64,000 bases of DNA from Nitrospirota bacterium (GTDB lineage Bacteria; Nitrospirota; UBA9217), in NCBI GenBank assembly GCA_043731355.1, contig JAYTJE010000024.1, forward strand, positions 421 to 64,420. The letters are read 5' to 3'. The notes below the pieces were generated by a model, which worked only from the letters and a program-made list of their open reading frames with translations, was not told where the DNA came from and did no database searches. This document shows, piece by piece, positions 1 to 64,000 of the stretch. Numbering within the stretch: the stretch's first letter is position 1; every line of letters begins with the position of its first letter. A program made the position numbers and the translations under genes.

Positions 1-114
1 AACCAGCTGACTAATATGCAAAACCAGGTATTAATCATCGGGAAATGAATACCAAATTCAAAGCGTATTATGCAACTTCCGAATATCTCAACTGTTAGCA
101 AGCTCAGGAAGAAG

Positions 115-1158
115 TCAACGATTCATACCCTGCCCCATAAAATGGTTATAGCCCTTCGGCTTGAGGATCGCCCGTTTGCCATTACTACTTAAAAACATCT
201 TATTCCCGACAATGATACTTCCTATTTGTGTGGATACTATTTTTAAGGAAAGGAACTTCTTGAGTTTTAACGGCGATACGGTAAAAAGCAGCTCATAGTC
301 CTCGCCTCCGGAAAGAGCGTAATGAAGAGGGCTGGTTTTCAGATGACCGGCTGCCTTGCGAACAGCTGTTGAATCGGGTATCTGGTCGGCGCTGATCTCC
401 GCGCCGACCCCGCTCTCCTCGCAGATATGCCCGAGATCGGACGACAATCCGTCGCTGATGTCTATCATCGCGGTAGCACAGCCGGAGAGAGCTATTTTTC
501 GGCCCCACTCAGTGCGCGGATCTGGTTGAAGATGCTTTCGGATCAGTTCGGAGTTCTGAGTTCGGAGTTCGGAGTTGCGCCCCTTACCCCTGGACCCTGG
601 CCCCTGTCCCCTGTACCCTGCCCTCAGCAGTTCCATCCCCGCCGCCGAATCCCCCAGCGTCCCGGTGACGAAGAGAAGGTCGCCCGGCCGCGCCCCTGCC
701 CTGGTGAGCATTTCCTTCTTTTCGACCTCGCCAAGCGCCGTAACGCTTATCACCAGACCCTGCTGAGAGCGGCACGTATCCCCACCTACGAGGTCGACGT
801 TGTACTTGCGGCAAAGGGTGTTAAAGCCTTTATAAAACTCTTTGATCTGTTCTACGGAGATGCTGGACGGGATGCCGAGCGCTGTGAGGCAAAAGCGGGG
901 AACGCCTCCCATGGCGGCAATATCGCTCAGGTTCACGGCAGCGGATTTCCAGCCAAGGGAATAAAAATCGGTATAGGACAGGTCGAAATGCACACCTTCG
1001 AGCAGCATGTCGGTTGTAGCAAGGATTTTTTTTGAAGGCGGGAGGGAAAGCGCGGCAGCATCGTCTCCTATGCCTATCAGCATTGAAGGTGATCTGCCTT
1101 TGGATTGTGCTTTGATCTTTTTTATCAGGCCGAATTCGCCGAGGTCCGATATTTTCAT
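115..1158 (-). CDS. thiL: Thiamine-monophosphate kinase (AIR synthase-related fold) with an in-frame low-complexity insertion (RAGYRGQGPGSRGKGRNSELRTQNSEL) between its two domains
   Basis: N-terminal GIGDDAA and DxxxEGVHF motifs; PurM-like C-terminal half; ATG start, stop included. Confidence 0.75.
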   Translation of the reverse strand: MKISDLGEFGLIKKIKAQSKGRSPSMLIGIGDDAAALSLPPSKKILATTDMLLEGVHFDLSYTDFYSLGWKSAAVNLSDIAAMGGVPRFCLTALGIPSSISVEQIKEFYKGFNTLCRKYNVDLVGGDTCRSQQGLVISVTALGEVEKKEMLTRAGARPGDLLFVTGTLGDSAAGMELLRAGYRGQGPGSRGKGRNSELRTQNSELIRKHLQPDPRTEWGRKIALSGCATAMIDISDGLSSDLGHICEESGVGAEISADQIPDSTAVRKAAGHLKTSPLHYALSGGEDYELLFTVSPLKLKKFLSLKIVSTQIGSIIVGNKMFLSSNGKRAILKPKGYNHFMGQGMNR

Positions 1159-1198
1159 CGTTTCATCACCAGGGATAAACCGTTTTGCATACCTAACA

Positions 1199-1225
1199 AA
1201 AACCCCGCACCGAAGTGCGGGGCAT
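1199..1225 (-). terminator. Rho-independent terminator downstream of lon (minus-strand stem CCCCGCAC-ttcg-GTGCGGGG followed by a T-run)
   Basis: Perfect 8-bp GC-rich inverted repeat plus TTTTT when read on the minus strand. Confidence 0.6.
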
Positions 1226-1241
1226 CGAATAGTGTGGTGTT

Positions 1242-3696
<2,455 letters not shown>

Positions 3697-3749
3697 ACCA
3701 ACCTCCTCACGTCAGATGTACTGACTCCCCTCGTGCTTCTCGCAGTGGG

Positions 3750-4619
3750 TTACAGCTTTAATTTCTGCAGATATTGCCTGAACTCCGGTCCTAAATCCTT
3801 GTTCTTCAGCGCGAACTCCACCGTTGCCTTCAAAAAACCGAGCTTGTCGCCGCAATCGTGCCGGATACCCTCGATCTCGTATGCGTAGATCGGTTGGTCC
3901 TCCATGAGCAGCCGGAGCCCGTCAGTCAGCTGAACTTCGCCGCCCTTGCCCGGCCTGGTCTCTTCAAGCGCTTTGAATATCCCCGGAGTAAGAATATAAC
4001 GTCCGATGATCGCCAGATTGGAAGGCGCCTTGTCGGGCGATGGTTTTTCAACCAGATCGTTGACGAGGTAGACGCCGTCCTCGATCTTTTTTGCATCAAT
4101 AATGCCGTAGTTCTGCGTCTGGGACCGGGGCACCTTCTGGATGGCGAGGATCGTCGACGGGTACCGTTTATAGACGCCCATCATCTGTTTGAGCGCGGGC
4201 ACTTCCGCATCGATGATGTCATCGCCGAGCAGCACGGCAAAAGGTTCATTGCCGACCACCCGCTTGGCCGTCAGCACGGCGTGTCCGAGGCCGAGCGCCT
4301 TTTTCTGACGGATGTAGCAGAAGGTCACCAGGTTTGCGATGCGCTGGATCTCTGAAAGCAGCTTGTGTTTGCCTTTTGCCTTGAGATCTTCCTCGAGCTC
4401 GAAGGCCACGTCGAAGTGGTCCTCGATGGCGCGCTTTCCCCTGCCCGTGACCAGCACGATCTCTTCGATGCCCGAGGCAACGGCCTCCTCCACGACATAC
4501 TGGATGAGCGGCTTGTCAACAAGCGCAAGCATTTCCTTGGGCGACGCCTTGGTCGCCGGCAGAAAACGGGTGCCCAATCCGGCAGCGGGAAAAACCGCTT
4601 TTACGATCCCCGTGGTCAT
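3750..4619 (-). CDS. galU: UTP--glucose-1-phosphate uridylyltransferase
   Basis: N-terminal AVFPAAGLGTRFLPATKA nucleotidyltransferase motif, length 289 aa. Confidence 0.9.
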   Translation of the reverse strand: MTTGIVKAVFPAAGLGTRFLPATKASPKEMLALVDKPLIQYVVEEAVASGIEEIVLVTGRGKRAIEDHFDVAFELEEDLKAKGKHKLLSEIQRIANLVTFCYIRQKKALGLGHAVLTAKRVVGNEPFAVLLGDDIIDAEVPALKQMMGVYKRYPSTILAIQKVPRSQTQNYGIIDAKKIEDGVYLVNDLVEKPSPDKAPSNLAIIGRYILTPGIFKALEETRPGKGGEVQLTDGLRLLMEDQPIYAYEIEGIRHDCGDKLGFLKATVEFALKNKDLGPEFRQYLQKLKL

Positions 4620-4678
4620 TCTTCACATCTCCCTGGAACAATGAATTCAAACACTTGAGGACATCGGAAACAGAGCCG

Positions 4679-4707
4679 CATTCTATGAGACAATACTCAA
4701 AAAGTCA
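4679..4707 (-). promoter_or_regulatory. Candidate sigma70-type promoter for galU (minus strand TTGACT-17 nt-TAGAAT)
   Basis: Hexamers and spacing read directly; no experimental support. Confidence 0.3.
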
Positions 4708-4733
4708 AGAACAGAACCGGAAAAGAGACGGGG

Positions 4734-6158
4734 CTACTTGGGGATCGGCACACTCCCGATCAGATATTTCAGGTCATCGTCATTGAACCGCAGCCCGATG
4801 CCGACAAAAGGCGCGGAGCGCTTGGAGTTCAGAGCGTTGTCCACACCGCCGTTCACGAACAGCGTATTGCCGAGCATATAGCTCACCGTTCCCTTCAGAT
4901 GCGTATTGGTGTTTTGCGGCTCCTTGCTGTTCATGTTCCAGGCATCAACACTCACTTTCATTGTATCGCCGAACAGGAAGTAATCGCCTCCGATGCCGCC
5001 GGTGGACTCGATCAACCCCACGCGAAGCGCGGCATCGCCCCAGCGCTTGGCGAACATGAGGCTGAATTTGAAGCGGTCTTCATAGGTCTCGGTCGTGAGC
5101 GAACTGCCCGGCGTGGCGGTCATGGTGGTGCGCGCATACTTTCCGTAAGGATCGTTCGTCATCTCGAAGATATAATATTTATCCGGTTTGGGCTTAAGCT
5201 CCAGCGTAAAATAACTTTTGGATTTCGGGAACATATATTCGGTGCGGAAACCGACCACGGTCCGCATGCGTTCGATCCTCGACGTATAGTCGCTGATCCC
5301 CTTGGCCGCGCTGTCGATGCTCGTATACATGCTGTCGTCGGTGATCAGCTTGCCCAGCGTTCCCTCGCCGCGGTCCACCCTCCGGGCCACGCTCTCGATC
5401 GAGGCCAGGGCAAGCTCGGCGTTCCGCGACGCTTCCCGGATGTTCTCCATGCTTACTTTCAGGTTGTCCCGGTTCTCGCCCACAACGGCATTGAGGCTGC
5501 CGGCAAGTTCGTTCAGCCGCCTGACCAGATCGCCCCCATCTCCCTGCAGGGTGGTGGAAAATTCCTTGATGTTCGCCATGGTGCTGCGCAGATCGTGCAG
5601 GATATCCTCCATGGACCGGGCCCCTGCCTCGGTCCCCAGTACCTGGCGCAGCGATCCGGTGACCTCCTTGATGTCGCCGGCGATGCCGCTCAGCTGGTTA
5701 ATGAGCTTGTCCACATCGCTGGGCGACACGGTCGCCTGGATCGTCTCTTCCGGCTGAAGATAGCCGGGCTTCCCTGCCGCTCCGGGCGCGCTGCCCTCGG
5801 AGAGGTCCGATCTCCGCTCCGGCGGGACAAGCTCCACGAATTTTTCTCCCAGAAGCCCCATGGTCTTGATCGTTGCCTCGGAGCCGCGCTTGATCTGGAT
5901 GTCCGGATTGAGCCGCATGATGACCTTGGCGCGGCTGTCCGAGAGTTCCACGCGCTCGACAACGCCGATCTTGACCCCTGCCATGCGCACAGCCGATTTT
6001 TCGTCAAGGCCTGCCACCGAATCAAAGAGCGCTGCGAGCGTATACCCTTTTGCCTCGCCGAACTGGTACTTTCCTACCATAAAGGTCATGATGAGGAGGG
6101 CGACCGATCCGACAATGACCAGCAGCCCCACCTTTGCTTCCGGACTCAGTTTAGCCAT
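4734..6158 (-). CDS. MlaD/MCE-family protein (N-terminal TM + MCE domain) with a ~300-aa helical and beta-rich C-terminal extension
   Basis: MCE domain signature after a single TM helix; long C-terminal region rich in alternating hydrophobic/aromatic residues. Confidence 0.7.
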   Translation of the reverse strand: MAKLSPEAKVGLLVIVGSVALLIMTFMVGKYQFGEAKGYTLAALFDSVAGLDEKSAVRMAGVKIGVVERVELSDSRAKVIMRLNPDIQIKRGSEATIKTMGLLGEKFVELVPPERRSDLSEGSAPGAAGKPGYLQPEETIQATVSPSDVDKLINQLSGIAGDIKEVTGSLRQVLGTEAGARSMEDILHDLRSTMANIKEFSTTLQGDGGDLVRRLNELAGSLNAVVGENRDNLKVSMENIREASRNAELALASIESVARRVDRGEGTLGKLITDDSMYTSIDSAAKGISDYTSRIERMRTVVGFRTEYMFPKSKSYFTLELKPKPDKYYIFEMTNDPYGKYARTTMTATPGSSLTTETYEDRFKFSLMFAKRWGDAALRVGLIESTGGIGGDYFLFGDTMKVSVDAWNMNSKEPQNTNTHLKGTVSYMLGNTLFVNGGVDNALNSKRSAPFVGIGLRFNDDDLKYLIGSVPIPK

Positions 6159-6175
6159 AAAGACTCCCTGTGCAA

Positions 6176-6922
6176 TTAATCCGCCGTTATCGGCCCCACC
6201 GCGCTCCCCGTAATAAACTGGTGCACGATGGGATGCGAGGTCTGCCGTATCTGGTCGGGAGTTCCGACCTCGAGGATCTCGCCTTTATAGAGCATGGCGA
6301 TGCGGTCCGATATTTTGTAGGCGCTGTGCATGTCGTGCGTGATGGAAACCGAGGTCACTCCGAGTTTTTTCCGCAGATCGATGATCAGGTCATTGATAGC
6401 GTCAGCGGAAATAGGGTCCAGTCCCGTGGTCGGTTCGTCGTAGAGGATAATGGACGGGTTGATGGCTATTGCACGGGCCAGCCCCACTCTTTTTTTCATG
6501 CCGCCCGACAGCTCCGCGGGCATCTTGTCCTCAATGCCTTTGAGCCCCACCAGCGCAAGCTTTTCAGTCGCCATGGCGCGAATCTCCTCGTCCGACTTCT
6601 TCGTGTGCTGCTTCAGGGCAAAACCTACATTCTCCCAGACGCTCAGTGAATCGAAAAGCGCCGCCATTTGAAAGAGCATGCCGAACTTCTTGCGCGCTTC
6701 GTTCAAGCCGTGCTGATCAAGATCGTTCAGCGCCTGTCCGTCGATGATCACGCGGCCCTGATCCGGAAACAGCAGCCCGATGATGTGCTTCAGCAGCACG
6801 CTTTTGCCGCTGCCGCTGCCGCCGATCACCGTCATGCTCTCGCCCTTCTCGACTTTGAGATTGACCCCGCGGAGAACGCGCTGCTCGCCGAAGCCCTTAT
6901 GCACGTTGATTATGTCGATCAT
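6176..6922 (-). CDS. mlaF: Phospholipid ABC transporter ATP-binding protein
   Basis: Walker A GGSGSGKS, ABC signature LSGGMKKRV, Walker B. Confidence 0.85.
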   Translation of the reverse strand: MIDIINVHKGFGEQRVLRGVNLKVEKGESMTVIGGSGSGKSVLLKHIIGLLFPDQGRVIIDGQALNDLDQHGLNEARKKFGMLFQMAALFDSLSVWENVGFALKQHTKKSDEEIRAMATEKLALVGLKGIEDKMPAELSGGMKKRVGLARAIAINPSIILYDEPTTGLDPISADAINDLIIDLRKKLGVTSVSITHDMHSAYKISDRIAMLYKGEILEVGTPDQIRQTSHPIVHQFITGSAVGPITAD

Positions 6923-6929
6923 GACGAAC

Positions 6930-7715
6930 TCACCACAACAGCGCGGACAGAAAATAATCCAGGATAAGAATGAGCATGCACGATACCACCACCGCCCCGG
7001 TCGTCGCCTTGCCCACTCCTTCCGCCCCGCCCTCGGTATTGAACCCCTTATAGCAGCCGATAAGTCCGACTACCGCGCCGAATACCAGCGCCTTGACGAG
7101 CCCGTACCAGATGTCCGTAACTTCGGCATTGTCGATGCTCTGGTTCACATAGGTGACAGGGTTCGTGCCGAGCACCTTGACCCCCACGAAATAACCGCCG
7201 GAAATGCCGATGATCATTCCGAGCACCGTGAGAAAAAACATCATCACCGTGCTCGCAATAAATCGCGGGACCACCAGATACTTCATGGGGCTCGTTGCCA
7301 GGGTCTCCATGGCGTCGATCTGTTCTGTCACTTTCATGGTCCCGAGCTCCGCCGCCATGGACGCGCCGGCCCTGCCCGCGACCATGAGCCCGGTCAGGAC
7401 CGGACCCAGCTCACGCGTCATGGAGAGCGAAACGACCGTGCCGATAAGCGATTCCGCGCCGAAGCGCTTGAACCCCGTGTAGCTCTGGAGCGCAAGCACC
7501 ATGCCGGTGGAAAGGGCCGTGGTCATGACGACCGGAACGGAATTCACGCCGATCCGCTCCATCTGCTTGAGCAGGTTCTTCACGTAAAAAGGACCGCTTA
7601 TGGTCGCACGAAGGGTCTGGCCCAGAAACATGAGGACCTTCCCGATCTCCGTCACCACCCCCGACGTTTTGCCGCCCAGCATTTCAAGCAAGCGGATCAT
7701 GAATAAGGTCACCAT
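6930..7715 (-). CDS. mlaE: Phospholipid ABC transporter permease
   Basis: MlaE family polytopic membrane protein, ~260 aa. Confidence 0.85.
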   Translation of the reverse strand: MVTLFMIRLLEMLGGKTSGVVTEIGKVLMFLGQTLRATISGPFYVKNLLKQMERIGVNSVPVVMTTALSTGMVLALQSYTGFKRFGAESLIGTVVSLSMTRELGPVLTGLMVAGRAGASMAAELGTMKVTEQIDAMETLATSPMKYLVVPRFIASTVMMFFLTVLGMIIGISGGYFVGVKVLGTNPVTYVNQSIDNAEVTDIWYGLVKALVFGAVVGLIGCYKGFNTEGGAEGVGKATTGAVVVSCMLILILDYFLSALLW

Positions 7716-7798
7716 TATATTTCATTCAAAATTCAAAACGGAATATTCAATATCTTGAATCTTGAGTCCGTCACAGACGGTTCCGTGTGCAGGCCGCG

Positions 7799-8968
7799 CT
7801 ATACGAAGACCCGCGGCACCCTGGCGCTGATCCCGCACAGCACCTCATAGGGTATCGTGCCGGTCTTTTCCGCAAGGTCCGCGGCAGTAATCCTCTCGCC
7901 GCCCGAGGAGCCGATCAGCACCACCTCATCGCCTTCACGGACGCCGGGGACATCGGTTACATCGAGCATGGTCATGTCCATGCAGACCCGTCCCGCCACG
8001 GGCACCCGGACTCCCCGGACGAGCGCCTCGCCGCGGTTCGAAAGAGCGCGGCTGAAGCCATCGGCATAACCGATGGGGATGGTGGCGATCAGGCTCTCGC
8101 GCCTGGTCACAAAGGTCCTGCCATAGCTGACGGGCGTGCCTGCGGGTACTTTTTTCAGCAGAAAGATCCTTGTCAGGAGCGAGAGGACCGGCTGCAGATC
8201 AACGCCGGAGGCATTTCCTTCCACCGGGTCGTATCCATACAGCATGAGCCCGGGCCTGACCATCGTAAGCAACGCACGCGGGTAATCAAGGACCGCCGCG
8301 CTGTTGGCCGCATGGCGGAGCGGAATATCTATTCCTTGATCAGCGAGGGTTTCCAGGAGTTTTTCGAATCGTTCCATCTGATGCGAGGCGAAGGCTTTGT
8401 CCCTGAGGTCGGCATCGGCGAAGTGCGTCATCAGGCCCTCGACCACGATGCCCTCAAACGCCATGAGTTCCCGGATCAGGGCCGGAGCGGCTTCCGGAGA
8501 AACGCCGGTCCTGTTCATGCCGGTATCCACCTTCACATGCACGGTAATGCGCTGGGAGCGCCTTTGCCCTGCATCTGAAAGTGCGCGGGCAACGGTGCTG
8601 CCCGACAGGGCTGGCGTCAAACGCCACGCCGCGACCGCGTCGGCCTGCCCGGGAAATACCGGACCCATGACCAGGATCGGAGCCTCGATCCCGGCCTCGC
8701 GCAACTGTCTTCCCTCTTCGACCAGGGCAACGCCGAGCATGTATGCGCCTTGCGCCAGCAGATGCCGCGCTACGGGAACCGGTCCGTGGCCGTATGCCTG
8801 GGCCTTCACCACGGCAAGCACCTTACGCCCCATGGCGCGGCGCAGCACTTCCGCGAAGTTATGCGAGAGCGCGCCAAGCGATACCCTGGCCACCGTCGGC
8901 CGGTCAGCGTCGGCGCCGGTCGGCAACCCCGGGACCGGCCGTGCCGCGTCAGTGGATGGTGCTCTCAT
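7799..8968 (-). CDS. alr: Alanine racemase (true start may be downstream of the annotated one)
   Basis: PLP-binding VVKAQAYGHG motif near the N-terminus; ~370-aa fold. Confidence 0.8.
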   Translation of the reverse strand: MRAPSTDAARPVPGLPTGADADRPTVARVSLGALSHNFAEVLRRAMGRKVLAVVKAQAYGHGPVPVARHLLAQGAYMLGVALVEEGRQLREAGIEAPILVMGPVFPGQADAVAAWRLTPALSGSTVARALSDAGQRRSQRITVHVKVDTGMNRTGVSPEAAPALIRELMAFEGIVVEGLMTHFADADLRDKAFASHQMERFEKLLETLADQGIDIPLRHAANSAAVLDYPRALLTMVRPGLMLYGYDPVEGNASGVDLQPVLSLLTRIFLLKKVPAGTPVSYGRTFVTRRESLIATIPIGYADGFSRALSNRGEALVRGVRVPVAGRVCMDMTMLDVTDVPGVREGDEVVLIGSSGGERITAADLAEKTGTIPYEVLCGISARVPRVFV

Positions 8969-9149
8969 GGTTCTCCTGGAATGCGCTGGATGCGGGCAGT
9001 ATCTCTATTTTATCGAAAGACTCGGAACAGTCGAGGCAGTCCCAGTGATGAATGGTCCAGTCTTCATAGTCCAGTTCGATGCCATAGTCGTCTTCCTGGA
9101 AGAGGTTCGTTCCGCCGCAATAGGGACACATGATCGGTTCCGCCATCAT
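8949..9149 (-). CDS. Small zinc-ribbon protein (CPYC...CLDC), 66 aa, 3' end overlapping the annotated alr start
   Basis: GGAGG SD upstream of ATGATG; two CxxC pairs; start of the longer track ORF is not supported. Confidence 0.4.
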   Translation of the reverse strand: MMAEPIMCPYCGGTNLFQEDDYGIELDYEDWTIHHWDCLDCSESFDKIEILPASSAFQENHESTIH

Positions 9150-9380
9150 TCCTCCGGCGCCGCTACGCAGGATGCCGCTCCGCGTGTTCCGCATCCAACT
9201 CCCCCGATTCGCCGGCCGCAGGCAGTGAAAACCGCCGCACCCGGAGCACATTTCTCATTGCCCCAGCTGAGCACCGGGCGACCGCAGGAGCATGAAAAAC
9301 AGACGCATTTTCAGCTTATTTACGCGCTAACTCTATCACAGCAAAGTTCATTTTGCAAAATAAATTTCGGCGGGAAACAG

Positions 9381-10448
9381 TCACGCAGGGAGGATCTCCC
9401 GGAGGGCCTTCAAGAGACGCCGGTTCTGCCACCACGTCCGCACGGCGATCCTGATATAGCGATTATCGAGGCCGGGGATGGAGGAACAATCCCGGACCAG
9501 CAGTCCCCGCCTGCCGAGCCTGTCCGTGAGTAATTGCGAATCGATCCCGGTGAGCTTGAGAAATATATAGTTCGCCGGACTCGGAAAGGGTTCGAGCCCG
9601 TGGATGAGGCGCAGGCCCGCGAGGAGACGGTCCCGCTCCCGGGCGATGTAACGGCGCGTCTTTTTGGCATAACCCCAGTCGGTCAAGGCCGCAATGGCCG
9701 CGCGCTCGGACGGGATGTCTATGGTCCAGGGCTCCTGGCCGCCGCGGAGCCGCCGGGCAGTGCCGGAATCCGCGATCGCATAGCCGACCCGCAATCCGGG
9801 CATGCCGTAGAACTTGGTAAACGCGCGGAGCACGATCAGGTTGGACGATTGCACCGCTTCCTTGACCATGGACCCGGCGTCCACAAAATCCATGAAAGCC
9901 TCATCGACCACAAGACGGACGGAGTTCTCGCATGCCATTCTCAGGAGCTCCTGCATTTCAGCCTTCGGAATGAACGCGCCCGTGGGGTTATTGGGGTTGC
10001 AAAGAAAAACCATGTCCACATCCTTGAGCGCGAACGAGAGGTCAAGAGGATCGGCGCGATATCCGTTCTCTTCCCGCAGCGGCAACGGCACGACCTCGCC
10101 GCCGGAATCTTCGACCGCAGCGGCATATTCGGAAAACGTCGGCATCGGGATCAGCGCCCTTTTCGGACGGAACACGCGCGGGATAAGATGGATCAGCGCA
10201 TTTGAACCGTTCCCGCACACCACCTGCTCCGGTTTAATGCCGTAATAGCGGGCGATCGCAACCCGGAGCTCCGACATGTCCGGATCGGGATAGCGGTCAA
10301 TAAGGTCGATTGCCTTCCGTGCAGCCCGCCTGGCCGCGGACGACGGCCCCAGCGGGTTGATGCTCGAGCTGAAATCGACGATGTTTTTTTCCGCTATGCC
10401 ATAGCGCAGCGCGGCCTCGCGGATGTTGCCTCCGTGGGTCCTCGGCAT
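9381..10448 (-). CDS. cobD: Threonine-phosphate decarboxylase / class I-II aminotransferase (CobD/CobC family)
   Basis: HGGN motif at the N-terminus and PLP-aminotransferase fold; start placed at MPRTHGG. Confidence 0.65.
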   Translation of the reverse strand: MPRTHGGNIREAALRYGIAEKNIVDFSSSINPLGPSSAARRAARKAIDLIDRYPDPDMSELRVAIARYYGIKPEQVVCGNGSNALIHLIPRVFRPKRALIPMPTFSEYAAAVEDSGGEVVPLPLREENGYRADPLDLSFALKDVDMVFLCNPNNPTGAFIPKAEMQELLRMACENSVRLVVDEAFMDFVDAGSMVKEAVQSSNLIVLRAFTKFYGMPGLRVGYAIADSGTARRLRGGQEPWTIDIPSERAAIAALTDWGYAKKTRRYIARERDRLLAGLRLIHGLEPFPSPANYIFLKLTGIDSQLLTDRLGRRGLLVRDCSSIPGLDNRYIRIAVRTWWQNRRLLKALREILPA

Positions 10449-10528
10449 TGATTGTTCCTGTGCTCCCTGTTTCGTTTCGATCACATCACATTCCGTATTC
10501 TGCAATGCCGGCTCCATTTCAACAAGTA

Positions 10529-12283
10529 TTACAGCTCCGCGGCAAGCTCCGGGAACCGCTCCTCCATGAACCGGACGGCGGTTTGCCGGGACCTTTCCGC
10601 TGTCGGCTGGGCGATCACGAGCGATGCCAGCTCAACGGCGTCCTGCATGCGCACCGATCTGATGATCTTTTTTACCCAGGGAATCGACGCCACGTTCATG
10701 CTCAATACGTTAAAGCCCATGCCGATCAGGATCGCGGCATACAGCGGGTCCCCCGCCATCTCCCCGCACATGGCCAGGGGGATGTTCGCCTCGCGGGCAG
10801 CCTGCGCTATCTTCTGGAGCAGGCGCAACACGGCCGGGTCAAGCGGCTCGTACATATAGGCCACATGCTCGTTCAGGCGGTCGATGGCCAGCGTATACTG
10901 GATCAGGTCGTTGGTGCCGACGCTGAAGAAGTCGACCTCTGCGGCGAGCAGATCGGCGATCAGCGCCGCCGACGGGATCTCGATCATCACGCCGACCTTC
11001 AGGTGCTCGTTAAAAGCCCTGCCCTCCGCCCGCAGCTCTTCCTTCATTTCAGCGAGAATGGCCTTGGTCGCATACAGTTCAGGAAGGCCCGAGATCATGG
11101 GGTACAGGATCTTTATATTCCCGTGGGCCGAGGCCCGGAGGAGGCCTCTGAGCTGGACCTTGAAAATATCCTGCTTCTTGAGGCTGAACCGGATCGCCCG
11201 CAGTCCCAGGGCTGGGTTCGCTTCTTTTTCAAAACCCGCTGAAAGCGCTATTTTGTCCCCGCCAAGATCAAACGTGCGCACCACGACCTCCTGGGGAGCG
11301 GCGCGCTCCGCGACCTGACGGTAGGCCGCATAATGCTCTTCTTCCGTAGGCAGGGTCGGCCGGTTCATGAACAGGAACTCGGTCCGGTACAGGCCGATGC
11401 CGGAGCCGCCGTGGTCCGCAACGGATGCGGCCTCTTCGGGCAGTTCAATATTCCCCTCAAGCATGATGGTCTCGCCGTCCAGGGTCTCCGCCGGCAGGTC
11501 CTTGATGTTCTCAAGCTCCTGCTCGAAATATTTATAACGGCGCTGTTTTTTGAGATAGTCGAGGAACGTCTCTTCGTCGGGATCAACGATGACCACGCCG
11601 TGGATGCCGTCAAGGATCACCACATCGCCGGTCTTGACCGCCGCGGTGATATTCTCGAGTCCCACGGCGGCGGGGATTCCCATGGACCGCGCAAGGATCG
11701 CCGTGTGCGAGGTCCGGCTCCCGGCATCGGTGGCAAACCCCAGGATCTTGTCCTTGCGCATCATGAACGTGTCCGAAGGGGCCAGATCATGCGCAATGAT
11801 CACTGCCTCGCCCTTGATATCAGCAAGGCTCTCCTGCTTGTGGCCCACGAGGTTCCGCAAAATGCGCTCGCCGACCTGCTCCACGTCGTGCTTCCGTTCC
11901 CGCAGATACTCATCCTCGATCATATCGAACTTAAGGCTGATCGCTTCGATCGTCTCTTTCAGCGCGCCTTCGGCATTCAGCTGGGATTCCTTGACACGCT
12001 TGACCGTGCCGTCAACGAGCATTTTGTCCTCGAGCAGCATGATATGGGTTTCGAGGATATAGAGATGGGACTTCCCGAGCCCTTTGGTAAAGCGCTTTTT
12101 CAGGTCTTCGAGCTGGCTTTTCGACAGTTCCACCGCCTGCTTAAAGCGCGCCACCTCGCCCTTGACGCTGACCTCCTCGATCCGCCGCCCTGCCACGACC
12201 ACTTTGCGCCGATCAAGAAGATATGCCCGCCCGATCACAATGCCCGGCGAGGCCATGATGCCTGTATACACTTTCTCGCGCAT
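10529..12283 (-). CDS. ptsI: Phosphoenolpyruvate-protein phosphotransferase, PTS enzyme I
   Basis: Phospho-His domain GGRTSHTAILARS and PEP-utilising domain; start set at MREKVYTG so it does not overlap ptsH. Confidence 0.9.
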   Translation of the reverse strand: MREKVYTGIMASPGIVIGRAYLLDRRKVVVAGRRIEEVSVKGEVARFKQAVELSKSQLEDLKKRFTKGLGKSHLYILETHIMLLEDKMLVDGTVKRVKESQLNAEGALKETIEAISLKFDMIEDEYLRERKHDVEQVGERILRNLVGHKQESLADIKGEAVIIAHDLAPSDTFMMRKDKILGFATDAGSRTSHTAILARSMGIPAAVGLENITAAVKTGDVVILDGIHGVVIVDPDEETFLDYLKKQRRYKYFEQELENIKDLPAETLDGETIMLEGNIELPEEAASVADHGGSGIGLYRTEFLFMNRPTLPTEEEHYAAYRQVAERAAPQEVVVRTFDLGGDKIALSAGFEKEANPALGLRAIRFSLKKQDIFKVQLRGLLRASAHGNIKILYPMISGLPELYATKAILAEMKEELRAEGRAFNEHLKVGVMIEIPSAALIADLLAAEVDFFSVGTNDLIQYTLAIDRLNEHVAYMYEPLDPAVLRLLQKIAQAAREANIPLAMCGEMAGDPLYAAILIGMGFNVLSMNVASIPWVKKIIRSVRMQDAVELASLVIAQPTAERSRQTAVRFMEERFPELAAEL

Positions 12284-12356
12284 TAACGCTCCCCTGTTTT
12301 CCCCGCGGCAGGTCCCGGTCGCCGCTCCGCGGTCCCCTTTTCCCGAGTCCCCGCCA

Positions 12357-12626
12357 TTATTCCTTTTCTCCGAACTTGTCCTTAAAGAGCTGTTCGAGCC
12401 CCAGGAGCGCCCGCTCTTCATCGTCACCGTGCGCTTCAACGAGGACGCTGCTTCCTTTTGCGGCGGCAAGCATCATGATGCCCATGATGCTTTTTCCGTC
12501 AACGTCAAGGCCATCCTTGGTCAGCGTTATTTTGGAAGCATAGGCGCTCGCTGATTTTACGATCTGGGCAGCGGCCCGGGCATGGAGCCCAAGCCTGTTC
12601 TCAATCATCAATTCCTTCTTTTTCAT
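12357..12626 (-). CDS. ptsH: Phosphocarrier protein HPr
   Basis: GLHARAA active-site His15 region, 89 aa. Confidence 0.9.
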   Translation of the reverse strand: MKKKELMIENRLGLHARAAAQIVKSASAYASKITLTKDGLDVDGKSIMGIMMLAAAKGSSVLVEAHGDDEERALLGLEQLFKDKFGEKE

Positions 12627-13441
12627 CAGACCACTCCCGCATATGCAAGGGCCAGACAGAACAGAGCCAAACCCAGCATGAGTTTTATTGGAGAACCGCC
12701 TCTCCGCAGAATAAAAACGAGGACCAGGGTGATTATCAGCGCGGCCATTGCCTGGACCGGGCCCGGCAGCGGCAGCGTGGGCGCGAACTCCGGGCGCCAG
12801 CCTGAGATCGTTGCAAGGATCCCTCCCAGGACCGACAGCGAGCTCGCTTTGAACAGCCGGGCGCTCTTCGTAAAACTATACCGTTCCATAAGCGCCATGG
12901 CGTCGCCCCTGCTGTGATAGCCCCAGAACACGATGCTCAGCCTGAGCCCCACGTGCCAGAGGTTATAGAGCGCCAGAAAAAGAAGCGGCGCCCACCAGAC
13001 CCCTGCCATGACCAGCGCCACGGCAATCACCGCGGCCAGCGGCTTCAGCGCGCCCCAGAAAAAACTGTCCCCCAGCGCTCCCAGCGGCGCCATCAATGCG
13101 GCCTTTAAGCCCGCGGCATCGGTCCCCGATGAGGCGCGCCCCGTTGCCCGGTCCTCTTCCAGCCCCACCACCGCGCCAAGAAGGAACGACGCCAGATAGG
13201 GCTGGGTGTTGAAATACTCCATGTGCAGCCGCAGCCGCGCCTCAAACTCGGCGCGGTCAGGGTAGAGCTTCTTCAGGACCGGCAGCAGGGCATAGGAAAA
13301 ACCGAGCGCCTGCATCGCGTCGTAGCTCCATGACGCCTGGAGCAGCAACGAGCGCCAGAATACCCTGAGCAGGTCGCCGGATCCTATGGGGCGCTTATGG
13401 CCGCTGTTCACGGTATCGTACTCCCAGCCAGCCGGTCGCAA
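12626..13441 (-). CDS. PTS mannose/fructose/sorbose family IID component
   Basis: FWRSLLLQASWSYDAMQALGFSYALLP hallmark; TTG/GTG start. Confidence 0.8.
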   Translation of the reverse strand: MRPAGWEYDTVNSGHKRPIGSGDLLRVFWRSLLLQASWSYDAMQALGFSYALLPVLKKLYPDRAEFEARLRLHMEYFNTQPYLASFLLGAVVGLEEDRATGRASSGTDAAGLKAALMAPLGALGDSFFWGALKPLAAVIAVALVMAGVWWAPLLFLALYNLWHVGLRLSIVFWGYHSRGDAMALMERYSFTKSARLFKASSLSVLGGILATISGWRPEFAPTLPLPGPVQAMAALIITLVLVFILRRGGSPIKLMLGLALFCLALAYAGVV

Positions 13442-14198
13442 CGGTCAGCAGCGTGGTCAGTGCGGCATAAGCATGAAACACCAGCGCCGCCAGGCCCGCC
13501 GCGATAAAACCCGTCAGCAAAAAAGGGTCCAGAGCACTGATCGACAAACGGCGCACGATGAGGGCGACGCCAAGCAGAGGGACCAGCTTCAGGAACAGTT
13601 CCATGGCGGCCTGGACCGTGGACGGTGACCGCATAAAGAACGCTGCCGCGACAAGTCCTGTTGGCAGGAGCAACGCATAGAGGACCACCGACTTTAAAAA
13701 GAATGCGCAGAGCCCCGTAAGATGCGCCCGGGACAGGCTGCGCTCCGCGTCGGCGCCGCCTCGCGCGGCGTCAACAAGCCGGGAATTCCAGGTGCGAACA
13801 TAGGTGTCGGCCATCATGGTGAGCGGCACGGTACCCACGCTCAGGAGAATACTGAATCCGAGGACCGATCGGGGCGCCCCGCCCGGGCACGAAAGGGCCG
13901 CGACTGCCGTCGCGGTGACGGCGCTGACCGTTGCGTTTGCCGGCACAAAGCCGCCGACCGGCATATCGAGCACCCAGATGAGCTCAAGCATGGCGCCGAT
14001 GATCAGCCCGGCGGTAGCATCGCCCAGGAGCCATCCGGCAAGCGGCGCGGCGACAATAGGCTGCGAGATCATGAACTGTCCCGCCGCGGTCCGGTCAAGG
14101 CCGACGAGGCCGCCCACAAGGGCAACACCGATTATGGCAAGCAGCAGATGAAGATCGATCATCGCCATCCTTCCTCTAAAAACCAATGCAACGCGCAC
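13395..14198 (-). CDS. PTS mannose/fructose/sorbose family IIC component
   Basis: Polytopic membrane protein of the IIC-Man family. Confidence 0.8.
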   Translation of the reverse strand: MRVALVFRGRMAMIDLHLLLAIIGVALVGGLVGLDRTAAGQFMISQPIVAAPLAGWLLGDATAGLIIGAMLELIWVLDMPVGGFVPANATVSAVTATAVAALSCPGGAPRSVLGFSILLSVGTVPLTMMADTYVRTWNSRLVDAARGGADAERSLSRAHLTGLCAFFLKSVVLYALLLPTGLVAAAFFMRSPSTVQAAMELFLKLVPLLGVALIVRRLSISALDPFLLTGFIAAGLAALVFHAYAALTTLLTVATGWLGVRYREQRP

Positions 14199-14215
14199 GT
14201 TGCATGCTCAAATCT

Positions 14216-14701
14216 TCAATTCAAGCCGCAGGACTCGAACACCTTACTGAGCTGCTGCGGTTTCTCGTTCGGCACGGACTGGATGCAGATCGTGACTCCC
14301 CGGGCCAGGATCTCCCGCAGAGACCCGATATCGGCATCGTCCACGGAAAGGACCTCCCTGAGCTTGCGTTTCCCGGGAACAACGTGCATCCCTCCCAGAT
14401 TGATCGTCCGGCACTGAAGGCCGGACTTGAGCGCCCGCAGAGCATCGGTCGGATTGGAGAACAGCAGGATCGCCCGCTCGTTCTCCCCCACCGTCCGCGC
14501 CTGTACACAGATGTCCATGACTCCGCCGATCGTGACCACGAGCCCCTGTGGCGCGGAGAGCTCCATGATGGACCGCTGAAGCGCATTGACGGCAACCCGG
14601 TCGTCGGCAACGAGGATCCGGGTGGCCTTCAGGTACTGGACCCAGCCCTCCACGACCTGCCCATGGATCAGACGGTCGTCTATGCGGACGAAAAGCGCCA
14701 T
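14216..14701 (-). CDS. PTS mannose-family IIB component
   Basis: N-terminal RIDDRLIHGQV phosphohistidine motif. Confidence 0.85.
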   Translation of the reverse strand: MALFVRIDDRLIHGQVVEGWVQYLKATRILVADDRVAVNALQRSIMELSAPQGLVVTIGGVMDICVQARTVGENERAILLFSNPTDALRALKSGLQCRTINLGGMHVVPGKRKLREVLSVDDADIGSLREILARGVTICIQSVPNEKPQQLSKVFESCGLN

Positions 14702-14707
14702 GAGCTG

Positions 14708-15109
14708 CTATTTCTTTCCCTTCAGCATCTGGCTCGCGATCACCACGCTTTTCTGCGCCGCCTCCTGAACGAGTTTGGCCAGTTCGGCCAGCGGTTTTTC
14801 TTCGCGGTGATTGGCGAACTTGATCATCATCGAGAGATTGACGCCGGTAACCACTTCCACGGTGTCGCCGAGAAAGGCCAGCGCGATATTGGAAGGGGTG
14901 CCGCCGAACATGTCGGTAAAGAGCATAACGCCTTTTTTCCCGTCAACCTTCCTGATCGCGGTTTCGATCTCCGTGCGGAGACTTTCGGGCGCGCTGTCCT
15001 GCTTCACGCTGACCGTTGCCACCGCCGCGATCTTTCCCACGATCATTTCAGCGGCCTTCACCAGCTCAACGCCCATGTCCTCATGACAAACCACCACCAG
15101 TCCAACCAT
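14708..15109 (-). CDS. PTS mannose-family IIA component
   Basis: GLVVVCHEDMG His-containing EIIA-Man N-terminus; start set at MVGLVVV. Confidence 0.75.
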   Translation of the reverse strand: MVGLVVVCHEDMGVELVKAAEMIVGKIAAVATVSVKQDSAPESLRTEIETAIRKVDGKKGVMLFTDMFGGTPSNIALAFLGDTVEVVTGVNLSMMIKFANHREEKPLAELAKLVQEAAQKSVVIASQMLKGKK

Positions 15110-15163
15110 GTCCACCCCTCCTTGCAATCGCGGTGTTGCACAACGGCCACCGGGATCGAACAA

Positions 15164-16027
15164 CTACGCGCCGATGTCGCGATGTTTCACGGTAACCTCG
15201 TATCCCTGCAGCCGGAGCTGTTCGGCAACCAGCAGCGAGAGGGCCACGGAACGGTGCCTGCCGCCGGTACAGCCGAACCCGATGGTAAGATAGCTTTTCC
15301 CTTCGCTTTTGTACCGCGGCAGAAGATACGTGAGGAACCCCAGGAGCCGGGTCAGGAACTCTCCGGAATCCGGCTTTGCCATGACATAGTCCCGCACCCT
15401 CGCGTCTTCGCCGGTATGCGGCCGCAGTTCGGGAACAAAATGGGGATTGGGAAGAAAGCGCAGGTCGAACATCAGGTCCAGATCAAAGGGAACTCCGAAT
15501 TTGTATCCGAAGGTGACGATCGTGATCACCATGGGCCGGCCGGCCGCGCCCCCGGCATACTTCCGTTCGACGGCCTGCCGCAGGTCGTGGACCGTATAGT
15601 CCGAGGTGTCGATGACCCGGTCAGCCAGTTTTTTGACCTCGTTCAGTTCCGACCGCTCTGCCCTGATGGCGTCAATGAGCGGCGTAGCGCCCCGGGCGAG
15701 GGGGTGGGGCCGCCGCGTTTCGCTGAAGCGCCGGACCAGGGTCTGGTCCGAGGCGTCAAGAAACAGCATTTCAACGGCGCGGCCGCCCGCGCGCAGCTCC
15801 CCGAACAACGCGGGAAACCTGCGGGGGAAATCTTTTTCCCTGATATCAATGCCGATGGCGGCCAGATAGGCAGCCTCCGTGCCCTGGGAAAAATCGACAA
15901 AGGCTTTCAGCAGGGACAGGGGAAGATTATCGACACAGTAATACCCCATGTCCTCGAACGCCTTTAATGCGGCGCTTCGCCCTGACCCGGAGAGTCCCGT
16001 CACCACGACCATGCGCATCCGCGTCAT
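15164..16027 (-). CDS. rapZ: RNase adapter protein RapZ (YhbJ, P-loop NTPase)
   Basis: Walker A GLSGSGRS; ATGA overlap with hprK stop; start set at MTRMRMVVV. Confidence 0.85.
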   Translation of the reverse strand: MTRMRMVVVTGLSGSGRSAALKAFEDMGYYCVDNLPLSLLKAFVDFSQGTEAAYLAAIGIDIREKDFPRRFPALFGELRAGGRAVEMLFLDASDQTLVRRFSETRRPHPLARGATPLIDAIRAERSELNEVKKLADRVIDTSDYTVHDLRQAVERKYAGGAAGRPMVITIVTFGYKFGVPFDLDLMFDLRFLPNPHFVPELRPHTGEDARVRDYVMAKPDSGEFLTRLLGFLTYLLPRYKSEGKSYLTIGFGCTGGRHRSVALSLLVAEQLRLQGYEVTVKHRDIGA

Positions 16028-16908
16028 CCCGCCAGCCTCTTTTTCAATGCCCTGCCGAGCTCCCGCGCCGTGAATACTCCGCGGTTTTTCAGCATCTGGT
16101 TCCGTGCCGCCACCTCTATGAGCGTCGCCATATTCCTGCCCGGTTTGACCGGCAGCTTCAGATAGGGCACATTCAAACCCAGGATCCGGTAGCGGCGTTC
16201 GCGCAGGCCGACCAGGCTGTACTGATGCCCCGGTTTCCACTCCTCCAGCTCCACCACCAGCCCGACCCGGCAGGAGGGCACGGTGGCCGATTCGCCGTAG
16301 AGCGCCCGGACATTGATGATGCCCAGGCCCCTGATCTGCAGCAACTCCATGCCCATTTCCGGCGCCCTGCCCTCGAGGATGTCGTCGACCCGCTCAAGAA
16401 GCACCAGGTCATCAGCCGCCAGCTTATGCCCGCGAAGAACAAGATCGAGGGCCGCTTCGCTCTTGCCGATGGCGCTTTCACCGATGAGCAGCGTACCGAG
16501 ACCGAAGATCTGGACCAGTACGCCGTGCAGGCTCACGCGCTGCATCAGTTTACGGGAAAGCAGGCCGGCCAGTTTCCGCAGGTCCCTGCTCATAAATACC
16601 GGGATCCCGGCATGCTCCGCGCCTGCCAGCAACTCCGGGCAGGGTGCGCCTCCGGTCAGCACGATGCCGGCCGGTTTCCGCCGCATCAGGGTCCGGACAA
16701 CACGCGTCCGTTCGGGCTTCGGCAATGAGCAGAGAAAAGCGGACTGACTCGGAGGAAGGTGAATGAGGCCCGACGCTATCCCCTTCACGTTCTCGAGAGA
16801 AGAGAGTTCAAGGCTAAGAATCCGCGCAGTCGTTATTTCCCGGTCGCACCCGCTGCCGCCGGCGAGCATCTTTGACCGTCCCACCAGGTTTTTAATGGTG
16901 ATCGTCAT
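16024..16908 (-). CDS. hprK: HPr kinase/phosphorylase
   Basis: P-loop GESAIGKSE and HprK C-terminal domain. Confidence 0.9.
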   Translation of the reverse strand: MTITIKNLVGRSKMLAGGSGCDREITTARILSLELSSLENVKGIASGLIHLPPSQSAFLCSLPKPERTRVVRTLMRRKPAGIVLTGGAPCPELLAGAEHAGIPVFMSRDLRKLAGLLSRKLMQRVSLHGVLVQIFGLGTLLIGESAIGKSEAALDLVLRGHKLAADDLVLLERVDDILEGRAPEMGMELLQIRGLGIINVRALYGESATVPSCRVGLVVELEEWKPGHQYSLVGLRERRYRILGLNVPYLKLPVKPGRNMATLIEVAARNQMLKNRGVFTARELGRALKKRLAG

Positions 16909-17378
16909 TTCCGCGGGTACTTGCTGTCCTCCTCGAGGATCATGCGCTGCAACTCCCGGCCATCGGGCACCGTGCGCAGCTGCTCACGCAAGGCCGGATT
17001 TTTGAGGATACGCGATATGCGGGCCAGCATTTTCAGGTGTTCTCCGGGGCTGTCCTCCGGCGTGACTAACAGAAAAAAAAGGTGCGCCGGCTTGTCATCC
17101 AGCGACTGATAGTCAACACCCTGAAGCGACCGCCCGAACGCAACGACCACCTCGCCCAGAGCGTGCAGTTTTCCATGCGGAATGGCCACGCCTTCGCCAA
17201 TTCCCGTGCTGCCCATCGCTTCGCGCTCCATGATCACGCGCAGCAGCTCATCGGCATCGCGGACCTTGCCAACAGCGTACACCTGCGCCGCCAATTCCCT
17301 GATCACCCCGACTTTGTCAACAGCCTGGAGGTCCGGGAGAATCAGGTCTCCCCGCAGGAGATCCGTCAGGGTGGGCAT
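16905..17378 (-). CDS. ptsN: PTS IIA-Ntr nitrogen regulatory protein
   Basis: EIIA-Fru/Ntr fold with GEGVAIPHGK active-site His. Confidence 0.85.
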   Translation of the reverse strand: MPTLTDLLRGDLILPDLQAVDKVGVIRELAAQVYAVGKVRDADELLRVIMEREAMGSTGIGEGVAIPHGKLHALGEVVVAFGRSLQGVDYQSLDDKPAHLFFLLVTPEDSPGEHLKMLARISRILKNPALREQLRTVPDGRELQRMILEEDSKYPRK

Positions 17379-17388
17379 CGTTTCCCTC

Positions 17389-17916
17389 TTAGTGGGCAGG
17401 TTCGATAAGCCCCACGTTGCCGTCCTTGCGGCGATAGATTACGGTAATATCTCCGCTTGTCGCGTTGGAGAACACATAGAACTCCTTGTCGAGCAGTTCC
17501 ATCTGCATCACCGCTTCTTCAGCGTGCATCGGTTTCAGGTCGAACCGTTTTGTTTTGATGATCTGGGGGATCCGGTCGTCGGGATGCGTGGACGCCATCG
17601 GTTCAGGCTCCGTCCGGTTGTGCTGCTTATGGTCGACCAGTCTTTCCTTGTATTTTCGTATCCGTTTCTCGATCTTTTCGACAAGCAGATCGATCGAGGA
17701 ATACATTTCCTCGGTTTCCTCATGGGCCTGTACCAGCAAGCCGTCGGTCTTGAGCATTGCTTCGGCGATGTGATGCACTTTTTTTACGACCGACAGCGTG
17801 ACCGTGACCTGAATGTTCTTCGGCAAATACTTCTCGAGCTTGCCGAATTTTTCGATTGCATACTGTTTGAGCGCATCCGTAACGTCCAGGTGTCTTCCAA
17901 TAACCGTAATCTGCAT
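17389..17916 (-). CDS. hpf: Ribosome hibernation promoting factor (long form)
   Basis: S30AE N-domain plus C-terminal dimerisation domain, 175 aa. Confidence 0.85.
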   Translation of the reverse strand: MQITVIGRHLDVTDALKQYAIEKFGKLEKYLPKNIQVTVTLSVVKKVHHIAEAMLKTDGLLVQAHEETEEMYSSIDLLVEKIEKRIRKYKERLVDHKQHNRTEPEPMASTHPDDRIPQIIKTKRFDLKPMHAEEAVMQMELLDKEFYVFSNATSGDITVIYRRKDGNVGLIEPAH

Positions 17917-17970
17917 AATGCTCCTCCTCGAAAAGGTGTGTGATCACACCGGTAGTATCTGGTTTTACCG

Positions 17971-19434
17971 TCAGTTGAGCCGCTTCCGTACGCTGGTGGG
18001 CGGTATCCGGAGCTCTTCACGATATTTCGCGACCGTTCGGCGCGCAATATCAATGCCGCGGGCTTTCAGGACGTCGACGATCTGCTGGTCCTTCAGCGGC
18101 GCCGCCGCGTCCTCCTCCTTGACCATCCGCTGGATGACATCCTTGACCGTCAGCGATGAGACCTCCGAACCGGCGCCGTCGGCGAAGCCGGTGGTGAAGA
18201 AGAATTTCATGGGAAAGATGCCCTGCGGCGTATGCATGTGTTTGCTCGTCGTAACCCGGCTGATCGTGGATTCATGCATGGAAATATCTTCCGCCACGTC
18301 CTTGAGCACCATGGGCTTCAACTGCGAGATCCCCTGGTCGAGGAACTCCCCCTGGAACTTCACGATGCTTTCGGCGACCTTGTAGATGGTCTTGTTCCGC
18401 TGCTCCATTCCCTTGATGAGCCACTGGGCCGACCGCATCCGGTCCTCGATATAGTCCTTGGTCGCTTTATCGACGCTGTCCTTGCGGCTCAAAAGCTTCC
18501 GGTAGTACGGATTGATCCTGACCCGCGGCAGCCCTTCATCGTTCAACTGGATAACATAGTGGTCCTCGACCTTGAACACATAGACATCGGGAACAACGTA
18601 ATGAGTATCGGCCACGATATAGGGCCGCCCCGGTTTCGGCTCCAGCTCGTGAATGATGATCTGGGCGGCATCCATGACCTCCTGGGTCGTGACGCTCAGC
18701 ACCTTCGCAATATTCTGATAGCGCCGCTTCTCAAGGTCTTCCAGGTGCCCCTGAACGATCTTTTCGACAAGCGTCCCCTGCAGGTCGAGTTGACCAACCT
18801 GGATCAACAGGCATTCCTGGAGCGTACGGGCCGCGATTCCCAGCGGATCGAAACTTTGGATGAGTTCCAGGGCATGCGTCATGTCGAACAGCGAGACCCC
18901 GGACTGCTGGGCCAGTTCTTCGAGCGGGGAGCGGAGATAACCGTCGTCGTCGAGATTGCCGATGATCCACTCACCACCCTTGAGCTGCCCCGGCTCTGAC
19001 GTCGAGAGCCGAAGCTGCCACATCAGGTGGTCACTGAGGGACGGGAGGCGGGTGAGCGTCTGGTCATAGGACGGCAGTTCCTTGTCATCGGCCTCGGCAT
19101 TGCCGTAGTCGCGGCCGTCGCTCATTTCATTCAGATACTCGTCCCACTGAGGGCCAAGTTCGAGCTCGCTCTTCAGTTCGCCCGTCACTTCAGGCTCGGG
19201 TGCGCTCTCCGGCGGCTTTTCCTGCGTACCCTCCGGTACAGCGTCGCCCTCGGCCTCGCTCCCCTCGTCGGCGGCCTCCGGCGGCAGCTCCTCGAGGACC
19301 GGATTCTCCAGGAGTTCCTGGGACACTGATTGCTGCAACTCAAGCCGGGACAACTGCAACAGCTTGATGGCCTGCTGCAGCTGCGGCGTCATGATGAGCT
19401 TTTGTGAAAGTTTTAGTTCAAGCCGTGCTTCCAT
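17971..19434 (-). CDS. rpoN: RNA polymerase sigma-54 factor
   Basis: Gln/acidic N-terminal region, C-terminal RpoN box ARRTVAKYRE. Confidence 0.95.
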   Translation of the reverse strand: MEARLELKLSQKLIMTPQLQQAIKLLQLSRLELQQSVSQELLENPVLEELPPEAADEGSEAEGDAVPEGTQEKPPESAPEPEVTGELKSELELGPQWDEYLNEMSDGRDYGNAEADDKELPSYDQTLTRLPSLSDHLMWQLRLSTSEPGQLKGGEWIIGNLDDDGYLRSPLEELAQQSGVSLFDMTHALELIQSFDPLGIAARTLQECLLIQVGQLDLQGTLVEKIVQGHLEDLEKRRYQNIAKVLSVTTQEVMDAAQIIIHELEPKPGRPYIVADTHYVVPDVYVFKVEDHYVIQLNDEGLPRVRINPYYRKLLSRKDSVDKATKDYIEDRMRSAQWLIKGMEQRNKTIYKVAESIVKFQGEFLDQGISQLKPMVLKDVAEDISMHESTISRVTTSKHMHTPQGIFPMKFFFTTGFADGAGSEVSSLTVKDVIQRMVKEEDAAAPLKDQQIVDVLKARGIDIARRTVAKYREELRIPPTSVRKRLN

Positions 19435-19482
19435 AGTTCAGATGCGGACGCCGCACACTCCCCCCTTTCAGCGTACCAGCTC

Positions 19483-20205
19483 CTACAGTTTGAACGTTTC
19501 ACCCAGGTAAAACTGGCGCACCCGCGGGCTTGCCATGATCTCCTCCGAGGTCCCCGCTTCAATGATCGTTCCTTCGCTGATGATATAAGCCCGATCGGTA
19601 ATGGCAAGCGTTTCACGGACATTATGATCAGTGATCAGAATGCCGATCCCTTTGCTTTTCAACAGCGAGATAATACCCTGAATATCCTGGACCGCCAGCG
19701 GATCGATGCCGGCAAAGGGCTCATCCAGGAGAATGAACTTCGGGTCAAGGGTGAGCGCCCGGGCTATTTCCACCCGCCGCCGCTCTCCTCCCGAGAGCGT
19801 GTAGGCCTTGCTTCCGGCCAGATGCGTAACACCCAGTTCATGCATCAGGCGGTCCCGGCGTTCATTCCGTTCCACCGCGGAAAGGTCCAGCGTCTCCAGT
19901 ACGGCGGTAAGGTTCTCGGCCACCGTCAGCTTCCTGAACACCGAGGGCTCCTGGGGCAGGTAGCCGATGCCCTTCCGCGCGCGCTGGTACATCGGCATCC
20001 TGGTAATGTCGGCCCCGTCCAGAATGACGCTGCCCTGGTCAGGCCTTACCAGGCCCACGACCATGTAAAAGGTCGTGGTTTTCCCCGCTCCATTCGGCCC
20101 GAGCAGACCGACAACCTCGCCGTATTGCACCTGAAGACTGACGCCCCTGACGATCTTCCGGCCCCGGTAGTCCTTCTCCAGTTTTTTTGCCTCAAGTGCC
20201 TGCAT
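19483..20205 (-). CDS. lptB: LPS export ABC transporter ATP-binding protein
   Basis: Walker [10 protein letters not shown] and ABC signature LSGGERRRV, 240 aa. Confidence 0.9.
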
Positions 20206-20220
20206 GATCAGATAAGCGGG

Positions 20221-20718
20221 CTATTGGCCCCGCCTTTTCTCCGTTTTTTTATCCTGGTAGAACAGAACGTTGCCGCCTTCTACAATGCTGCGGTCATCGC
20301 GCATGAACAAGGTTATCCGCTCCCCCCCCAGTTGGCTGTCATTTTCAATGATGCGCGCATCGCCGGTCAGCACGATCTTTTCCTCTTTGCTGTAGTACAG
20401 CGCCCGGTTGGCGAGCGCGATACGCCCTTCCTTGCGCACCACGACGTTGCCCAGCGCCTCGATCTCCCTGATGGCCCGGGTCCCGGCATCATAAAAAACA
20501 GTTATCGTGTCCGAGTTGAGCGTCATGGCCTCTTTTTTGAGGACCACCTCTCCGGAAAAAGTGACGCGCTCTCCCAGCTTATCCGCGTTCATGCTGGTCG
20601 AGGTGACCACGATCGGTTCCCGCTTGAGCTCCAGCTTGCGCGCCTCGTCAGGAGCCGCCGCCATCAGCATCAGCGCGGCAACGACAAGAAGACTACTCCT
20701 GAAGCACTGCTTTAACAT
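20221..20718 (-). CDS. lptA: LPS transport periplasmic protein LptA (OstA-like)
   Basis: Signal peptide plus OstA-like beta-jellyroll, 165 aa; synteny lptC-lptA-lptB-rpoN. Confidence 0.75.
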   Translation of the reverse strand: MLKQCFRSSLLVVAALMLMAAAPDEARKLELKREPIVVTSTSMNADKLGERVTFSGEVVLKKEAMTLNSDTITVFYDAGTRAIREIEALGNVVVRKEGRIALANRALYYSKEEKIVLTGDARIIENDSQLGGERITLFMRDDRSIVEGGNVLFYQDKKTEKRRGQ

Positions 20719-21265
20719 GCTTGTCCACCTCGATCGTAAGCATATCAGCGTTTCCCGAGAGCCCCTGTCCTTCGAGATAGAGCTCTCTGCCGAGCAATTT
20801 AAAAGGGTCCTTTGTCCGCACGATGCGCTCGCCCGCCTGCCAGAAGAGCGAATCGGTGGTCAGGAGGTAGCCCGTGCTGGTTATGAGCCTCACCTCTTTG
20901 GTCCCGCGGCGGATGGAAGCATCTCCCGTGTCCGTGTCGAGCGTTGCAACTTCGCCCAGGAGCCGCGCTTCGCCTTTGTCAGGTTCGACAAACGTGATCT
21001 CCACATTTTTTAAATGCGCTTCCTTGCTATCGTAGAGCTCGGCGCTGTCGGCGATCATGCGCCACGATGCCCTGCCGTCCTCCGTTTCCACAAACCTGAA
21101 GCCTTCCATGCTCATAAGCAGGCGCGCGCCGGATGCAGGCTGGAACAGCGTGGGCATGGCAAGGTCGGTGACCCGAAGCAGCGCGTAGGCTCCGTACAAA
21201 GACGCAATAAGGACGAGAAAGACCCCGAGCGCTATAATAATACCCTTGTCTACGTTTACATTCAT
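20693..21265 (-). CDS. lptC: LPS export protein LptC
   Basis: Single N-terminal TM anchor plus periplasmic domain; synteny. Confidence 0.7.
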   Translation of the reverse strand: MNVNVDKGIIIALGVFLVLIASLYGAYALLRVTDLAMPTLFQPASGARLLMSMEGFRFVETEDGRASWRMIADSAELYDSKEAHLKNVEITFVEPDKGEARLLGEVATLDTDTGDASIRRGTKEVRLITSTGYLLTTDSLFWQAGERIVRTKDPFKLLGRELYLEGQGLSGNADMLTIEVDKHVKAVLQE

Positions 21266-21387
21266 GATGGTTAAAAGGCATATGGCGGCCTTTCCAGCCG
21301 CCATATGCATAATTAATACCATAGGATGTCTTTGAAGTAAAGGCTAAAAATTACCGGCAGGAAGACCAATGCGCCGCAGTGTGCGTA

Positions 21388-22650
21388 TCAATCCTTGATT
21401 CGTGATCTGAGGGCCGTCAATTCCCTGTCCTGCTCCTCGACCTGCTTCTCGAGACGGGCAGCGGACGACCTGTCGCGCAGTACTGCCTGGACAAAGCGTT
21501 TTCCCATCAGGGTAAGTTCCACGACGCTCACTTCGACGGGGACAAGCGTTCCCCCGGTCTTTTTGAGCTCCCCTTGCAGGACCTTCTGACGCTGCGGTGC
21601 GACCTCGGCAAGTATCTGCCGCGCGGCGCCCGGCAGCACAAGGAGTTCGAACAGGTTTTTGTGAACAAGGTCATACTTCACCAGGCCGGTCAATTGCGCG
21701 GCCTGTTCGTTGGCAAAGAGGACATCGCCGTTCTCGGCAAGCACAAATATGGACTCGGAAGCATGCTCCACCAGGGTCCGGTAGCGCTCTTCAGACGAAC
21801 GGAGCTCTTCGCTCTTTTCCGCGACCCACTGTTCCAGTTCCCCATTCATTTTGCGAAGTTCCGTCTGCAGGTCCTCATTCTGGACCGTCGTCGAAAGGAT
21901 GCCCGCGAGGGTGGTGAAAAAGTTGATTTCTTCATCGTTGAAGTTCTTTGCCTTGCGGTACAGCACCTCGATCGCCCCGACCAGGGCGCCGTTCGAATAG
22001 ACGTAGAGCGGCAAACAGTACACCGACGTATATTCTGACAGCGTCAGTTCGGGGAGCTCCCGGAAACGCTGGTCTTTGGAAAAATCCTTCAGCATGACCG
22101 GCTCGAGCCGTCTGCCGACCCACCCTTCAAGCCCCTGGCCGAGCGGGATGCGGGTTTTTCCGGCCGCTTCGCTGCGATAGCCATTCGTTGCGGCCAACAC
22201 AAGTTCATCCGGTTTCTTCTCATACAGAAAAACCAGACAGACATCCGCATCCATGGCCCGGGCCGTAATATCGGCCACATCCTTCAGTCGGTCCGGGAAC
22301 AGGCGCGGCGAGTTGGCTGTATAATTTACGTCATAGATGCCAAGAAATTTAATAAACAGGTCGTCCTTCATATCGAGCAGTTCTTCCTGTTTAAGGTGCA
22401 GTTCGAGATTGGCGTCTTCGAGGCGCCGGAAGTAGGGAACGATGGTTCTCCGGTAAAACCCGTAGGCCAGGAGCACAATGAGCGGTATGCAGAACAGCGC
22501 AAGAAGCATCAGCCCCTGTTCACCGTGTGCGGAAAGCGTACCGGCGGCCACCCCCGCGCCGGCGGCGGCCAGCGCCACCATAATAAGAACGATAACGACC
22601 CCCTTCCGGTTGACGTCCATCGTGCCCTGTTCAAGATCGGTTTGCGGCAT
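21388..22650 (-). CDS. Membrane-anchored GAF-PAS sensor protein without a recognisable output domain
   Basis: Two TM helices, a GAF-like region, a PAS-like region (LVEHASESIFVL), and a C-terminal coiled coil. Confidence 0.6.
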   Translation of the reverse strand: MPQTDLEQGTMDVNRKGVVIVLIMVALAAAGAGVAAGTLSAHGEQGLMLLALFCIPLIVLLAYGFYRRTIVPYFRRLEDANLELHLKQEELLDMKDDLFIKFLGIYDVNYTANSPRLFPDRLKDVADITARAMDADVCLVFLYEKKPDELVLAATNGYRSEAAGKTRIPLGQGLEGWVGRRLEPVMLKDFSKDQRFRELPELTLSEYTSVYCLPLYVYSNGALVGAIEVLYRKAKNFNDEEINFFTTLAGILSTTVQNEDLQTELRKMNGELEQWVAEKSEELRSSEERYRTLVEHASESIFVLAENGDVLFANEQAAQLTGLVKYDLVHKNLFELLVLPGAARQILAEVAPQRQKVLQGELKKTGGTLVPVEVSVVELTLMGKRFVQAVLRDRSSAARLEKQVEEQDRELTALRSRIKD

Positions 22651-22694
22651 GGTTCGTTCCTCCTGTGTGCTGACTGCGTTATGTTCCCGACTGA

Positions 22695-23525
22695 TCAGCC
22701 CTTGATAAGCCGGACAAGATCGCGAACAGCATGGTCCATGGATTCGGGAATGACGACATCCAAACCCCTTTCCCGCAGCTTCATGAACAACTCGGTGAGC
22801 AGCGGGGGGTCGATATTGGAAGCCTTCAGCGCTTCGGCCTGCGAGAAGATCTCGGCGGGAGTGCCTGCCGTGAGCACACCCTTGCCGCGGGCCAGCACAT
22901 AGACCCGGTCGGCGAATGCCGCCACCAGGTTAAGGTCGTGCGTGGACATGATGATGGTCATCCCCGCGCGGCGCCGTTCATTCAAGAGCGTCACCAACTC
23001 GCCCCGGGAACGGGAATCCAGCCCCTCAAAGGGCTCATCGAGGACCAGCAGCTCCGGTTGCATGACCAGGGCGCCGGCGAGCGCCACTTTCCGCTTTTCG
23101 CCGCCTGACAAATAGTGGCAGATCTTGTCGCCGAGCCGGCTGATCCCCAGCTCGTCCATGACCCGCGTCACCATCCGGGCGGTCCGCTCCTTATCATAGC
23201 CGTAGTTGCGCGGCGTAAAAGCGATATCGTCCCATACCGTCGGAGACAGGATCTGATCATCGACGTTCTGGAGCAGCACCCCGATGCGCTCACGGATTGT
23301 ATTGTATTTAAGGGCCGGGTTGATGTTGAAAACCGACACGCTGCCTTCATTCGGCGCAAGCAGACCCAGGATATGGAACAGCAGCGTGGTTTTGCCGGAC
23401 CCGTTTCCACCCAGGATCACAACGCGCTCGCCCCGGTTCACAACAAAATCCAGGCCGCAGATATGGATCTCCGTGGTGTCGGGATAAATATGTTTCAGAC
23501 AGCTTACTTTTACAAGAGTTTCCAT
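22695..23525 (-). CDS. cbiO: Cobalt/ECF transporter ATP-binding protein
   Basis: Walker A GGNGSGKTT, ABC signature LSGGEKRKVALA. Confidence 0.85.
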   Translation of the reverse strand: METLVKVSCLKHIYPDTTEIHICGLDFVVNRGERVVILGGNGSGKTTLLFHILGLLAPNEGSVSVFNINPALKYNTIRERIGVLLQNVDDQILSPTVWDDIAFTPRNYGYDKERTARMVTRVMDELGISRLGDKICHYLSGGEKRKVALAGALVMQPELLVLDEPFEGLDSRSRGELVTLLNERRRAGMTIIMSTHDLNLVAAFADRVYVLARGKGVLTAGTPAEIFSQAEALKASNIDPPLLTELFMKLRERGLDVVIPESMDHAVRDLVRLIKG

Positions 23526-23552
23526 AGCATCCTTGAGGTATTCGTCATAAAT

Positions 23553-24257
23553 CTATCTCCAGACGAGTACGAGCGTCAAGATTATAAGACCGGCGCCGAG
23601 CGGCAGCCAGTCGTCACGACGGAACCCTCCGCCTCCGGCCCGGGCCATGCTGCCCTGATAGCCCCGCACTGCCATGACCGCATAAAGACGGGTCGCCCGC
23701 TCCACGGCCTTGACGAGCAGCATGGCAATGCCTTTTGAGATATTTGCGCCGTTCTGGTAAATACTGCCCGGCGAGAAACCGCCCCGGAGCCTGATGGACA
23801 CCGCAAAGTTGCTCATCATATCAAGCAGAATGAAAAGCGTCCGGTAGGTCATGAACAGTCCAGCGGACAGCAGCTCCGGCAGCACCGTGCTGAGCAGCCC
23901 GAAGATCTTCGGATAGGGCGTGCTCACGATAAGGGTGAGCATGGCAAGCGCAGGCGTGATGGCCTTCAGGATCAACAGCGCATAGGCCTGGCTCCCGCCC
24001 CGAAGGCTCAGACCATAGAGCAGCGCAAAAACCGCGGAATAGAGTGAAAGCGCCACGACCTTGAACCAGGGCAGGCGGGACGAGACCGCCAGAAGCAGCA
24101 ACACCGCATATCCTGCCGCAAGGGGATAGGGATTACGCGTTACGACCGAAGCCGTCACGACCAGCAGCACGAAGATCACTTTGGAAAGCGCCGAGGCCCG
24201 GTGAAGAGGACCGGAACCGCTGGCTGCCCAATAATCGATCAGCGCAACATCCATCAT
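23553..24257 (-). CDS. cbiQ: Cobalt ECF transporter transmembrane (T) component
   Basis: CbiQ-family polytopic membrane protein; operon context. Confidence 0.75.
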   Translation of the reverse strand: MMDVALIDYWAASGSGPLHRASALSKVIFVLLVVTASVVTRNPYPLAAGYAVLLLLAVSSRLPWFKVVALSLYSAVFALLYGLSLRGGSQAYALLILKAITPALAMLTLIVSTPYPKIFGLLSTVLPELLSAGLFMTYRTLFILLDMMSNFAVSIRLRGGFSPGSIYQNGANISKGIAMLLVKAVERATRLYAVMAVRGYQGSMARAGGGGFRRDDWLPLGAGLIILTLVLVWR

Positions 24258-24961
24258 GACGGCATCCTCATGGTCACGGCGGACCGCTGCTTGTCATGAA
24301 GCTTGTGTTTCAACAGATCCGGTTTCACCTGAGCGACAAACTTCACGACCGCTCCGGTTATCGCGGCTTCGATAAGCCATCCGATCGATCCGAGGGAAAG
24401 CACCACGATCGCGAACGTGGAAATAGTGGGTTCGGAGGCGGCCTGAGCGTGGGCGCCTTCTTCATGGCCATGCAGAACGGCATCCACGTTAACATGCGAC
24501 AGCGACACGATGCCGATCAGGAGCAGTGTCGTGGTGAGCAGCGTCAGCACCGTAACCACGGCGGCCCGCCAGAATACGGGTAGACGCTGTCCCAGAAGAG
24601 AGAATAACATGTGCCCCACCACTGCTTCCGAGCCGAGCAGCAGCGTGTTCAGCCCGACGACGGTGATCCCCCCGTGCCCCATGAGCGCCAGAATAAGGTT
24701 CGTAATGAATGCGGCGACAAAACCGAGCGCCGGGCCGAGGAGTATCCCCGCCACCACCGAGAGATTGATGTGATACGCAAGGGGGAGGATCTCCAGGCTC
24801 ATGGCAACAAGCATGACCGCCGAAACAGCCCCCAGCAGAGGGATCTTCTTCTTCGCGTCCATGGACCGGAGCCTGATCAGACTGATCGACAGGGCAAGCG
24901 CCATGAGGAATAAACCGGAGAGCCAGAGCCAGACCGGCAGGATGCCGTCCGGGATATGCAT
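24254..24961 (-). CDS. cbiM: Cobalt transport substrate-capture component CbiM
   Basis: N-terminal MHIPDG motif characteristic of CbiM/NikM. Confidence 0.85.
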   Translation of the reverse strand: MHIPDGILPVWLWLSGLFLMALALSISLIRLRSMDAKKKIPLLGAVSAVMLVAMSLEILPLAYHINLSVVAGILLGPALGFVAAFITNLILALMGHGGITVVGLNTLLLGSEAVVGHMLFSLLGQRLPVFWRAAVVTVLTLLTTTLLLIGIVSLSHVNVDAVLHGHEEGAHAQAASEPTISTFAIVVLSLGSIGWLIEAAITGAVVKFVAQVKPDLLKHKLHDKQRSAVTMRMPS

Positions 24962-25004
24962 GTGCGTCATAGGGTGCGGCCCTTCCCTGGTGCTTCGCCG
25001 GCGG

Positions 25005-25430
25005 TCACTGGTCCTGCCCGCCGTTCTTGTGCACTCCCTTAATGAAGACCACGCGGCCGTTTCCGCCGATAAAAATGTTCAGCGCCCAGCTGATGACGCT
25101 GATGAGGAGCGCGCCCAGGAACGCCGCCCAAAAAGACTCGATGATAAAGCCGGGAACAACATCCGAAACAAGCATCAAGAGCGCCGCATTGATAACGAGC
25201 GTGAACAAACCGAGTGTCAGCAGATTGATCGGCAGCGTCAGGAGGAGCACCACGGGCCGGATCACGGCATTGACAATGCCGAGAATGCCTGCGGCGAGAA
25301 TGCCCATTCCCAGGCTCTGTATCCTGATCCCGTCGATGATTTTCGTGGCAGTTACCAGCGCGAGAAGGTTAATGGACCAGCGTACTAAAAAACCGAGCAT
25401 ACGACCTCCGACCTTAAAAAATTTTAACAT
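25005..25430 (-). CDS. DUF360 / phage-holin-4-like small membrane protein
   Basis: Four predicted TM helices and Gly-rich loops of the YvlD/DUF360 family. Confidence 0.5.
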   Translation of the reverse strand: MLKFFKVGGRMLGFLVRWSINLLALVTATKIIDGIRIQSLGMGILAAGILGIVNAVIRPVVLLLTLPINLLTLGLFTLVINAALLMLVSDVVPGFIIESFWAAFLGALLISVISWALNIFIGGNGRVVFIKGVHKNGGQDQ

Positions 25431-25730
25431 ACTTATGCCGCATTTGCAACCACGGAGTCTTCGGAAACCAAACGAACACAACGCTCTGACAGCGCCTGGC
25501 TTTTAAAAAAAAGTCTGTTTTCATGCGAATGAGATAGAAGGCCGCGAAGCGGCATTGCTGGAAGAAACTGGTTATGCAGATTGGTGAAAGCGCTCAAGAT
25601 TACAAAAAAGGCGGGAGTATCAAGGAGTAAAACTAAATCCAGCGCCACTGGCTAAACCTGCCCCATAATCCCCTGTTTCGAGAAATAGAGTGCAAAAACC
25701 GACGGCGCATAAACAAGAGAACAATAGTAT

Positions 25731-26663
25731 TTAAGGAGCAGTGACCTCCACGCTCACGCTTCCCGTAACACGGGTTATCGGGTCAGTCGCAATAATGAAT
25801 GCCGGGCCTGCGCCTACCGCAGTGGCAAGACCTTTTGAACCGGTTTGATTGCTGACAAGCACTGTCCCGGTTGATGATGAAGTCCATTCTACCGACCCTG
25901 TCATAAGCAGCGTCGTGGTAGCCAACGTCGTAATATTTTCGAAAGTTCCCGTTGCCGTAAACTGCTGATCGGGGCCGCTTACCGTCATACTGGTAGAAAG
26001 GGGCGTCACCGCAAGGGACTTCAATATGCTATCCGTAACGGTAAGCGTCGTCGTGCCGGATACGCCGCCGAATATCGTATCGGTTGCGGAAATGCTGACG
26101 GCGCCGGTCCCCGTCCCCGTGGTATAGACGGCGCCCCGAGAAACCGTAGCGATCAAGGAATCAGATGAAGACCAGGTCAGCGTTGGAGAGGACATCAAAC
26201 TCTGCGTGACTGTTGCGCCGGACCATACATACGAGGCTATTGCCGCAAACGAATGCTGTGTGCGAATAGGCATGATCGCATTTTCCGGCGTTATCGTAAT
26301 GGCGCTGGGCGTAGCAATGGTAAGCAGGGAGGTACTAGTAAAATTATTGTACGGCTCGACCGCGGTAATGGTTGTCGTGCCGGCGGACAAAACGGTAACA
26401 TAACCGGTTGTACCCGCTGTCATACCTACCGTTGCAACGGCGGGATTTGATGAACTCCAGGTTACTTCTGACGTATAGTTCAGGACCTTCCCATCCGAAA
26501 AAGTACCGGTAGCCGTGAATTGAATCCCGCTCACCACGGCAGGATTGACCGGCGTTACGGCGATCGATACGAGTTTTGCGCTATTGGAAGAGCAGCTCAT
26601 GAAACCCAGCGCGGCTAGAACAAGCGCCGCCGCCATTACGATACCGGCCCTGAAGCTCTTCAT
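25731..26663 (-). CDS. Lipoprotein with three tandem bacterial Ig-like (Big_2) domains
   Basis: Signal peptide with lipobox LGFMSC; three ~90-aa Thr/Ser/Val-rich repeats with Big_2-like pattern. Confidence 0.7.
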   Translation of the reverse strand: MKSFRAGIVMAAALVLAALGFMSCSSNSAKLVSIAVTPVNPAVVSGIQFTATGTFSDGKVLNYTSEVTWSSSNPAVATVGMTAGTTGYVTVLSAGTTTITAVEPYNNFTSTSLLTIATPSAITITPENAIMPIRTQHSFAAIASYVWSGATVTQSLMSSPTLTWSSSDSLIATVSRGAVYTTGTGTGAVSISATDTIFGGVSGTTTLTVTDSILKSLAVTPLSTSMTVSGPDQQFTATGTFENITTLATTTLLMTGSVEWTSSSTGTVLVSNQTGSKGLATAVGAGPAFIIATDPITRVTGSVSVEVTAP

Positions 26664-26798
26664 GCGCTTCTCTCCTTACCAGTCATTGCTCTCATTTTCC
26701 TACCGCCGGCCACAGCTCGACAGGATCAAATCGGCGCTTATAATACAGCTGGAAACCTTCTTTTGTCAAACTTTAATATTGCGGCAAAATCGCCTCGG

Positions 26799-27317
26799 CT
26801 ATGGCTTCACCTGCTCAACAAATCTCCCCTGGTAGGTCGCATGACCGTCGCATTTTTCAAATATAAACTGGCAGATCCTGGTGCCCGGATACAAGGCCAG
26901 GGGACCATTTCCCAAATTCACGATCTCCAGGACCTGGTGGTTCGAGATACCCGGATGCATGAAACCGGCGGTCACGTGCACCGCAAGGCCAAAACGGGCA
27001 AACCTGCTTCGTCCTTCAAGCCTGCCGGAGATATTGTCGGCAAGCGTGATCTTTTCCTTCGTGATGCCCAGGACCATTTCGCCCGGCTTTATAACGATAT
27101 AGCCGCCGTCTTTTACATGAACGTCTCGGGTTATATCCTGAAAATGTGAATCGTTCTTTATATGATAGGTCTTGAACTTTTTCTTAAAGATCCTGAAATC
27201 ATTGCCAAGAGAGAGATCGACCGAACCAGGCCCGATCTGCGACCGGTCAAGGGGCTCGATCACGATCGACCCGTTTTCCATGGCTTTTTCAATTTCTTTC
27301 CCGATCAAGACACTCAT
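26799..27317 (-). CDS. dcd: dCTP deaminase
   Basis: dUTPase-like fold, 172 aa. Confidence 0.8.
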   Translation of the reverse strand: MSVLIGKEIEKAMENGSIVIEPLDRSQIGPGSVDLSLGNDFRIFKKKFKTYHIKNDSHFQDITRDVHVKDGGYIVIKPGEMVLGITKEKITLADNISGRLEGRSRFARFGLAVHVTAGFMHPGISNHQVLEIVNLGNGPLALYPGTRICQFIFEKCDGHATYQGRFVEQVKP

Positions 27318-27488
27318 CGTTCGTCATCCTCCCGATTCATTACAAGAATGGGGTAAGCCCACCCTGCCGGTCACACACCTTCGTTTTCTCGAACCAGGGA
27401 GCATTCATTGCGCGCACTGCCTAAAGGAAGCGTGAAGATGGCCGTGAAACGGCGTCAGGAGGGAAGAACAGCGCTTCTGATTGCGTGG

Positions 27489-28331
27489 CTACTCCGCGAA
27501 AAAATCGAGCATTTTGCCGACCGTGGCGCGCATTTCGCGGCGTGAAACGATCATGTCGATCATCCCGTGCTCCAGGAGAAATTCCGCCCGCTGAAACCCG
27601 GGAGGAAGCTGCTGCTTGATCGTCTGCTCGATCACGCGCGGCCCGGCAAAACCGACAAGGCTTTTGGGTTCCGCCAGGATGATATCCCCCAGCATGGCAA
27701 AGCTCGCGGTGACGCCGCCGAAGGTAGGGTCCGTCAGGATCGAGATGAAGGGAAGACCGGCCTGACCCAACCGCGCAACAGCAGCCGACGTCTTCGCCAT
27801 CTGCATGAGCGAGAGGATCCCCTCCTGCATACGGGCCCCGCCCGAAGAAGCGACCGAAACAAAAGGCGTTTTGTTCTCGATGGCCCGCTCTACCGCCCGC
27901 GCGATCTTTTCCCCCACGACCGAACCCATGCTGCCGCCCATAAAATTGAAATCCATGATCACGAGCGACACGGGCTTTCCGCCAATCCTCGCCTCGCCGG
28001 ATATGATAGCGTCCTTCAGTCCCGTTTTTTTGCGGCTTGCTTTCAGCTTGTCTTTGTAGTCCTTGAAACCGAGAAAATCCCTGGGCGACAACCCATCTTC
28101 CACCTCAAGGAAACTGCCCTCGTCCACGAGGTAGGGCAGACGCTCCGAAGCGGAGATGCGGAAATGGTAGTCGCACTTCGGGCAGACCTTGAAGTTCTTG
28201 TCCACTTCCTTGCGGTAGATGATCTCTTTGCAGTTGTCGCATTTGACCCAGAGCCCCTCGGGGATCTTTACTTTTTTCGCCGGCGCCTCTACTGCCGCGC
28301 TCTCGGGTCGTTCTTTTTTAAACCAAGCCAT
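27489..28331 (-). CDS. accD: Acetyl-CoA carboxylase carboxyltransferase beta subunit
   Basis: N-terminal zinc ribbon CDNC...CPKC followed by the crotonase-like CT domain. Confidence 0.9.
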   Translation of the reverse strand: MAWFKKERPESAAVEAPAKKVKIPEGLWVKCDNCKEIIYRKEVDKNFKVCPKCDYHFRISASERLPYLVDEGSFLEVEDGLSPRDFLGFKDYKDKLKASRKKTGLKDAIISGEARIGGKPVSLVIMDFNFMGGSMGSVVGEKIARAVERAIENKTPFVSVASSGGARMQEGILSLMQMAKTSAAVARLGQAGLPFISILTDPTFGGVTASFAMLGDIILAEPKSLVGFAGPRVIEQTIKQQLPPGFQRAEFLLEHGMIDMIVSRREMRATVGKMLDFFAE

Positions 28332-28340
28332 AAAACTCCT

Positions 28341-29108
28341 TTAAAACTGGTACGTCTTCCCTTCCTGCAATACTTTCACGTTCTTCCGGCCCAGCGCCCG
28401 GAGCTCACTGATAACTTTTTTCTTGTGCACGGGTTTGATATGGTAGATGTAGATCGGCACCGTGCTCTTCACCTTGGCTTTGGCGAGGTCGGCATGGAGC
28501 TGTGCCGGAGTAAAATGGCCGCTCAAACCGGCGACGACGTCCAGACTGTTCGGAAACGAGGTGTCCACGATGATCGCCTTGAGTTTTTTTGCTTTTGCCG
28601 CCACCCGCCAGAGACCTTCGTTGGGGCCGGTATCGGCGCTGTAGATTATCGTTGACCGGGCATCGCTCACCATGAATCCCACCGCGGGTACCGGATGGTT
28701 CATCGGGATGGCCTGCACCGTGAGCCCGGCCACGAATATAGGAATCCCCGCGGGAAAAGGCTTGTAGGCCAGCACCGGATTCTTCGCCGTCGGGATTTTG
28801 GTGAAATCCGGCCAGATCAGGTCGTTCATCAGGTGCTTTTTGATGGCGTCGATCACTTTGGGGATGGCCCGGACATTGACCGGCTGTTTAATGCGGCCGA
28901 TGATGTTGTCCGCAAGGAACAGCAGCGCTTTGATGTGATCAAGGTGGGTATGGCTGATAAATATATCGGTTATCCTGCTCTGCGCCTGGATGCTTAAGGC
29001 CGCGGTTATGGTTCCGGCATCCAGCATGACGGTATCGTTCACCAGAAATCCCGGCGGATTGTGGCCTATCGCTTCTGAACCGGAGCAGCCCAGTATTTTT
29101 ACCTTCAT
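28341..29108 (-). CDS. MBL-fold class-II 3',5'-cyclic-nucleotide phosphodiesterase-like protein
   Basis: HTHLDH metal-binding motif, 255 aa. Confidence 0.6.
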   Translation of the reverse strand: MKVKILGCSGSEAIGHNPPGFLVNDTVMLDAGTITAALSIQAQSRITDIFISHTHLDHIKALLFLADNIIGRIKQPVNVRAIPKVIDAIKKHLMNDLIWPDFTKIPTAKNPVLAYKPFPAGIPIFVAGLTVQAIPMNHPVPAVGFMVSDARSTIIYSADTGPNEGLWRVAAKAKKLKAIIVDTSFPNSLDVVAGLSGHFTPAQLHADLAKAKVKSTVPIYIYHIKPVHKKKVISELRALGRKNVKVLQEGKTYQF

Positions 29109-29173
29109 GCAACCCCCCTCGTTGAGCGCATCATAAATTTTAAGGCAGCCCTCTAAACCCTGCAGCCGTCCTC

Positions 29174-31069
29174 TTACTTCATGCCCACCAGATCATACAC
29201 CACCACCGGGAAATCTTTTCCCTTAACGGTCACACTGTCTAATTCATTCGCGACCACGAGCTCCTTCACCCGCTCATAGGTATATTCCGAGATGATGATA
29301 TGATTATTATACTTTCTTGTCAAGCCTTCCAGCCGCGCGCCGAGATTCACATTGTCGCCAATGACCGTGTAATCCATCTTTTTGCCCAGCGCGCCCATGT
29401 TCCCGACCACCATGTCCCCGGTGTTGATGCCGATGCCGATATCGATAACATACTTGCCCTCGGCCGCCCACTTTGCCTGCAACTTCTTTAATTTCTCGAT
29501 CATGGCAAGAGCGCACCGGCAGGCGCGCTCGGCATGGTCGGGCTGGCCGATGGGCGCCCCCCACAGGACCATGATGGCGTCGCCCACAAACTTATCGAGG
29601 GTCCCTTCGTGTTCGAAGACGATGTCGGTCATGGCCCCCAGATACTCATTCAGCAAAGAGACCACTTCTTCGGGCTGATGCTTCTCGGAAAAGGAGGTAA
29701 AACCGCGGATATCGGAAAAGAGCACCGTGATCTCTTTGCGGTCGCCGCCCAGCTTGGCCTTGCTCGGGTCCCGGATAAGCTCGTCCACAATGCGCTTCGA
29801 CACGTAACTGGAGAACATCTTGCGGATGTCCCGCGCGCGACGCTCTTCCGTGAAGAACCGGTAGGCGGTCTGGCTGGTGTACCCGAAGAACAGCGCCGAG
29901 GCGGGATAGACCAGGTTGAACCAGATCCCTTTGCCCGCAAAGAGGTAGTACACAACACCGCAATAGGACACGAAGAGCGCCAGGAACAGTGCGGCGCCGG
30001 CCTTGGCGCCAAGCCGCGGGATCGCGATGCCGAGGATGATGGCGAACAGAAGGACCAGCGGAACGTCCATGATCGCCGTGCGGTAGATAAAGTCCTCATG
30101 CAGGATATTGTCCACAACGCTCGCATGTTTTTCGATCCCCGCCATGTTGGGCGAGAAGGGCGTGACACGGAGATCGTAAATGCCGATGGCGGTAGCGCCG
30201 ATCAGGACGACCTTGCCCTTGAGCTTCTCCGCCGGCACCAGGCCGTCAAGGATGTCCGCAACAGGATACAGGGGGAACGTGTTGTTCGGGCCCCGGTAGT
30301 TGATGAGCATGCGGCCGAACTCATCGATGGGGATACGGGTATGGTCCAGCTGAACAGCGCCGCTGAAGTCCAGTGCCGCCTGCTCAGGGCTCAGCTCCCG
30401 ATACAACCGCGCGGCCTGCAAACCGATGGGCGGGTAGTAGTCCCCCTGGTACTCAATGGCCAGCGACTCCCACCGGAGGGTGCCGTCGCGATCGGGGACC
30501 ATGTTGATATGGGCAAGGTTTTTGGCGAACGCGGAGAACCGCAACAACGGCGGCAGGACCATCCTTGCCTGGAACGGGTGGAGCGGTTCTCCCGTGTTCC
30601 TGAGCACGGCGAAGGCCGACGGTGTCATGAAATCGAGCTTTTTGTCGGTGAATCCCGACTCCTTGTAGCCCGTTTCGGTAAAATCGAATACCACGGGCAG
30701 GACCACGCGGTTGCTGTGCATGATCGCCTGCTGGAACAGGTCGTCGGATGCGACATTCTCCGGCTCCGCAAAGAACACGTCGAACACGATGACCCGCGCG
30801 CCGAGTTCGGTCAGCCGGTCGACGACCCGGGCCCATACCGAGCGGGGCCAGGGGAACCGGCCGAGCTTATTGATGCTCTTCTCATCAATGGCCGCGATAA
30901 TCGTCTCCGGGCCCGGCGCGATGGCGCCCCGGATATTGAACCGGAAATCAAGCGTTTTTTCCTCCAGCATTTCCATGAAACCAACGTTCATGAGATGCAT
31001 GAGCGAAAGCGCCAGCGCCACAATGAGCGCTATCGTGAGCCCCGCTTTTTTCCCTGTCGTCTGCTTCAT
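29174..31069 (-). CDS. CHASE2 sensor-domain adenylate/guanylate cyclase (class III)
   Basis: CHASE2 hallmarks (FPWPR, VIVFDVFF), TM segments, C-terminal cyclase catalytic domain (FSDIRGFT...GDAIM); start set at MKQTTGKK. Confidence 0.85.
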   Translation of the reverse strand: MKQTTGKKAGLTIALIVALALSLMHLMNVGFMEMLEEKTLDFRFNIRGAIAPGPETIIAAIDEKSINKLGRFPWPRSVWARVVDRLTELGARVIVFDVFFAEPENVASDDLFQQAIMHSNRVVLPVVFDFTETGYKESGFTDKKLDFMTPSAFAVLRNTGEPLHPFQARMVLPPLLRFSAFAKNLAHINMVPDRDGTLRWESLAIEYQGDYYPPIGLQAARLYRELSPEQAALDFSGAVQLDHTRIPIDEFGRMLINYRGPNNTFPLYPVADILDGLVPAEKLKGKVVLIGATAIGIYDLRVTPFSPNMAGIEKHASVVDNILHEDFIYRTAIMDVPLVLLFAIILGIAIPRLGAKAGAALFLALFVSYCGVVYYLFAGKGIWFNLVYPASALFFGYTSQTAYRFFTEERRARDIRKMFSSYVSKRIVDELIRDPSKAKLGGDRKEITVLFSDIRGFTSFSEKHQPEEVVSLLNEYLGAMTDIVFEHEGTLDKFVGDAIMVLWGAPIGQPDHAERACRCALAMIEKLKKLQAKWAAEGKYVIDIGIGINTGDMVVGNMGALGKKMDYTVIGDNVNLGARLEGLTRKYNNHIIISEYTYERVKELVVANELDSVTVKGKDFPVVVYDLVGMK

Positions 31070-31113
31070 ATTCTCTCCTCCAACCCGGACAAACTGGAGC
31101 CAAACCTTTTTAC

Positions 31114-31211
31114 CACGAAGAGCACGAAGTTCACGAAGAGAAAAACTGAACCCCATTATTTAAAAACCAAAAACGAACTCCTTCGTGATTTTCGTGACCT
31201 TCGTGGTAGAT
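31114..31211. repeat. ~98-bp palindromic MITE/REP-like element, copy 1 (TIR TTTTACCACGAAG...CTTCGTGGTA; each arm carries three NNCACGAAG 9-mers)
   Basis: Read directly; a related copy at 57134-57232. Confidence 0.7.
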
Positions 31212-31273
31212 TTTCTGCTCATGTGTGAAGAATTCTATTTTTTAAGTTACTCTGTATCTCCCTTGCCATGACG

Positions 31274-31918
31274 CTACGCCATTTCCCCGAAGATTTCCCG
31301 CATTTCGAGATAGCGGACCAGCTTGTCAACCTGTTCCTGGTTCATGATATGGACCTTGTCCTCACTGAGGTTCACGATCCGGACGCTGGCGAGTTTTTCC
31401 AAAATAGTCCTGGCCTGGGCGGCCTCGATGCCGGCCACGCCGGCAAGGTCGTCGACGGTCATGGTAAACCCGCCGCCCTGTTTGTTGTCACGCACATGCT
31501 TCGCCAGGATGCTCACGAGCCGGCTCGTATTGTCCTTGATCATCAGCGATTCCATCTGGTCGTTGGTCTCGCGCAGCCGGTCGGCAAGCCGTTTGATGAA
31601 CCGGACCGCGATCTCTGCGTTGCCCCTGATCAACGCATCAAAGGTCTTGCGGTCGATCATGAGCATCTCGCATTCTTCGATGGTTTCCGCCGAGGCGGAG
31701 CGGGGCTTGTCGTTCAGTATGGCCATCTCGCCGAAGAACTCGCCCTTTTCAAGCGTTGCCAGCGTCTTTTCCACGCCGCGGATCCGCTTGCTGATCTTCA
31801 CCCTGCCGGACTGCAGGATGTACATTTCCTCGCCCCGGTCGCCTTCGTTAAAGAGCACCGTGCCTGGCGGGATTTTTCTGCCGAATTTTGAATACAGCTG
31901 GACCTGGACCTCGCTCAT
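31274..31918 (-). CDS. Crp/Fnr-family cNMP-binding transcriptional regulator
   Basis: cNMP-binding domain (FGEMAIL...RSASA) plus C-terminal HTH. Confidence 0.8.
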   Translation of the reverse strand: MSEVQVQLYSKFGRKIPPGTVLFNEGDRGEEMYILQSGRVKISKRIRGVEKTLATLEKGEFFGEMAILNDKPRSASAETIEECEMLMIDRKTFDALIRGNAEIAVRFIKRLADRLRETNDQMESLMIKDNTSRLVSILAKHVRDNKQGGGFTMTVDDLAGVAGIEAAQARTILEKLASVRIVNLSEDKVHIMNQEQVDKLVRYLEMREIFGEMA

Positions 31919-31977
31919 ACAAACCCCCTTGGTAGTTGGTCAACGGCCGGAATTACAGTATAGGATAACGGGTAGTA

Positions 31978-33726
31978 TCACCCGCCCACGATCGTAATAT
32001 CGCCCGCTTCACATGCCCGGAGAAAAGCATCCACGATCTCCGGATCATACCACGCGCCGGAGCAGCGCCGGATCTCCCCAGTTGCGGATTTCCAGTCCGC
32101 GGCCTTGCGATAGGGGCGGTCGGTCGTGATGGCATCAAAGGTATCGGCGATCGCAATGATCCGCGCATGGATTGGAATAGTTGCTCCTTTGAGGCCGTCG
32201 GGGTAGCCGCTGCCGTCCCATTTTTCGTGATGGGCGCGCAGGACCTTACTGACATCTTTCATCTGTTTAATATGAACGAGGATGTCCTCGCCCACCAGTG
32301 GATGCTCGCGCATGTGGCAGATTTCCTCGTGAGTGAGCCCGCCCTCTTTGAGCAGCACACTGTCCCTGATTCCGATCTTCCCAATATCGTGCAGCACCGC
32401 CGCCAGGCGGAGCGCCTCCACGTCGTTCAGCGACAGAGACATATGCCGCGCGATCGCCGCGCTGTACTCAACCACCCGCTTGATATGGCCGCCCGTATAC
32501 GGGTCCTTTTTCTCTACCGCGGCCGCGAGCGCCTCGGCCGTGTTAATGAACGTTTCCTTGAGTTCGGCATAGAGATGCGCGTTCTCGAGCGCAACCGCCA
32601 CCTGATTCGCCAGGGTCCAGCAGACTTCGAGGTCGTCTTCGGTAAAAAGCGCACCGTCCTTCTTATTCACGGCCTGGAGTACGCCGATCACGCCTCCCCG
32701 GGAGCGCACGGGCACACAGACCATGTTCCGGGTTATGAAATCCGTGATCGTCTGGGCGCGCCGGAAGTACCGGGGATCATTCTGCACATCATTGATCAGC
32801 GCGGGCTGGTCGTTCGCCGCTACCCAGCCGGCAATGCCCTCGCCCATTTTGAGCCGCATCTGTTTGACCTGCAGCTCCTTTTCACCGAGCGCCACTTCGA
32901 AATAGAGGTCCTTGGTCCGCTCGTCCACGAGCAAAAGCGAGCCCACTTCGGCGCCCAGCAGACTGGTCACCGCCTCGATGGCGCGCTGGCGCACCTCCCG
33001 CTGGTTCAGCGTGGAGTTCAGGACCATGGCAAGCTCCAGCTGCGTTGCCCGGCGCTGCGCCTCCAACCTGCTGCCGGACAGGAGGACCGTGTACGCTACG
33101 TCCAGAGCGAGCTGCCCGGCAAGCGTATCGAGCATTTCCTTGTCTTCCCTGCCAAAGGGCTTGCCGATCGTTTTGTTAATGAGCTCAACCACGCCGATCA
33201 CGCCGCCCGAGGTCGTAAGCGGCGACGCAAGGATATTGCGGGTGGGAAACCGCATCTCCGCGCTGATCTTGCTGCTCCACTTCGTGTCCCTGGCCACATC
33301 GGAGCTCAGATACGTTTTGCCAGTCTTGAACACCCATCCGGCGATGCCTTCGTCAAGCGCCATGCGCCTGCCGATGAGTTTCTGAGCGCCCGGGCCGGCG
33401 CTGGCCCGAAACACCAGGTCCTCGCCGTCATGCATAAGAATGGACCCGGCCGCGGTGTTGGTAAGTTTGAGAATCACGGTGAGATAATTGGAGAGCAGGG
33501 TGTCCAGTTCATCAGGACCGATGTTCTTGCTGGTGAGCAACTCCTGCTTGACCTTCTGAAGCAGGACCATCTTTTTGAGCGCGCTCAGTTCGGCGCGGAG
33601 AGCCGTCTGGTTTTTCCTGGAAACCGATTTTTTCACAACAACCGGTTTCCTTGCCGCCGGCACGATGCGGCGGGACAGGCTCCCCGCCCTCCGGACCTTG
33701 CTGACCGCCTTGCTTTTTTTAGTCGC
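31978..33726 (-). CDS. GAF-GAF-HD-GYP domain phosphodiesterase
   Basis: Two GAF-like regions; HD motif AAVLHDIGK and GYP motif WDGSGYPDGL. Confidence 0.8.
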   Translation of the reverse strand, partial: ATKKSKAVSKVRRAGSLSRRIVPAARKPVVVKKSVSRKNQTALRAELSALKKMVLLQKVKQELLTSKNIGPDELDTLLSNYLTVILKLTNTAAGSILMHDGEDLVFRASAGPGAQKLIGRRMALDEGIAGWVFKTGKTYLSSDVARDTKWSSKISAEMRFPTRNILASPLTTSGGVIGVVELINKTIGKPFGREDKEMLDTLAGQLALDVAYTVLLSGSRLEAQRRATQLELAMVLNSTLNQREVRQRAIEAVTSLLGAEVGSLLLVDERTKDLYFEVALGEKELQVKQMRLKMGEGIAGWVAANDQPALINDVQNDPRYFRRAQTITDFITRNMVCVPVRSRGGVIGVLQAVNKKDGALFTEDDLEVCWTLANQVAVALENAHLYAELKETFINTAEALAAAVEKKDPYTGGHIKRVVEYSAAIARHMSLSLNDVEALRLAAVLHDIGKIGIRDSVLLKEGGLTHEEICHMREHPLVGEDILVHIKQMKDVSKVLRAHHEKWDGSGYPDGLKGATIPIHARIIAIADTFDAITTDRPYRKAADWKSATGEIRRCSGAWYDPEIVDAFLRACEAGDITIVGG

Positions 33727-34549
33727 CATGTCCCGCCAGTACCCCCTGTTTAAGCGCCTTGACGAAGGCCGCGGACTTTTCGACAAGGTCTGGAAAACCG
33801 CCGTTCTCTTCGATCACCTTCACCAGAGCGCTGCCCACGATAACACCGTCGGCGCCCCACCGGGCAACCTGCGCTGCCTGGTCCGGCGTTGAAATGCCGA
33901 ACCCGACAGCCACGGGTTTGTCCGTCATGGATTTGATCCTCGTGAGTGACTCCTGGATCGACTGCTGAAGCCCGGTCCTCGCCCCGGTCACACCGGTCAG
34001 AGAGACATAGTAGACGAATCCCTGAGACAGCTTCGTCACTAATTTTATGCGTTCGTCCGTGCTCGTTGGCGCGAGCAGGAAGATCATATCCAGTCCGGCC
34101 TTCTTCGCCAGCGGGGCAAGGGTCCCTGCTTCTTCAGGCGGCAGATCGGGAAGAATGATCCCGTCCAGACCCGCGGCGACCGCGTCGAGAACAAAGCGTT
34201 CCTCGCCGTAATGAAAAATCAGGTTGTAGTAGGTCATGAGAATGAGCGGTATCCTGCTCACGGTACGCACATCCGTCACCAGCGACAGGACGTCGGCGAT
34301 GCTCGTACCATGCTTGAGCGACCTGATGGCCGCCTTCTGGATCGTCGGCCCGTCGGCCAGAGGGTCGGAAAAAGGAGCGCCGAGCTCGATGATGTCCGCG
34401 CCTGCCTTTTCGAGAGCAAGGACAAGCTGCTTTGTTGCGGCCATATCCGGGTCCCCTGCCATGAGGTAGGGAATGAGGGCAGTTTCGTTCTTTTTCGTGA
34501 GTCGGTTGAACGTGTTTTTTATTCTCGACATAATTTTCCTAAATGACAC
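33719..34549 (-). CDS. trpA: Tryptophan synthase alpha chain
   Basis: TrpA signature LIPYLMAGDP...ELGAPFSDPLADGP. Confidence 0.95.
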   Translation of the reverse strand: MSFRKIMSRIKNTFNRLTKKNETALIPYLMAGDPDMAATKQLVLALEKAGADIIELGAPFSDPLADGPTIQKAAIRSLKHGTSIADVLSLVTDVRTVSRIPLILMTYYNLIFHYGEERFVLDAVAAGLDGIILPDLPPEEAGTLAPLAKKAGLDMIFLLAPTSTDERIKLVTKLSQGFVYYVSLTGVTGARTGLQQSIQESLTRIKSMTDKPVAVGFGISTPDQAAQVARWGADGVIVGSALVKVIEENGGFPDLVEKSAAFVKALKQGVLAGHGD

Positions 34550-34646
34550 TTACCGTTTATAGATTTCTTTCCGATCCGTTCCTTGTTATCAGCATCAAGC
34601 TTCTGAATGTCTTTTACCGCTCTCCTCGTATAGACAAGCTCATACT

Positions 34647-34868
34647 TCATTTACCGAAGACCTCTTTATGGGTCTTCACTCGTCCTGCCTTGTAATCAGC
34701 TCTCGATTCCTTGATACCAACCAGATACTCGGGCGAGGTAGCGGCGAGCAGGTCTTCAAGAAAGACATCCCGCTCTTTCTTTTTCATATCTTTCACAGCT
34801 TTTATTATCTCTTCCTGGGAAACTGTTACTTTGACAGCGCTTAACATTTGGCGCCTCCCTGCGACCAC
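34647..34868 (-). CDS. Small antitoxin-like protein (C-terminus resembles Phd/antitoxin tails), orphan
   Basis: 73-aa ORF; weak family resemblance only. Confidence 0.3.
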   Translation of the reverse strand: MVAGRRQMLSAVKVTVSQEEIIKAVKDMKKKERDVFLEDLLAATSPEYLVGIKESRADYKAGRVKTHKEVFGK

Positions 34869-34876
34869 CGCGTAAC

Positions 34877-35722
34877 CTACCGTACTATCTTATACACTGC
34901 CGTTGCTTCTGTCCAGTCCGTAGGTTCAAGCTGGTTCAGTTTCTTGACCAGGTCGCTGATCATGCCTGTTGACTTCGCATCGTACACCTTGAACATCCCT
35001 TCCTGGAATCCCAGCGGCACGATCGCTTCTTCTTTCCTCGTTGCAATGACTTTTATTCGTTCCTCAGCCACCGTCCCCTTAAAGCTGGGAAGAAACATCG
35101 CCTGCAAACGCACCGGGCTGTTAGCTGGCGGAAATTCGTAGGCTTTCGAAAGCAGCAGCCGGTTGTCCCTGTTCGTCGAGTTCGGCAAGAGCAGCGTCAC
35201 CGAACCGTCAGCCGCGATGGAGAAAATATAAACATAACAGTCGCTGTTCGACTGATAGATGATCGTTGTTTCCTCGCCCTCTTTAAGCACGGATTTTGAG
35301 AGGGCAAGCTTCAGTGACAGGCCCTGGCCCTTCTCCGGGTACACCGGATCGATGAGCGCCCTTATCTTCACCCGGTAGAGATTGCGGTCCTTCTCATCCC
35401 AGCCCTCGGACAGGACGTCCATCTTCTCGATCTTCCCGCGCACCGCCGCATAGACGAGATCGTCGGCAACCTGGAAGTTCGAGACAAGGGTGTGCGACTT
35501 GATGAATGCGCCCACCGCCTGTTCGACCGCCCTGCTCTGGGCATCGCGCTTTGCCCGGTCTTTGACTTCTTTCAGCGTATCATTATCGCTCTGCGATGCC
35601 TCGCCCGTGGCCTCGACCCAAAGCGGCCTGTCCGCGCCGGAGGACAGCAGGGGGATGGCGAGAAATGCAAATATTAAGCAAGCTCTTTTCAAGAATCCCC
35701 CCCTAATCTTTTCCCGGCCCAA
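34877..35722 (-). CDS. Secreted LPP20-like/DUF4384-like protein (family usually paired with peptidase C14 domains)
   Basis: Signal peptide; N-terminal LPP20-like region; C-terminal DUF4384-like region; adjacent to caspase gene with 20-nt overlap. Confidence 0.5.
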   Translation of the reverse strand: MGREKIRGGFLKRACLIFAFLAIPLLSSGADRPLWVEATGEASQSDNDTLKEVKDRAKRDAQSRAVEQAVGAFIKSHTLVSNFQVADDLVYAAVRGKIEKMDVLSEGWDEKDRNLYRVKIRALIDPVYPEKGQGLSLKLALSKSVLKEGEETTIIYQSNSDCYVYIFSIAADGSVTLLLPNSTNRDNRLLLSKAYEFPPANSPVRLQAMFLPSFKGTVAEERIKVIATRKEEAIVPLGFQEGMFKVYDAKSTGMISDLVKKLNQLEPTDWTEATAVYKIVR

Positions 35723-37001
35723 TCAACTGCGGCGTCTGTTCATTGTTGTACTGTTTCCGCGCAATGCGCTCCACCTGGGGCTTCATGTAGCTGTAGATGT
35801 CCTTCACTTTGAGAGAGCCATCAGGCCGCACCACGTCCTCGTTCTTGATGCTCTTCAGGAAAAAGTACGTAAACAATCCATGCCCTTTTTCTTCATAGGT
35901 TGAGCTTATCTGGTCGCCTGATGCTGCGGAAAGGACTGCTATCTTTTGAGGTATTTGCAAACTCTCCATCTGCATTACCAAGGGTCTTGCACCCTTTGCA
36001 AGGACACTCCTGCCGCCCGCGCCTGAAAAGCAGGAATCAAGCGCAACGATGATTTCCTTTGCCTGAAGTTTTCCAAGATTTTCATAGAGCCGCTTTAAAG
36101 AATATCCTGTCTGGTCAATAAATGATGGGTCGCCGTCATAGGGAACAAGGTAGGCATCACCTGTTTTTGGATTCGGCGCGCCGTGTCCTGAATAGTAGAT
36201 AAAAACGGAACTATCTTTTTCGACATTATTCCAGAGCCACTTTTCAAAGTATTTTGCGAAATCTACATTAGTCGCATGCTCATTCAAAAGCGTAACTACA
36301 TTTTCCTCAGGATAGCCCATTACCTTTGTGAGATATTCTGTCATTGTCTGAGCGTCCTGTGTTGCATAATCGGCCTTTGGAAGTTTCTGGCGGTAGTTCT
36401 CTATGCCGATGACTATGGCGAAGGAGTTCTTATTGGGCTTTGCTTTGATTGAAGGGAGCTCATCAACGTCGGATTTGATAGCCGATTTTTCCTCAAAAAC
36501 AGAAGCAATCGGTTTTTTATCCTTTGCATAAAGGTTCTTATATTGCATTTCTTCCGCTTCTCTAAGTATGCGCACGATAACCGTTTGACCTTCTTTTTCT
36601 GCAAGTTGCAATGCCGTTCCCTTGGGGCTGCTTTGTGTGAGGTCAGCTCCCCGTTCAAGCAGGAGTTTCACGACATTTGCATTGCCATTACCAACCGCCA
36701 AATGTATAGGTTTCCAATTGTCCATACCCAAATTGGGATCAGCGCCTTTATCAAGCAAGAGGCGTACTATATCTAAAGAGGCGCAGCACTTATAGAGCAC
36801 CGCCTCATATAAAGGCGTTACACCAAACAGTCCTCGTTCATTCACATCAACGCCTTTATTTAATAGGGCTTCCACCTCTTTAATATCTCCTCCATGTGCT
36901 GCTGTTCCAAGTTGTGTTATTGTTGCACACCCTGTCATCGTCATGCTCAAAACCAGGATAAAGATTACACCGATTAAAAAAACTAAATTATGCCTTTTCA
37001 T
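35703..37001 (-). CDS. Lipoprotein with ankyrin repeats and a C-terminal caspase-like (peptidase C14) domain
   Basis: Lipobox MTGCAT; ~3 ankyrin repeats; catalytic dyad motifs YYSGHGA and DSCFSGAG. Confidence 0.8.
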   Translation of the reverse strand: MKRHNLVFLIGVIFILVLSMTMTGCATITQLGTAAHGGDIKEVEALLNKGVDVNERGLFGVTPLYEAVLYKCCASLDIVRLLLDKGADPNLGMDNWKPIHLAVGNGNANVVKLLLERGADLTQSSPKGTALQLAEKEGQTVIVRILREAEEMQYKNLYAKDKKPIASVFEEKSAIKSDVDELPSIKAKPNKNSFAIVIGIENYRQKLPKADYATQDAQTMTEYLTKVMGYPEENVVTLLNEHATNVDFAKYFEKWLWNNVEKDSSVFIYYSGHGAPNPKTGDAYLVPYDGDPSFIDQTGYSLKRLYENLGKLQAKEIIVALDSCFSGAGGRSVLAKGARPLVMQMESLQIPQKIAVLSAASGDQISSTYEEKGHGLFTYFFLKSIKNEDVVRPDGSLKVKDIYSYMKPQVERIARKQYNNEQTPQLIGPGKD

Positions 37002-37029
37002 CCCCCGCCTCCTACTCTCAAACTTAAAA

Positions 37030-37244
37030 TTATTTATATACGTTCCCTCTGAAATCCACTACATCAACGAAGATTGATTTGGACTCGATACGCGGCTTGA
37101 GGATAATTCTGATTTGCCTTTCCGGATGCGATAATAACCTGCCCAGTCGCCTTTTAATTTCTTAACGTCTATATTAATATTTGAGCCTGTTATCTTAAGA
37201 ATAAAATTTTTGATGGACCTCTCTGACTTTTTCTCTAACCCCAT
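37030..37244 (-). pseudogene. RelE/ParE-family toxin gene disrupted by a frameshift (KGDWAGYYRIRKGK then, in another frame, RIILKPRIESKSIFVDVVDFRGNVYK)
   Basis: Characteristic RelE C-terminal pattern recovered only by switching frame after codon ~46. Confidence 0.5.
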
Positions 37245-37292
37245 GTTCCTCTATAAAATCATCAGCTCTTTTTGAATATTCTACATTCCAGT

Positions 37293-37484
37293 TCATATGT
37301 TTATTGTTTCTGAATGAGCTGATCGTTTTTCCGGCTTTCCATAGTGGACTATAATCTCCCGCATTTCCTTATCAGAAACCTCCGGAAAAAACATAAGCCG
37401 CACTTTTGCTAATTCCTCTTCCAATGCCTCTTTCACCGATTCTTTTATAATAGTTTTTAGCTCCTCATGTCTTACAGTTTGCAT
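37293..37484 (-). CDS. Putative antitoxin (addiction-module component) upstream of the frameshifted RelE
   Basis: 63-aa acidic helical ORF immediately 5' of the toxin remnant. Confidence 0.35.
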   Translation of the reverse strand: MQTVRHEELKTIIKESVKEALEEELAKVRLMFFPEVSDKEMREIIVHYGKPEKRSAHSETINI

Positions 37485-37573
37485 ATCGAGAAACCTCCTT
37501 TCTGCTCCTTCCTATTTCTAAAAGAGCTAAGCCTATTTTATCACAACCAACTGCGGTCTATCTCTCAAATCAC

Positions 37574-39067
37574 CTATCTTTTCTTTCCCCCGAACAACTG
37601 CGGCGTCTGCTCGTTGTTGTACTGCTTCCTGGCAATGCGCTCCACTTGAGGCTTTACATAGCTGTACAGGTCATCGAGCTTGAGTGAGCCATCAGGCCTC
37701 GTTACATCCTCGTTCTTGATGCCCTTCAGCATGAAATACGTGAATAGCCCGTGCCCTTTTTCGTCATAGGTTGAACTGATCTGGTCGCCAGATGAAGCGG
37801 ACAGGACAGTCATATTGATGGGAAGGACAGCGCTGGCATTAAGATTCATTACGAGCGGCCGAGCACCCTTGGCAAGTACAGATCTGCCACCGGCGCCGGA
37901 AAAGCAGGAATCGAGCGCAACGATCACTTCCTTTGCAGGAAGCTTACTTAATGCAGAATACATTCTCTTCAAAGAGTACCCTGTTTCGTCAATAAAGGAC
38001 GGGTCGCCGTCATAAGGCACCAGATAGGCATCCGAGGTCTTGGGATTCGGCGCACCATGGCCGGAATAGTAGACAAAAACTGTACTGTCCTTCTCCACAT
38101 TGTTCGGAAGCCACTTTTCGAAATATTTTACCAAATCGACATTTGACGCATGATCATTCAAGAGTGTAATAACATTCTCTTCCGGATAACCAAGAGCCTT
38201 TGTGAGATAATCCGCTACCAGCTCCGCATCCTGCGTGGCAAAATCTGCTTTCGGAAGCTTCTGGCGGTATTGCTCAATGCCAATTACAATGGCGTAAGAG
38301 TTTTTGTTGTGCTTGACTTTTACCGCGGGGAGTTCGTCAACATCCGATTTGATGGCGGGAGATACTTCTGAAGCAAGGGTTTCAGGCTTGCCTTTAGCAG
38401 AAGCATAGGCGTGTATCTCACTGGAAGAAACCATAAGCTTGACACTCTCTTGTAAAGCAGAAACCATTGCTTTCGCCGCTGCATCCTCAACGCTTCCCTC
38501 GCTACCAGCCGATCCACCAGCCCAATTGAATGTTTTCCCGGCTATCTTAGGCGAACTTACAGTTTTTTCCCATAGCAGTATTCCTTGCTTATCGATAATA
38601 GTATATTTAAGCGAGACGCTCGCCAGTGCTTTAGCAGGCGCATTAAAAGGATTTAAAGAACGAGCTTTTACAAACTCGTAATAGAATTCTCCAATTTCCG
38701 GAGTAATAATAATATCAATGCCTTCTATATCCGGGTTCCCTTTCACTATTGTTACATTGTTAAAAGCATGCAAAAATATAGATGAAGCTCCTTTTTTAAA
38801 CAACTGCCCAAGAGGAAAAGTTCCTGTAAACCCCCAGCCCATCTGTGTTGCAGGCTTCCCGGTAAACGTGATATTTTCGATATTATCCGGCATTAGTAAT
38901 GCTGCATTCAGAGGAATCTTTTGCATAATCATAGGGGGCGGAACAGTAAAGTCAGATGGCACTTTGGCGATATAAGTTGCGCACCCTGTCATCGCCATGC
39001 CCACAAGCAGGATAAAGATTACGCTGATTAAAGAAATTACAGCCTTTGAACCACTCAATCTTTTCAT
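37574..39067 (-). CDS. Lipoprotein with unknown ~220-aa N-terminal domain and C-terminal caspase-like (peptidase C14) domain; paralog of 35703-37001
   Basis: Lipobox MTGCAT; caspase domain nearly identical to the ankyrin paralog (YYSGHGAPNPKT, ALDSCFSGAGGRSVLAKGARPLVM); ATG at 39067 preceded by GGAGG. Confidence 0.8.
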   Translation of the reverse strand: MKRLSGSKAVISLISVIFILLVGMAMTGCATYIAKVPSDFTVPPPMIMQKIPLNAALLMPDNIENITFTGKPATQMGWGFTGTFPLGQLFKKGASSIFLHAFNNVTIVKGNPDIEGIDIIITPEIGEFYYEFVKARSLNPFNAPAKALASVSLKYTIIDKQGILLWEKTVSSPKIAGKTFNWAGGSAGSEGSVEDAAAKAMVSALQESVKLMVSSSEIHAYASAKGKPETLASEVSPAIKSDVDELPAVKVKHNKNSYAIVIGIEQYRQKLPKADFATQDAELVADYLTKALGYPEENVITLLNDHASNVDLVKYFEKWLPNNVEKDSTVFVYYSGHGAPNPKTSDAYLVPYDGDPSFIDETGYSLKRMYSALSKLPAKEVIVALDSCFSGAGGRSVLAKGARPLVMNLNASAVLPINMTVLSASSGDQISSTYDEKGHGLFTYFMLKGIKNEDVTRPDGSLKLDDLYSYVKPQVERIARKQYNNEQTPQLFGGKKR

Positions 39068-39102
39068 AACCCACACCTCCTAATGTCGAAGCCTTTGAAC
39101 AT

Positions 39103-39245
39103 GCACCCTCAGGGTCAGGTCTTGAATCTTGACATTCCCTGGCGGGCGGTAATTTCACCGTTTAAAATGCGTAGACTTGCCGGTTCAAGCTTGCAGCTTG
39201 GACCACATCGTCACTATTTCGGTTCAATCTTCAAGATTGAACCAG
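39103..39245. repeat. ~140-bp island repeat, copy A (ends in perfect hairpin GGTTCAATCTT-c-AAGATTGAACC), upstream of caspase paralog 2
   Basis: ~85% identical to copy B at 40355-40495. Confidence 0.8.
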
Positions 39246-39258
39246 CGAAGCCGGCGGG

Positions 39259-39513
39259 CTATCTCGCTTTCGCCCGTCCACCAGTATGACTGGTAAGTCG
39301 TTGAGTCGAACGGGTTAAATCGAGCAACGACCTCAAGGCCTTGTTCACCGACTCTGAATTACCGAAGGCCTTGGCGACATCCGACTCCAAAACGACTACA
39401 TTCGCGCCTTTTTCAACTAACCGTTTATGATACTTTCCGCGAACGGCTTTCGAATAGTCGAAATCATATTCGGGACACAATTCATCTTTGAGCTTTTGAG
39501 TTTTAGCTTTCAT
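39259..39513 (-). CDS. BrnA-like (DUF4415) antitoxin-family protein
   Basis: EYDFDYSKAVRGKY and C-terminal ...ESVNKALRSLL pattern. Confidence 0.5.
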   Translation of the reverse strand: MKAKTQKLKDELCPEYDFDYSKAVRGKYHKRLVEKGANVVVLESDVAKAFGNSESVNKALRSLLDLTRSTQRLTSHTGGRAKAR

Positions 39514-39743
39514 GCGGCAAATACCTCTTCATGGGCCAGTCGTTTTGCGGCATACAGAAGCGAGGCCTTAATATCGTCGTTTGTAAGAAAAGGATAATCT
39601 TTTTTGAGTGATTCGGCAGTTGCGCCAAAGGCGATTTTTTCGACGATGAGCTCGACCGTCAACCTCGTCCCCTTGATGACAGGCTTGCCGAGCATAATTT
39701 TCGGATCTATAACAATCCGCCTGAGAAGGGTCTCTTCATTCAT
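39510..39743 (-). CDS. DUF433-family protein (antitoxin-like partner of DUF5615)
   Basis: LGKPVIKGTRLTV core motif. Confidence 0.6.
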   Translation of the reverse strand: MNEETLLRRIVIDPKIMLGKPVIKGTRLTVELIVEKIAFGATAESLKKDYPFLTNDDIKASLLYAAKRLAHEEVFAA

Positions 39744-40114
39744 TGCATATCCTCCATCATGGGCATTATTCTGAGTTTTTTTAGCGTTATCACGGTGAAA
39801 TGATTTTGCAGTTTGTCGTAATGCTTTTCAAGAACCTTCTCCATCAATTTAACTTTGTCATCGGAGTTTTGACCCTTCACCCGAAAAAGAATTATTCCGA
39901 CGGACAGCTTTTTTTGTAAGAACGTCAATTCGCCAAAATCCTTGTCATTGGTGATAAGAATTCGTTTTTCTTTCCGTGCAAGTGCCAAGAGATCTTTGTC
40001 GGGAATTTCGCAGTTATAATCGGGAATCCATTTTACATCATATCCACACCCGGCAAGAAAGTCCACGACCGGCTTTTCCATGTTCACGTCCGCCAGGAAT
40101 TTAATTCCGGTCAT
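39740..40114 (-). CDS. DUF5615 / Mut7-C PIN-like nuclease-family protein
   Basis: KFLADVN...GYDV and ILITNDKDFGEL motifs; ATGA overlap with the DUF433 gene. Confidence 0.55.
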   Translation of the reverse strand: MTGIKFLADVNMEKPVVDFLAGCGYDVKWIPDYNCEIPDKDLLALARKEKRILITNDKDFGELTFLQKKLSVGIILFRVKGQNSDDKVKLMEKVLEKHYDKLQNHFTVITLKKLRIMPMMEDMQ

Positions 40115-40283
40115 TGGGTTCCATCTCCCGAGGTTCTGCATCCATCATTTCGCAGAACGCTTTGCGCAAAAGGTTCCCCAGGTAAAGCCATTCAAGCCGC
40201 TTCTCCATCGGCATATCCTGATAGCGCTTTAGTTGCCCTTCAGTCAGCGAATAATCGTTGTAGCGTTTTACCGGTCTCATCAT
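40101..40283 (-). CDS. Hypothetical 60-aa protein, first gene of the DUF5615 module, starting 14 nt after the duplicated trpB 3' end
   Basis: ORF only. Confidence 0.25.
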   Translation of the reverse strand: MMRPVKRYNDYSLTEGQLKRYQDMPMEKRLEWLYLGNLLRKAFCEMMDAEPREMEPNDRN

Positions 40284-40289
40284 TCCGCG

Positions 40290-40354
40290 ATCCGCATTAG
40301 TTACAACTCCACACCCTTGATCTTAGCCACCTGCATCACGTCCTTGTCCCCGCG
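40290..40354 (-). repeat. 65-bp duplicate of the trpB 3' end including its stop codon (64/65 identical to 41027-41091)
   Basis: Direct comparison; would encode ...[17 protein letters not shown]. Confidence 0.85.
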
Positions 40355-40495
40355 AACCCCCTCAGGGTCAGGTCTTTAATATTGACATTCCCTGGAGGGT
40401 AACTTCACCTGTTAAAATGTGCAGTTTTGTTGGTTCACGCTTGCAGCTTGAACCACATCGTTAGTATTTCGGTTCAATCTACAAGATTGAACCAA
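40355..40495. repeat. ~140-bp island repeat, copy B (ends in hairpin GGTTCAATCT-aca-AGATTGAACC)
   Basis: Aligned to copy A. Confidence 0.8.
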
Positions 40496-40513
40496 CTAAG
40501 TGCCCAACATGGA

Positions 40514-40735
40514 CTATAACAACCTTACAAATTCTTCCACACTCATCCCCGCTTGTCTGATAATGGCGCGAAGCGTTCCCCTATCAAGCTCCTTGTGATC
40601 AGGAACAACAACCTGAGCAAAGGGATCATTTCTGCGCAGGATAACGTGACTACCCTCCTGACGTTTGAACTGAAAACCGGCCTTCTCCAGAGCTTTGATG
40701 CAGTCACGCCCTGAAAGTCTCGGCAGCTTGCTCAT
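40514..40735 (-). CDS. hicA: HicA-family toxin (mRNA interferase)
   Basis: 73 aa; LSGRDCIKALEKAGF...GSHVIL pattern. Confidence 0.75.
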   Translation of the reverse strand: MSKLPRLSGRDCIKALEKAGFQFKRQEGSHVILRRNDPFAQVVVPDHKELDRGTLRAIIRQAGMSVEEFVRLL

Positions 40736-40938
40736 ACAGCCACCAGAAGAGCATCAAAATGGTCTTCCGGCACAGGAATTTTATCATCCTCCAGTGCTGC
40801 CACATAGCCACTGATCGCTTCTTTAACATTAGCGATCGCTTCTTCTTTGGTCTTGCCTTGGCTGATGCAGCCAGGCAGACTGGGGCACTCAGCAACCCAA
40901 TAACCATCTTCGCCGGGATGTATAACCACCTGTCTCAT
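40732..40938 (-). CDS. hicB: HicB-family antitoxin (UPF0150)
   Basis: YWVAECPSLPGCISQGKTKEEAIANVKEAI pattern; GGAGGG SD before MRQVVIH. Confidence 0.75.
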   Translation of the reverse strand: MRQVVIHPGEDGYWVAECPSLPGCISQGKTKEEAIANVKEAISGYVAALEDDKIPVPEDHFDALLVAV

Positions 40939-40964
40939 ATTTGGCCCTCCACGTGTTATCAAAC

Positions 40965-41026
40965 GTTTTGCTGGTTTATGCTTGTTGCTTGAACTACATC
41001 GATGCTATTTTACTCCACAATCAAAA
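40965..41026. repeat. Partial, degenerate third copy of the 140-bp island repeat (middle section only) immediately downstream of the trpB stop
   Basis: ~70% identity to the central part of copies A and B. Confidence 0.5.
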
Positions 41027-41037
41027 ATCCGCATTAG

Positions 41038-42228
41038 TTACAACTCCACTCCCTTGATCTTAGCCACCTGCATCACGTCCTTGTCCCCGCGTCCCGAAAG
41101 ATTGCAGATGATCACTTTGTCTTTCCCGAGGGTCGGCGCAAGCTTCAGGCAATAAGCAACCGCATGGGCGCTCTCGAGCGCGGGGATAATGCCTTCGAGG
41201 CGCGACAGGAGGTCGAACGCCTCAAGGGCCTCTTCATCGACGGCATAGGTGTATTCCACGCGGCCGGTGTCGTGATACAGCGCATGCTCCGGTCCTACCG
41301 CGGCGTAGTCCAGCCCGGCGGACACGGAATGGGTCAGCTCGATCTGGCCGTGTTCGTCCTGCAGCACGAAGGTCTTGCAGCCCTGGAGCACCCCGAGGGA
41401 GCCGCCGGCGAAGCGCGCCGCGTGTTTGCCGCGCTCAATGCCGAGGCCGCCCGCCTCGACGCCGTACATCTTTACCCCGGCGTCTTCGAGGAACTCGGAG
41501 AACAGGCCGATAGCGTTCGAGCCGCCGCCCACACAGGCGACCAGCGCGTCAGGCAGCCGGCCTTCAAGTTTCAGGATCTGCTTCTTCGCCTCGCGGCCGA
41601 TCACGGACTGGAAGTCCCGCACCATCATGGGAAAGGGATGGGGCCCGAAGGCCGTGCCGAGCACGTAATGGGTGTTCGCCACGTTCGTGATCCAGTCGCG
41701 CATGGCCTCGTTGATGGCGTCCTTCAAGGTCTTGCTGCCGAGATCGACGGGCCGGACGATCGTGCCGAGGAGTTTCATACGAAAGACGTTCAAGGACTGG
41801 CGCGCCACATCATCGGTGCCCATGTATACTTCGCAATCAAGGCCGAACATGGCGGCTGCCGTGGCAGTCGCAACGCCGTGCTGCCCCGCGCCGGTCTCGG
41901 CGATCACCCGGGTCTTGCCCATGCGCTTCGCCAGCAGCACCTGGGCCAGGGAATTGTTGATCTTGTGCGCGCCGGTATGGGCGAGGTCTTCGCGCTTGAG
42001 GTAGATCTTCGCGCCGCCAAGATGGTCGCTCAGTCGTTTGGCATAATAGAGGGGCGTTGGACGTCCGACGAACTCCCGGAAGTAATAATCGAGCTCGGCC
42101 TGGAAAGCCTTGTCTTTCCTCGCCGCGAGATAGGCTGTTTCCAGTTCAGCTAAAGCCGGCATTAGCGTCTCGGGAGCGAACTTCCCGCCGTAGACGCCGA
42201 AATGTCCCTTTTTATCCGGGATACTCAT
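41038..42228 (-). CDS. trpB: Tryptophan synthase beta chain
   Basis: PLP-binding region HTGAHKINN, 396 aa. Confidence 0.95.
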
Positions 42229-42845
42229 GGTCGCGATACCCTCCGAACCTCGGTAATGAACTTCTTGAGCTTGGCATGGTCCTTAATGCCCTTTTCCCGC
42301 TCAACACCGCCGGCAACATCGACACCGTAAGGTTGAACGAGCTTCACTGCTTCGGCCACATTCTCCGGCGTGAGCCCCCCTGCCAGAATCACCCTGCCAA
42401 AGGTTTTTGCCACCACGGCCAAATGCCAGTCAAAAGTCGTGCCGGTGCCGCCGCGCACTCCGTCCTTATAGCTGTCCAGGAGGAAGGCGCCGACGTGAAA
42501 GTGCGCCATGTGCTTGATGCTCTCTTTGTCCTTGACCTGAAAGGCCTTAATCACGCGGGTTGCAAAGCGATCGCAAAACTCCGGGCGCTCATCGCCATGG
42601 AGTTGCAGCACCTTGATGCCGGTCGTGAACTGAATGTCCCGGATCTTTTCCTCGCGCTCGTTCACGAAAATGGCGACCGGCGTAATAAAAGGAGGCAGCT
42701 GGCGGATGATCTCGGCGGCCTTCCCGGGATCCACGTAGCGGAGGCTTTTCTTGTAGAAAATGAACCCCAGCGCATCGGCGCCGTTTTCGGCGGCCGCCAG
42801 CGCATCGTCCAGATTCGTGATACCGCAGATCTTGATCTTGATCAT
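42225..42845 (-). CDS. trpF: Phosphoribosylanthranilate isomerase
   Basis: [12 protein letters not shown]-terminus, TIM barrel; operon context. Confidence 0.85.
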
Positions 42846-42869
42846 AGATAACCCTTCTTTCGCCAAATC

Positions 42870-43646
42870 TTACGTTCCCAGCAACTCTTTCACCTTTTTC
42901 CCGATATCCTGTTCCCGCATCAGGCTCTCGCCGACCAGGATTGCGTCCACTCCGGCCTTTTCGAGCATCACCACATCGTCCCGCGTCCTGATCCCGCTTT
43001 CGCTCACCACCACGCGGTCATCGGGAATGTCCTTCAACAGGTCCAGAGTCGTCTGCAAGGTCACCTCGAAGGTCATGAGGTTCCGATTGTTGATGCCCAC
43101 GAGCACAGCGCCTGCCTGCAATGACTTATCCAGTTCCTTGTACGTATGCGACTCCACCAGCGCGTCAAGTCCCAGTCCGGCTGCGATGCCGAGGTAGTCC
43201 TGCATCTGGCCCCGCTCCAGGCAGGCCGCGATCAGCAGAATGGCGTCCGCCCCGAACGCTCGCGCTTCGTGGATCTGGTACTCTTCAATGATAAAGTCCT
43301 TCCTGAGCAGCGGAATATCCACGTGCTGTCTGATCCGGTCGAGGTAAGCCAGGTCTCCCTGAAAGAATTGTTTTTCCGTGAGGACCGAGAGGCAGGCGGC
43401 GCCGGACTCCTGATAAACGTCAGCGATTTTATCCGGGTCGAAGTCCTCGCGGATCACACCCTTGGACGGCGAAGCTTTCTTCACCTCGGCAATGAGCCGG
43501 ATGCCCGTACCCTGAGCAAGCGCCCTGCCGAATCCCCGCGTGGGAGCTGAATCAGCCGTCCGCTGTTTTATCTCGCTGAGCGGCGTTCTGCGCTTCGTTT
43601 CAGCCAGCTCTTCTTTTTTATATGTGATGATATCGTCTAAGATCAT
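42870..43646 (-). CDS. trpC: Indole-3-glycerol phosphate synthase
   Basis: IAEVKKASPSKG and LRKDFII motifs. Confidence 0.9.
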   Translation of the reverse strand: MILDDIITYKKEELAETKRRTPLSEIKQRTADSAPTRGFGRALAQGTGIRLIAEVKKASPSKGVIREDFDPDKIADVYQESGAACLSVLTEKQFFQGDLAYLDRIRQHVDIPLLRKDFIIEEYQIHEARAFGADAILLIAACLERGQMQDYLGIAAGLGLDALVESHTYKELDKSLQAGAVLVGINNRNLMTFEVTLQTTLDLLKDIPDDRVVVSESGIRTRDDVVMLEKAGVDAILVGESLMREQDIGKKVKELLGT

Positions 43647-43711
43647 AATAGGGTCCGGGGTCCGGGCTGCAGAAAGTTACCTGGATCCTGACGCCTGAAC
43701 CCTGTCCACTT

Positions 43712-44722
43712 TTATTTATTCGTGAACGTCTTCAACTCTTCCAGTTTTTTCATCGCCGCGCCGGAGTCGATGGATTCGGCTGCAATGGCGACCCCGGATT
43801 TGATGTCCGCGGCTTTGCCCGAGGCGGCCAGTCCCGCGGCCGCATTCAGGACCACGATATCCCGCCGCGGCCCCTTCTGTCCCTTCAGGATATCCACGGT
43901 GATCGCCGCATTCTCCTTCGCGTCGCCGCCCTTCAGGTCTTCTTTCCTCCCCGTGGCAAAGCCGAAATCCGTCGGATGGATGAAGTAGTCCTTCACCGCG
44001 TTGTTTTGAAACTCCGAGACCTTGGTGCGGTCCGTGATCGTGACCTCGTCCAGACCGTCCAGGCCGTGCACCACAAAGGCATGCTGTGCGCCGAGCTTGC
44101 CGAGCACCTGGGCCAGCGGCCCGGTCAAAGCTGCGTCGTATACTCCCATGATCTGAGCGGTCACCTTTGCCGGATTGGTGAGCGGCCCGAGGATGTTGAA
44201 GATGGTCCGGATACCAATCTCGCGACGCGGCCCGATGGCGTACTTCATGGCGAGGTGCATCATGGGCGCGAACAGGAAGCCGATCCCGACATCCTGTATA
44301 CACGCCTCGGCACGATGAGCGGGGATCTCGATGTTCACTCCCAGCGCCTGCAACACGTCGGCGCTGCCGCTCTTGCTCGACACCGAACGGTTGCCGTGCT
44401 TCGCCACGGTCACACCCGCGCCGGCCACGACGAAAGCAACGGTCGTAGAGATGTTGAACGTGTGGGCCATGTCGCCGCCGGTGCCGCAGGTGTCAACCTG
44501 ATACCGCGCGTCGAGCTTGATCGGAACCGCCTTTTCGCGCATGACCCGGGCGGAACCCGTGATCTCCTCGACGGTTTCGCCCTTCATCCGGAGCGCGGTG
44601 ATATAGGCGGCGATCTGGGCGTCCGTGGCCTCACCCTGCATGATCTCGCGCATCACCGCCTCCGCCTCGGCCTCGGTGAGATTTGTTCTTGTCACGACTT
44701 TTGCAATGGCTTCTTTGATCAT
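43712..44722 (-). CDS. trpD: Anthranilate phosphoribosyltransferase
   Basis: GTGGD and [15 protein letters not shown] motifs. Confidence 0.9.
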
Positions 44723-44736
44723 AAGGACCTCTTTGC

Positions 44737-44838
44737 CGCAGATTTTCGCAGATGAACGCAGATCACGACAGAATCATTAGTCTTAAACCGTCTTTATCCG
44801 CGTGTGCGGCAAAGCCGCACCTGCGTTCATCTGCGGCC
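44737..44838. repeat. Structured trpG-trpD intergenic element: 3x CGCAGAT at 10-bp phasing, perfect 15-bp inverted repeat CGCAGATGAACGCAG/CTGCGTTCATCTGCG, and hairpin GTGCGGC-aaa-GCCGCAC
   Basis: Read directly from sequence. Confidence 0.7.
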
Positions 44839-44843
44839 AATGA

Positions 44844-45407
<564 letters not shown>

Positions 45408-45512
45408 AACTAAACCTCTAAATCAGTTCAACGTTCAAGGTAAACATTTACGCGAACTACGTTTTATTGCTGCCTGAACATTGAACCTCGAACTCTGAAC
45501 ATTGAACTATCT

Positions 45513-47042
45513 TCAATCCAAACCCTTTTCCGCCATTTCCACAGCGCGCATCATGGCCTTGGCCTTGTTCACGGTCTCCTGGTACTCTGCCGCAGGATCG
45601 CTGTCCGCCACCACACCGCCGCCTGCCTGGATGTAGGCCGTATTGTCCTTGATCACGAGCGTCCTGATCGTGATGCAGGTGTCCATATTGCCTGAGAAGC
45701 CGAAGTAGCCGACCGCGCCCGCATAGGGGCCGCGCTTCGTCGGTTCCAGTTCGTCGATGATCTGCATGGCGCGGATCTTGGGCGCCCCGGAAACGGTGCC
45801 CGCGGGAAAGCAGGCGCGGATCACGTCATAGGAGTCCTTGCCCGGTGACAGTTTCCCGCGCACATTCGAGACGATATGCATCACGTGGGAATACCGTTCG
45901 ACCACCATCAGTTCGGAAACGGAAACGCTGCCCGGCTCGCTCACGCGGCCCACGTCGTTCCTGCCGAGGTCCACCAGCATGATATGCTCGGCCCGCTCCT
46001 TGGGGTCGGCAAGCAGCTCCCCGGCAAGCGCCTGGTCCTCTTCCTCGGTCGCTCCGCGTTTGCGTGTGCCTGCAATGGGCCTGAGGTCGATCCTGCCCTC
46101 CTCGAGCCTGACCATGACCTCGGGCGATGCGCCCACGACCGTCGCATTGCCGCAGCGCAGAAAATACATGTAGGGCGAGGGATTGATGAGCCGCAGCGCG
46201 CGATAGATCTCATAGGGCTCGACGCTTATCTTTGTCTGGAACCGCTGGGACGGCACAACTTGAAAGATGTCGCCCGCCTTGATATATTCCTTCGCCTTCA
46301 GCACCGCCTGCTCGTACTGCGGCTGGGTGAAGTTAGAGGTAAGAAGATGTGTCTTTGTTTTGTCTTTCCCCTTGCCCCTGGACCCAGGACCCTGGACCCC
46401 GGCCTTGATTTTTTTAACCAGCCGGTGGATCTTCGCAACCGCCTCTTTGTACGCAGCCTCGGCTGAACGGCCTTTTACATGCGCGTTAGACACGACCTTC
46501 AGCTTGTGCGTCACATTGTCAAAGATCACGAGCGTATCGGTGATCATGAAGAAGATATCGGGAAGGTCCAGCCCTTCTTTCGGTCTGGCCGGCAGGTCCT
46601 CGAAATAATTGACCACATCGTATCCCATGAACCCCACGGCTCCGCCGAAAAAACGCGGCAGCGACGGGTCGGGCACAGGCTGGTATTCGGCAAGCAGCGT
46701 CTTGACCGCTTCAAGCGGGTCGCGGTCAAACTGCGTCTTATGCTTTTTGCCGGCACGGGTGATTTCCACGACCCGGCCGGAGCTTTTGACAATGACCGAG
46801 GGCCGGCTGCCGAGAAAGGAATAGCGTGCCCACTTCTCTCCCCCTTCCATACTTTCGAGAAGAAAGGAATGACGGCCGTCGTCGATCTTCAGGAAGGCCG
46901 ACACCGGGGTCTCCATGTCAGCGAGGATCTCGCGATAGACCGGGATCAGGTTGCCTTTTTTCGCCCGTTGCTTAAATTGTTCAAGAGAAGGCTGTATCAT
47001 AAAATGCCGCATAACTCCTTGCAAAATGAAAGGTTTAAGCAC
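45513..47042 (-). CDS. trpE: Anthranilate synthase component I (exact start uncertain), with in-frame low-complexity insert GVQGPGSRGKGKDKTKT
   Basis: Chorismate-binding C-terminal domain; LLESxxxG N-terminal region. Confidence 0.85.
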   Translation of the reverse strand: MLKPFILQGVMRHFMIQPSLEQFKQRAKKGNLIPVYREILADMETPVSAFLKIDDGRHSFLLESMEGGEKWARYSFLGSRPSVIVKSSGRVVEITRAGKKHKTQFDRDPLEAVKTLLAEYQPVPDPSLPRFFGGAVGFMGYDVVNYFEDLPARPKEGLDLPDIFFMITDTLVIFDNVTHKLKVVSNAHVKGRSAEAAYKEAVAKIHRLVKKIKAGVQGPGSRGKGKDKTKTHLLTSNFTQPQYEQAVLKAKEYIKAGDIFQVVPSQRFQTKISVEPYEIYRALRLINPSPYMYFLRCGNATVVGASPEVMVRLEEGRIDLRPIAGTRKRGATEEEDQALAGELLADPKERAEHIMLVDLGRNDVGRVSEPGSVSVSELMVVERYSHVMHIVSNVRGKLSPGKDSYDVIRACFPAGTVSGAPKIRAMQIIDELEPTKRGPYAGAVGYFGFSGNMDTCITIRTLVIKDNTAYIQAGGGVVADSDPAAEYQETVNKAKAMMRAVEMAEKGLD

Positions 47043-47289
47043 TATATCAGATAATGAAAAGAGGTGTCAATCAGAAAGACGGGACAGGAAGCAGGCAGAC
47101 GGAAATCAAGATTCGACCCGGTTCAATATTCCGGTCTGCATTTTGATGAAGCAGTAAAAAAATTACGATCAACCGCGAAGCTGAGTCGCTGAGAAAAAAC
47201 TTGTCCATCAACAGGTTTTCTCGGCGACCTCCGCGGCTCTGCGGTTAAAGTTGATTGAGAGCTCGCTCCTCATGCAAAACCGGCGTCAG

Positions 47290-49185
47290 CTATATATCCA
47301 GCTCCGCATAGGACGCCCGCTCCTGAATGAACGTGAACCGCGCCTTCGGGTCCTTGCCCATGAGCCGCTCGAACACATCACCGGTTGCTTTATGGTCCAG
47401 CACCTGCACCCGCATGAGGGTCCGGGTCTTGGGATTCATGGTCGTCGCCTTCAGGGTCTCCGGGTTCATTTCGCCCAGACCTTTAAAGCGGCCCACATCA
47501 TATTTCCTGTTGTTCAGCTTCGTAATGATCTTGTCCTTTTCCATTTCATCCATGGCATAGAAGACGTCCTTGCCCGCCTCGATCTTGAAAAGCGGCGGCA
47601 TGGCAAGATACACATGTCCATGGGCGATCAGTTCCGGCATGTACCGGTAGAGCAGGGTCAGGAGCAGCACACTGATGTGCGCGCCGTCCACGTCGGCGTC
47701 GGTCATGATGATCACCCGGTTGTACCGGAGCTTATTGAGTTCAAAATGTTCTCCCACGCCGCAGCCGAGCGTGGAGATCAGGTTCTTGATCTCGTTGTTC
47801 TGCTGGATCCGTTCGAGCGACGCCACCTGTTCCACATTCAGGATCTTGCCGCGGAGCGACAGCACGGCCTGGGTCTTCCGGTCCCGTGCCATTTTGGCGG
47901 AGCCGCCGGCCGATTCCCCTTCCACGATGAAGACCTCGGTCTCGTCAACTTTATTGGAGGAGCAATCGGCAAGTTTGCCCGGCAGGTTCAGTTTGAGCGA
48001 AGACAGTTTCCGGGTGACATTGTCCTTGGCCGCGCGCGACGCCATGCGGGCTTCGGCGGCCAGCAGCACGCGCTTTACCACTGCGTCCGCCATGGTGGGG
48101 TTCCCCAGCAGCCAGGCCTCGCAGGCGTTCTTGACCGAGGCCTCGATGGGCGACAGGATCTCGGGGTTGTTCAACTTCTCCTTGGTCTGGCCCTGGAACT
48201 GCGGGTTCATCACGAGTACGCTCACAATGCCGTAAAGTCCTTCGTACACATCCTCCGATGCGATGGTCTTAATGGTCTTCGGGATAAGGCTTTTGCGTTC
48301 GGCATAGGCGCGCACCGCCTTGGTGAGCCCGGCCCTGACCCCCATTTCGTGCGTCCCGCCGTCGGACGTGTTGATCGAGTTCGCATAGGAATGTATCTCC
48401 GTGTCCGTGGCCGTGGTCCAATGGACGGCGCATTCGATCTTGAAGTCATCCTCTTTCTCGAAATAAAACGGCTCCAGGTTCACGAGCAGCGTCCCGGAGA
48501 CGATCCGCTTGATATAGTCCTGAATGCCGTTGTCGTATTGAAAGGTGACCGGCTTCTCCCCGTCCCGCGCGTTTTCAATGGTGATCTTGAGGCCCTTGTT
48601 CAAAAAAGCCTTGCTTTCGGAGACATCGAGGATGTTCTTGTAGTTAAAACTTGTTTTGGGAAAAATCTCCTGATCGGGCCGGAAATAGATGGACGTGCCG
48701 TGCGCCTTGGTGGGCCTGCCCTTTTTGAGGTTCCCCCTGGGCTTGCCGCGCGAGAACTCCTGGGTCCACTCGAAGCCGTCGCGCTCCACCGTGGCGATAA
48801 AAATCTCCGACAGCGCATTCACCACCGAAGCGCCCACGCCATGGAGCCCGCCCGAGGATTTGTAGGCCGTGTGGTCGAATTTTCCGCCGGCATGGAGCGT
48901 ACAGAGAATCGTTTCAATGGCAGGACGCTTCGTCTTGGGATGCATGTCCACGGGGATGCCCCGGCCGTTGTCCGTAACGGTCACGCCTCCGTCCTTCTCG
49001 AGCCGGAGCGTGATCGCGGTACAGTAGCCGTTCAGCGCTTCGTCCACGGAGTTATCCAGCATTTCCCAGACGAGATGGTGCAGTCCGCGCGCGTCCGTCG
49101 AACCGATATACATGGCCGGCCGCTTGCGGACGGGTTCAAGCCCTTCAAGGACCGTGATATCCTTCGCCGTATAGGTTGTTGCCAA
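47290..49185 (-). CDS. gyrB: Type IIA topoisomerase ATPase subunit B (GyrB/ParE family, short 631-aa form)
   Basis: GHKL ATPase N-terminus, Toprim region (EGDSAGGS); lacks the long proteobacterial GyrB insertion. Confidence 0.8.
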   Translation of the reverse strand: MATTYTAKDITVLEGLEPVRKRPAMYIGSTDARGLHHLVWEMLDNSVDEALNGYCTAITLRLEKDGGVTVTDNGRGIPVDMHPKTKRPAIETILCTLHAGGKFDHTAYKSSGGLHGVGASVVNALSEIFIATVERDGFEWTQEFSRGKPRGNLKKGRPTKAHGTSIYFRPDQEIFPKTSFNYKNILDVSESKAFLNKGLKITIENARDGEKPVTFQYDNGIQDYIKRIVSGTLLVNLEPFYFEKEDDFKIECAVHWTTATDTEIHSYANSINTSDGGTHEMGVRAGLTKAVRAYAERKSLIPKTIKTIASEDVYEGLYGIVSVLVMNPQFQGQTKEKLNNPEILSPIEASVKNACEAWLLGNPTMADAVVKRVLLAAEARMASRAAKDNVTRKLSSLKLNLPGKLADCSSNKVDETEVFIVEGESAGGSAKMARDRKTQAVLSLRGKILNVEQVASLERIQQNNEIKNLISTLGCGVGEHFELNKLRYNRVIIMTDADVDGAHISVLLLTLLYRYMPELIAHGHVYLAMPPLFKIEAGKDVFYAMDEMEKDKIITKLNNRKYDVGRFKGLGEMNPETLKATTMNPKTRTLMRVQVLDHKATGDVFERLMGKDPKARFTFIQERASYAELDI

Positions 49186-49394
49186 AATAAACCCTCCTAA
49201 GCAGATGACAGATATCAGACTGAGAGAAGACAGACAGGTCTGAGTGTTGTTGACTTCTGTCTGTCGTCTGTCTTCTTACTTCTGTCTTCTGACTTTTGCG
49301 GCAGATTATAAATCATGAAGGTGGATAAAGCAATACGAAGTTTTCAGGCAGAGGCCGGTTTCGGGCAGACAAGGCCCTCACTCTGCGCGAGCTC

Positions 49395-49426
49395 AAAAAA
49401 AAGGCCCTTCGGTTGATCGAAGGGCC
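49395..49426 (-). terminator. Rho-independent terminator (minus strand GGCCCTTCG-atcaac-CGAAGGGCC followed by T8)
   Basis: 9-bp perfect stem plus poly-T. Confidence 0.7.
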
Positions 49427-49449
49427 ATGTACTTTGGTTCGCCTGCAAA

Positions 49450-49593
49450 CTAGTGCGCTGCCGGTGCTGCCGTCGTGGTCGCCGTGGAAGTAACCGCGGA
49501 CTCTACTGCGGGCTTCTGGGCCTCCTGCTTCGTGCATCCTGCAAAAGCAAAAGCAAGTACGAGAACAACGATGATTGCCGAGATCTTCTTCAT
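49450..49593 (-). CDS. Unannotated 47-aa lipoprotein (MKKISAIIVVLVLAFAFAGCTKQ...)
   Basis: AGGAGG SD, signal peptide with LAGC lipobox, terminator directly downstream; the longer overlapping track ORF (49313-49621) is in another frame and looks spurious. Confidence 0.45.
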   Translation of the reverse strand: MKKISAIIVVLVLAFAFAGCTKQEAQKPAVESAVTSTATTTAAPAAH

Positions 49594-49871
49594 ATTCATT
49601 CACCCCCCTCCTGTTAAGCAATAATCAAAGCGGTGCGATTATAGTACTTTTCAGCTGTAAATCAAGGGAATTTTGAAATGAACCAAGAAAAAACAGAGAG
49701 GAGGCTGATAATATTCTATCCGGCATAGTTCTCGGCATAAATCAGATATTGACTTATCTGCATAATCATGCGATTATAAACAGAAATATGAATAGAAGGT
49801 CAGGGTCGCGGCAAGAAACGAGCTGGCGGTCCTTCATCATTCATTGTTGCACGATACCAGGGAAAGGCGCC

Positions 49872-50264
49872 ATGAACAGCAGACAAAACCATCTGGAAAA
49901 GCAGGAACTGCTTAAGAAAAACAAGCTTGCGGCCGGCCTGGTGTCTGAACGCTTTCCCGGGGTTTCAGAAATTGTCTTTCGCATGACCTACTACCAGAAG
50001 AGCTCCCAGCCGGTCCTGATGGTGCGTACGCTGAATTTTATTGCCACGGATTTCGCTTATTTTCGCATGGAATGCATGCGGGACGAATGCACCAACGGGG
50101 GCTTTGACCTGACCTCGGTGGTCGCCTCCCTGGTCAGAAGCAAAAAGAAAACAATAAAGGGCAAAATATCCTGCTCCGGCAAGAACGAAACCCTTGCCCC
50201 CAACCATGCGAGCATTGCTTACGAGATAACCATCCAGAGCGATAACGGGAAAAAAGCAAAATAA
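49872..50264 (+). CDS. Hypothetical protein (one of the few plus-strand genes)
   Basis: ORF followed by a strong terminator; start uncertain (MNSRQ or upstream). Confidence 0.35.
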   Translation: MNSRQNHLEKQELLKKNKLAAGLVSERFPGVSEIVFRMTYYQKSSQPVLMVRTLNFIATDFAYFRMECMRDECTNGGFDLTSVVASLVRSKKKTIKGKISCSGKNETLAPNHASIAYEITIQSDNGKKAK

Positions 50265-50284
50265 ACCCATTACCCGAGGCACAC

Positions 50285-50323
50285 AAAAAAGGCTGTCAGA
50301 AACCAACCCTGACAGCCTTTTTC
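50285..50323. terminator. Bidirectional hairpin terminator (A-run GGCTGTCAG-aaaccaacc-CTGACAGCC T-run) between convergent genes
   Basis: 9-bp stem flanked by poly-A and poly-T. Confidence 0.65.
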
Positions 50324-50354
50324 CGTCCTGATCACCATACCTGCACAGAAAGGC

Positions 50355-50969
50355 TTAATTTGCCGCTCCAGGATTCCATTGCCCTCCGCCCTGCTGGTCC
50401 AATGTCACCGATTGCACGATCGACTCGAAGGCTTGGAGGTTCGTGTCGAAATAATGCCGCTTCGGCGCGGAATACAGAATGCTGTAGAACATTCCGTCTT
50501 TCTGAAATCCATACAGCACCTCCTGGTACTCAAGCAGGCCATTGCTGCGGTATGAGTAGACCAGTCTGAACCCGGGGGTCCCGGCAATAGTCGCCGGTTT
50601 GTTTTCAATGACCTTGAGGTTCTTCATCGACTGGTTCAGCTCGAAGTCGCCCAGCACGACCTCGGCCATTTCCTGGGGCATCATGCCGGGAGACAATTTC
50701 TTTTTAGTATGATCGAATTCCGCGGTAATGAGACGTTTTTTGAATACGACCTTGTTCAGGGGAATGCCATCCCGGGTCATCAGCACTATTTTTTCTTTAT
50801 TCTTTCTTCGGCCCCTGAGTTGCTCTTCTTTCGGCACGCTCCATTTGTCCGGGAGTACAAAGGAAAAACCTTCGAGGCTGACTGTTGTTTCTCCGTCAGC
50901 CGCGAAAACGGCGCCATGGGCGGCGATGATACCAGCGAAAACCAGAACAGCGATGACCTTTTTTTTCAT
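50355..50969 (-). CDS. Secreted hypothetical protein
   Basis: Signal peptide MKKKVIAVLVFAGIIAAHGAVFA. Confidence 0.4.
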   Translation of the reverse strand: MKKKVIAVLVFAGIIAAHGAVFAADGETTVSLEGFSFVLPDKWSVPKEEQLRGRRKNKEKIVLMTRDGIPLNKVVFKKRLITAEFDHTKKKLSPGMMPQEMAEVVLGDFELNQSMKNLKVIENKPATIAGTPGFRLVYSYRSNGLLEYQEVLYGFQKDGMFYSILYSAPKRHYFDTNLQAFESIVQSVTLDQQGGGQWNPGAAN

Positions 50970-51003
50970 GGCAATGTCCTCATGCAACTGTTAAAAAATG
51001 AAT

Positions 51004-52137
51004 TTACCGGCACTCGTTTATATATTGCTGGATGTAGTCCCTGTCTTCGGCAGCAGGGCGAAGAGACAGATAAACCTCGAAATTCTTTTTTGCTTCCTCT
51101 TTTGATCCTTTTTTCAATGCCATCAGTCCCAGGGACCGATACGGTTCGGGATAGTTTCGGCGGAGAGAAATCGCTTTTTGATAGCTCGTCGCGGCCTCAC
51201 GCTCCGCATCCGGCTGTCCGTTTTCACGGATGCTCTCGCCAAGCAGGAAGTATGCCCGCGCATCGTCCGGGTTCCATCTCATATATTTTTTAACACTGCG
51301 TTCTGCAACCTCAGAGCGCCCCAACTTCAAGTCAAGCACGGCATTGTCGAGCAGCAAAGGCGTTATCCGGCGCTGAAACTCCTCACTGTTCGTGATGCCG
51401 TGCTTGCCCTGGTATTCTCCGGCAATAAGCTCCTCATAGATCTTGATCCGGTCATCTATCCTGGGGTGTGTACTTGGCCGCTTCTTTTTTTCCCTGTCGA
51501 TAGCCTCTTTCAGGAACTCATGCGATTTTGCAGCTTCGCGCGGATCATACCCGGCCCGGACGGCCCGGGCGAGGCCTTCCCGGTCCGCGTCCATCTCGAA
51601 CTCCCGTGAATATCCATTCACCGAGACTTCTATAGCGATCTGTCCCAGAGACTCGCCGAAGCTTCCGAGCCAGGAATTTAACGTGACCTTGGATTCGCTG
51701 CGTATTTTCTGTTTTGTAAATTTTTGGGCGACATGGCGCTTGTATACATGGGCCATCTCATGCCCCAGCACTGCTGCAAGTTGCGCTTCGTTCTCCAAGG
51801 CGGCCAGCATCGCGGTATGGACATAGATCCTTCCGGTTGGATAGGCAAAAGCGTTTACGATCGGGTTTTTGATCACTTTCACGGTAATCGTTGGCCCTGT
51901 CTTCGAATTCCCATCGATTTTCCGCGCAACAGCATTCACGTAGTTCTCAAGCTCCTTATCCTCGTAGAGAAAACCGCTCCGGTCGAGCTTATTGATCTCC
52001 TCCTCTGACCGGTTCCAGAGCCTCCGTTCAATGTTCTCGTCAAGTCCCTCGGACCGCGTAACCGGCTGCGGTGGGTGTGCGCATGCGCCAATCAGTGCAA
52101 CGCCCATCAGCACCAGAAGCATTATTTCCCGTTTCAT
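51004..52137 (-). CDS. M48-family zinc metalloprotease with C-terminal TPR repeats (BepA/LoiP-like), lipoprotein
   Basis: HEMAH zinc motif; lipobox LIGACA; start set at MKREIM, giving an ATGA overlap with the upstream gene. Confidence 0.75.
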   Translation of the reverse strand: MKREIMLLVLMGVALIGACAHPPQPVTRSEGLDENIERRLWNRSEEEINKLDRSGFLYEDKELENYVNAVARKIDGNSKTGPTITVKVIKNPIVNAFAYPTGRIYVHTAMLAALENEAQLAAVLGHEMAHVYKRHVAQKFTKQKIRSESKVTLNSWLGSFGESLGQIAIEVSVNGYSREFEMDADREGLARAVRAGYDPREAAKSHEFLKEAIDREKKKRPSTHPRIDDRIKIYEELIAGEYQGKHGITNSEEFQRRITPLLLDNAVLDLKLGRSEVAERSVKKYMRWNPDDARAYFLLGESIRENGQPDAEREAATSYQKAISLRRNYPEPYRSLGLMALKKGSKEEAKKNFEVYLSLRPAAEDRDYIQQYINECR

Positions 52138-52880
52138 TTCTGCTCCGCGAGCCACATATGCCCCAGCATTCTCTTCGTGACCTCGCTGACCTTTACCTCG
52201 TCCCGCAAATCGTAGGCCCGGTTGCTCGATGCTCCAGTATACCAGAGCACGCTGCCGTTCCGGTCGACCAAAGCCATGCTCACATACGTTCCCGGCCCGC
52301 CAAGCGAAGAGATGCTGACCCGGGTCGCTACCCGTACAAAAGCAGTAAGGGCCTTGCTGCGCTTGCGCGCTTTTGTGCGCGCTGCCGTTTCCATCTCGTT
52401 TACGCCGAACACCACGAGCAGCGCATCGATTTTGTGCTTGTTGAAAATAGGATCCAGGGGACCCAGGGAAAAATCCTTGCAAATCCGCACATCTTCGCAT
52501 ATCGAAAGGTTTCGGTAGGTTTTGTTCCACTTCATGCTTTCGGTAATCGCCCTGAACAGGTAGGAGATCTCTTCATCATCGGATGACGCTTCGAGCGCAA
52601 TGGGTTTTACCTTTAATCCTTTGCCTTGTAGTTCCTTTTTCAACACCGCAGAAAAGTTCTGAGTGGCGGCTTCCACCCATTCGTCCATAAGTTCACGCAC
52701 GCCGCCGGCGGATAATTCATAGATCATCATATCCGGATCAAGCATACCGATTGTTTTGATCGATCTTATCTGATTGTCGAAATCCATGCGTGACTGCTCC
52801 CGAAGGGAAGGCCCGCAGGCACTAATGCCCAACACAATGCAGATTATCCCGAGGACAGCTGCGGCTTTTGTCATGTTCAT
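52134..52880 (-). CDS. Hypothetical lipoprotein co-transcribed with the M48 protease
   Basis: Lipobox LGISACG. Confidence 0.45.
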   Translation of the reverse strand: MNMTKAAAVLGIICIVLGISACGPSLREQSRMDFDNQIRSIKTIGMLDPDMMIYELSAGGVRELMDEWVEAATQNFSAVLKKELQGKGLKVKPIALEASSDDEEISYLFRAITESMKWNKTYRNLSICEDVRICKDFSLGPLDPIFNKHKIDALLVVFGVNEMETAARTKARKRSKALTAFVRVATRVSISSLGGPGTYVSMALVDRNGSVLWYTGASSNRAYDLRDEVKVSEVTKRMLGHMWLAEQK

Positions 52881-53086
52881 GGATTAACCTCTCCTGAATG
52901 CGATTTGCTGCTGGCGGCAATCGTCAACAAGGCTGTCAATAACCGGGGATTGTTTAGCACCACGACCCACGCATCGCTGTCATGGTATAAAAATACTATA
53001 CCCCGGCGGAAAAGGCAAGGCGATTTCCTTCCAGAACAGCTGCCAGGGCCGACCCCGGTCATGTTATACTGTCAGCAGGTGCGCCT

Positions 53087-53536
53087 ATGCTCGAAGGTTC
53101 TTTACTCATACGCTGCAGGTCCTGCAGAACGCTCAATCGCGTACCCCTCGACAAACTCGGAAGCCGTCCCGTCTGCGGACAGTGCAAAACGCCGCTCGAA
53201 GTTCCGCATAGTCCCCTGAACGTCACCGCGGCCGCCTATGACCGCGAAGTGAACGACTGGCCCGAATTCGTCCTGGTGGAGTTCTGGGCCAAATGGTGCG
53301 GGTATTGCCGCATGGTTGAACCGGTGGTGAACGACCTGGCCGCAGGCCGGGCCGGACAACTGAAGGTCCTGAAAGCGGATGTGGATGCCGAACCAAACCT
53401 TGCGCAGCGCTTTACGGTCAAAGCAACGCCGACGTTCATGCTCTACCGGAACGGAAGGCTGCTGGGACGGATGGACGGCGCGCCAAAGGAAAAGATCGAG
53501 CTTGTGCTGTGGCTCGAGCGATTCATGAAGACCTGA
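53087..53536 (+). CDS. Thioredoxin with N-terminal zinc-finger extension (Trx2-like); active site WCGYC
   Basis: CxxC...CxxC N-terminal pairs plus thioredoxin fold with a CGYC redox motif. Confidence 0.8.
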   Translation: MLEGSLLIRCRSCRTLNRVPLDKLGSRPVCGQCKTPLEVPHSPLNVTAAAYDREVNDWPEFVLVEFWAKWCGYCRMVEPVVNDLAAGRAGQLKVLKADVDAEPNLAQRFTVKATPTFMLYRNGRLLGRMDGAPKEKIELVLWLERFMKT

Positions 53537-53605
53537 TTTCCCGCAACCTGTTTTTTAATCCGCGTCCATCCGCGAAATCCGCGGACAAGAAGGTTTTTCT
53601 CCGGT

Positions 53606-54286
53606 TCACCCCGCCATGGACATCCTGAGCATCCCCAGCGGATTCGGTGCGGCTCGCGTGTAACCCTTTTCCTGCACCACCAGATCGAGCGGCAGGCTCA
53701 TGAGGTCGGCAACGTCCGGGGTTGCGTTCCGAAGCAGTGCGGCATCAATGGTCTTGACGTAGGAACGGCAATGGTCGCAGGTCGTGATCGTAAACCCTTC
53801 TTCACCGTCGAAGGTGAGGCGCTTATGCTTGCGGTCATCGTTGTTGAGGCAGACCGGGCATCCTGCCGAGACTGGCGTCCCCGTTGTTTCACAGTAAGAA
53901 CAATGAGGCAGCGGGAAACCTTCTTTGCCACTCGACAGGAGCGCCGGTCGGCCGCTGCAAACCGGGCATCTTCCCTGTTCCCATACCTGCCCTTCCCTGG
54001 GGAGCGCTTCACGGAGCAGCGAGAAATAAGGCCTGCTCAGAAGAAACAGCAGCATGGCAAGATCGTCCTCGTCATAGGGCAGCGAAAAAGCGGGCACTTC
54101 GCGGAACGGGAGACGGGTAAGGTCGATATCTCCCACCTCCATGGCCCGTTTGAGCGGCGCCAGCATGTCCAGCGGCGCCTCCGTGAGGACGGAAAAATGC
54201 TGGAACACCGAATCGATGACCGAACGCGGGTACGCTCTCACCTCACCGGGAGAAAACGCCTGTTCCGTTGAAAGCAGTTCCCGCAC
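53606..54286 (-). CDS. FdhE-like protein (formate dehydrogenase accessory family; four CxxC pairs)
   Basis: CPVC, CSYC, CPVC, CDHC motifs in FdhE-like spacing. Confidence 0.55.
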   Translation of the reverse strand: MRELLSTEQAFSPGEVRAYPRSVIDSVFQHFSVLTEAPLDMLAPLKRAMEVGDIDLTRLPFREVPAFSLPYDEDDLAMLLFLLSRPYFSLLREALPREGQVWEQGRCPVCSGRPALLSSGKEGFPLPHCSYCETTGTPVSAGCPVCLNNDDRKHKRLTFDGEEGFTITTCDHCRSYVKTIDAALLRNATPDVADLMSLPLDLVVQEKGYTRAAPNPLGMLRMSMAG

Positions 54287-54385
54287 CGCCCTGTTGAACG
54301 TCGCAGTCCGTTCATAGAACCGGAACAGGTCCGTGAGATGGGGTTTTGTTGCGATGAATTCATCGGTATTCGTAGCTTTTCCCTG

Positions 54386-55471
54386 CTACGGCAGTTTCGG
54401 ATATTGCAGAACGATATCCTCGCCTGACAGCGCTTCAACTAAGAACGTTTTAAGAGAAGCCTTTTCCGCCGCGCTCAGACCGAGCGGCTTGAGCGCCTCG
54501 TTCCCCTTGCCGCCTCCCTTATCGAAAAATTCGATCACTTCCTCAAGCGTCATAAAGATGCCGTTGTGCATGTAAGGTCCGGTCTTCGCTATCTCCCGGA
54601 GCGTCGGCGTCTTAAAGGCTTTCCAGTCTTTTTTATCTTTCGTGATGAGGTATCTGCCGAGGTCCTCGTTCAAGGTGCGATAGTCGTCGAAGTGGTTCAG
54701 CTTTGCCACGAAACGCCGGGTTGCCGTGATCCGGGCGTCGGTCAGGTGTTCGGGATTTTCGGGAACGTTCAACGCGTGGAACCGATCATCGGAAAGCATG
54801 ACCCCGCCGTGGCACTCGCCGCACTTTCCCTTTACCATGAAGACCACGAGCCCCTTTTTTGCATCATCGGACAACACTCCTGTATTGCCCTGGAGATGCC
54901 GGTCAAGAGGAGCGTTCTTCGATATCAGCGTCCGCTCGAACGCGGATAGCGCCATCCCGATGCGCTCCCGGGTGACCTCGCCGCCAAAGACCGTTTGGAA
55001 GGATAGAGAATATTCGGGGACCGCCCTGATCACCTCCTCAAGGTAATCGAGGTTCCGGTTCATCTCGAAAGCAGACATCATGGGGAAAAGCGCCTGGTCC
55101 TCCAGCGTCTGGGACCGGCCGTCATGGAACAGGAACTTCTGAAAGCCGACGTTGATGAGCGTCGGCGCATTGCGCCAGTTCCGCGTTGTGGGGTAGTTCA
55201 ACGAGATTTCAAGACCATCGGAAAATCCTTTATCCGGCTCATGGCAGGTGGCGCAGTTCATGGTGCCGTCCCCCGAAAGCCTCCGGTCGAAGAACAGTTT
55301 TTTCCCGAGCTCGATCTTTTCCGCTGTCTGGGGGTTCTGCTCCGGCACGGGAACGGAGGTGATGGGGAGAAGGTTGCCGGCAATTGCCGTACCTGTCAGG
55401 AGCAGCGCCAATGCGATCAATACAAACGTGCGTATAAACATGATTGACCTCCGCTTATATTGGGGAGACAA
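54386..55471 (-). CDS. Di-haem cytochrome c peroxidase (CCP/MauG family)
   Basis: Two CxxCH haem motifs (CATCH, CGECH), signal peptide. Confidence 0.85.
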   Translation of the reverse strand: MSPQYKRRSIMFIRTFVLIALALLLTGTAIAGNLLPITSVPVPEQNPQTAEKIELGKKLFFDRRLSGDGTMNCATCHEPDKGFSDGLEISLNYPTTRNWRNAPTLINVGFQKFLFHDGRSQTLEDQALFPMMSAFEMNRNLDYLEEVIRAVPEYSLSFQTVFGGEVTRERIGMALSAFERTLISKNAPLDRHLQGNTGVLSDDAKKGLVVFMVKGKCGECHGGVMLSDDRFHALNVPENPEHLTDARITATRRFVAKLNHFDDYRTLNEDLGRYLITKDKKDWKAFKTPTLREIAKTGPYMHNGIFMTLEEVIEFFDKGGGKGNEALKPLGLSAAEKASLKTFLVEALSGEDIVLQYPKLP

Positions 55472-55568
55472 TTAATTCGTCTTGAACTTCCTGGGCCCCG
55501 TACACTCCACAAGCTTGTCCAGGTTCTGAAGCGTAAGACACTTAGTGACGTTGTTTCTATATATGCTT

Positions 55569-55577
55569 CCCCCCCCC
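55569..55577. repeat. Homopolymeric C9 (G9 on the minus strand) tract ~100 bp upstream of the peroxidase start
   Basis: Counted directly. Confidence 0.8.
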
Positions 55578-55580
55578 GGA

Positions 55581-55991
55581 CTACCCGATCCACACCACGT
55601 TCACCAGGTGTTCCACCTTCCTAAACTCGGGGTCCCCGGTCACAATACTTGCCTTCTGTTCCATTGCCGCCGCGAGCGCGAAACAATCCGCGTAAGAGAT
55701 GCTGTGCTCGGCCTTGTATTCCGCTGCCTGGAATACGAGGCTGTTCGGCACGGGAAGCACGGTGAAACCCAGGCGCTCGATATGAGCAAGGATCTCAACC
55801 TTCTTCCGGTCGCCGAAGACCCGCCTGGTGATGTAGATGATCTCGCCGAGGTTAATGGCGCAGATGAGCTTTTTCGCCCGAGTGCGGTGCGCGTGCTCAA
55901 GCAGGCGCGCGACCTGCTCGTGTCCTGGTTCCTTTTGGAAAAACTTCAGGAGCGCGTGGCTGTCGAACAGCAGCGGGCCCCTCGGGGTCAC
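55581..55991 (-). CDS. vapC: PIN-domain toxin
   Basis: PIN fold acidic residues; 4-nt overlap with the upstream AbrB-type antitoxin. Confidence 0.75.
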   Translation of the reverse strand: MTPRGPLLFDSHALLKFFQKEPGHEQVARLLEHAHRTRAKKLICAINLGEIIYITRRVFGDRKKVEILAHIERLGFTVLPVPNSLVFQAAEYKAEHSISYADCFALAAAMEQKASIVTGDPEFRKVEHLVNVVWIG

Positions 55992-56215
55992 TTGTAGTCG
56001 CTCCTGCGCTCCCGGAGCAGCTGCCCGGCAAGTGATGGGCGCGACGGCAGAGACCCCTGGGCCGCCTTGATGGGGTCCTCTACCGGCGGAACCAGGTAGA
56101 TGATCCCGCTATACTCCATGATCTGAAGTTCCGTGCCGGGCTCGATGTGGTACTTTTTTCGCAGTCCGGCGGGAATCACAATCTGGCCCTTGGCAAGCGT
56201 TTTGACGAAAGACAT
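55988..56215 (-). CDS. vapB: AbrB/SpoVT-family antitoxin
   Basis: IPAGLRKKYHIEPG swapped-hairpin motif. Confidence 0.7.
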   Translation of the reverse strand: MSFVKTLAKGQIVIPAGLRKKYHIEPGTELQIMEYSGIIYLVPPVEDPIKAAQGSLPSRPSLAGQLLRERRSDYK

Positions 56216-56343
56216 GGCAGGTTGACCTCATTTTAGAGTATGTATGTTTAACAAATTTCCAATATTGTATAACCAGTTCCCGCTATTGTCAACAGAGTTT
56301 CACGAAGTCCCGAAGGGGAAGTTGAATCAGCACGTGCTGGCCG

Positions 56344-56371
56344 ATTATAGTACATGGTCTGTAATTGTCAA
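56344..56371 (-). promoter_or_regulatory. Consensus sigma70-type promoter (minus strand TTGACA-16 nt-TATAAT) upstream of vapBC
   Basis: Both hexamers perfect, 16-nt spacer. Confidence 0.4.
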
Positions 56372-56451
56372 GGTTTTCGACGGGTTTTGCACGGGTTTTG
56401 GGGTTATCGACAGGACTTTCTTCGATGGATCAGCGAATGCGCACTCAGAAA

Positions 56452-57039
56452 TCAGCGCGAAGTGCGCAGTTCTTCATCGATAATCTTCTTGAAATATTCA
56501 AACGGCCGCTCGCCCACGACCCTGCGGCCGTTGATGAAAAACGTCGGGGTATTGTAGAGGTCCATGTCCAAGGCGAGCTTTTTGTCCCGTTCGATCTCCG
56601 CCGCATGTTTCTTTTCGTCAAGGGATGTTGTGAATTTTTTCAGGTCGAGCCCCAGTTCCTGCGCATACCTGATGAGGCCGGCCCGGTCGAGCACCGGGGA
56701 GCGTTTAAACAAGAGGTCATGCATTTCCCAGTATTTTCCCTGGTCCCTGGCGGCAAGCGAGGCTTCGGCGGCGATATGGGAATAATCGCGGTAGATATAG
56801 GGATAGTTTTTGATAACGAGCCTGATCTTTCCCTGATAGGTCTCCATGATCTTTTTGACGGTCGGACCGGCCGCCTTGCAGTGCGGTCATTGGAAATCGA
56901 TGAATTCGACGATCGTCACCAACGCGTTCATGGGACCGGTTGAGGGAGAATCGCCGAGCGGTACGGAAAAGCGTTTCTCCTCGGCAACGGCGGATATTGC
57001 AATAAGGACACCGACGATGATAAGAGCAAGCTTTTTCAT
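56452..57039 (-). CDS. DsbA-family thiol-disulfide oxidoreductase with an in-frame TGA at the first active-site position (FQ-U-PHC): candidate selenoprotein, alternatively a pseudogene
   Basis: Track ORFs 56887-57123 and 56452-56847 are in the same frame and separated by a single TGA exactly where the DsbA CPHC cysteine belongs; signal peptide MKKLALIIVGVLIAISAVA. Confidence 0.55.
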
Positions 57040-57133
57040 GGAATAAGTCTCCTTTCCATTGACCTTAAAAAACGGCGGTAGGACGCGGATGTACGCTGAT
57101 TTTCGCGGATAAGACCAAACCATTCACGTGAAA

Positions 57134-57232
57134 AGGACTTTTACCACGAAGTGCGCGAAGTTAAAATCAATACTTTGATTTTGTCTTTTTCATTTTTTCG
57201 TGAGCTTCGCGCTCTTCGCGGTGAAAAGGCTT
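57134..57232. repeat. ~98-bp palindromic MITE/REP-like element, copy 2 (TTTTACCACGAAGTGCGCGAAG...CTTCGCGCTCTTCGCGGTGAAAAG)
   Basis: Shares TIR and CRCGAAG 9-mer arms with the copy at 31114-31211. Confidence 0.65.
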
Positions 57233-57245
57233 TGCGGTGGCTCAA

Positions 57246-57482
57246 CTACTCATCGATCCGGTACCCGAGCTTCTCGATGCTGTCTTTGGTGATCTTCGTC
57301 AGTTCTTTTTCATCCAGCGCGGTCTCGTCGAACCGGACCGCTATCTTCCCCTGCTCTACGTCGACGGACTCCACTCCATCCATACCGCCGACAAATCGCC
57401 GCAGCGCCAGAGAGCACTCTTCGCAGAGATTATTCCTTACGCTAAACAGCGCAACTTTCATGGATTTCGTCTCCTCCTTCAC
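57246..57482 (-). CDS. Heavy-metal-associated (HMA) domain protein, CopZ-like, with atypical LCEEC motif
   Basis: Beta-alpha-beta-beta-alpha-beta-sized ORF with a CxxC at the canonical position. Confidence 0.55.
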   Translation of the reverse strand: MKEETKSMKVALFSVRNNLCEECSLALRRFVGGMDGVESVDVEQGKIAVRFDETALDEKELTKITKDSIEKLGYRIDE

Positions 57483-57512
57483 CGGTCATATCAGGCAACA
57501 ATTGCCTGCGCG

Positions 57513-58721
57513 TCATTTATTGTCCTCGTCCACGGCTTTTTTCAGCATGTCGAGGATTCCCGGGATGGCCGAGGTCACCCGGTTCCAGTTCGGGATAAGC
57601 GGGGCGACCATGAGATTTTCCATGAACGCTTTCGATGCCTGGCTGATGGCCCGGGTAAAGGCTTCAACCGCCTTCGCCTCTTCGTGCCGGTCGAACTCCA
57701 GACCGTTGATCGCGGCATCGGCCTCGTACTTCATGATCGTGTCCTCGGCCTGCCTCAGGTAGGCGACGGACAGGGACTTGAAAAATCCGTCTGAGAACAC
57801 GACCCCCTCGGAGGCGAGCGTCCTGAAAATGGACTTGCAGATGTCCACGGTCATCTTCATCAGGCCTTTTTCCGCGTCATCGGGCGAAAGCGCCTGATGC
57901 TTATGTTCGTACGTCTCGGCGATGTCCACCTGACACACCCGCCGCGGCGAGTAGTTGCGGTATACTTCGGCCAGCGAACCGACCTCCAGGCCCCAGTCCC
58001 AAGGTATGCGGTTGACCCTCGCGAGGTCGATGTTCATGGCAAACTCGCCGGCCAGCGGATAGCGAAAACTGTCGATGAATCTGAGGAACCGGTGCTCCCC
58101 TCCCAGGTTCTGGAGAGACCGCACGAGCGGGGTCACAAGAAGACGCGTGACGCGGCCGTACATCTTGTTCGTGACCCTGCTGTAATAGCCCTTGCAAAAA
58201 ACATAGTCCAGGTTCGGATTGGCCACGGGATAGCACAACCGCGCAAGAAGCGCCCTGCTGTAGTTCACGATATCACAGTCATGGAGCGCGATGACGTCGC
58301 AGGCCCCGCTCGCGAGCACATACCCGTAGGCCAGCCAGGCGGACCGCCCTTTGCCCCGCTCACCGACATCGAGTCCGTTCCGTTTGAGCGTATCGTAGAT
58401 TTCCATGATGCGCTTGCCGTCATTATGGATGATCCTGACGTTGCCCGGGATCGGGGCCATAAACTCCCTGGCACGCTGAAACTCCTTGTCCGAGGCCTTG
58501 TCCAGCACCAGCACGAGCTCGCGCAGGTATCTCACCTTCGACAGTTCCTGCACGATCCCCGGCATGGCCGGTCCCTCGAACTCGGAGTAGAGCGCGGGAA
58601 GGACGAGCGCGACCGGACGGGTCTTGGAGAACTGGAGCAGCTCCCCTTCGAGCCGCTCGAGCGAAGGCTTGCCGAGCTGGTGGAGCGTCGTAATGATCCC
58701 GGTCTGATAAAAATCGGACAT
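57513..58721 (-). CDS. Glycosyltransferase of the mannosyl-/glucosyl-3-phosphoglycerate synthase type (GT55-like)
   Basis: ~400 aa; DCD motif; clustered with MPG phosphatase and glycerate kinase. Confidence 0.5.
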   Translation of the reverse strand: MSDFYQTGIITTLHQLGKPSLERLEGELLQFSKTRPVALVLPALYSEFEGPAMPGIVQELSKVRYLRELVLVLDKASDKEFQRAREFMAPIPGNVRIIHNDGKRIMEIYDTLKRNGLDVGERGKGRSAWLAYGYVLASGACDVIALHDCDIVNYSRALLARLCYPVANPNLDYVFCKGYYSRVTNKMYGRVTRLLVTPLVRSLQNLGGEHRFLRFIDSFRYPLAGEFAMNIDLARVNRIPWDWGLEVGSLAEVYRNYSPRRVCQVDIAETYEHKHQALSPDDAEKGLMKMTVDICKSIFRTLASEGVVFSDGFFKSLSVAYLRQAEDTIMKYEADAAINGLEFDRHEEAKAVEAFTRAISQASKAFMENLMVAPLIPNWNRVTSAIPGILDMLKKAVDEDNK

Positions 58722-58735
58722 GGGCCTTCCTCCCG

Positions 58736-59440
58736 TCAGATGTGTTCGATATCGTCCTTCGCCCCCTTCGCGCTTTTTTCCACGCTTTCCCGTTCTATCA
58801 TCCGCCTCGCCGCGTCAATACCGCCCACGCCGAACGCTATGGCGAGGGCCGCGACGATGCCGCCGAAGATGATCGAGAAGGCGGCGAGCACGATGCCGGG
58901 CGCGACCTGGAGCTGTTCCAGGACCATGGCAAGCACCAGGACGGTCAGGAGGAGGCGTATGGCCTCCGCAAGCATCCTGGCATAGTGAAATCCGTTGTTC
59001 ACGGCCGCGATCAGCGCGGCCCGGCTGACAAATCCGGCGAGAACATAACCGATGACCAGGATCAGGACCGCGGAAAAGGCCCGGGGAAGATACTGGAAGA
59101 ACTGGGCAACGAGCTGATCGACGACCGTGATCTTGAGCGCGTTCAGGCCGCCCATCAGCACGACAATGATCAACAGCCAGAAAACGATAGCGCCAAGCGC
59201 GAGCGAAGGCCTCGCCCAGAGATCCCCCTTGCGAAGCAGCGCGGTCACCCCCATTCTGTCGGACCAGCTGTCAAACTTGACCGCCGCCAGGAACCTCACA
59301 AAAACGAGCCTGACGACCCTGGCCAGCAGTATCCCGAGGAGCAGAATGACCAGCATGGCCAGCAGGTTGGGCAGGAAGCTCTTTATCATGAGAAACACTT
59401 CCTGCAATGGTTCGAGTATCAGATTAAAGAAATCCGTCAT
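58736..59440 (-). CDS. Polytopic membrane protein with tandem conserved-TM-helix repeats (MscS N-terminal-like)
   Basis: Repeated TM/amphipathic units; no catalytic motifs. Confidence 0.4.
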   Translation of the reverse strand: MTDFFNLILEPLQEVFLMIKSFLPNLLAMLVILLLGILLARVVRLVFVRFLAAVKFDSWSDRMGVTALLRKGDLWARPSLALGAIVFWLLIIVVLMGGLNALKITVVDQLVAQFFQYLPRAFSAVLILVIGYVLAGFVSRAALIAAVNNGFHYARMLAEAIRLLLTVLVLAMVLEQLQVAPGIVLAAFSIIFGGIVAALAIAFGVGGIDAARRMIERESVEKSAKGAKDDIEHI

Positions 59441-59457
59441 GGCGCGCCTCCCGAAAG

Positions 59458-60717
59458 TTATTTCCAGTTTGTTGCCAGATATTCCTTGTTGCGCTCAAAG
59501 AACTGGCAGAGTTTTTCGATCTCCGCCTCCGCCTCTTGCTGACCCAGCTGCTCCACCTCCAAGATGAACGACGCGGTCTTCCCGAGATACAGCGGCGTCA
59601 GGGACTTTATGAGATGTTCGGCCGGCAGTTTCTTTTTGTGATAGGCCAGGGCATAATCATAGATGATGCGCGTCCAGAGCGCGAGCGGGAAACGAAACTC
59701 CCGGTCACCCAGTGTGCCGAGCCTTTCCACTTCCTTGAAATCGCCCGCCCCGAGAATATCGGTCCAGAGGGCGCCGAGGTTTTTAAGGCCTTCCCGGAAC
59801 AGATGCAGCATTCTCGGAGTATTCACGTTAATCGGCTCCAGTCCGACCGAGTACTCAAAACCAAAGGCGCCCACCGGTTCTGACCCGCGGACCGGCTTCC
59901 AGGCAGCGCTGTAGGTTTCCATGAGCCCGAACGTGGCGCCGACCACCTGGTAGAGCATGGAGCTCAGATCTGAACCGGGGTCCTTGGCATCATGGATCTT
60001 GGCGCCGAGAAAAGACTGGGTCACCTTGAACTGGTTCGCCAGGGCGGTCGTGGTCATCCAGATGTCGATGCCGAAGCGGGCCACGTCGGTCTGCCAGACG
60101 TCCTTGGTGAGATAGAATTCGGCAAGCCTGCCCGAGAAGCCGAAATCGCCGCCGATGGGCTGGCGCACACGCTTGCCGTACAGCGCCCGGGTCAGCGGAT
60201 ACACGATGCTGTTCGTGATGGTGCCGTCGTACTTATGCCGGTGGTACAGCGGCGCCACATAATCGAACCCGCCCGCAAGCACCGGCTTCACTAAAAGCTC
60301 CACCCATTCAGGGGTGATGCTCCTGAGGTCCGAGTCCACCACAACGCAGGCCTTTGCGTCGAGCGCCCCGGCCACTTCAAAGATCGTGCGGAAGGCGCTT
60401 CCCTTTCCCGGGATGCCGGAATAGGGGGTCGCTATCTTGAACAGAGGCTCCACGCGATGGTGAAGGAGGAGGGAGGCATAGTTTTCGATGGAGGTGCTCC
60501 GGACCACCTCGAGCGTATTGTCCGTTGAACCGCCGTCGGAATTGACGAGCACACTCTTACGGTCAGGGAAATACTTCGCCAGGCCTGCCTGCACGGCCCT
60601 GACCACGTGGCCGATCGTACGGGCGTTGTTGAAGCTCGGTATGCCGACAACGATGTCGGCGGACCCGACCTGCTTGACAAACTCCCGGACCTCCTGACGT
60701 TGAACGAGCTCAGCCAT
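59458..60717 (-). CDS. Mannosylglycerate synthase-like glycosyltransferase (GT78-like, one-step MG/GG synthase family)
   Basis: N-terminal GT-A fold (IVVGIPSFNN...DGGSTD) and resemblance to Rhodothermus MGS central region (FGIDIWM). Confidence 0.5.
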   Translation of the reverse strand: MAELVQRQEVREFVKQVGSADIVVGIPSFNNARTIGHVVRAVQAGLAKYFPDRKSVLVNSDGGSTDNTLEVVRSTSIENYASLLLHHRVEPLFKIATPYSGIPGKGSAFRTIFEVAGALDAKACVVVDSDLRSITPEWVELLVKPVLAGGFDYVAPLYHRHKYDGTITNSIVYPLTRALYGKRVRQPIGGDFGFSGRLAEFYLTKDVWQTDVARFGIDIWMTTTALANQFKVTQSFLGAKIHDAKDPGSDLSSMLYQVVGATFGLMETYSAAWKPVRGSEPVGAFGFEYSVGLEPINVNTPRMLHLFREGLKNLGALWTDILGAGDFKEVERLGTLGDREFRFPLALWTRIIYDYALAYHKKKLPAEHLIKSLTPLYLGKTASFILEVEQLGQQEAEAEIEKLCQFFERNKEYLATNWK

Positions 60718-60776
60718 AGGCGCCTATCCCTGTTTTTAGTATAGCCCAATGAAAGGTCCCTGTAAATCCTACCCTG

Positions 60777-62045
60777 CTATCGCTGGATCAGAATAATCTG
60801 GATATCCATCACGTTCGTACCGGTCGGTCCGGTCATAAGGTGGCGCTTTTCCTTGTCCAGAGCATCAAGTTTGCTGAAAAAATAATAGGAATCGTTGTTT
60901 CTTAGATACGGTTCGGGATGGACGCCGTATTCCCGGGCCTTTTGGGCTGTTGACCCGTCCACGAAGGCGCCGGCGGCGTCTGTGGGGCCGTCCGTGCCAT
61001 CCGTGCCTGCCGAGAGCAGGGTGACGCCGGGCGTACCCGCGATCTCGATCGCAAAGGCCAGGGCAAGCTCCTGGTTCCGTCCGCCTTTGCCGTTCCCGCG
61101 AACGGTGACCGTTGTCTCGCCGCCGTACAAGAGGCAGCGCCGCTCGCCCGGACCCAGCTCATCCCGTGTCTGCAAGGCCTTCCGCGCCATCAGACGGGCC
61201 GCATCCCGCGCTTCGCCCTGAAGCTCCGCCGTGACCACTTCCGCCCGCCATCCCAGGGACGCAGCCTTCTCCCGGGCGGCGGCAAGGGCTTGAGCAAGGC
61301 TTCCGACGATAACGTTCCTTGTGTTCAGGAAACAAACGTCGCCGCTTTTCACGGTTTCCGGCTCCTGCCCAGCCTTTCCTCGTTCGAGGAATAAGACCAC
61401 CTGCGATGGCGCCGCGGCTTTTAATCCATACTTTTCGATAACCGTTGCGGCATCGGCAAAGGTCGAGGTATCGGACGCCGTAGGCCCTGAGGCGATCACC
61501 TCGAGCCGGTCGCCGATGACGTCGGAGAGGATCAGCGTCACCACCGTTGCCGGGTGGGCGATCTGCGCGAGCCTGCCCCCCTTTACCGCCGAAAGGTGCT
61601 TCCGCACCGCGTTCAGATCATCGATGGTCGCACCGGCCCTGAGGAGTAATTCTGTCGTTCTCTGCTTATCCTCCAGCGTGACCCGGGGGAGCGGCGCTAC
61701 CAGCAGCGATGAACCGCCTCCCGAGAGGAGACAAATTACCAGGGTCTTCGCATCAGCGCGCCGGACCAGCTCAAGGATCCTCCGGGTGCCCTGAACTCCC
61801 GCTTCATCGGGAAGCGGGTGGCCGGCCTCGATCTGTTCGACAATCCGGAGCCCCGCAGTATGACCTTTTTTCACGATGATGAGCCCCTCGCTGATCCGTT
61901 CGCCCAGCGCGTCCTCCATCGCCAAAGCCATGCGTGCCGTTGCCTTCCCTGCCCCTACGAGGAGGATACGGGTGTAGGCGCCCAGTTCATACCTGGCTCC
62001 CGCCGCATAAAAATAGCCATTCTCAATGTGTGCCGCCCTGGTCAC
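60777..62045 (-). CDS. Glycerate 2-kinase (MOFRL family)
   Basis: MOFRL N- and C-domains, 422 aa. Confidence 0.75.
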   Translation of the reverse strand: MTRAAHIENGYFYAAGARYELGAYTRILLVGAGKATARMALAMEDALGERISEGLIIVKKGHTAGLRIVEQIEAGHPLPDEAGVQGTRRILELVRRADAKTLVICLLSGGGSSLLVAPLPRVTLEDKQRTTELLLRAGATIDDLNAVRKHLSAVKGGRLAQIAHPATVVTLILSDVIGDRLEVIASGPTASDTSTFADAATVIEKYGLKAAAPSQVVLFLERGKAGQEPETVKSGDVCFLNTRNVIVGSLAQALAAAREKAASLGWRAEVVTAELQGEARDAARLMARKALQTRDELGPGERRCLLYGGETTVTVRGNGKGGRNQELALAFAIEIAGTPGVTLLSAGTDGTDGPTDAAGAFVDGSTAQKAREYGVHPEPYLRNNDSYYFFSKLDALDKEKRHLMTGPTGTNVMDIQIILIQR

Positions 62046-62253
62046 CGCAGTGTAGGGGTCAACGGCAGTGAGCGCGGCAGTATAAATTTCCCTACAATGG
62101 TCCCGCAGAATAGTACTCCTGGCATGTCAAGATGATCACAGCGAGCTGCAATTGCTTCCCGGGGGGGCAAGGACGGAACTGACCTCACGCAACGACGATC
62201 AAAGAGAACATGTCCCCTCCCCCGGCCGGACCGGTGTGTGCATCAAAGGTCTT

Positions 62254-62604
62254 CTATTTTGCTTTCTTTGTTCTGGCCGAACGGGGTTCTTTTTCGAGAT
62301 CGGCGATCTGCGCATCGAGTTTTTTTATCTGCGCTACGAGGTCCTTCACCTGGGGATCGAGCGCAGGGTTCTTGACCCGGGACCCCATGAGCGCATAGAC
62401 ACGGGCGCCCAGGTCGGTCACCCCTTCATGCACCTTCGCCTTGAGCGTCAATATCTTATACTGACGCTTTCCCTCATCGGTCAGTTCCCCTGCCGTCTTT
62501 TGAGCGACGATGGCCCCTTTTTTCATGGCCGCCATGCCCTTCTCCATGCCCTTTTGCAGGTCTTTCTTGATACCTTCCCAGTCGATACTTTCAAAATAAC
62601 CCAT
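62254..62604 (-). CDS. Hypothetical coiled-coil protein
   Basis: ORF only. Confidence 0.3.
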   Translation of the reverse strand: MGYFESIDWEGIKKDLQKGMEKGMAAMKKGAIVAQKTAGELTDEGKRQYKILTLKAKVHEGVTDLGARVYALMGSRVKNPALDPQVKDLVAQIKKLDAQIADLEKEPRSARTKKAK

Positions 62605-62679
62605 GGCAATGCCTCCTCTTGCAGAGATAGGATAATTTGACCTGGTGATGCCGTTCTTTATGAGTATACCATGCCGAGA

Positions 62680-63501
62680 CTACGGCAGCTCGTTGATCAA
62701 TTTTATCACCGCTTCGTTCCACCCGGCGGGACCGATGCCTTCCGTCCGCACCAGACACGGGATGTCGATCCGGGCATCGTGCCTGTTGTTTTCTTTTTTA
62801 ACCAGGACCGGCACGTCGACGCTCAGGAGGAGAGGCAGGTCATTCAGACTGTCGCCGATGCCGATGGTCGTAACGGGTCCGTCTCTCTGTTCATAGAGCC
62901 TTCTCAGGATATTCATTGCCCTGCCCTTATGGTGGTCCCCCATGAAATGGAAGAACCTCCCCTGCGTCCAGCGGAGCCCCGCGCCCTCGATCTCCCCCAG
63001 GAACCGGTCATCAGGCTTGTCAGGAAAAATAAAAGGCTCCTCAAAATCTCTTTGTTTGGCAAGACGGGCTTCTTCAAAGGTCAGTCCGGTCAATGCGGCA
63101 ACTTCTCCGGCGCTCATATCGCCAAAACCGCGGACCGCGATCCCGAGGCGATCACGCATTGCGACGAACCGTTTTCGTATTTCCCCATAAGGCGAACCCA
63201 GGGAGATCACTTCATATCCGTCTTGTTGCTCGCCCGACTCGTGTGCGGGGAAATACCCCTTAGGAAGATAAATTCCCCCGCCGTTTTCGGAAATAAACGG
63301 ATGGATATTGTCCAGGCGCTTCCGGTACACCTCGAGCTCCGCACACGTTTTGCTGGAGCAAAGGACCAGCGGAATTTTCCTCTGCCGTACCAGTTCGAGC
63401 GCCGGCCCCGCTTCTTTAAAGGAGTAGGTCCGGGGATGCAGCAAAGTGCCATCCAGATCGGTGACAATTAGCAGGCGTTGGGAAAAAGTTCGCTCACTCA
63501 T
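62680..63501 (-). CDS. Mannosyl-3-phosphoglycerate phosphatase (HAD-IIB, YedP/MpgP family)
   Basis: HAD motif I DLDGTLL near the N-terminus, 273 aa. Confidence 0.7.
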   Translation of the reverse strand: MSERTFSQRLLIVTDLDGTLLHPRTYSFKEAGPALELVRQRKIPLVLCSSKTCAELEVYRKRLDNIHPFISENGGGIYLPKGYFPAHESGEQQDGYEVISLGSPYGEIRKRFVAMRDRLGIAVRGFGDMSAGEVAALTGLTFEEARLAKQRDFEEPFIFPDKPDDRFLGEIEGAGLRWTQGRFFHFMGDHHKGRAMNILRRLYEQRDGPVTTIGIGDSLNDLPLLLSVDVPVLVKKENNRHDARIDIPCLVRTEGIGPAGWNEAVIKLINELP

Positions 63502-63527
63502 GAAAGTCTTTCTTCTTCGCGATTTTT

Positions 63528-64000
63528 TTAATACTTTTCCTCAAAGCCTCGGCCAGGCTTTTCGGATGAGGCTGGTATTCGACAGCGCCGATATTCCTCA
63601 TTTCCTTCCCATGAGCAACCACGAGTGACGACGACAGTGAGGATGACCAGAATGAAACCTCCCAGAAGCCCCTTGAGAGGCGGCCATATTTTCAACCGGT
63701 GGCTCGTACGCTCGAAAAGACGAAGAAGCTCGATCAGCAGAAGAGAACAGAGTCCGAAAAAGATTCCCGCGGCGCAGACCTTGAGGAAGAAAAGGCTGCT
63801 GAACAGGGGAACAAACCGGATCGGTTCATGAAAATAGGTGATCCCCAGGGCGGAGGAAACCTGAAACGACACGATGCCCGCCACAAACGAGGGAAGCAGT
63901 ACTTCGTAAAGCATGCCGCCGACGAACAGGACCTCGACGCCAAAGATCGCGCCCGCGATCGGCGTACCGAACACCGCGGCAAAACCGGCGCTGATGCCGC
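63528..64000 (-). CDS. ClC-family chloride channel, C-terminal part (gene continues beyond the window end)
   Basis: GTPIAGAIFGVEVL selectivity-filter-like motif. Confidence 0.6.
   Translation of the reverse strand, partial: GISAGFAAVFGTPIAGAIFGVEVLFVGGMLYEVLLPSFVAGIVSFQVSSALGITYFHEPIRFVPLFSSLFFLKVCAAGIFFGLCSLLLIELLRLFERTSHRLKIWPPLKGLLGGFILVILTVVVTRGCSWEGNEEYRRCRIPASSEKPGRGFEEKY

Follow-up and report, generated by a model that had tools for sequence, protein, structure and literature searches.

Does an in-frame TGA at the catalytic position of a DsbA-like gene mark the insertion of selenocysteine (Sec), or does it mark the loss of the gene? The question is raised by a minus-strand locus in the stretch of DNA analysed here, which comprises 64 kb in total and is referred to as the window. 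In an earlier note, two colinear open reading frames (ORFs) were described, separated by a single TGA between FIDFQ and PHCKA, exactly at the catalytic Cys, and a selenoprotein with Sec in place of Cys was proposed. Translation confirms this arrangement. The proposal itself is strongly supported by the conservation of the TGA, by the Cys codons of distant homologues, by equal purifying selection on both halves of the gene, and by a downstream hairpin frozen at synonymous sites. The gene very probably encodes a periplasmic DsbA-like thiol:disulfide oxidoreductase of the Thioredoxin_4/BdbD/ScsC type, whose nucleophile is selenocysteine within the motif U51-P-H-C54.

Gene structure and conservation of the internal TGA

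The locus consists of a single minus-strand frame (57039..56452), whose sole internal stop is the TGA at 56889..56887, at the position of the first Cys of the DsbA CxxC motif. Its translation from ATG 57039 to the stop at 56454..56452 reads MKKLALIIVGVLIAISAVAEEKRF...VTIVEFIDFQ-TGA-PHCKAAGPTVKK.... The two ORFs listed previously, 56887..57123 and 56452..56847, are indeed pieces of this one TGA-split frame; however, the N-termini of the orthologues place the start at ATG 57039 and not at 57123. The gene has the following features:

56452..57039 (-), complete candidate selenoprotein gene, 195 codons including one UGA (Sec51), encoding a DsbA-like / Thioredoxin_4 thiol:disulfide oxidoreductase precursor
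57054..57048 (-), ribosome-binding site AAGGAGA, 8 nt 5' of the ATG, read from the sequence
56983..57039 (-), signal peptide, residues 1-19 (MKKLALIIVGVLIAISAVA), with an A-V-A cleavage motif and no lipobox Cys
56887..56889 (-), UGA codon 51, read as selenocysteine from orthologue conservation and alignment to the first Cys of CPYC in PDB 3gyk
56878..56889 (-), active-site motif U-P-H-C, residues 51-54, whose dipeptide is shared with the CPHC form of homologue P0031
56536..56553 (-), cis-Pro loop region N-T-P-T-F-F of the thioredoxin fold, residues 163-168
56452..56454 (-), the gene's own stop, also TGA

The signal peptide is probably cleaved after residue 19, and a basic-hydrophobic N-terminus of the same kind is found in nearly all orthologues. 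The T-P-T-F segment is invariant in 26 aligned sequences and aligns with GTPSF of 3gyk; its proline would be expected to adopt the cis geometry.

Two ORFs split by an in-frame TGA are in themselves nothing unusual, since such pairs arise mechanically: a scan of the GC-rich 64-kb window returned 74 of them, and no other pair among the 74 is split at a recognisable redox motif. What lies beyond chance is that the TGA occupies the catalytic Cys codon and is also conserved there. The TGA is kept at this codon in 57/57 close orthologues from two phyla (Nitrospirota and Desulfobulbales; 59-89% identity), including the cultured strains Desulfofustis glycolicus DSM 9705 and Desulfoprunum benzoelyticum DSM 28570. 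Alignment with Cys-containing homologues, a comparison advised in the earlier note, places Cys opposite the TGA: TGC or TGT stands at this codon in all 23 distant homologues, and the closer homologue P0031 is a Cys form with CPHC aligned to UPHC. The same layout is shared by 58/58 genes, namely an N-terminal part of about 50 residues with a signal peptide, one TGA, and an intact C-terminal part of 141-161 residues. No other stop or frameshift occurs in the 58 genes, and purifying selection is equal on the two sides of the TGA (pN/pS ~0.2 each). The suspicion that the window copy might be a decaying duplicate is not borne out by these figures.

The hairpin downstream of the UGA

A bacterial SECIS element is recognised as a stem-loop that follows the UGA at a short distance and has a G within its small apical loop (PMC1088965). 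A predicted hairpin that agrees with this description in both position and loop was found in the window; the earlier note had advised a search for such a structure:

56857..56875 (-), predicted SECIS hairpin, +15 to +33 from the U of the UGA; stem GGCGGCC/GACCGUC, internal C20·A28 mismatch, apical loop GGUCC (56864..56868)

The hairpin has an energy of -10 kcal/mol and is the MFE element in most orthologues. When the 60 nt that follow the UGA are folded as a single sequence, the MFE structure gives no gain over shuffles (z = 0.58) and by itself does not show the hairpin. In the orthologue alignment, 88.5% of cells are paired in a register like that of fdhF, and pairing is kept through double changes at three pairs: G18-C30 and G19-C29 are each replaced by A-U, and C20·A28 is replaced by U-A or C-G. 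The loop base G23 is invariant among orthologues. The RNAalifold consensus favours a shifted register (18-19 and 21-24 with 28-33, a 3-nt loop, 97.6% paired), but this register contains no compensatory change and each sequence deviation breaks a pair, and it is judged the less likely of the two. No Rfam family was matched by the hairpin: a search of the whole window at the gathering threshold gave nothing, and a permissive one restricted to 56780..56920 returned only a chance snoRNA match (E = 6.8), so that Rfam speaks neither for nor against the hairpin.

The hairpin is under RNA-level selection independent of the protein. The entropy of four-fold third positions is 0-0.38 bits at codons +5..+10, compared with 0.8-2.0 bits (mostly >1.2) elsewhere, and pS is 0.000-0.057 in the SECIS codons against 0.70-0.76 in the rest of the gene. 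With six consecutive four-fold codons frozen and the remainder saturated with synonymous change, the family offers a remarkably clear natural example of a SECIS lying within a coding sequence.

The element resembles the verified SECIS of Escherichia coli fdhF in that the stem starts with G15G16, 11 nt after the UGA, and G22-G23-U24-C25 of the loop occupy identical positions. It differs in the lack of the bulged U17, a defining feature of the fdhF SECIS; C17 pairs here with G31 in 52/56 sequences. Further differences are the C20·A28 mismatch present in most members, the loop of 5 nt instead of 4 nt, and the sequence of the stem.

By homology to the E. coli system, a ribosome that meets the UGA at 56889..56887 would be served by the hairpin at +15-33, whose GGUCC loop would recruit SelB·GTP·Sec-tRNA(Sec). 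Sec would then be inserted in place of termination, and translation would end only at the normal TGA stop (56454..56452). With its 19-residue signal peptide, the protein would reach the periplasm, where Sec51 and Cys54 may exchange with substrate disulfides by switching from a selenol/thiol pair to a selenenylsulfide and back, presumably at a faster rate than a Cys enzyme would allow.

Alternative readings of the UGA codon

Genes of the Sec machinery (selA, selB, selD and tRNA-Sec) were found neither in the window nor in any of the 57 fetched loci by a tRNA-Sec search and by tblastn with E. coli SelA, SelB and SelD, and no second selenoprotein gene was found in the window. A SelD-like tblastn match (27%) was rejected as ThiL (342 bits, cut-off 184). 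The lack of this machinery within 64 kb, which is a part of the genome only, is uninformative. In Nitrospirae, selC may moreover lie embedded in selB (PMC13188914). In 37 related loci, a canonical FdhA Sec codon (EHQARI-TGA-HSATVAAL) lies a few kb upstream, so the genomes of these loci decode Sec.

It could be argued that the family consists of selenoproteins, while Sec decoding has been lost from this particular genome and the window copy is no longer expressed at full length. The clade of the window (the window, L001-L008, L011, L047 and L051) does lack the adjacent Sec-FdhA that proves Sec use at other loci, and the gene is separated from its partner by an inserted toxin-antitoxin pair. Within this clade, however, pS is 0.000 in the SECIS codons, compared with 0.70 in the rest of the gene, and the two halves have pN/pS values of 0.20 (before the TGA) and 0.18 (after it); such frozen codons and such constraint would not persist after the loss of decoding, which makes this explanation very improbable.

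Even less credence can be given to the reading adopted by the databases, in which the TGA is a true stop and the product is a C-terminal fragment of approximately 131-142 residues made from an internal start. For this family, RefSeq lists truncated proteins of 142 aa that are devoid of the active site; over 100 database entries (including WP_183352137.1 and WP_035227251.1) are called in this way, and the whole orthologous group of Nitrospirota and Desulfobulbales is present in RefSeq, GenBank, JGI and ENA as fragments of 131-142 residues lacking the signal peptide and the active site. Many orthologues indeed have GTG or ATG at codon +4. In the window, however, codon +4 is AAG, which is no start, and the first downstream ATG is codon +13. 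Such a fragment would lose the signal peptide, strand beta1 and the entire active site, yet the 50 codons before the TGA experience purifying selection equal to that on the rest of the gene, with a conserved ribosome-binding site and a signal peptide ahead of them. If Sec is inserted at codon 51, the annotation of an exported selenoprotein group as fragments biases both selenoproteome counts and functional inference for Nitrospirota and Desulfobulbales.

The nonsense pseudogene, in which a TGC to TGA mutation would have killed a DsbA-like gene and left two ORFs as decaying remnants, is effectively refuted by the conservation data. A TGA is only one base change from TGC and the window holds no Sec machinery, but the identical codon in every orthologue from two phyla, the intact frames of all 58 genes, the constraint on both sides of the TGA, and the frozen hairpin all contradict decay.

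Finally, a sequencing or assembly error, or an alternative code with TGA as a sense codon (Trp or Gly), for which one JGI gene call (P0008) rendering the codon as W can be cited, is refuted because the identical TGA is present in 57 other genomes and in the Logan assembly of run SRR22198286 (identical over 55936..57174, TGA included; an independent assembly, not independent sequencing), because TGA is an ordinary stop that terminates 24 of the 59 long ORFs in the window, the candidate gene among them, so that recoding must be context-specific, and because Trp at the nucleophilic position of CxxC would be inactive.

Protein family and known UxxC selenoproteins

The protein matches Pfam Thioredoxin_4 (PF13462) at 1.1e-26 (94.5 bits, cut-off 23.2) over residues 31-189, and the match therefore crosses the TGA at codon 51; Pfam DSBA (PF01323) is matched at 1.5e-19 (71 bits, cut-off 25.6). 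Sequence matches in the PDB include 3gyk (6e-20) and BdbD (4e-14). An AlphaFold model of the Cys-form homologue P0031 (pLDDT 76) contains a helical block at residues 119-190; P0031 is not the window protein but is 57-70% identical to the aligned orthologues, and confidence of the model is lower near the active site. Foldseek relates this model to 3gyk, BdbD and ScsC at 1e-11 to 1e-12, and the best PDB matches are all DsbA-like. The predicted structure is a thioredoxin fold with an inserted helical domain, in which the redox motif lies at the N-terminal end of helix alpha1, after strand beta1.

The closest solved relatives are BdbD of Bacillus subtilis, 3gyk of Silicibacter pomeroyi, and ScsC of Caulobacter, Proteus and Salmonella (sequence 6e-20 to 1e-9). 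They share the thioredoxin fold with the helical insertion (TM-score up to 0.83, target-normalised), and their active sites align residue for residue; all of them carry Cys-x-x-Cys, in contrast to UxxC here. BdbD is an oxidase paired with BdbC, while ScsC is a reductase/isomerase tied to copper stress. Comparison of conserved neighbours revealed no BdbC-type or copper-stress-type partner beside the family, and no DsbB/VKOR-like re-oxidant is found among the conserved neighbours of the orthologous loci. The best NCBIfam match is NF041057, the Rcas_1661 family thioredoxin-like (seleno)lipoprotein (3.9e-28), which is likewise thioredoxin-like with a Sec/Cys active site. Nevertheless, the protein does not belong to that family: with 98.7 bits it stays far below the cut-off of 190, the alignment is confined to the C-terminal 160 positions, and the lipobox Cys is lacking. 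Classical E. coli-type DsbA (NF008198) was rejected as well, with 25.5 bits against a cut-off of 279.

DsbA-like UxxC selenoproteins are an established class, known for 20 years. The "DsbA-like protein form 1" (PF01323) was described by Zhang, Gladyshev and co-workers, first from the Sargasso Sea; later carriers include Anaeromyxobacter, Desulfovibrio desulfuricans and Desulfotomaculum reducens, and a survey of 5,200 genomes counted 41 organisms with the class (PMC1088965, PMC1794560, PMC5029168, PMC13188914). The window gene adds to this already known class, to which it is likened by description and not by sequence. Common to both are the DsbA-family thioredoxin fold, Sec at the first Cys of CxxC, a SECIS just downstream, widespread Cys homologues, and a concentration in anaerobic sulfate-reducer lineages. 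The Sargasso family corresponds to COG2761 (FrnE-type DsbA), whereas the window protein scores best with Thioredoxin_4 and resembles BdbD/ScsC. The gene context described below, with formate dehydrogenase (FDH) and a di-haem enzyme, is not mentioned in the published accounts of UxxC DsbA-like proteins (PMC1088965, PMC1794560, PMC5029168, PMC13188914).

The window contains the following neighbours of the gene:

55988..56215 and 55581..55991 (-), VapB-like and PIN/VapC genes, a toxin-antitoxin pair (PIN 1.6e-18, MazE_antitoxin weak)
54386..55471 (-), CCP_MauG-family di-haem c-type cytochrome enzyme with two CxxCH motifs (Pfam CCP_MauG 2.4e-48)
53606..54286 (-), FdhE-like formate dehydrogenase accessory protein with a C-terminal rubredoxin-like domain (Pfam FdhE_C 8.9e-11)
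53087..53536 (+), Thioredoxin 2, TrxC-like with an N-terminal zinc finger, divergent (NCBIfam TrxC 4.8e-31, 107 bits, cut-off 125)

The earlier note had called this neighbourhood redox-rich, which is right and even understated, as both the peroxidase-like gene and the FdhE-like gene recur beside the candidate gene as conserved partners. The MauG/CCP-type di-haem gene lies directly downstream in 54/54 loci whose sequence extends for at least 2 kb on that side, and it is followed by the FdhE-like gene in 34/53. The nearest NCBIfam models of the di-haem gene, MauG (223 bits) and MbnH (200 bits), both stay below cut-off, as does the match of the FdhE-like gene to NCBIfam FdhE (4.8e-14). The toxin-antitoxin pair, which separates the candidate gene from its usual downstream partner, has no tblastn match in the 57 orthologous loci.

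In 38/49 loci, the candidate gene is located inside a periplasmic Sec-FDH cluster with the order fdhA(U)-fdhB-membrane subunit ... fdhE. In the clade of the window, the FDH genes are not adjacent to it, and tblastn found no FdhA or FdhB in the window. No di-haem/FdhE context was found beside the Myxococcota Cys homologues or the Cys-form L082. The FdhAB of Nitratidesulfovibrio (Desulfovibrio) vulgaris possesses an allosteric C845-C872 disulfide switch, for which no Dsb-type partner is named in the two reports (PMC11323313, PMC13397495). In 38 loci, the upstream FdhA has this enzyme as its closest match (6SDV; 2.7e-111, aligned over the C-terminal third), and the equivalents of both switch cysteines are kept in 38/38 linked FdhA. 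The N. vulgaris enzyme is soluble, whereas the linked FDHs have a membrane subunit of the NrfD or cytochrome b type. A full-text search found no publication joining formate dehydrogenase, cytochrome c peroxidase, DsbA and selenocysteine.

Conserved gene order suggests a functional link between the selenoprotein, the di-haem enzyme and Sec-FDH, and the first two may constitute an accessory or protective redox module for the periplasmic Sec-FDH. A more specific proposal, which we regard as unlikely, is that they form a peroxide-linked periplasmic module that sets the C845-C872-type disulfide of the neighbouring Sec-FDH. The circumstantial basis of this idea comprises the invariable di-haem adjacency, the frequent FDH cluster, the conserved switch cysteines, and the Cys homologues devoid of this context. 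If the proposal were true, the module would be the physiological partner of an oxygen-protection switch described only from work on purified enzyme (PMC11323313, PMC13397495). The strict pairing with a MauG-like gene and the frequent embedding in Sec-FDH clusters suggest how anaerobes may protect or regulate oxygen-sensitive CO2-reducing enzymes. The Thioredoxin 2 gene is kept at the same place only in L001 and L002 and provides context only.

Reading frame and conservation of the TGA codon

The DsbA-like gene on the minus strand of the window very probably encodes a selenoprotein with selenocysteine (Sec) at its in-frame TGA, a reading proposed in the earlier note and borne out here by the constancy of the TGA among orthologues, selection on both halves of the gene and the frozen codons of the SECIS element. 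Direct reading of the frame confirmed that the two ORFs joined in that note are both halves of one frame split by a single TGA.

57039..56452, minus strand: DsbA-like predicted selenoprotein gene, 195 codons, single internal stop
56889..56887, minus strand: in-frame TGA, context VTIVEFIDFQ-TGA-PHCKAAG

The N-termini of the 57 orthologues rule out ATG 57123 as the start; the true start is ATG 57039, which is preceded in the window sequence by an AAGGAGA ribosome-binding site 8 nt to its 5' side and followed by a signal peptide of typical form, MKKLALIIVGVLIAISAVA. When Cys was put in place of the stop, Pfam Thioredoxin_4 matched residues 31-189 (1.1e-26), so that the domain crosses the TGA, and Pfam DSBA matched at 1.5e-19. 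The split ORF by itself proves nothing, since 74 ORF pairs separated by an in-frame TGA arise mechanically in this GC-rich window. A 192-aa ORF antisense to the gene (56365..56943, plus strand), seemingly "conserved" in 37 loci, was rejected as a gene, being a shadow ORF that mirrors the conserved GC-rich gene.

A locus scan with one genome per species returned 80 loci. TGA precedes P-H-C in all 57 close orthologues (59-89% identity), which come from Nitrospirota/Thermodesulfovibrionia and Desulfobulbales and include those of Desulfofustis glycolicus DSM 9705, Desulfoprunum benzoelyticum DSM 28570, and Desulfobulbus sp. Tol-SR; TGC or TGT occupies that codon in 23 of 23 distant homologues (42-50% identity, CPFC/CPYC, mostly Myxococcota). 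Each of the 58 genes, that of the window included, begins with some 50 codons that include a signal peptide, then has one TGA and an intact C-terminal part of 141-161 residues. Within the window's clade, the proportions of non-synonymous and synonymous differences are 0.141/0.694 before the TGA and 0.123/0.706 after it, and for the full set of 56 distinct sequences the ratio comes to 0.26 upstream and 0.25 downstream, a similarity which indicates that both halves are translated and constrained. This purifying selection on both sides excludes a pseudogene as well as a product made from the downstream part only. An alternative genetic code is excluded because TGA is an ordinary stop in the window, terminating 24 of its 59 long ORFs (that of the selenoprotein gene included); recoding therefore has to depend on local context.

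A probable SECIS element downstream of the TGA

The element that follows the TGA is described here in a numbering that starts from the U of UGA.

56875..56857, minus strand: SECIS hairpin, nt 15-21 (GGCGGCC) pairing with nt 27-33 (GACCGUC), loop G22-G23-U24-C25-C26

The strongest evidence for an RNA element is free of any folding model and lies in the frozen synonymous sites. Along the gene, four-fold degenerate codons have a third-position entropy of 0.8-2.0 bits, mostly above 1.2, and the Pro codon at +1 reaches 1.73 bits; at codons +5 to +10 (A-A-G-P-T-V), the values are 0.00, 0.00, 0.38, 0.00, 0.17, and 0.13 bits. Synonymous divergence is 0.70-0.76 elsewhere, against 0.000 over these codons within the window's clade and 0.057 over them in the full set.

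The hairpin by itself has a folding energy of -10 kcal/mol, and in most orthologues the minimum-energy structure is the same or a near-identical hairpin, often with an added lower stem. In the alignment of the 56 distinct sequences, this fdhF-like register pairs 88.5% of cells, and three pairs change on both sides yet stay paired: G18-C30 to A-U, G19-C29 to A-U, and a frequent C20·A28 mismatch that becomes U-A (5 sequences), C-G (14), or U-G (1). Three such pairs appeared in 3 of 500 shuffles, and the covariation score was reached by none of the 500. RNAalifold proposed a rival, shifted register with a 3-nt loop, in which 97.6% of cells are paired, but there are no compensatory changes in it and each deviation breaks a pair. 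We prefer the 15-21/27-33 register as the probable structure, since it fits the deviating sequences better and its geometry coincides with that of the Escherichia coli fdhF SECIS. The two elements share a stem starting from G15-G16 and a G22-G23-U24-C25 loop, whereas the bulged U17 of fdhF is missing from the DsbA-like hairpin; the comparison sequence was confirmed among 5,419 E. coli genomes, located under fdhF. The locus of a close Cys form (L082) reads V-S-I-G-P-I-V at the SECIS codons with a weaker hairpin (-4.6 kcal/mol), and the GGUC loop is absent from the distant Cys homologues.

Selenocysteine decoding, protein class, and annotation

Neither the window nor any fetched locus yielded a tRNA-Sec or a selA, selB, or selD gene; 64 kb of a genome is uninformative in this respect. 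The only SelD-like sequence of the window, at 115..1158 on the minus strand (27% identity, 1e-10), which a quick scan could mistake for Sec machinery, is ThiL, a thiamine-phosphate kinase of the same superfamily (342 bits against a cut-off of 184). In 37 related loci, the stretch 4.1-4.8 kb upstream of the DsbA-like TGA encodes an FdhA whose Sec site has the canonical form EHQARI-TGA-HSATVAAL, so these genomes decode Sec. The window's clade has no Sec-FdhA neighbour, and for the window's own genome we infer Sec decoding from the selection data.

Directly behind the FdhA Sec codon, about 45 nt show hardly any nucleotide variation, ...GCAACUGUUGCGGCUCUGGCAGAGUCG..., in loci L010, L012, L013, L015-L027, L029, L031-L034, L036, L038, L039, L041-L046, L048-L050, L052, L053, L055, and L056. 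This stretch is a second embedded SECIS of the cluster, shaped unlike the DsbA-like one; in L029 it includes a short run of N, bases masked or unresolved, some 4.5 kb to the 5' side of the DsbA-like TGA.

By sequence, the closest solved relatives include the Silicibacter pomeroyi thioredoxin-like oxidoreductase 3gyk (6e-20), in which CPYC stands opposite U-P-H-C, as well as Caulobacter ScsC (7rgv), Bacillus subtilis BdbD (3eu3), and actinobacterial and Wolbachia DsbAs. The AlphaFold model of the full-length homologue P0031, a genuine CPHC form and one entry of our protein search, has a thioredoxin fold with an inserted helical domain (pLDDT 76), and Foldseek returned the same solved structures for it (E-values 1e-11 to 1e-12, target-normalised TM-scores up to 0.83). 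All aligned sequences share the T-P-T-F cis-Pro loop. Scores fall below the cut-offs for both the E. coli-type DsbA model (25.5 bits against 279) and the Rcas_1661 (seleno)lipoprotein family (98.7 against 190), and no lipobox was found in the N-terminus. Together, these relatives, the fold, the scores, and the missing lipobox place the protein in the BdbD/ScsC-like branch of DsbA-like oxidoreductases, as a soluble periplasmic enzyme with a predicted Sec nucleophile.

This kind of protein is already known, as DsbA-like UxxC proteins were reported as selenoproteins in 2005 from nine Sargasso Sea sequences, later in Anaeromyxobacter, Desulfovibrio desulfuricans, and Desulfotomaculum reducens, and in 41 organisms of a 5,200-genome survey; a 2026 review names them "DsbA-like protein form 1" (PMC1088965, PMC1794560, PMC5029168, PMC13188914). 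The present orthologous group itself is not reflected in public annotation. The protein search gave more than 100 entries with 80-93% identity to the query, nearly all of which have 138-142 residues, cover about 70% of it, and start with MAAGPTVKK, directly past the TGA. RefSeq WP_183352137.1 and WP_035227251.1, GenBank MAG entries, and JGI calls are of this truncated kind and carry the product names "thioredoxin domain-containing protein", "DsbA family protein", or "protein-disulfide isomerase". The JGI metagenome gene call P0008 has Trp at the Sec codon (FIDFQWPHC), presumably because it was called with a genetic code treating TGA as a sense codon; such entries could be misread as a naturally occurring active-site variant with Trp. 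The main value of the case lies in this systematic mis-annotation, the clean SECIS signature, and the conserved association with both a MauG-like di-haem enzyme and a Sec-formate dehydrogenase cluster.

Gene neighbourhood and a possible functional link to formate dehydrogenase

To establish the gene context, ORFs lying up to 7 kb from the gene were clustered across 56 loci, and tblastn searches were then run. A CCP_MauG-family di-haem gene (Pfam 2.4e-48; NCBIfam nearest to MauG and MbnH, under both cut-offs) lies directly downstream in all 54 loci with enough downstream sequence, its ORF starting at a median of 443 nt past the TGA, that is, at the stop codon of the selenoprotein gene. An FdhE-like gene follows it in 34 of 53 loci, and fdhA(Sec), fdhB, and a membrane subunit of NrfD or cytochrome b type lie upstream in 38 of 49. 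This context was not found around Cys-form homologues. In the window, the selenoprotein gene is followed by:

55581..56215, minus strand: VapB/PIN toxin-antitoxin pair (VapB-like antitoxin of 75 aa, PIN-domain toxin of 136 aa, 4-nt overlap)
54386..55471: CCP_MauG-family di-haem gene
53606..54286: FdhE-like gene
53087..53536, plus strand: thioredoxin 2 gene (TrxC-like, zinc-finger N-terminus), divergent, beside the FdhE-like gene

The VapB-like and PIN genes have no tblastn match in any of the 57 orthologous loci, and the pair thus looks like a recent toxin-antitoxin insertion splitting the conserved selenoprotein/di-haem pair. No formate dehydrogenase genes occur within the 64-kb window. The thioredoxin 2 gene is found at this place also in the two closest relatives (L001 and L002, 89-91% identity) and in no other locus.

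The best match of the linked FdhA is Nitratidesulfovibrio vulgaris FdhAB (6SDV), at 2.7e-111 across the C-terminal third. Cysteines align with C845 and C872 of 6SDV, counted along the aligned chain, and 38 of 38 linked FdhAs retain this pair. Two papers describe C845-C872 in N. vulgaris as an allosteric disulfide that keeps the enzyme in an oxygen-protected resting state, and discuss its oxidative inactivation also via reactive oxygen species (PMC11323313, PMC13397495). Since the selenoprotein is encoded beside a peroxide-reactive di-haem enzyme inside a formate dehydrogenase cluster, it is plausible from gene order that this periplasmic selenol/thiol oxidoreductase operates or protects the FdhA disulfide switch. 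Our literature search found no paper joining the selenoprotein, the di-haem enzyme, and the switch.

Two types of formate dehydrogenase cluster occur in L009-L057: in one, the membrane subunit is NrfD-type and FdhB shares 48-63% identity with the L055 probe; in the other, the subunit is cytochrome b561-type and the FdhB identity to that probe is only 33-41%. The variation sits 0.8-2.3 kb upstream, and the selenoprotein/di-haem pair is the same in both.

Just upstream of the selenoprotein gene in the window, a 78-aa ORF with an L-C-E-E-C motif (57246..57482, minus strand) gave below-cut-off NCBIfam matches to CopZ-type copper chaperones (weak, 8.5e-8) and to NF041115, "UxxU metal-binding (seleno)protein" (faint, 2.3e-4), with no Pfam match at 1e-5 and no counterpart among related loci. 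Beyond it, 57513..63501 on the minus strand looks like an osmoadaptation island. It contains genes for a mechanosensitive channel, a HAD Hydrolase_3 protein, a DUF4147/MOFRL protein of glycerate kinase-like type, and two related glycosyltransferases, the first of which is glucosyl-3-phosphoglycerate synthase-like but at 364 bits stays under the cut-off of 700. Further out, the Logan contig L083 carries Na+/H+ antiporter and CLC channel genes.
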